A stretch of DNA of 10,259 bases from a virus: UHGV virus genome UHGV-1653917; one strand, written 5' to 3'. Every line of letters begins with the position of its first letter. Position 1 is the first letter of the stretch. The notes beneath the pieces are model-generated. The model made no database searches. It was not told where the DNA came from and saw nothing but the letters and a program-made list of their open reading frames with translations. Below are positions 1 to 10,259 of the stretch, piece by piece. The position numbers and the translations under genes were made by a program.

Positions 1-674
1 AAGAGCACGCCATTGTCCAGGTGGAAGAAATGCAGGCGGTGAATGCCGTGCTGTATGGCAAATACACCATGGAAGGGGATCAGTTTGATACTGTCGAGGT
101 GGATTTCGGGCGCTCTGAAGGAAATAACATTGAGCAGGCTGACGGTAAAAAATGGTCTGAGCAGGACCGTGATACGTTTGATCCGACGCATGATATTGAC
201 CTCTACTGCGATCAGGCCAGCGGCCTTGTGAATATCGCCATTATGGACGGTACGGTCTGGCGTCTGCTGAATGGCTTTAAGCTGTTCCGCGAAAAACTGG
301 ATACCCGTCGCGGTTCAAATTCTCAACTCGAAACGGCAGTGAAAGATCTGGGCGCAGTGGTGTCCTTCAAGGGGTATTACGGCGATCTGGCCATTGTGGT
401 GGCGAAAACGTCTTATGTGGCAGAGGACGGTACCGAAAAACGTTATCTGCCGGAGGGCATGCTGGTGTTGGGGAATACGGCGGCAGAGGGGATTCGTTGC
501 TATGGTGCCATTAAGGATGCACAGGCGTTGTCTGAAGGAGTGGTGGCTTCTTCCCGTTACCCGAAACACTGGCTGACCGTGGGCGATCCGTCCTGTGAAT
601 TCACCATGACGCAGTCCGCTCCGCTGATGGTGCTGCCGGATCCGGATGAGTTTGTGGTGGTACAGGTGAAATAA
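1..674 (+). CDS. E: Major capsid protein (lambda gpE family), C-terminal part; 5' end lies upstream of the window
   Basis: Frame is open from the window edge (first full codon at 3) to TAA at 672-674. The translation (..VEEMQAVNAVLYGKYTMEGDQFDTVEVDFGRSE.. KLDTRRGSNSQLETAVKDLG.. SAPLMVLPDPDEFVVVQVK) matches my recollection of the lambda gpE C-terminal half in many blocks but with numerous substitutions. Confidence 0.88.
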   Translation, partial: EHAIVQVEEMQAVNAVLYGKYTMEGDQFDTVEVDFGRSEGNNIEQADGKKWSEQDRDTFDPTHDIDLYCDQASGLVNIAIMDGTVWRLLNGFKLFREKLDTRRGSNSQLETAVKDLGAVVSFKGYYGDLAIVVAKTSYVAEDGTEKRYLPEGMLVLGNTAAEGIRCYGAIKDAQALSEGVVASSRYPKHWLTVGDPSCEFTMTQSAPLMVLPDPDEFVVVQVK

Positions 675-682
675 TCCGTGAG

Positions 683-711
683 CGGGGGCGAAATGCCCCC
701 GTGTCTTTTTT
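683..711 (+). terminator. Terminator-like GC hairpin plus T-run immediately downstream of E
   Basis: cgggggc (683-689), loop gaaat, gcccccg (695-701) forms a perfect 7-bp GC stem, followed by tcttttttt (703-711). Seen directly in sequence; function is inferred. Confidence 0.5.
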
Positions 712-725
712 CACAGGGGGCTGAT

Positions 726-1100
726 ATGGCAACGAAAGAGCAAAATCTGAAACGGCTTGATGAACTGGCCCTGATTCTGGGGCGTGAGCCGGATATATCC
801 GGGAGTGCCGCAGAGATAGCGCAGCGGGTGGCAGAATGGGAAGAGGAAATGCAGTCATCCGGCGATGATGTACAGGTTATGAATATGGATATCCGGGAGC
901 GGGAAACCGCGGCTCATGATGTTCGTGAGGAAACATCCGGCGCGTTAACGCGCATCAGAGTTCTGACCTGCCTCCATCTCTGTGGCGTTGATGGTGAAAC
1001 GGGGGAATCCGTTGAGCTTGCGGATGTTGGTCGGGTGATTCTGATTATGTCCTCAGATGCAAAAACACACGTTGATGGTGGAATGGCTGTTTATGCGTGA
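726..1100 (+). CDS. FI: FI-like DNA packaging / head assembly protein, divergent allele (124 aa)
   Basis: ATG at 726 preceded by aggggg (715-720). Its position between E and FII, its size (lambda FI is about 132 aa) and its acidic N-terminal region resemble gpFI, but the sequence is clearly different from lambda FI as I recall it. The GTG at 678 given by the ORF track lies inside the hairpin and has no RBS. Confidence 0.65.
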   Translation: MATKEQNLKRLDELALILGREPDISGSAAEIAQRVAEWEEEMQSSGDDVQVMNMDIRERETAAHDVREETSGALTRIRVLTCLHLCGVDGETGESVELADVGRVILIMSSDAKTHVDGGMAVYA

Positions 1101-1446
1101 TTTTCAGAATGCCTTTGATGCCGCCCTTGCCGGGGTGGACAGTACGATTGTTGAAGTGATGGGCATCAGTGCGCAGTTCACCTCCGGTGCACAGCGTGGC
1201 GGCGAGGTTCATGGCGTTTTTGACGATCCGGAGTCGCTGGGTTTTGCCAGTAGTGGGATCCGTATTGAAGGAAGTAACCCGTCATTATTTGTGCTTACGG
1301 ATACGGTTTGTGCTGTACGGCGTGGTGACACGCTGACCATTAACGGCGAGATGTTCTGGGTGGACCGTGTTTCTCCGGATGACGGAGGGAGTTGTTATCT
1401 CTGGCTCAACCGGGGGCAACCACCTGCCGCCAGCCGTCGCCGCTGA
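1093..1446 (+). CDS. FII: Head-tail joining protein (lambda gpFII family), 117 aa
   Basis: ATG at 1093 overlaps the FI stop (ATGCGTGA, 1093-1100). Length is identical to lambda FII. The C-terminus (RRGDTLTI..FWVDRVSPDDGGSC.LWL.RG.PPA..RRR) matches lambda FII as I recall it; the N-terminal two-thirds is diverged. Confidence 0.85.
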   Translation: MRDFQNAFDAALAGVDSTIVEVMGISAQFTSGAQRGGEVHGVFDDPESLGFASSGIRIEGSNPSLFVLTDTVCAVRRGDTLTINGEMFWVDRVSPDDGGSCYLWLNRGQPPAASRRR

Positions 1447-1457
1447 AAGGGGGATGT

Positions 1458-2036
1458 ATGGCCATAAAAGGTCTTGAGCAGGCCGTTGAAAACCTCAGCC
1501 GTATCAGCAGAACGGCGGTGCCCGGTGCCGCCGCAATGGCCATTAACCGCGTTGCTTCATCCGCGATATCGCAGTCGGCGTCACAGGTTGCCCGTGAGAC
1601 AAAGGTACGCCGGAAACTGGTAAAGGAAAGGGCCAGGCTGAAAAGGGCCACGGTCAAAAATCCGCAGGCCAGAATCAAAGTTAACCGGGGGGATTTGCCC
1701 GTAATCAGGCTGGGTAACGCGCGGGTTGTCCTGTCCCGACGCAGGCGTCGTAAAAAGGGGCAGCGTTCATCCCTGAAAGGTGGCGGCAGCGTGCTTGTGG
1801 TGGGAAACCGTCGTATTCCCGGCGCGTTTATTCAGCAACTGAAAAATGGCCGGTGGCATGTCATGCAGCGTGTGGCCGGGAAAAACCGTTACCCCATTGA
1901 TGTGGTGAAAATCCCGATGGCGGTGCCGCTGACCACGGCGTTTAAACAGAATATTGAGCGGATACGGCGTGAGCGTCTTCCGAAAGAGCTGGGCTATGCG
2001 CTGCAGCATCAACTGAGAATGGTAATAAAGCGATGA
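1458..2036 (+). CDS. Z: Tail completion protein (lambda gpZ), 192 aa
   Basis: ATG at 1458 preceded by aaagggggga. The translation MAIKGLEQAVENLSRIS...LRMVIKR matches lambda gpZ essentially end to end, and the 579-bp length is the same as lambda Z. Confidence 0.92.
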   Translation: MAIKGLEQAVENLSRISRTAVPGAAAMAINRVASSAISQSASQVARETKVRRKLVKERARLKRATVKNPQARIKVNRGDLPVIRLGNARVVLSRRRRRKKGQRSSLKGGGSVLVVGNRRIPGAFIQQLKNGRWHVMQRVAGKNRYPIDVVKIPMAVPLTTAFKQNIERIRRERLPKELGYALQHQLRMVIKR

Positions 2037-2428
2037 AACATACTGAACTCCGTGCAGCCGTACTGGATGCACTGGAGAAGCATGACACCGGGGCGACGCT
2101 TTTTGATGGTCGCCCTGCTGTTTTTGATGAGGAAGATTTTCCGGCAATTGCCGTTTATCTCACCGGCGCTGAATACACGGGCGAAGAGCTGGACAGCGAT
2201 ACCTGGCAGGCGGAGCTGCATATTGAAGTTTTCCTGCCTGCTCAGGTGCCGGATTCAGAGCTGGATTCGTGGATGGAGTCCCGGATTTATCCGGTGATGA
2301 GCGATATCCCGGCACTGTCAGATTTGATCACCAGTATGGTGGCCAGTGGCTATGACTACCGGCGCGACGATGATGCGGGCCTGTGGAGTTCAGCCGATCT
2401 GACTTATGTCATTACCTATGAAATGTGA
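2033..2428 (+). CDS. U: Tail terminator protein (lambda gpU), 131 aa
   Basis: ATGA start/stop overlap with Z at 2033-2036. The translation [69 protein letters not shown]...YEM matches lambda gpU as I recall it. Confidence 0.93.
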
Positions 2429-2435
2429 GGACGAT

Positions 2436-3176
2436 ATGCCAACACCAAATCCTCTGGCACCGGTGAAAGGGGCCGGGACCACACTGTGGGTTTATAACGG
2501 GAGCGGCGACCCTTATGCAAACCCGCTTTCAGACAATGACTGGTCGCGTCTGGCAAAAATTAAAGACCTGACGCCCGGCGAACTGACCGCTGAGTCCTAT
2601 GACGACAGTTATCTCGATGATGAAGATGCGGACTGGACCGCGACCGGGCAGGGGCAGAAATCCGCCGGAGATACCAGCTTCACGCTGGCGTGGATGCCCG
2701 GAGAGCAGGGGCAGCAGGCGCTGCTGGCGTGGTTTAATGAAGGTGATACCCGTGCCTATAAAATCCGCTTCCCGAACGGCACGGTCGATGTGTTCCGTGG
2801 CTGGGTCAGCAGTATCGGTAAGGCGGTGACGGCGAAGGAAGTGATCACCCGTACGGTGAAGGTCACCAATGTGGGCCGTCCGTCAATGGCAGAAGATCGC
2901 AGTACGGTGACGGCGGCAACCGGTATGACCGTGACGCCTGCCAGCTCCTCGGTGGTGAAAGGGCAGAGCACCACGCTGACCGTGGCCTTCCAGCCGGAGG
3001 GCGCAACTGACAAGAGCTTCCGTGCGGTGTCAGCGGATAAAACAAAAGCCACCGTGTCGGTCAGTGGTATGACCATCACCGTGAACGGCGTTGCTGCAGG
3101 CAAGGTCAACATTCCGGTTGTATCCGGTAATGGTGAACTTGCTGCGGTTGCAGAAATCACTGTCACCGACAGTTAA
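2436..3176 (+). CDS. V: Major tail tube protein (lambda gpV) with C-terminal Ig-like domain, 246 aa
   Basis: ATG at 2436 preceded by gagga (2427-2431). The translation [20 protein letters not shown]...[26 protein letters not shown]... matches lambda gpV with a few substitutions, and the length is identical to lambda V. The C-terminal roughly 90 aa is the known Ig-like (Big_2-type) domain. Confidence 0.95.
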
Positions 3177-3191
3177 TCCGGAGAGTCAGCG

Positions 3192-3614
3192 ATGTTCCTG
3201 AAAACCGAATCATTTGAACATAACGGCGTGACCGTCACGCTTTCTGAACTGTCAGCCCTGCAGCGTATTGAGCATCTCGCCCTGATGAAACAGCAGGCAG
3301 AACAGGCGGAGTCAGACAGCAACCGGCAGGTTACTGTGGAAGACGCCATCAGAACCGGTGCTTTTGTGGTGGCGATGTCCCTGTGGCATAACCATCCGCA
3401 GAAGACAAAGCAGCCTTCCATGAATGAAGCCGTTAAACAGATTGAGCAGGAAGTGCTTACCACCTGGCCCGCGGAGGCAATTTCTCATGCTGAAAACGTG
3501 GTGTACCGGCTGTCCGGTATGTATGGGTTTGTGGTGAATGATGCCCCTGACCAGGCAGAGGACTCCGGGCCTGCAGAGCCTGTTTCTGCGGGAAAGTGTT
3601 CGACGGTGAGCTGA
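3192..3614 (+). CDS. G: Tail assembly chaperone (lambda gpG), 140 aa
   Basis: ATG at 3192 preceded by ggagag. The translation MFLKTESFEHNGVTVTLSELSALQRIEHLALMKQQAEQ... matches lambda gpG as I recall it, and the slippery heptamer sits near its 3' end. Confidence 0.92.
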   Translation: MFLKTESFEHNGVTVTLSELSALQRIEHLALMKQQAEQAESDSNRQVTVEDAIRTGAFVVAMSLWHNHPQKTKQPSMNEAVKQIEQEVLTTWPAEAISHAENVVYRLSGMYGFVVNDAPDQAEDSGPAEPVSAGKCSTVS

Positions 3615-4030
3615 GTTTTGCCCTGAAACTGGCGCGAGAGATGGGGCGACCTGACTGGCGCGCCATGCTTGCCGGGATGTCATCCACGGAGTATGCCGAC
3701 TGGCACCGCTTTTACAGTACCCATTATTTTCATGATGTTCTGCTGGATATGCACTTTTCCGGGCTGACGTACACTGTGCTCAGCCTGTTTTTCAGCGATC
3801 CGGATATGCATCCGCTGGATTTCAGTTTGCTGAACCGGCGTGAGGATGACGAAGAGCCTGAAGATGATGTGCTGATGCAGAAAGCGGCAGGGCTTACCGG
3901 AGGCGTCCGCTTTGACCCGGACGGAAATGAAGTTATCCCCGCTTCCCCGGATATGGCGGGCATGACGGAGGATGACGTAATGCTGATGACAGTATCAGAA
4001 GGGATCGCAGGAGGAGTCCGGTATGGCTGA
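3192..4030 (+). CDS. T: Tail assembly chaperone G-T fusion made by -1 programmed ribosomal frameshift at 3590-3596 (T portion 3596-4030)
   Basis: The G frame reads GGA AAG at 3591-3596; a -1 slip on G_GGA_AAG puts the ribosome into the ORF at 3596-4030 (VFDGELSFALKLAREMGRPDWRAML...), which matches lambda gpT as I recall it. The T frame has no plausible independent start or RBS and ends overlapping the H start. Confidence 0.88.
3590..3596 (+). promoter_or_regulatory. Slippery heptanucleotide G_GGA_AAG for the -1 frameshift producing G-T
   Basis: The heptamer has the X_XXY_YYZ form in the correct phase relative to the G frame (codons GGA 3591-3593, AAG 3594-3596), at the position known for the lambda G-T frameshift. 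Confidence 0.88.
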
Positions 4031-6584
4031 ACCGGTAGGCGATCTGGTCGTTGATTTAAGTCTGGATGCGGCCAGATTTGACGAGCAGATGGCCAGAGTC
4101 AGGCGTCATTTTTCCGGTACGGAAAGTGATGCGAAAAAAACAGCGGCAGTCGTTGAACAGTCGCTGAGCCGACAGGCGCTGGCTGCACAGAAAGCGGGGA
4201 TTTCCGTCGGGCAGTATAAAGCCGCCATGCGTATGCTGCCTGCACAGTTCACCGACGTGGCCACGCAGCTTGCAGGCGGGCAAAGCCCGTGGCTGATCCT
4301 GCTGCAACAGGGTGGTCAGGTTAAGGACTCCTTCGGCGGGATGATCCCCATGTTCCGGGGGCTTGCCGGTGCGATCACCCTGCCGATGGTCGGGGCCACC
4401 TCGCTGGCGGTGGCGACCGGTGCGCTGGCGTATGCCTGGTATCAGGGTAACTCAACCCTGTCCGATTTCAACAAAACGCTGGTCCTTTCCGGCAATCAGT
4501 CGGGTCTGACGGCAGATCGTATGCTGGTCCTGTCCAGAGCCGGGCAGGCGGCAGGGCTGACGTTTAACCAGACCAGCGAGTCACTCAGCGCACTGGTTAA
4601 GGCGGGAGTAAGCGGTGAGGCTCAGATTGCATCCATCAGCCAGAGTGTGGCGCGTTTCTCCTCTGCATCCGGCGTGGAGGTGGACAAGGTCGCTGAAGCC
4701 TTCGGGAAGCTGACCACTGACCCGACGTCGGGGCTGACGGCGATGGCGCGCCAGTTCCATAACGTAACGGCGGAGCAGATTGCGTATGTTGCTCAGTTGC
4801 AGCGTTCCGGCGATGAATCCGGGGCATTGCAGGCGGCGAACGAGGCCGCAACGAAAGGGTTTGATGACCAGACCCGACGCCTGAAAGAGAACATGGGCAC
4901 GCTGGAAACCTGGGCAGACAGGACAGCACGGGCATTCAAATCCATGTGGGATGCGGTGCTGGATATTGGTCGTCCTGATACCGCTCAGGAGATGCTGATT
5001 AAGGCAGAGGCTGCGTTTAAGAAAGCGGACGACATCTGGAATCTGCGCAAGGATGATTATTTTGTTAACGATGAAGCGCGGGCGCGTTACTGGGATGATC
5101 GTGAAAAGGCCCGTCTTGCGCTTGAAGCCGCCCGAAAGAAGGCTGAACAGCAGAGTCAACAGGACAAAAATGCGCAGCAGCAGAGCGATACCGAAGCATC
5201 ACGGCTGAAATATACCGAAGAGGCGCAGAAGGCTTACGAACGGCTGCAGACACCGCTGGAGAAATATACCGCCCGTCAGGAAGAACTGAACAAGGCACTG
5301 AAAGACGGGAAAATCCTGCAGGCAGATTACAACACGCTGATGGCGGCGGCGAAAAAGGATTATGAAGCGACGCTGAAAAAGCCGAAACAGTCCGGCGTGA
5401 AGGTGTCTGCGGGCGATCGTCAGGAAGACAGTGCTCATGCTGCCCTGCTGACGCTTCAGGCTGAACTCCGGACGCTGGAGAAGCATGCCGGAGCAAATGA
5501 GAAAATCAGCCAGCAGCGCCGGGATTTGTGGAAGGCGGAGAGTCAGTTCGCGGTACTGGAGGAGGCGGCGCAACGTCGCCAGCTGTCTGCACAGGAGAAA
5601 TCCCTGCTGGCGCATAAAGATGAGACGCTGGAGTACAAACGCCAGCTGGCTGCACTTGGCGACAAGGTTACGTATCAGGAGCGCCTGAACGCGCTGGCGC
5701 AGCAGGCGGATAAATTCGCACAGCAGCAACGGGCAAAACGGGCCGCTATTGATGCGAAAAGCCGGGGGCTGACTGACCGGCAGGCAGAACGGGAAGCCAC
5801 GGAACAGCGCCTGAAGGAACAGTATGGCGATAATCCTCTGGCGCTGAATAACGTCATGTCAGAGCAGAAAAAGACCTGGGCGGCTGAAGACCTGCTTCGC
5901 GGGAACTGGATGGCAGGCCTGAAGTCCGGCTGGAGTGAGTGGGAAGAGAGTGCCACGGACAGTATGTCGCAGGTTAAAAGTGCTGCCACGCAGACCTTTG
6001 ATGGTATTGCGCAGAATATGGCGGCGATGCTGACCGGCAGTGAACAGAACTGGCGCAGCTTCACCCGTTCCGTGCTGTCCATGATGACAGAAATTCTGCT
6101 TAAGCAGGCAATGGTGGGGATTGTCGGGAGTATCGGCAGCGCCATTGGCGGGGCTGTTGGTGGCGGCGCATCCGCGTCAGGCGGTACAGCCATTCAGGCC
6201 GCTGCGGCGAAATTCCATTTTGCAACCGGAGGATTTACGGGAACCGGCGGCAAATATGAGCCAGCGGGGATTGTTCACCGTGGTGAGTTTGTCTTCACGA
6301 AGGAGGCAACCAGCCGGATTGGCGTGGGAAATCTCTACCGGCTGATGCGCGGCTATGCCACCGGCGGTTATGTCGGTACACCGGGCAGTCTGGCTGACAG
6401 CCGGTCGCAGGCGTCCGGGACGTTTGAGCAGAATAACCATGTGGTGATTAACAACGACGGCACGAACGGGCAGATAGGTCCGGCTGCTCTGAAGGCGGTG
6501 TATGACATGGCCCGCAAGGGTGCCCGTGATGAAATTCAGACACAGATGCGTGATGGTGGCCTGTTCTCCGGAGGTGGACGATGA
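4023..6584 (+). CDS. H: Tail tape measure protein (lambda gpH), 853 aa
   Basis: ATG at 4023 overlaps the end of the T frame. The 853-aa length equals lambda gpH. It has a long coiled-coil/alpha-helical charged middle region (many E/K/Q/A residues), hydrophobic segments near the N-terminus, and a Gly-rich C-terminal region (VGIVGSIGSAIGGAVGGGASASGG). The sequence matches lambda H as I recall it. Confidence 0.97.
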   Translation: MAEPVGDLVVDLSLDAARFDEQMARVRRHFSGTESDAKKTAAVVEQSLSRQALAAQKAGISVGQYKAAMRMLPAQFTDVATQLAGGQSPWLILLQQGGQVKDSFGGMIPMFRGLAGAITLPMVGATSLAVATGALAYAWYQGNSTLSDFNKTLVLSGNQSGLTADRMLVLSRAGQAAGLTFNQTSESLSALVKAGVSGEAQIASISQSVARFSSASGVEVDKVAEAFGKLTTDPTSGLTAMARQFHNVTAEQIAYVAQLQRSGDESGALQAANEAATKGFDDQTRRLKENMGTLETWADRTARAFKSMWDAVLDIGRPDTAQEMLIKAEAAFKKADDIWNLRKDDYFVNDEARARYWDDREKARLALEAARKKAEQQSQQDKNAQQQSDTEASRLKYTEEAQKAYERLQTPLEKYTARQEELNKALKDGKILQADYNTLMAAAKKDYEATLKKPKQSGVKVSAGDRQEDSAHAALLTLQAELRTLEKHAGANEKISQQRRDLWKAESQFAVLEEAAQRRQLSAQEKSLLAHKDETLEYKRQLAALGDKVTYQERLNALAQQADKFAQQQRAKRAAIDAKSRGLTDRQAEREATEQRLKEQYGDNPLALNNVMSEQKKTWAAEDLLRGNWMAGLKSGWSEWEESATDSMSQVKSAATQTFDGIAQNMAAMLTGSEQNWRSFTRSVLSMMTEILLKQAMVGIVGSIGSAIGGAVGGGASASGGTAIQAAAAKFHFATGGFTGTGGKYEPAGIVHRGEFVFTKEATSRIGVGNLYRLMRGYATGGYVGTPGSLADSRSQASGTFEQNNHVVINNDGTNGQIGPAALKAVYDMARKGARDEIQTQMRDGGLFSGGGR

Positions 6585-6910
6585 AAACCTTCCGCTGGAA
6601 AGTGAAACCCGGGATGGATGTGACATCGGCTCCTTCCGTCAGGGAGGTGCGCTTTGGTGATGGCTATTCCCAGCGTGCGCCTGCCGGGCTGAACGCTGAC
6701 CTGAAAACGTACAGCGTGACGCTGTCTGTCTCCCGTGAGGAGGCCACGGCGCTGGAGTCGTTTCTGGCTGAGCACGGGGGCTGGAAGGCCTTTCTGTGGA
6801 CGCCGCCTTATGGTTACAGGCAGATAAAGGTGACCTGCGCAAAATGGTCGTCGCAGGTCAGTATGTTGCGTGTTGAGTTCAGCGCAGAGTTTAAACAGGT
6901 GGTGAACTGA
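6581..6910 (+). CDS. M: Tail tip assembly protein (lambda gpM), 109 aa
   Basis: ATGA overlap with the H stop (6581-6584), with ggaggtgga RBS upstream. The translation MKTFRWKVKPGMDV...LRVEFSAEFKQVVN matches lambda gpM. Confidence 0.93.
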   Translation: MKTFRWKVKPGMDVTSAPSVREVRFGDGYSQRAPAGLNADLKTYSVTLSVSREEATALESFLAEHGGWKAFLWTPPYGYRQIKVTCAKWSSQVSMLRVEFSAEFKQVVN

Positions 6911-7608
6911 TGCAGGATATCCGGCAGGAAACACTGAATGAATGCACCCGTGCGGAGCAGTCGGCCAGCGTGGTGCTCTGGGAAATCGATCTGACAGAGG
7001 TTGGTGGAGAACGTTATTTTTTCTGTAATGAGCAGAACGAAAAAGGTGAGCCGGTCACCTGGCAGGGGCGGCAGTATCAGGCGTATCCCATTCAGGGGAG
7101 TGGTTTTGAACTGAATGGCAAAGGCACCAGTACGCGCCCCACGCTGACGGTTTCTAACCTGTACGGCATGGTCACCGGGATGGCGGAAGATCTGCAGAGT
7201 CTGGTCGGCGGAACGGTGGTCAGGCGTAAGGTTTACGCCCGTTTTCTGGATGCGGTGAACTTCGTCAACGGAAACAGAGACGCCGATCCGGAGCAGGAGG
7301 TGATCAGCCGCTGGCGCATTGAGCAGTGCAGCGAACTGAGCGCGGTCAGTGCCTCCTTTGTACTGTCCACGCCGACGGAAACGGACGGCGCTGTTTTTCC
7401 GGGACGTATCATGCTGGCCAACACCTGCACCTGGACCTATCGCGGCGATGAGTGCGGTTATCACGGTCCGGCGGTCGCGGATGAATATGACCAGCCAACG
7501 TCCGATATCACGAAGGATAAATGCAGCAAATGCCTGAGCGGTTGTAAGTTCCGCAATAACGTCGGCAACTTTGGCGGCTTCCTTTCCATTAACAAACTTT
7601 CGCAGTAA
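6910..7608 (+). CDS. L: Tail tip protein (lambda gpL), 232 aa, with Fe-S-binding Cys cluster
   Basis: TGATG overlap with the M stop (6908-6912). The translation MQDIRQETLNECTRAEQSASVVLWEIDLTEVGGERYFFCNEQ... matches lambda gpL, including the C-terminal cysteines (CTWTYRGDECGY...CSKCLSGC). Confidence 0.93.
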   Translation: MQDIRQETLNECTRAEQSASVVLWEIDLTEVGGERYFFCNEQNEKGEPVTWQGRQYQAYPIQGSGFELNGKGTSTRPTLTVSNLYGMVTGMAEDLQSLVGGTVVRRKVYARFLDAVNFVNGNRDADPEQEVISRWRIEQCSELSAVSASFVLSTPTETDGAVFPGRIMLANTCTWTYRGDECGYHGPAVADEYDQPTSDITKDKCSKCLSGCKFRNNVGNFGGFLSINKLSQ

Positions 7609-7612
7609 TCCC

Positions 7613-8356
7613 ATGACAGAGACAGAATCAGCGATTCTGGCGCACGCCCGGCGATGTGCGCCAGCGGAGTCGTGCGGCTTCGTGGTAAGCACGCCGGAGG
7701 GGGAAAGATATTTCCCCTGCGTGAATATCTCCGGTGAGCCGGAGGCGTATTTCCGGATGGCTCCGGAGGACTGGCTGCAGGCAGAGATGCAGGGTGAGAT
7801 TGTGGCGCTGGTCCACAGCCACCCCGGTGGTCTGCCCTGGCTGAGTGAGGCTGACCGGCGGCTGCAGGTGCAGAGTGATTTGCCGTGGTTGCTGGTCTGC
7901 CGGGGGGCGATTCATAAGTTCCGCTGTGTGCCGCATCTCACCGGGCGGCGCTTTGAGCACGGGGTGACGGACTGTTACACGCTGTTCCGGGACGCTTACC
8001 ATCTGGCGGGGATTGAGATGCCGGACTTTCATCGTGAGGATGACTGGTGGCGTAACGGCCAGAATCTCTATCTTGATAATCTGGAGGCCACAGGGCTGTA
8101 TCAGGTGCCGTTGTCATCAGCACAACCGGGCGATGTGCTGCTGTGCTGTTTTGGTTCATCGGTGCCGAATCATGCCGCCATTTACTGTGGTGATGGCGAG
8201 CTGCTGCACCATATTCCTGAACAACTGAGCAAACGAGAGAGGTATACCGACAAATGGCAGCGACGCACACACTCCCTCTGGCGTCACCGGGCATGGCGCG
8301 CATCTGCCTTTACGGGGATTTACAACGATTTGGTCGCCGCATCGACCTTCGTGTGA
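7613..8356 (+). CDS. K: Tail tip assembly protein (lambda gpK) with JAB/MPN metalloprotease-like and NlpC/P60-like domains; long form 247 aa from ATG 7613, classical shorter form from ATG 7757
   Basis: The frame is open from 7571 to TGA at 8354-8356. ATG 7613 lies 5 nt after the L stop and has a weak SD; ATG 7757 (MAPEDWLQ..) has ggagg 11 nt upstream and gives the 199-aa product of the classical lambda annotation. The JAMM-like motif HSHPGGLPWLSEAD and a downstream Cys/His region (DCYTLF ... NHAAIYCGDGELLHH) are present. Confidence 0.85.
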   Translation: MTETESAILAHARRCAPAESCGFVVSTPEGERYFPCVNISGEPEAYFRMAPEDWLQAEMQGEIVALVHSHPGGLPWLSEADRRLQVQSDLPWLLVCRGAIHKFRCVPHLTGRRFEHGVTDCYTLFRDAYHLAGIEMPDFHREDDWWRNGQNLYLDNLEATGLYQVPLSSAQPGDVLLCCFGSSVPNHAAIYCGDGELLHHIPEQLSKRERYTDKWQRRTHSLWRHRAWRASAFTGIYNDLVAASTFV

Positions 8357-8925
8357 AAACGGGGGCTGAAGCCATCCGGGCGCTGGCCACACAGCTCCCG
8401 GCGTTTCGTCAGAAACTGAGCGACGGCTGGTATCAGGTACGGATTGCCGGGCGGGACGTCAGCACGTCCGGGTTAACGGCGCAGTTACATGAGACTCTGC
8501 CTGATGGCGCTGTGATTCATATTGTTCCCAGAGTCGCCGGGGCCAAGTCAGGTGGCGTATTCCAGATTGTCCTGGGGGCTGCCGCCATTGCCGGATCATT
8601 CTTTACCGCCGGAGCCACCCTTGCAGCATGGGGGGCAGCCATTGGGGCCGGTGGTATGACCGGCATCCTGTTTTCTCTCGGTGCCAGTATGGTGCTCGGT
8701 GGTGTGGCGCAGATGCTGGCACCGAAAGCCAGAACTCCCCGTACACAGACAACGGATAACGGCAAACAGAACACCTATTTCTCCTCACTGGATAACATGG
8801 TTGCCCAGGGCAATGTTCTGCCGGTTCTGTACGGTGAAATGCGCGTGGGGTCACGCGTGGTTTCTCAGGAGATCAGCACGGCAGACGAAGGGGATGGTGG
8901 TCAGGTTGTGGTGATTGGTCGCTGA
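8254..8925 (+). CDS. I: Tail tip assembly protein (lambda gpI), 223 aa
   Basis: ATG at 8254 preceded by gagagagg. It overlaps the 3' end of K by 103 nt in a different frame, as in lambda. The translation MAATHTLPLASPGMARICLYGDLQRF... followed by a Gly/Ala-rich hydrophobic segment matches lambda gpI. Confidence 0.92.
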   Translation: MAATHTLPLASPGMARICLYGDLQRFGRRIDLRVKTGAEAIRALATQLPAFRQKLSDGWYQVRIAGRDVSTSGLTAQLHETLPDGAVIHIVPRVAGAKSGGVFQIVLGAAAIAGSFFTAGATLAAWGAAIGAGGMTGILFSLGASMVLGGVAQMLAPKARTPRTQTTDNGKQNTYFSSLDNMVAQGNVLPVLYGEMRVGSRVVSQEISTADEGDGGQVVVIGR

Positions 8926-8943
8926 TGAAAAACGTTTTATGTG

Positions 8944-8966
8944 AAACCGCCTCCGGGCGGTTTTAT
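8944..8966 (+). terminator. Terminator-like hairpin between I and J
   Basis: aaaccgcc (8944-8951), loop tccg, ggcggttt (8956-8963) is followed by the T-rich run ttttatcgtttat. It is a perfect inverted repeat; function is inferred. Confidence 0.4.
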
Positions 8967-8985
8967 CGTTTATGGAGCATGACGA

Positions 8986-10259
8986 ATGGGTAAAGGCAGC
9001 AGTAAGGGGCATACCCCGCGCGAAGCGAAGGACAACCTGAAGTCCACGCAGCTGCTGAGTGTGATCGATGCCATCAGCGAAGGGCCGGTTGAAGGTCCGG
9101 TGGATGGATTAAAAAGCGTGCTGCTGAACAGTACGCCGGTGCTGGACAGTGAGGGGAATACCAATATATCCGGCGTCACGGTGGTGTTCCGGGCCGGTGA
9201 GCAGGAGCAGACTCCGCCGGAGGGATTTGAATCCTCCGGTTCCGAGACGGTGCTGGGTACGGAAGTGAAATATGACACGCCGATCACCCGCACCATCACG
9301 TCGGCAAACATCGACCGTCTGCGCTTTACCTTCGGTGTGCAGGCACTGGTGGAAACCACCTCAAAGGGGGACAGGAATCCATCGGAAGTCCGCCTGCTGG
9401 TTCAGATTCAACGTAACGGTGGCTGGGTGACGGAAAAAGACATCACCATTAAGGGCAAAACCACCTCGCAGTATCTGGCCTCGGTGGTGGTGGATAACCT
9501 GCCGCCGCGCCCGTTTAATATCCGGATGCGCAGAATGACGCCGGACAGCACCACAGACCAGCTGCAGAACAAAACGCTCTGGTCGTCATACACCGAAATC
9601 ATCGATGTGAAACAGTGCTACCCGAACACGGCACTGGTCGGCGTGCAGGTGGACTCGGAACAGTTCGGCAGCCAGCAGGTGAGCCGTAATTATCATCTTC
9701 GCGGGCGCATTCTGCAGGTGCCGTCGAACTATAACCCGCAGACGCGGCAATACAGCGGTATCTGGGACGGAACGTTTAAGCCAGCATACAGCAACAACAT
9801 GGCCTGGTGTCTGTGGGATATGCTGACCCATCCGCGCTACGGCATGGGGAAGCGTCTCGGTGCGGCGGATGTGGACAAATGGGCGCTGTATGTCATCGGC
9901 CAGAATTGCGACCAGTCGGTGCCGGATGGCTTTGGTGGCACGGAGCCGCGCATCACCTGTAATGCCTGGCTGACCACACAGCGCAAGGCGTGGGATGTTC
10001 TCAGTGATTTCTGCTCGGCGATGCGCTGTATGCCGGTATGGAACGGGCAGACGCTGACGTTCGTGCAGGACCGACCGTCGGATAAGGTGTGGACCTATAA
10101 CCGCAGTAATGTGGTGATGCCGGATGATGGTGCGCCGTTCCGCTACAGCTTCAGCGCCCTGAAAGACCGCCATAATGCTGTTGAGGTGAACTGGATTGAC
10201 CCGGATAACGGCTGGGAGACGGCGACAGAGCTTGTGGAGGACACGCAGGCCATTGCCCG
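8986..10259 (+). CDS. J: Tail tip / central fibre host-specificity protein (lambda gpJ), N-terminal about 424 aa; 3' end beyond the window
   Basis: ATG at 8986 preceded by ggag. The frame is open to the window end, which is why the ORF track does not list it. The translation MGKGSSKGHTPREAKDNLKSTQLLSVIDAISEGP... matches the lambda gpJ N-terminus as I recall it. Confidence 0.93.
   Translation, partial: MGKGSSKGHTPREAKDNLKSTQLLSVIDAISEGPVEGPVDGLKSVLLNSTPVLDSEGNTNISGVTVVFRAGEQEQTPPEGFESSGSETVLGTEVKYDTPITRTITSANIDRLRFTFGVQALVETTSKGDRNPSEVRLLVQIQRNGGWVTEKDITIKGKTTSQYLASVVVDNLPPRPFNIRMRRMTPDSTTDQLQNKTLWSSYTEIIDVKQCYPNTALVGVQVDSEQFGSQQVSRNYHLRGRILQVPSNYNPQTRQYSGIWDGTFKPAYSNNMAWCLWDMLTHPRYGMGKRLGAADVDKWALYVIGQNCDQSVPDGFGGTEPRITCNAWLTTQRKAWDVLSDFCSAMRCMPVWNGQTLTFVQDRPSDKVWTYNRSNVVMPDDGAPFRYSFSALKDRHNAVEVNWIDPDNGWETATELVEDTQAIA

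Follow-up and report, generated by a model that had tools for sequence, protein, structure and literature searches.

An apparent head/tail junction at the FII/Z gene boundary in the late operon of a phage-21-like lambdoid prophage

Introduction

Mosaicism among the lambdoid phages is textbook material, as is the combination of diverged head genes with lambda-like tail genes in phage 21, and classical heteroduplex and lambda-21 hybrid work stands behind it. The stretch of DNA analysed here (10,259 nt, hereafter the window) shows a contrast of this kind, which raises the question of the exact position at which head genes diverged from lambda give way to tail genes resembling those of lambda. A preliminary description made from the sequence alone had placed the junction inside FII, a protein that contacts both head and tail, and it has to be asked whether FII is really divided between two lineages. 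Lambdoid head and tail genes are known to behave as separate modules (PMC9836094). An explicit published breakpoint was sought for phage 21: the 2022 announcement of its complete genome carries no discussion of the join, and the 1993 head-gene record (M81255) ends inside FII (gene 8), short of the junction.

Gene content of the window and its nearest relatives

The plus strand of the window carries an unbroken lambda-type late gene series that is colinear with the annotated genes of lambda and phage 21. From the ORF list and a one-to-one alignment, E, FI, FII, Z, U, V, G/T, H, M, L, K, I and J all lie on this one strand, in the order of a lambdoid cluster. The series opens within the major capsid gene E (3' part, 1-674), of which the last 223 codons are present in frame 3 (3-671) with the stop at 672-674, and the fragment matches the Pfam family Phage_cap_E over profile positions 114-329 of 329 (143 bits, E = 1.1e-41). 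The DNA packaging chaperone FI (726-1100) is of the phage 21 allele and matches Packaging_FI (60.7 bits, E = 2.7e-16). The head-tail joining or stopper protein FII (1093-1446) matches Phage_attach (58.6 bits, E = 1e-15) as well as the gpFII structures in PDB entries 1k0h and 8k37 (E = 2e-47). The tail completion gene Z (1458-2036) and the tail terminator gene U (2033-2428) are both of the lambda/21 type, and their products match Minor_tail_Z (273.7 bits) and Phage_tail_U (207.7 bits). The Pfam scan covered these five products, each of which fell into the expected family with a score above the gathering cut-off.

The remaining genes on the plus strand are those of the major tail protein V (2436-3176), G (3192-3614) together with the G-T frameshift product as in the phage 21 annotation (3192-4030), the tape measure H (4023-6584), the tail-tip genes M (6581-6910), L (6910-7608), K (7613-8356) and I (8254-8925), and the 5' part of the central tail fibre gene J (8986-10259; 424 codons, open at the window end). 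The coordinates of G, of G-T and of the start of J were carried over from the phage 21 annotation with an offset of 1500. As a whole, the window represents the structural part of the late operon (E'-FI-FII-Z-U-V-G/T-H-M-L-K-I-J') in a lambdoid E. coli prophage resembling phage 21. The best database matches to the whole window were phage 21 (OL657228) and PhiR63_2, with 98.1% identity over 10,259 bases, and no complete E. coli genome or phage record exceeded 98.5% over the whole window.

A step in identity to lambda at the end of FII

Comparison with lambda separated the window into two unequal parts. Megablast aligned lambda and its laboratory derivatives to positions 1318-10259 only, at 96.5% nucleotide identity, and sensitive blastn added positions 1-664 at 68%. 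When the four-way alignment was read in 100-nt windows, identity to lambda ranged from 0.38 to 0.77 over 1-1300, stood at 0.72 at 1301-1400 and 0.89 at 1401-1500, and past 1500 remained at 0.86-1.00, mostly at or above 0.95. Sliding identity against lambda confirmed the step; similarity was neither uniform over 1-1457 nor uniformly low over the whole window.

The encoded proteins are divided in the same way. On the head side, amino-acid identity to lambda was 63.3% for the E C-terminus (lambda E residues 120-340), 26.1% for FI and 65.2% for FII, and the BLASTP alignment of FI with lambda FI was limited to the first 53 residues (E = 1e-6). This bears out the preliminary description, in which the E C-terminus and FII matched lambda partially and FI was a different allele. 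Among the tail proteins, identity to lambda was 99.0% for Z, 96.9% for U, 95.9% for V, 91.4% for G, 99.1% for H, 89.0% for M, 97.8% for L, 92.2% for K, 99.6% for I and 98.1% for the J N-terminus; the corresponding values against phage 21 were 100% for V and G, 97.7% for H and 99.1% for J. Z through J had also been called lambda-identical, which captures a real contrast (89-99.6%) but overstates it for G, M and K. The head/tail contrast in lambda identity is real and lies far beyond chance.

Junction A, the onset of near-identity to lambda, extends over 1434-1446 on the plus strand and covers only the last three FII codons (RRR) and the stop. The last mismatch to lambda is found at 1433 and is followed by 76 identical bases and then by a divergence of about 2%. 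A two-rate likelihood analysis against lambda set the change point at nt 1434, where divergence falls from 38% to 1.9% (2ΔlnL 239). A weaker step within FII, at 1318, takes divergence from 44% to 25% (2ΔlnL 12.7), and the rise in identity is thus a two-step one. Position 1434 is the final base of FII codon 114, leaving codons 115-117 and the stop on the lambda-identical side, and all 42 residue differences from lambda FII are located upstream of the break, on the 21-type side. Since near-identity to lambda begins only at 1434, FII does not appear to be chimeric with respect to lambda, and the head/tail join, judged from these alignments, effectively lies at the FII/Z gene boundary, with FII of the 21 type throughout its differing length. 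The earlier suggestion of a junction inside a protein that touches both head and tail is consequently not supported in that form, the lambda-like side taking in no more of FII than its last three codons and the stop.

The step extends to synonymous sites. Against lambda, the proportion of synonymous differences (pS; Nei-Gojobori counts in FII) was 0.80 in FII codons 1-75 and 0.55 in codons 76-114, and it was 0.068 in Z, 0.055 in U, 0.06 in H and 0.04 in I. The overall range was 0.55-0.80 on the head side of 1434 and 0.04-0.22 on the tail side, where M (0.22) and V (0.15) were raised. The abrupt nucleotide step at 1434 therefore includes synonymous sites, and because their divergence drops about ten-fold at this position, a difference in selective constraint cannot explain it.

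Re-assortment of head and tail alleles

The arrangement at junction A is widespread. Phage 21, PhiR63_2 and ev017 all carry it, as do hundreds of complete genomes, and the junction-spanning segment 1260-1610 was recovered at 95% identity or more from 433 records of complete E. coli genomes. Something spanning at least 80% of the window is carried by 3,651 of 5,426 E. coli genomes.

Allelic combinations were followed in the best 80 IMG/VR loci, all of which hold a 21-type FII and which are redundant, so that breakpoint counts among them are not independent and diversity inside FII is biased low. Among these loci the alleles of E, FI, FII, Z, U and V occur in many combinations. Besides lambda-type Z, at least three further Z types accompany the 21-type FII, and lambda-type Z was found with both lambda-type and 21-type FII. 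In 45 unique loci with another Z type, similarity to the window breaks off at 1425, no more than 9 nt from the break seen against lambda. The 3' end of FII thus appears from these sequences to be a recurrent head/tail module boundary, the counts being illustrative. The preliminary reading of the locus as classic lambdoid recombinational mosaicism finds support in the abrupt step in total and synonymous divergence, in the same arrangement in phage 21 and in the re-assortment of alleles in these 80 loci.

Beyond the junction, the tail genes are themselves mixed. Past 1434, the window sides with phage 21 at 244 variable sites and with lambda at 87, and another 36 are peculiar to it; these sites are arranged in alternating runs. 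One run of 48 sites at the 3' end of H (6378-6560) follows lambda and not phage 21. The tail region, including M, L, K and I, is a fine patchwork of 21-like and lambda-like sites.

A further exchange at the E/FI boundary

The FI and FII alleles of the window are 100% identical to those of phage 21 (OL657228) at both the nucleotide and the amino-acid level, but the capsid allele is not of the phage 21 type. The E C-terminus is 99.3% identical in nucleotides to that of phage 204576, 97.3% to that of PhiR12_1 and 88.9% to that of phage 21, identifying it as a PhiR12/204576-type allele. Change-point segmentation, mismatch lists and allele clustering delimited a hypervariable patch in E (77-188, plus strand, approximately lambda residues 145-181) whose divergence from phage 21 amounts to 35% and which matches PhiR12_1 exactly.

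The crossover from the PhiR12/204576-type E to the 21-type FI (junction B) falls within 642-717 on the plus strand, an interval that takes in the final 30 nt of E, its stop codon and the greater part of the E-FI spacer. This interval is limited by the last mismatch to phage 21 at 641 and the first mismatch to PhiR12_1 at 718, and the change points were located at 642 against phage 21 and 752 against PhiR12_1. This junction went unmentioned in the preliminary description. Population diversity, taken over the sample of 21-type-FII loci, is lowest at 651-700 (pi 0.008-0.017). The E-FI spacer segment is 95-100% identical in 79 of the 80 best loci (the 79 that hold the segment), whatever the flanking alleles.

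The same spacer contains a terminator-like G+C hairpin with a T run (682-712, plus strand), consisting of 9 pairs, 7 of them G-C, followed by GTCTTTTTTC. Its fold of -22.1 kcal/mol gave z = -1.05, which is not significant alone, and the terminator scan returned 3 sites against 2.0 expected. The hairpin was rejected as a significant structure on the basis of this z value and of a scan close to expectation, its conservation alone being of note.

The combination of alleles at junction B is rare, though other genomes reach the same pairing of E patch and FI. It is present in EC21GDE043, which is 99.9% identical over 1-1500 and carries an IS26 in V; only 2 E. coli records match this interval at 99% or more, and 15 more match at 95-99%. 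At least five complete E. coli genomes, namely SF-468, three equally matching records and ARS-C301, hold a PhiR12-type E patch with a 21-type FI through junctions inside E. The low diversity and the conservation of the spacer at junction B fit a homologous crossover within it.

Among 64 related unique sequences, a given type of patch goes almost without exception with a given type of FI, and the window is there the sole pairing of a PhiR12-type patch with a 21-type FI. This patch may correspond to the 'EFi domain' reported by Murialdo and Tzamtzis (1997). It is conceivable, and in our judgement unlikely, that the E/FI junction has split usual partners, the E surface patch (77-188) and the divergent C-terminal domain of FI. 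The window would then be a natural 'mismatched' pair if the contact between FI and the capsid were allele-specific, with the spacer hairpin as a recombination linker. Against this stand the E. coli genomes, at least five in number, that reach the same pairing by other junctions inside E, and plain physical linkage across some 700 bp, in a sample that is redundant, likewise accounts for the association.

The docking surface between FII and U

In the lambda virion structure, the N-terminal helix of FII (4-24) holds the gpW adaptor (PMC10721106), and lambda cryo-EM showed that the beta-hairpin (46-62) and the C-terminal loop (108-117) of FII bind the O-loop (25-37) of gpU (PMC10721106). The U protein of the window differs from lambda U at F23L, A34E, V39I and A79S, the first three of which are in or flanking the O-loop. 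The possibility that U is co-adapted with FII was rejected, as the exact 21-type FII is paired with lambda-like, 21-like and intermediate U O-loops in the IMG/VR loci. In these loci, all allele types show next to no variation in the FII hairpin, the FII C-terminal loop or the U O-loop. We infer that the FII-U docking surface is common to the whole group, which would be the simplest reason for the free exchange of head and tail modules.

Alternative explanations

The weaker step at 1318 suggests another possibility, namely that a crossover near this position joined a 21-type, head-facing N-terminal part of FII to a lambda-type, tail-facing C-terminal part, giving a protein suited to both partners; the preliminary description had likewise taken the sharp rise at RRGDTLTI (nt 1318) as the junction. 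The C-terminal third of FII (RRGDTLTI...PPAAS, 1318-1433, plus strand) does have intermediate identity to lambda, at about 78% in nucleotides and 81% in amino acids, and in addition to the weak change point, megablast matches of lambda and of many prophages begin exactly at 1318. The lower pS of codons 76-114 relative to codons 1-75 (Fisher p = 0.023) makes an older exchange or gene conversion inside FII conceivable, and intragenic recombinants are known elsewhere: P0029 combines a lambda-like N-terminal with a 21-like C-terminal part, and the loci L034, L037 and L087 break within FII at 1185-1206. However, synonymous differences from lambda still amount to 55% in codons 76-114, and no exact lambda match within 1318-1433 exceeds 14 nt, which speaks against a recent lambda segment; FII does not divide into a part near-identical to one parent and a rest near-identical to another. 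Nonsynonymous divergence (pN) from lambda falls from 0.33 in codons 1-75 to 0.15 in codons 76-114. In an alignment of 28 FII sequences, with identity down to 48%, each of the 27 comparisons of homologues with the window FII showed stronger conservation in the C-terminal third than in the first two-thirds, those with Salmonella homologues at 48-53% identity included. The tail-contacting beta-hairpin, moreover, sits in the strongly 21-type N-terminal part. A chimeric FII is consequently quite improbable, though less so than the readings weighed below, and the rise at RRGDTLTI appears from the family alignment to be a property of FII proteins in general, chiefly a change in protein constraint mirroring family-wide conservation and not the scar of a recent crossover.

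Two further readings dispense with a natural exchange at 1434 altogether. Protein constraint does differ by gene (pN 0.002 to 0.33) and FI is a known fast-diverging protein, so the head-completion genes could simply have evolved faster than the tail genes in one vertical lineage. A single lineage of this kind is scarcely credible when synonymous divergence changes about ten-fold over a few bases, and when an identical FII allele stands next to several Z, U and V alleles unrelated to one another, and the same Z allele next to both lambda-type and 21-type FII. Alternatively, the junction could be an artefact of assembly or sampling in the contig of the window, a suspicion fed by the ceiling of 98.5% on the best complete E. 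coli genome match to the whole window and by the odd tandem or duplicated structure of the relative FY26. This too is very improbable, since junction A recurs in phage 21, PhiR63_2, ev017 and hundreds of complete genomes, and since junction B is found in EC21GDE043.

Proposed origin of the window

Recombination between modules is very probably the best explanation: head genes of the 21 lineage would have been joined to tail genes of the lambda/21 lineage at nt 1434, with an additional exchange between E and FI. The steps in total and synonymous identity, the re-assortment of alleles and the conserved interface residues are observed directly; how, in which direction and when the exchanges took place, and whether the modules are functionally compatible, is a matter of inference. 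The head-completion genes are of the phage 21 head lineage, long separated from that of lambda, with saturated synonymous sites between the two. The tail genes are of a lineage common to lambda and phage 21, within which divergence amounts to a few per cent. Recombination between lambdoid genomes would then have set the head/tail module boundary at 1434, most likely by homologous or 'relaxed' homologous recombination of a phage with resident prophages.

Tolerance of the join at 1434 would follow from an FII-U interface that all allele types have kept, so that any head module of the group may dock on any of its tail modules. A second, rarer exchange at 642-717 would have placed the PhiR12/204576-type capsid allele beside the 21-type FI, within the nearly invariant stretch formed by the E stop and the terminator-like hairpin.

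Comparison with known systems

Phage 21 is the closest model for the window. The two share the gene order, identical FI, FII, U, V, G, L and I proteins and the same FII/Z join to a lambda-type tail, and from about 642 to about 5500 their nucleotide sequences are identical save for 5 sites. Junction A is accordingly the phage 21 boundary between diverged head genes and the tail genes common with lambda, and it is contained in the complete phage 21 genome published in 2022, for which two assembly methods gave an identical result; phage 21 is itself a viable, sequenced phage. The differences from phage 21 lie in the E C-terminus (88.9% in nucleotides, 91.9% in amino acids, with the 35% diverged patch at 77-188), in the 3' patch of H at 6378-6560, which is lambda-type in the window and in phage 21 only 66% identical to it over 6401-6500, and in mixed sites dispersed from L to J.

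Lambda itself (NC_001416) resembles the window in its colinear gene order and in Z to J, at 96.5% in nucleotides and 89-99.6% in amino acids. It differs in E (63% amino-acid identity), FI (26%) and FII (65%), the last with saturated synonymous sites, in an E-FI spacer unrelated to that of the window, and in a 1-nt deletion in K of the lambda reference relative to the window. PhiR12_1 (PV340549) and phage 204576 (CP025907) show the opposite pattern: the E C-terminus (97.3% and 99.3% in nucleotides, respectively) and the E-FI spacer with its hairpin are those of the window, whereas FI (47% amino-acid identity), FII (88%), Z (74%), U (82%), V (68%) and G (69%) point to a different tail lineage.

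The finding is ordinary, long-known lambdoid mosaicism and nothing new in kind; what the window offers is refinement. The join at the FII stop codon, with an FII that does not appear chimeric, agrees with the view that the junctions which survive are those at gene boundaries. The conservation of the FII-U docking elements across allele types would explain the free exchange of head and tail modules, and the extra, rarer exchange at the E/FI boundary appears to lie inside an almost invariant spacer. As the modular-genome hypothesis describes, near-identical segments alternate with highly diverged ones, and both junctions are placed at gene or module boundaries. There is no categorical difference from that hypothesis, to which the window adds exact coordinates for one well-known boundary and for one rarer exchange between E and FI.

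Allelic junction between E and FI

Comparison with Escherichia phage 21 (OL657228) showed that the window passes at 642-717 from an E (major capsid) allele of the type found in PhiR12_1 (PV340549) and phage 204576 (CP025907) to a 21-type FI (packaging chaperone) allele, and this interval is a second mosaic junction of the window relative to phage 21. The junction sits within a near-invariant stretch that holds the E stop codon and a terminator-like hairpin (682-712, inside the junction itself), and diversity across 64 related unique sequences is lowest in this stretch. In the sampled IMG/VR loci, a redundant set selected for 21-type FII (head-tail joining), the allele of a hypervariable patch in E (77-188, approximately lambda residues 145-181) and that of the divergent C-terminal half of FI (848-1079) pair almost perfectly, and the window is an exception. 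SF-468 and ARS-C301 belong to a handful of E. coli genomes in which the pairing is likewise broken, with junctions that lie inside E.

Relatives with unusual structure

In E. coli FY26 (NZ_CP101741; locus L091, 8646-19953), the 21-type head-tail cluster ends early, within L, and the truncated L directly abuts a partial E and a PhiR12-type FI-FII-Z-U-V cluster; the region also contains an additional partial capsid ORF. The 21-type and PhiR12-type alleles thus stand next to each other on a single chromosome, unless this part of the assembly is wrong. Over 1-3106, the window is closest to EC21GDE043 (locus L004, 15170-15874), in which V is interrupted by IS26. Separately, NCBI and UniRef attribute a 169-aa FII homologue (P0008) to Bacillus thuringiensis Sbt003; the protein scores very strongly against the enterobacterial-phage FII family, and its label probably stems from contamination or mislabelling in the Sbt003 assembly.

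Small patches in the tail genes

The N-terminus of V (major tail; 2436-2500) and part of M (tail tip; 6586-6818) have only 87% and 86-92% nucleotide identity, respectively, to lambda (NC_001416), yet phage 21 is identical to the window in both, which suggests that these patches are older small replacements within the "lambda-like" tail. Synonymous divergence from lambda (pS) over the whole genes is 0.15 for V and 0.22 for M. From L to J, short runs of lambda-like and 21-like sites alternate, and the window carries bases of its own at 36 sites where lambda and phage 21 agree (5747-6044 and scattered over 6855-10179). Identity over the whole window did not exceed 98.5% for any phage record or any complete E. 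coli genome.

An unbroken run of 48 informative sites at the 3' end of H (6378-6560) is lambda-type in the window, and phage 21 has only ~66% identity to the window there; this interval, encoding the C-terminus of the tape-measure protein, is a short replaced patch. K differs in annotated length, with 199 aa in lambda versus 247 aa in the window and phage 21. Relative to both, the lambda reference, perhaps through a genuine lambda mutation or else an old sequencing error, has one added base directly upstream of K (7606/7607) and is one base short in the K N-terminal region (7747), and these two indels would explain the shorter lambda protein.

Follow-up and report, generated by a model that had tools for sequence, protein, structure and literature searches.

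The JAB and NlpC/P60 domains in the tail protein K were predicted to act on the ubiquitin-like gpI (Iyer, Burroughs and Aravind 2006; PMC1779556), and a published meeting report of 2025 described gpK as cleaving gpI. In virions, cryo-EM resolves gpI residues 134-222 only (PMC12617516), and gpK is not present in them (PMC10721106). A 2020 HHpred survey recorded just the peptidase domain in K, with "199 in total" (PMC7291167), and the lambda two-hybrid ORFeome, which was built from J02459, gave no tail partners for K (PMC3224144). The 199-aa form has been accepted at face value in several later studies. Phage 21 (UMO75434.1) and the lambda record PV340536 of 2025 (XSB40720.1) carry a K annotated at 744 nt, and PGAP gives the same length in all the E. 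coli genomes inspected, among them EMG2 with its lambda prophage (examples of the 247-aa protein are WP_000194780.1 and WP_000140762.1). At least 1,000 contigs encode a protein identical to the 247-aa K of lambda, which goes under the names C40 family peptidase or PAD1/JAB1-superfamily metalloprotease. The 199-aa K still stands in NC_001416, UniProt TIPK_LAMBD, DE3, HK630 and some recent lambda-hybrid records, and a third K start giving 636 nt is found in KT232076. The long K is thus already known from current pipelines and some lambda records, and its architecture and function are published. What is new here is that a G missing from J02459/NC_001416 explains the 199-aa K.

The DNA analysed here, a stretch of 10,259 nt referred to as the window, was compared with these systems. 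The 1-kb stretch around the K start showed 98.6% nucleotide identity to phage 21 and 96.7% to lambda, and related sequence was present in 4,329 out of the 5,426 complete genomes of E. coli. Judged by its sequence, the window comprises a block of tail genes from a lambdoid phage or prophage that is not lambda itself and is closest to phage 21. Its exact K protein was absent from a collection of 15 billion proteins, and the K of the window is only a new allele. K sits between L (PF05100) upstream and I (PF06805) downstream, which is the neighbourhood asked of TAPK (Table 1). The last 103 nt of K are overlapped by gene I in a different frame, and the PF06805 match in gene I is complete only if its start is ATG 8254 or ATG 8293. 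The gene I product is the probable substrate of K. Long ORFs were also seen on the minus strand at 6814-7692 and 7628-8032, and were treated as by-products of GC-rich coding sequence.

Table 1. Features of the L-K-I region, with positions in the window and the evidence for each.
Feature	Position	Strand	Evidence
Gene L, minor tail protein L, 232 aa	6910..7608	+	ORF list; PF05100 Phage_tail_L E=2e-100
Gene L stop TAA	7606-7608	+	4 nt ahead of K start ATG 7613
Full-length K, 247 codons + TGA, 744 nt, ~28.2 kDa	7613..8356	+	profile, homologues, synteny, model; PGAP and phage 21 annotation
N-terminal 48-codon segment missing from classical 199-aa K	7613..7756	+	pLDDT 96-98; conserved residues; dN/dS 0.075-0.096
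Predicted JAB/JAMM (MPN+) metalloprotease domain, ~residues 1-105	7613..7927	+	PF14464 52.1 bits; Foldseek matches
Glu19 GAG codon, predicted JAMM catalytic glutamate, motif P-A-E-S-C-G	7667..7669	+	Glu in 45/46 homologues and 48/49 diverged loci; aligned to PNEACG of PDB 2kks
GGAGG, Shine-Dalgarno-like element inside coding sequence (codons P43-E44-A45), ahead of internal ATG	7741..7745	+	-9.5 kcal/mol; kept in close relatives, absent in diverged loci
G absent from J02459/NC_001416, between reference positions 14266 and 14267	7747	+	junction comparison
Internal ATG (Met49), classical lambda K start	7757..7759	+	classical annotation; not conserved as start
Predicted zinc-binding motif H68-S-H70-x7-S78-x2-D81	7814..7855	+	conservation among 46 homologues
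Predicted NlpC/P60 (C40) cysteine peptidase domain, residues 111-224	7943..8284	+	PF00877 E=5e-13; MepS and Acd33800 matches
Gene I, N-terminal ubiquitin-like domain	8254..8925	+	ORF list; PF06805 match

The frame of K ends in the TGA at 8354-8356. An earlier note, made from the letters of this DNA, had described it as uninterrupted back to 7571, where TTG is the earliest start-type codon; it was found to be stop-free even to 7538, the preceding TGA being at 7535-7537. The ATG at 7613-7615 follows the L stop after the spacer tccc, which leaves 4 nt between stop and start, or the 5 nt of that note when counting starts at the final base of the stop. The 48 residues that the note had this ATG add were reproduced identically on translation, as was the gap of 148 nt (7609-7756) that it had given between L and the internal ATG 7757 under the short annotation. 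Its statement that ATG 7757 is the classical lambda start of a 199-aa K agrees with the annotation of reference lambda. A promoter scan of the L-K gap found none, and a single terminator-like hairpin at 7560-7576 was rejected as a terminator, being no better than chance. At the local base composition, 48 random codons would be stop-free with P ~0.16; the open frame is therefore unremarkable alone, and the significance of the extension rests on conservation. The duplex energy with the 16S tail was -9.5 kcal/mol at ATG 7757, with a GGAGG at a spacing of ~10-11 nt, and +0.7 kcal/mol at ATG 7613, which amounts to no Shine-Dalgarno site. The internal ATG does have the better site, as had been stated, and this difference counts against a long K.

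The claim that the longer form completes a JAB/MPN domain was borne out by the Pfam profile Prok-JAB (PF14464, gathering cut-off 25 bits). The 247-aa form passed with 52.1 bits over residues 4-98, covering profile positions 4-103 of 114, whereas the 199-aa form stayed below threshold with 22.8 bits and reached profile positions 63-103 only, so that the profile does not align wholly within the short form. The zinc-binding motif HSHPGGLPWLSEAD forms residues 68-81 of the long K. In an alignment of 46 homologues of 33-58% identity, H68, H70 and D81 are invariant, and position 78 is Ser in 43 sequences and Thr in 3. The conserved N-terminal glutamate is found where the earlier note had expected it, within the 48-residue extension, as E19 lies 49 residues ahead of H68. 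For the second domain, PF00877 gave 49.3 bits (cut-off 23), residues 111-224 covering profile positions 1-105 of 105. Its putative catalytic residues C121 (7973-7975), H187 and H199 are kept in 45, 46 and 46 of the 46 homologues, respectively.

The 247-aa K was modelled with AlphaFold2 using the alignment of 46 sequences, which gave a pLDDT of 96.6 and a pTM of 0.91 and replaced a single-sequence model with a pLDDT of only 32. Residues 1-48 form a helix (3-15) and two strands (21-27 and 30-36) in this model, with a pLDDT of 96-98. When the N-terminal half was compared with the PDB by Foldseek, it matched P. furiosus JAMM1 (5ld9, and 5lda with SAMP2), 2kks, Rpn11, CSN5 and AMSH; for 5ld9, the TM-score on the target was 0.67 and the rmsd 2.6 over 109 columns. 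The C-terminal half matched MepS and other NlpC/P60 proteins. Independently of the model, phmmer aligned K residues 7-106 to 2kks with the P-x-E-x-C-G motif included. Because the JAMM fold spans residues 1-48, the classical start would fall in the middle of a compact domain. Helix 1, the first beta-hairpin and the catalytic glutamate are thus predicted to come from residues 1-48, and the JAB domain could therefore probably neither fold nor act without this segment. The domain is very probably a zinc metalloprotease using Glu19, His68, His70, Ser78 and Asp81, an activity that is predicted from these features, and going by homology and the meeting report, K would remove the N-terminal ubiquitin-like domain of gpI in tail-tip assembly.

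The conservation of the extension was followed first in homologues and then in close relatives. An exhaustive HMMER search gave 2,786 K homologues, and in full-length ones of 230-260 aa and 34-59% identity, query residues 2-12 align to their own residues 2-15. Among the extension columns of the 46-sequence alignment, no variation occurs at G22 and N38, and P17, E19, C21 and F47 are each kept in at least 90% of the sequences. In 84 close loci, representing 67 distinct haplotypes or 68 with the window, ATG 7613 is invariant. Stops or frameshifts in the upstream segment, which the earlier note had named as evidence against a long K, were seen neither in these 84 close loci nor in 49 diverged ones. 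The codon-position pattern that the same note had proposed to examine was of the coding type, the variable sites of the extension in the 68 close haplotypes being distributed 7/2/15 over the three positions. In two pairs of ~85% nucleotide identity, the dN/dS was 0.075 and 0.096 for the extension and 0.10 and 0.13 for the rest of K. Judged by these substitutions, the extension is under coding-type purifying selection like the rest of K.

The 49 diverged loci had been found with a 7-sequence alignment and show 44-76% protein identity; they come from Citrobacter, Morganellaceae, Gilliamella, Pasteurellaceae, Eikenella and others. All 49 have an ATG between -12 and +9 nt from the position aligned with M1. 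An ORF homologous to L lies upstream in 45 of them (none in the sequence covered for the other 4), and in these 45 its stop directly precedes the ATG, mostly by a few nt and by no more than ~60 nt. The gap between stop and start is 4 nt in the window, 5 nt in lambda and mostly 2-25 nt in the diverged loci, where the K frame often opens just 1-3 codons ahead of the ATG. The L-K pair thus has the marks of a coupled pair, namely a start near the upstream stop, its conservation and a weak or absent Shine-Dalgarno site. The conserved juxtaposition of stop and start together with the lack of a Shine-Dalgarno site at ATG 7613 points to translational coupling, in which ribosomes finishing L would reinitiate at ATG 7613, 4 nt past the stop.

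The same loci bear on a start at TTG 7571, which would give a K of 261 aa overlapping the last 38 nt of L and would have in its favour that no start-type codon precedes it in the open frame. It has no real Shine-Dalgarno site (-1.7 kcal/mol). Lambda and many relatives have one A more at the L stop (TAAATCCC vs TAATCCC), which puts the TTG out of frame with K, and it is therefore not a conserved start; in lambda, the ORF from this TTG is a separate frame of 55 aa. Homologues have 0-8 residues ahead of the M1 position, with one outlier of 16, and many diverged loci open the K frame only at or just before the ATG. On the weak Shine-Dalgarno site, the lambda frame and the N-termini of homologues, this start was rejected, and we regard its chance as practically negligible.

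The earlier note had also suggested two isoforms, in which the 247-aa protein would be accompanied by a 199-aa product initiated at ATG 7757 through the GGAGG, with the NlpC/P60 domain intact and an inactive JAB remnant having a function of its own. The duplex at ATG 7757 is strong, and this ATG is present in 67 of the 68 close haplotypes, nearly all of which also keep the GGAGG. However, duplexes of -8 kcal/mol or better occur at ~7% of all window positions, and the spacing of the GGAGG is long. The GGAGG is also part of CCG GAG GCG, encoding Pro43-Glu44-Ala45, of which Pro43 is conserved, and coding alone would largely explain it. In 47 of the 49 diverged loci, the codon aligned with Met49 encodes Ile or Val (ATT, ATA, ATC, GTT or GTC), and the two that have ATG there lack a Shine-Dalgarno site; in the 46-sequence alignment, the column has Ile in 34 and Met in 6. 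According to the model, the 199-aa start would lie well inside the JAB fold, after the strand 30-36 and before the helix 51-60, leaving ~57 residues that would probably be unable to fold alone. Conservation thus gave the suggestion no support, as no diverged locus has a Shine-Dalgarno site at this position, and we consider two isoforms unlikely. A narrower form, in which the GGAGG and ATG 7757 would yield a JAB-less 199-aa isoform in Escherichia lambdoid phages only, for a separate step dependent on NlpC/P60, appears slightly less likely again; if true, the classical K would be a real minor product and not purely an artefact. ATG 7757 is most likely merely an internal methionine.

The origin of the short K was traced to the lambda reference itself. 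At 10 nt ahead of the classical ATG, the junction in NC_001416 reads CCGGAGGC-TATTTCC, as against CCGGAGGCGTATTTCC in other sequences; in longer form, NC_001416/J02459 has CCGGAGGC-TATTTCCGTATG, and the window, lambda imm21, DE3 and the EMG2 lambda prophage have CCGGAGGCGTATTTCCGTATG. Consequently, the NC_001416 ORF from ATG 14133 agrees with the long K over its first 45 residues (MTQTES...GEPEA), beyond which it runs in another frame and ends after 76 aa in total. The missing G breaks the long ORF, and the start of the 199-aa K would therefore have been placed at the following ATG in frame that has a good Shine-Dalgarno site. The G-less junction was found in 4 of 122 phage records, namely J02459, NC_001416, OR474059 (which is unannotated) and OR974322. 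Among the loci examined that have a lambda-type junction, 69 carry the G and 2 lack it, and many of the 69 are independent de novo assemblies. OR474059 and OR974322 are collinear with the J02459 coordinates, which suggests reference-derived assemblies; strictly speaking, a real G-less lambda stock could still lie behind them. The simplest explanation would be that the 1982 sequencing dropped one base, possibly through a compression in GGCG, and that no difference between strains is involved. New England Biolabs' notes on the lambda sequence reportedly give a G inserted at 14266 as compared with J02459. The literature search brought up no paper explicitly stating the K start or the missing G; it did not reach lambda ribosome profiling or the Casjens and Hendrix review, and within that scope gave no direct protein-level evidence for the N-terminus of K.

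If the classical annotation were right, K would be the 199-aa form only and 7609-7756 an untranslated spacer that is open by chance. Such a spacer would fit the better Shine-Dalgarno site of ATG 7757 and the probability of the open frame taken alone, and the start is the one used by reference lambda, UniProt TIPK_LAMBD and many records. Against it, the extension is under purifying selection, several of the residues best conserved across the family lie in it, it is required for the JAB profile and fold, and distant homologues all start directly after L. Moreover, the break of frame in the reference is a single-base difference that is seen almost only in the 1982 sequence. A 199-aa K alone is thus highly improbable. 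These results together suggested, with a confidence that we place very high, that K is the 744-nt gene starting at ATG 7613 and encoding one protein of 247 residues with two protease domains, and that the 199-aa K from ATG 7757 is an annotation artefact; it has been copied by similarity into related records, among them records whose DNA has the G.

The value of this finding lies in the curation of NC_001416 and UniProt TIPK_LAMBD, where the reference K is without the catalytic glutamate and a third of the JAB domain, and cloning, modelling or mutating lambda K from the reference record would yield a truncated enzyme. Since the cause is a single missing G, its correction mends both the sequence and the annotation.

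Compared with known systems, the K of the window is nearest to the lambda TAPK K in its 247-aa annotations, with which it has in common the L-K-I-J neighbourhood, the architecture, the length of 744 nt and the start right after L; the K proteins so annotated are 96-98% identical to it, with no substantive difference. The classical lambda K (J02459 AAA96551.1, NP_040598.1, TIPK_LAMBD) shares the C-terminal 199 residues and the NlpC/P60 domain, but is without residues 1-48 and does not reach the Pfam threshold for JAB. E. coli MepS (8xup) and C. difficile Acd33800 (9ubf) have the papain-like fold and the Cys-His-His triad in common with K; unlike them, K is cytoplasmic and belongs to phage assembly, with no cell-wall targeting domain or signal peptide evident. 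[quoted passage not shown] K scores far below the equivalog threshold of desampylase (30.9 bits vs 130), and it differs from these isopeptidases in that a minimal domain of ~105 residues is fused to an NlpC/P60 peptidase. The ubiquitin-like domain that K would remove is translationally fused to its substrate, whereas the one acted on by JAMM isopeptidases is conjugated.

The N-terminal part of the tail-assembly protein K (247 aa in its long form) is matched by two PHROGs families. The phrog_7305, a family of unknown function with 76 positions, matches K residues 1–76 with 173 bits (window 7613–7840), and the phrog_2635, a tail protein family of 135 positions, matches K residues 1–132. Both families look like having been built from truncated or split annotations of K. 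The spacer between K and the upstream minor tail gene L is 4 nt in the window and 5 nt in lambda, as set by a single-nucleotide indel at the stop codon of L (window 7606–7612), which reads TAATCCC in the window and phage 21 and TAAATCCC in lambda (loci L002 and L006). The same indel decides whether the upstream TTG at 7571 is in frame with K. A terminator-like hairpin was also located in this region; because one such structure was found against 0.5 expected in shuffled sequence, its occurrence was considered as probably due to chance.

Coordinates of the hairpin, gene I and the lambda-type contigs
Feature	Location	Remarks
Terminator-like hairpin followed by T-rich tail	window 7560–7576	inside the end of gene L
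Gene I	window 8254–8925	candidate starts ATG 8254, ATG 8293 and GTG 8353
Low-coverage contigs with lambda-type K	loci L095–L107, L114, L116, L120	from genome contig search

The annotation fault in the downstream tail gene I was found to be opposite in direction to that in K. The annotation pipeline PGAP and the 2025 lambda record PV340536 start gene I at the GTG overlapping the K stop (GTGTGA), giving a product of 190 aa. On this form, the Pfam profile Lambda_tail_I was matched at positions 26–83 only (68.8 bits), and positions 2–83 (100 bits) were covered by the classical 223-aa product or by a 210-aa form starting from Met14. A strong Shine-Dalgarno site (−9.3 kcal/mol) precedes the ATG at 8254, and GTG 8353 lacks one. 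Thus, the longer form seems to be required for the ubiquitin-like domain of the gene I product, and by implication the 103-nt overlap of K and I is real.

The lambda-type K, 98% identical to the window protein, was also detected on low-coverage contigs, several of them ∼48.4–48.5 kb, of assemblies whose labels include Neobacillus, Pseudoxanthomonas, Pseudomonas, Shewanella, Bradyrhizobium, Paenibacillus, and Enterococcus, among others. This looks like contamination by lambda control DNA. The G that is absent from the reference lambda record J02459 is present in all these contigs. Furthermore, the lambda record KT232076.1 (L092, locus 713–1348) annotates K as a CDS of 636 nt (211 aa) that starts 108 nt further downstream than the ATG that follows L, and with this third start, three different K starts are circulating for identical DNA.

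What the first reader, a model, noticed from the sequence alone, without database searches (positions are those of the whole stretch)
7613..8925. K-I pair resembles a deubiquitinase-like peptidase plus ubiquitin-like protein, with a 103-nt dual-coding overlap
K carries a JAMM motif (HSHPGGLPWLSEAD) followed by a Cys/His-containing NlpC/P60-like region. I has a compact N-terminal domain, reported as ubiquitin-like, followed by a Gly/Ala-rich hydrophobic tail (FQIVLGAAAIAGSFFTAGATLAAWGAAIGAGG...). The two genes overlap over 8254-8356 in different frames, which constrains both proteins and suggests tight co-regulation. The architecture is recognised in the literature, but its biochemical role in tail tip assembly is still poorly defined.
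Basis: partly seen in the sequence, partly recalled or inferred. Interest (0 to 1): 0.4.

Follow-up and report, generated by a model that had tools for sequence, protein, structure and literature searches.

The report
Lambda tail genes K and I
These are the well-known phage lambda tail-tip genes K, a two-headed protease, and I, a tail-plug protein that starts with a ubiquitin-like domain; they really do share about 100 bases read in two frames, but the architecture was described in 2006, so the finding is correct and ordinary.

Summary

- **Origin.** The window is a lambdoid tail operon, 98.9% identical to phage 21 and 97.1% to lambda.
- **K (7613-8356, 247 aa).** It has a complete JAMM/JAB metalloprotease domain and an NlpC/P60 cysteine peptidase domain. 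Both catalytic sets are conserved in at least 95% of 110 diverse homologues. The predicted structure has pLDDT 97.
- **I (8254-8925, 223 aa).** It is gpI, one residue different from lambda's. It has a MoaD/SAMP-like beta-grasp domain ending in an invariant glycine (G96), a 60-residue uncharged Gly/Ala-rich segment, and the C-terminal plug seen in virion cryo-EM maps.
- **Overlap.** The 103-nt overlap is real, and comparative data show selection on both frames. The ancestral overlap was 58-64 nt. In lambda-like and Morganellaceae prophages the start of I moved 13 codons upstream.
- **Prior literature.** Iyer et al. (2006) described this architecture and proposed that K's JAB domain clips off I's ubiquitin-like domain. 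Later structures resolve only the C-terminal part of gpI (from residue 101 or ~134) and do not find gpK in virions. An F-pyocin preprint shows the N-terminus of the gpI homologue is removed, but the protease has not been shown.
- **New here.** The start migration, and evidence that common annotations (K 199 aa, I 190 aa) truncate both domains.

The parts
7613..8356 (+). Gene K (gpK, tail tip assembly protein K), 247 aa. The ATG lies 4 nt after the stop of L.
   Evidence: The ORF is. Phage 21 annotates the same 744-nt CDS. Codons 9-48 carry the same coding signature as the rest of the gene. AF2 gives pLDDT 96-98 from residue 1.
7622..7906 (+). JAB/MPN+ (JAMM) metalloprotease domain of K, residues 4-98.
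   Evidence: Pfam PF14464, E 7e-14. Foldseek matches PfJAMM1 5ld9 (rmsd 2.6 A over 109 columns), AMSH, Rpn11 and CSN5. The nearest NCBIfam model is 'desampylase', below its cut-off.
7667..7669 (+). Catalytic Glu E19 of the JAMM site. It lies upstream of the start that RefSeq lambda annotates for K.
   Evidence: Conserved in 105 of 110 diverse homologues. Coordinates checked. RefSeq K starts at the equivalent of window 7757.
7814..7855 (+). JAMM motif HSHPGGLPWLSEAD (H68, H70, S78, D81).
   Evidence: Translated. Conservation among 110 homologues: H68 in 107, H70 in 106, S78 in 100 (plus 8 Thr), D81 in 107.
7943..8284 (+). NlpC/P60 (C40) papain-like peptidase domain of K, residues 111-224. The triad is C121 (7973-7975), H187 (8171-8173) and H199 (8207-8209).
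   Evidence: Pfam PF00877, E 5.5e-13. Conservation among 110 homologues: C121 in 105, H187 in 106, H199 in 107. Foldseek matches 4hpe, 9ubf, MepS/Spr and LytE.
8300..8344 (+). C-terminal helix of K (residues 230-244), encoded entirely within gene I. It is absent from the short-K clade.
   Evidence: AF2 predicts a helix at 230-244 with pLDDT about 98. The tail is present only in the lambda-related clade. I's wobble sites are suppressed over this stretch.
8239..8242 (+). GAGG Shine-Dalgarno-like element for the I start at 8254. It is made of K codons E209 and R210, with R210 using AGG.
   Evidence: It is present in lambda-like and Morganellaceae loci and absent from the distant group. Phage 21 annotates an RBS here.
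8254..8925 (+). Gene I (gpI, tail tip assembly / plug protein), 223 aa from M1.
   Evidence: The ORF is. It differs by 1 aa from PDB 8iyk chain I.
8254..8356 (+). K/I dual-coding overlap, 103 nt. I is in the -1 frame relative to K.
   Evidence: The same frame relation holds in 58 of 59 loci with 47-98% K identity. Both frames are constrained.
8293..8295 (+). Internal ATG (M14). It corresponds to the ancestral start of I, still used in distant homologues. In this window it has no Shine-Dalgarno element.
   Evidence: Stop codons lie upstream of it in distant loci, where a TGGAG[GA] SD is formed by K codons W223-R224. Here R224 is CGT.
8293..8544 (+). Ubiquitin-like beta-grasp domain of I (residues 14-97), MoaD/ThiS/SAMP type.
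   Evidence: Pfam PF06805, E 1e-28. Profile hit to MoaD-related 1v8c, E 0.008, followed by MoaD, SAMP1 and ThiS chains.
8539..8556 (+). Junction motif G96-A97-K98-S99-G100-G101. It holds the candidate cleavage sites after A97 or after G101.
   Evidence: Among 116 homologues, G96 is in all 116, A97 in 105 (plus 9 Ser) and G101 in 111. G96-A97 aligns with the C-terminal GG of MoaD. Cryo-EM resolves gpI from residue 101.
8548..8727 (+). Uncharged Gly/Ala-rich hydrophobic segment of I (residues 99-158), corresponding to the two membrane-type helices H1 and H2.
   Evidence: Composition and hydropathy are.
8728..8925 (+). C-terminal plug domain of I (residues 159-223, plus the stop codon). It is the part that binds gpJ and holds the C-terminus of gpH in virions.
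   Evidence: PDB 8iyk and 9e7m. Papers PMC10721106, PMC12617516 and PMC11101478.

Best explanation
This is the gpK/gpI pair of a lambda-type siphophage tail-tip module.

**What I is.** It is made as a precursor with three parts:
- an N-terminal MoaD/SAMP-like ubiquitin-fold domain (residues 14-97) ending in an invariant Gly-Ala/Gly junction;
- two very hydrophobic Gly/Ala-rich helices;
- a C-terminal plug that sits as a trimer inside the gpJ/gpL cone and holds the C-terminus of the tape-measure protein.

**What K is.** It is a non-structural assembly enzyme with two intact active sites, a JAMM zinc metalloprotease of the desampylase/Rpn11 kind and an NlpC/P60 cysteine peptidase.

**Most likely mechanism.** The ubiquitin-like domain keeps the hydrophobic plug precursor soluble and blocks premature docking. 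Once I is seated in the tip, K's JAMM site cuts the linear peptide bond at the end of the beta-grasp (after A97 or after G101), as deubiquitinases process ubiquitin-fusion precursors. The ubiquitin-like domain and K then leave.

**The overlap.** K's C-terminal helix and I's first beta-strand are encoded by the same DNA in two frames, with I's ribosome-binding site inside K. The two genes are therefore inherited together and probably translated in a coupled way.

**Shown here:**
- the domain identities;
- conservation of both catalytic sites and of the junction glycine;
- selection on both frames of the overlap.

**Shown by others:**
- only the C-terminal part of gpI is resolved in virions (from residue 101 or ~134);
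- gpK is not found in virions;
- the N-terminus of the F-pyocin homologue is proteolytically removed.

**Inferred:** that K's JAB domain is the protease, the exact cut site, and the role of the NlpC/P60 domain.
For: **Identity.** The region is 98.9% identical to phage 21 and 97.1% to lambda. I differs by 1 aa from PDB 8iyk_I.

**K.**
- Pfam JAB and NlpC/P60, both above cut-off.
- E19, H68, H70, S78, D81 and C121, H187, H199 are each conserved in at least 95% of 110 homologues of 34-59% identity.
- AF2 gives pLDDT 97.1 and pTM 0.91.
- Foldseek matches PfJAMM1, including its complex with the MoaD-like SAMP2, plus AMSH, Rpn11, CSN5 and MepS-type hydrolases.
- The nearest NCBIfam model for the JAB half is desampylase.

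**I.**
- A profile hits MoaD-related 1v8c (E 0.008), with 'VPRVAG96A97' aligned to MoaD 'PPVAGG'.
- Foldseek top hits are MoaD, SAMP1, CysO, Urm1, SUMO and ubiquitin.
- P92 and G96 are in 116 of 116 homologues and G101 in 111 of 116.

**Literature.**
- Iyer 2006 made the same prediction.
- gpI is resolved from residue 101 or 134/135.
- gpK is absent from virion MS.
- The single gpI peptide in that MS covers 9.87%, which fits only the C-terminal tryptic peptide 202-223.
- In F-pyocin the N-terminus of PA0640 is present in stalled tips and gone from mature particles, and the gpK homologue PA0639 is essential for tip assembly.

**Overlap.** The frame relation is conserved in 58 of 59 loci. Wobble variation is suppressed in both frames.
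Against: - No experiment links K to cleavage of I.
- In the F-pyocin study the N-terminal region of PA0640 persisted in mutants lacking the tape measure, adapter or tube, although PA0639 was present. Cleavage is therefore not a simple consequence of co-expression.
- Recombinant PA0640 lost its N-terminus in E. coli through unknown host proteases.
- The P1 residue aligned with ubiquitin's last Gly is Ala or Ser in I, which is unusual for JAMM enzymes.
- The beta-grasp assignment rests on marginal statistics (E 0.008; Foldseek E 0.011 on a model of pLDDT 42).
- The equally conserved NlpC/P60 site has no assigned substrate.
- The lambda virion MS evidence is a single peptide.
Confidence: 0.55

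Rival explanations
1. I's N-terminal domain is removed, but not by the JAB site. The cut is made by K's NlpC/P60 cysteine peptidase domain or by a host protease, and the JAB domain only binds the ubiquitin-like domain or acts on another substrate.
For: The NlpC/P60 triad is as conserved as the JAMM site. Recombinant PA0640 is trimmed in E. coli by unknown host proteases. [quoted passage not shown] Ala or Ser at the aligned P1 position is atypical for JAMM enzymes.
Against: Pairing of a JAB domain with a ThiS/MoaD-type Ubl is a recurrent, specific association. Desampylase-type JAMMs are structurally the closest to K. The JAMM catalytic residues would not stay invariant if the domain only bound its partner.
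Confidence: 0.2
2. In lambda, I is not cleaved. The ubiquitin-like domain stays attached but is disordered or flexible in the virion, and K acts as a chaperone or on a different target such as the tape-measure protein gpH.
For: Cryo-EM papers describe the N-domain only as 'unresolved'. No lambda study reports a processed gpI. The protease that converts gpH to gpH* is unknown.
Against: The F-pyocin MS shows genuine removal of the N-terminus. A 100-residue domain in three copies would have to fit inside or beside a closed tip lumen. The only gpI peptide in virion MS fits the C-terminus. The invariant Gly junction suggests a processing site.
Confidence: 0.12
3. K is a virion-associated cell-wall hydrolase. 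Its NlpC/P60 domain digests peptidoglycan during DNA injection, as the related peptidase of the Rhodobacter gene transfer agent is thought to do, and the link to I is incidental.
For: Foldseek's best NlpC/P60 matches are cell-wall hydrolases. There is a weak match to TIGR02219 'putative phage cell wall peptidase'. The lambda enzyme that breaches peptidoglycan is unidentified.
Against: gpK is not detected in virions by MS or cryo-EM, nor is PA0639 or pyoF8 in F-pyocins. This view leaves the conserved JAMM site and the conserved adjacency to a Ubl unexplained. The TIGR02219 score of 23 bits is far below its 81.9 cut-off.
Confidence: 0.06
4. The long overlap is an annotation artefact. I really starts at the GTG at 8353 (190 aa), overlapping K by only 4 nt, as PGAP and RAST annotate it.
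For: PGAP and a RAST-style record call this start, and a 2020 review used the 190-aa form.
Against: That start deletes residues 14-33, which include G21 and L23 (116 of 116 homologues) and G27 (115 of 116), and which form the first strand of the Pfam domain. Distant homologues conserve an ATG with an SD at the M14 position. PDB depositors use the 223-aa sequence.
Confidence: 0.02

Closest known systems
Phage lambda gpK (TAPK) and gpI (TAPI), as analysed by Iyer, Burroughs and Aravind 2006 (PMC1779556)
   Same: Same genes: 97-99% DNA identity, and I differs by one residue. Same domain architecture (JAB plus NlpC/P60; Ubl plus Gly-rich linker plus TAPI-C). Same 103-nt overlap as RefSeq lambda 14773-14875.
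   Different: Nothing essential. This copy is nearest to phage 21 and E. coli prophages. RefSeq lambda annotates K 48 codons too short (199 aa), which cuts away part of the JAB domain.
Archaeal desampylases (HvJAMM1, PfJAMM1) with SAMP1/SAMP2, and Rpn11-type processing of ubiquitin precursors (CsRpn11)
   Same: A JAMM metalloprotease paired with a MoaD/ThiS-like beta-grasp protein that ends in a small-residue tail. K's JAB is structurally closest to PfJAMM1 and I's domain to MoaD/SAMP1. CsRpn11 cuts a linear Ub precursor (abstract).
   Different: There is no E1/E2 conjugation machinery, and the Ubl is fused in cis to its 'substrate'. The expected reaction is a one-off maturation cut, not reversible signalling. 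The residue aligned with the last Gly is Ala or Ser. K carries an extra NlpC/P60 domain.
F-type pyocin PA0639 / PA0640 (pyoF8 and the plug protein) of Pseudomonas aeruginosa
   Same: Homologous pair. PA0640 is about 35% identical to I and carries the same VPxxxG[AS]KxxG-LFQxVLGAA junction. Only its C-terminal part is in the particle, its N-terminus is removed proteolytically, and the gpK homologue is essential yet absent from particles.
   Different: It belongs to a bacteriocin, not a phage. The K/I gene junction was not examined there. The authors did not name the protease.
Phage T5 baseplate hub protein pb3 plug domain
   Same: A trimeric plug closes the tube and holds the tape-measure C-terminus. 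It has a hydrophobic stretch proposed to insert in the outer membrane.
   Different: In T5 the plug is an insertion within one large hub protein, with no ubiquitin-like domain and no K-like peptidase.
Lambda G / G-T, the other overlapping pair in the same operon
   Same: Two tail-assembly reading frames share DNA in a -1 relation. The GGGAAAG slippery site is present at 3590-3596.
   Different: G-T is a programmed frameshift that makes a fusion protein. K/I has no conserved slippery heptamer and makes two separate proteins from independent starts.

Membership tests
JAMM/MPN+ (JAB) metalloproteases, Pfam PF14464 | Catalytic motif E ... HxHx7Sx2D | tested here: met
   E19, then H68-S-H70-x7-S78-x2-D81. 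Each residue is conserved in 100-107 of 110 homologues.
JAMM/MPN+ (JAB) metalloproteases, Pfam PF14464 | Profile match above the curated threshold, and the MPN fold | tested here: met
   52.1 bits against a cut-off of 25. The AF2 model (pLDDT 97) matches PfJAMM1, AMSH, Rpn11 and CSN5 at Foldseek probability 1.0.
JAMM/MPN+ (JAB) metalloproteases, Pfam PF14464 | Zinc-dependent (iso)peptidase activity at the C-terminus of a Ubl | not testable with these tools
   Needs biochemistry. No published assay for gpK was found.
NlpC/P60 (MEROPS C40) papain-like peptidases, Pfam PF00877 | Cys-His-His/polar triad in the conserved order, and a profile match | tested here: met
   C121, H187 and H199 are conserved in 105-107 of 110 homologues. 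49.3 bits against a cut-off of 23. Foldseek matches 4hpe, 9ubf, MepS and LytE.
NlpC/P60 (MEROPS C40) papain-like peptidases, Pfam PF00877 | Cell-wall (gamma-D-Glu-mDAP) endopeptidase activity | not testable with these tools
   The substrate is unknown. The match to TIGR02219, 'phage cell wall peptidase', is well below its cut-off (23.3 against 81.9 bits).
Lambda_tail_I, Pfam PF06805 (TAPI) | Profile match above threshold, and position between K and J | tested here: met
   100 bits against a cut-off of 23.8.
Ubiquitin-like beta-grasp superfamily, ThiS/MoaD/SAMP branch | Beta-grasp fold | tested here: met
   A profile of 50 homologues hits MoaD-related 1v8c (E 0.008, full domain), then MoaD 3rpf, SAMP1 2l52, ThiS/MoaD 4n6e and Ta0895. 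Foldseek on the I model puts 1v8c, SAMP1, CysO and MoaD at ranks 1-9. The support is modest: the model has pLDDT 42 overall and 50-59 in the domain, and no Foldseek hit reaches E 0.001.
Ubiquitin-like beta-grasp superfamily, ThiS/MoaD/SAMP branch | Conserved glycine at the C-terminal end of the domain | tested here: met
   G96 is invariant in 116 of 116 homologues and aligns with the penultimate Gly of MoaD 'AGG'. The next residue is Ala (105) or Ser (9), not Gly.
Ubiquitin-like protein modifiers (conjugation systems) | Associated E1-like adenylating enzyme and free C-terminal GG for conjugation | tested here: not met
   The 10.3-kb window holds only head-tail structural genes. The domain is fused in cis to the rest of I. 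It is a ubiquitin-like domain, not a conjugated modifier.
Overlapping (dual-coding) genes | Both reading frames under purifying selection across the shared DNA | tested here: met
   K wobble diversity over I codons 1-13 is the lowest of all 13-codon windows where the M1 start exists: 0.041 against 0.150 in the lambda-like group and 0.285 against 0.535 in Morganellaceae. It is normal where M1 does not exist (0.614 against 0.651). I wobble diversity over K's tail is suppressed in all three groups. These are window ranks, not formal tests.

The most novel reading that the evidence does not exclude
K may be a two-substrate maturation protease for the tail tip. Its JAMM site would remove I's ubiquitin-like domain as a docking checkpoint. 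Its equally conserved NlpC/P60 site would make the long-unexplained cut that converts the tape-measure protein gpH to gpH* and gpHC. That would make lambda K/I a complete, self-contained viral ubiquitin-fold / 'deubiquitinase' maturation system.
Probability: 0.1. Interest if true: 0.6.

Novelty: already known. Interest (0 to 1): 0.3.

Why it matters
The finding adds nothing new about the architecture. What it does show is how accessible an old open question now is.

- **A ready candidate for the unknown protease.** Recent cryo-EM papers on lambda and F-pyocins resolve only the C-terminal part of gpI or its homologue. They do not find gpK in particles, and the protease that trims the plug protein, where it is discussed, is called unknown. 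The 2006 prediction that the neighbouring JAB peptidase does it offers a ready candidate and has not been tested.
- **Annotation errors that hide the domains.** RefSeq lambda K (199 aa) lacks the catalytic Glu of the JAMM site. PGAP's 190-aa I lacks the first strand of the beta-grasp. A 2020 review that used these forms saw neither domain. Anyone cloning K or I for biochemistry needs the 247-aa and 223-aa forms.
- **An example of how overlaps grow.** The start of I migrated from the M14 to the M1 position, replacing one Shine-Dalgarno element built from K codons with another. This lengthened the overlap from about 60 to about 100 nt.

Tried and rejected
1. **AF2 of full-length I** with a 26-sequence alignment gave pLDDT 42. 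It was used only for a cautious Foldseek search.
The last structure job went to K instead.
3. **The search for related loci with a 72-sequence K alignment** failed for lack of a conserved stretch. An 11-sequence alignment worked, but one of its two search patterns lies next to K's tail, so those loci are biased towards the long-tail clade. This was balanced with a separate scan for the short-K clade.
4. **A programmed -1 frameshift making a K-I fusion**, like G-T, was considered because I is in the -1 frame. It was rejected: a canonical X_XXY_YYZ heptamer occurs in only 7 of 59 loci and in no lambda-like one. The K-I and L-K fusion proteins in the databases are singletons.
5. **The GGGAAAG at 7701-7707 inside K** is out of phase with the K codons, and its count is within chance expectation.
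6. **The I start at GTG 8353** was rejected (see the rival explanations).
7. **Virion mass spectrometry for lambda gpI** gave only one peptide, too little to settle whether I is processed.
8. **No structure of K or of a K-I complex exists in the PDB.** The only sequence hit for K is 2kks, a JAB-domain protein.
9. **The K-I complex could not be predicted** with the tools available.
10. **A test of whether JAB presence tracks Ubl presence across phages** was not run, because the locus tools return the nearest relatives, which all have both.
Full report
**What the window is.** The ORF list shows a run of + strand genes typical of a lambdoid head-tail operon, ending in H (4023-6584), M, L, K, I and the start of J. 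DNA from 7500-9000 is 98.9% identical to phage 21 and 97.1% to lambda. It matches 267 phage records and 4409 of 5426 complete E. coli genomes, with a median of three copies per genome. The I protein differs from lambda gpI in PDB 8iyk by one residue.

**Check of the observation.**
- K runs 7613-8356 (247 aa) and I runs 8254-8925 (223 aa).
- They share 8254-8356 (103 nt), with I in the -1 frame relative to K.
- HSHPGGLPWLSEAD is at 7814-7855 and fits HxHx7Sx2D. The catalytic Glu is in PAESCG at 7667-7669.
- Pfam finds Prok-JAB (residues 4-98) and NLPC_P60 (111-224) in K, and Lambda_tail_I (14-97) in I, all above the curated thresholds.
- One correction: the Gly/Ala-rich stretch is internal. Residues 99-158 carry no charged residue, and 27 of the 60 are Gly or Ala. 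A 65-residue C-terminal domain follows.

**K in depth.**
- Phmmer against 1.84 billion cluster representatives gave 2786 relatives.
- In 110 full-length representatives of 34-59% identity, all five JAMM residues and the Cys-His-His triad are each kept in at least 95%. Both active sites are therefore under selection.
- AF2 with a 72-sequence alignment gave pLDDT 97.1 and pTM 0.91.
- Foldseek against the PDB returned two sets of hits, 64 of them at E <= 0.001. One set is NlpC/P60 hydrolases (4hpe, 9ubf, MepS/Spr, LytE). The other is JAMM deubiquitinase-type enzymes (Pyrococcus JAMM1 alone and bound to SAMP2, AMSH, CSN5, Rpn11).
- The nearest NCBIfam model for the N-terminal half is the archaeal desampylase, below its cut-off.
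- RefSeq lambda annotates K as 14276-14875, 199 aa. That starts at the window's ATG 7757 and removes E19 and the first strands of the JAB fold. Codons 9-48 carry a normal coding signature and are confidently modelled. The 247-aa form is therefore the real one.

**I in depth.**
- I aligned 116 I homologues taken from loci found with K.
- Invariant or nearly so: G21, L23, P92, G96 and G108 (116 of 116), G27 (115), A97 (105, plus 9 Ser) and G101 (111).
- The motif VPxxxG[AS][KG]xxG-[LV]xQxxxG marks the junction between the N-domain and the hydrophobic segment. It persists in the two distant PDB homologues, 9l9p and 25vf.
- A profile of the N-domain searched against all PDB sequences finds, after its own family, the Thermus MoaD-related protein 1v8c (E 0.008). 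The match covers the whole domain, with I's 'VPRVAG-A' on MoaD's 'PPVAGG'.
- Next come MoaD 3rpf, SAMP1 2l52, a ThiS/MoaD protein 4n6e and Ta0895. Each alignment ends one residue short of the chain's C-terminus.
- AF2 of full-length I was poor (pLDDT 42). Even so, Foldseek with that model puts 1v8c, SAMP1, CysO and MoaD at ranks 1-9, followed by Urm1, SUMO and ubiquitin.
- Neither line is strong alone. Together they support the beta-grasp assignment that Iyer et al. reached by PSI-BLAST.

**The overlap.** In 58 of 59 non-redundant loci from Enterobacterales, Pasteurellales and Orbales (K identity 47-98%), I is in the same -1 frame. K's stop lies 58-67 nt past a conserved start of the form M-A-x-[IV]-x-[LF]-Y-G, which is M14 in this window.

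Two states exist.
- **Distant group (32 loci).** The I frame has stop codons upstream of M14. K codons W223-R224 are TGG-AG[GA], which forms a Shine-Dalgarno element 8-9 nt before the ATG.
- **Lambda-like and Morganellaceae loci.** R224 is CGN, so that element is gone. A GAGG appears at K codons E209 and the next codon, and K214-W215 (AAA-TGG) supplies an ATG 13 codons upstream. In Morganella, most Providencia and one Xenorhabdus locus the M14 codon has become CTG, so the upstream ATG must be the start there.

The overlap therefore grew from about 60 to 97-103 nt by migration of the start codon.

**Selection on both frames.**
- K's wobble positions are I's first codon positions. Over I codons 1-13 their diversity is the lowest of any 13-codon window of K in the two groups with the M1 start (0.041 against a mean of 0.150; 0.285 against 0.535). 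It is unremarkable in the group without it (0.614 against 0.651).
- I's wobble positions are K's second codon positions. Over K's tail they are suppressed in all three groups (0.139 against 0.323; 0.241 against 0.523; 0.447 against 0.662).
- Within the core overlap the pattern of change follows I's frame, so I is the stronger constraint. K's tail is constrained too, and it is modelled as a confident helix at residues 230-244.
- These are window ranks on related sequences, not formal probabilities. Selection on mRNA structure near the start of I could contribute.
- In a separate environmental clade whose K ends right after '...LRHxSLx', the K/I junction is only 4-26 nt of overlap or a short gap, in varying frames. 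The long overlap is a derived feature of the lambda-related clade.

**Database starts disagree.** Three starts for I circulate: M1 (223 aa; RefSeq lambda, phage 21, PDB), M14 (210 aa, a cluster of 5268 sequences) and GTG 8353 (190 aa; PGAP and a RAST-type record). The last removes the invariant first strand. A 2020 review that worked from K of 199 aa and I of 190 aa reported only 'a peptidase domain' and 'an alpha-beta-alpha-beta motif'.

**What is known and what is not.**
- Iyer, Burroughs and Aravind (2006) identified TAPI as a ThiS/MoaD-like Ubl with a conserved C-terminal glycine and TAPK as JAB plus NlpC/P60. They proposed that the JAB domain releases the Ubl by cutting at that glycine.
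- Cryo-EM of lambda shows a gpI trimer plugging the tip and gripping the C-terminus of gpH. Residues are resolved from 134/135 or from 101, and the N-domain is never seen.
- gpK is not found in virions by MS or in maps.
- The single gpI peptide in virion MS (9.87% coverage) fits only the C-terminal tryptic peptide 202-223.
[quoted passage not shown] Deleting the gpK homologue PA0639 abolishes tips. The authors state that the cleavage mechanism is unknown.
- Another F-pyocin paper also leaves the gpK counterpart unassigned.

**Mechanism.** My best reading, at confidence about 0.55, is the 2006 model refined by these data.
- The MoaD/SAMP-like domain acts as a removable solubility and docking-control module for a very hydrophobic plug precursor.
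- K is a non-structural enzyme. Its desampylase-like JAMM site cuts the linear bond after A97 or G101 once I is seated in the J-L cone.
- The Ubl and K are then lost.

The main doubts are these.
- The cut is evidently gated in F-pyocin: the N-terminus persists without the tape measure, adapter or tube.
- Host proteases can trim the recombinant protein.
- The aligned P1 residue is Ala or Ser.
- The NlpC/P60 site has no substrate assigned.

The rival explanations are scored in their own section.

**Verdict.** The small additions are the start-migration history of the overlap, evidence that both frames are selected, and the demonstration that common annotations truncate both domains. Interest is low to moderate. 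A specialist would not be surprised, but the K-cleaves-I hypothesis is topical, cheap to test and still untested.

Noticed in passing
window 7613-7756; lambda NC_001416 14132-14275: RefSeq lambda annotates K from an internal ATG (199 aa), which removes the first 48 codons including the JAMM catalytic Glu. The 247-aa ORF is the conserved one.
   Followed up: yes
window 8353 (GTG); L164 1154-1726; L002 1855-2427: PGAP and RAST-style annotations start I at a GTG 4 nt before K's stop (190 aa), deleting the invariant first strand of the ubiquitin-like domain. A 210-aa (M14) form is also common in databases.
   Followed up: yes
loci L003-L015, L022, L024, L028, L029, L043, L067 (genome contigs): Copies of K about 98% identical to the window's sit on short contigs, several of them labelled with roughly 1x coverage. 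The host assemblies are unrelated organisms (Neobacillus, Pseudoxanthomonas, Enterococcus, Shewanella, Bradyrhizobium, Kitasatospora, Vibrio and others). This looks like lambda DNA contamination of sequencing libraries.
   Followed up: no
window 8941-8966: A strong hairpin (AAACCGCC-TCCG-GGCGGTTT followed by T-rich sequence; centroid -17.4 kcal/mol, z -2.7) lies in the 60-nt gap between I and J. Phage 21 annotates it as a terminator. The simple terminator scan did not list it.
   Followed up: partly
window 3590-3596: The GGGAAAG slippery heptamer of the G/G-T programmed -1 frameshift is present where the G ORF (3192-3614) and the T frame (3596-4030) overlap.
   Followed up: no
proteins P0016, P0036, P0083, P0118, P0129 (K+I); P0020, P0033, P0046 (L+K): Databases hold fused K-I and L-K proteins, nearly all singletons. 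They are probably frameshift errors or decaying prophages, although Iyer et al. reported genuine TAPI fusions.
   Followed up: partly
L065 (Xenorhabdus kozodoii), I frame: The I reading frame continues for 819 codons, which suggests an I-J fusion of the kind mentioned by Iyer et al.
   Followed up: no
L078 (Mannheimia sp.): This is the only lambda-clade locus where K and I do not overlap. I starts about 380 nt after K's stop, in another frame, yet K keeps its C-terminal tail.
   Followed up: no
alignment A2, I residues 110-135 and the C-terminus: The hydrophobic Gly/Ala segment of I varies in length by up to about 15 residues among close relatives. Many Salmonella homologues carry a 25-40-residue C-terminal extension.
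   Followed up: no
window 7430-7600 (end of L): L ends with a Cys cluster (CTWTYRGDECGY...CSKCLSGCKF), consistent with the published [4Fe-4S] site of gpL.
   Followed up: no
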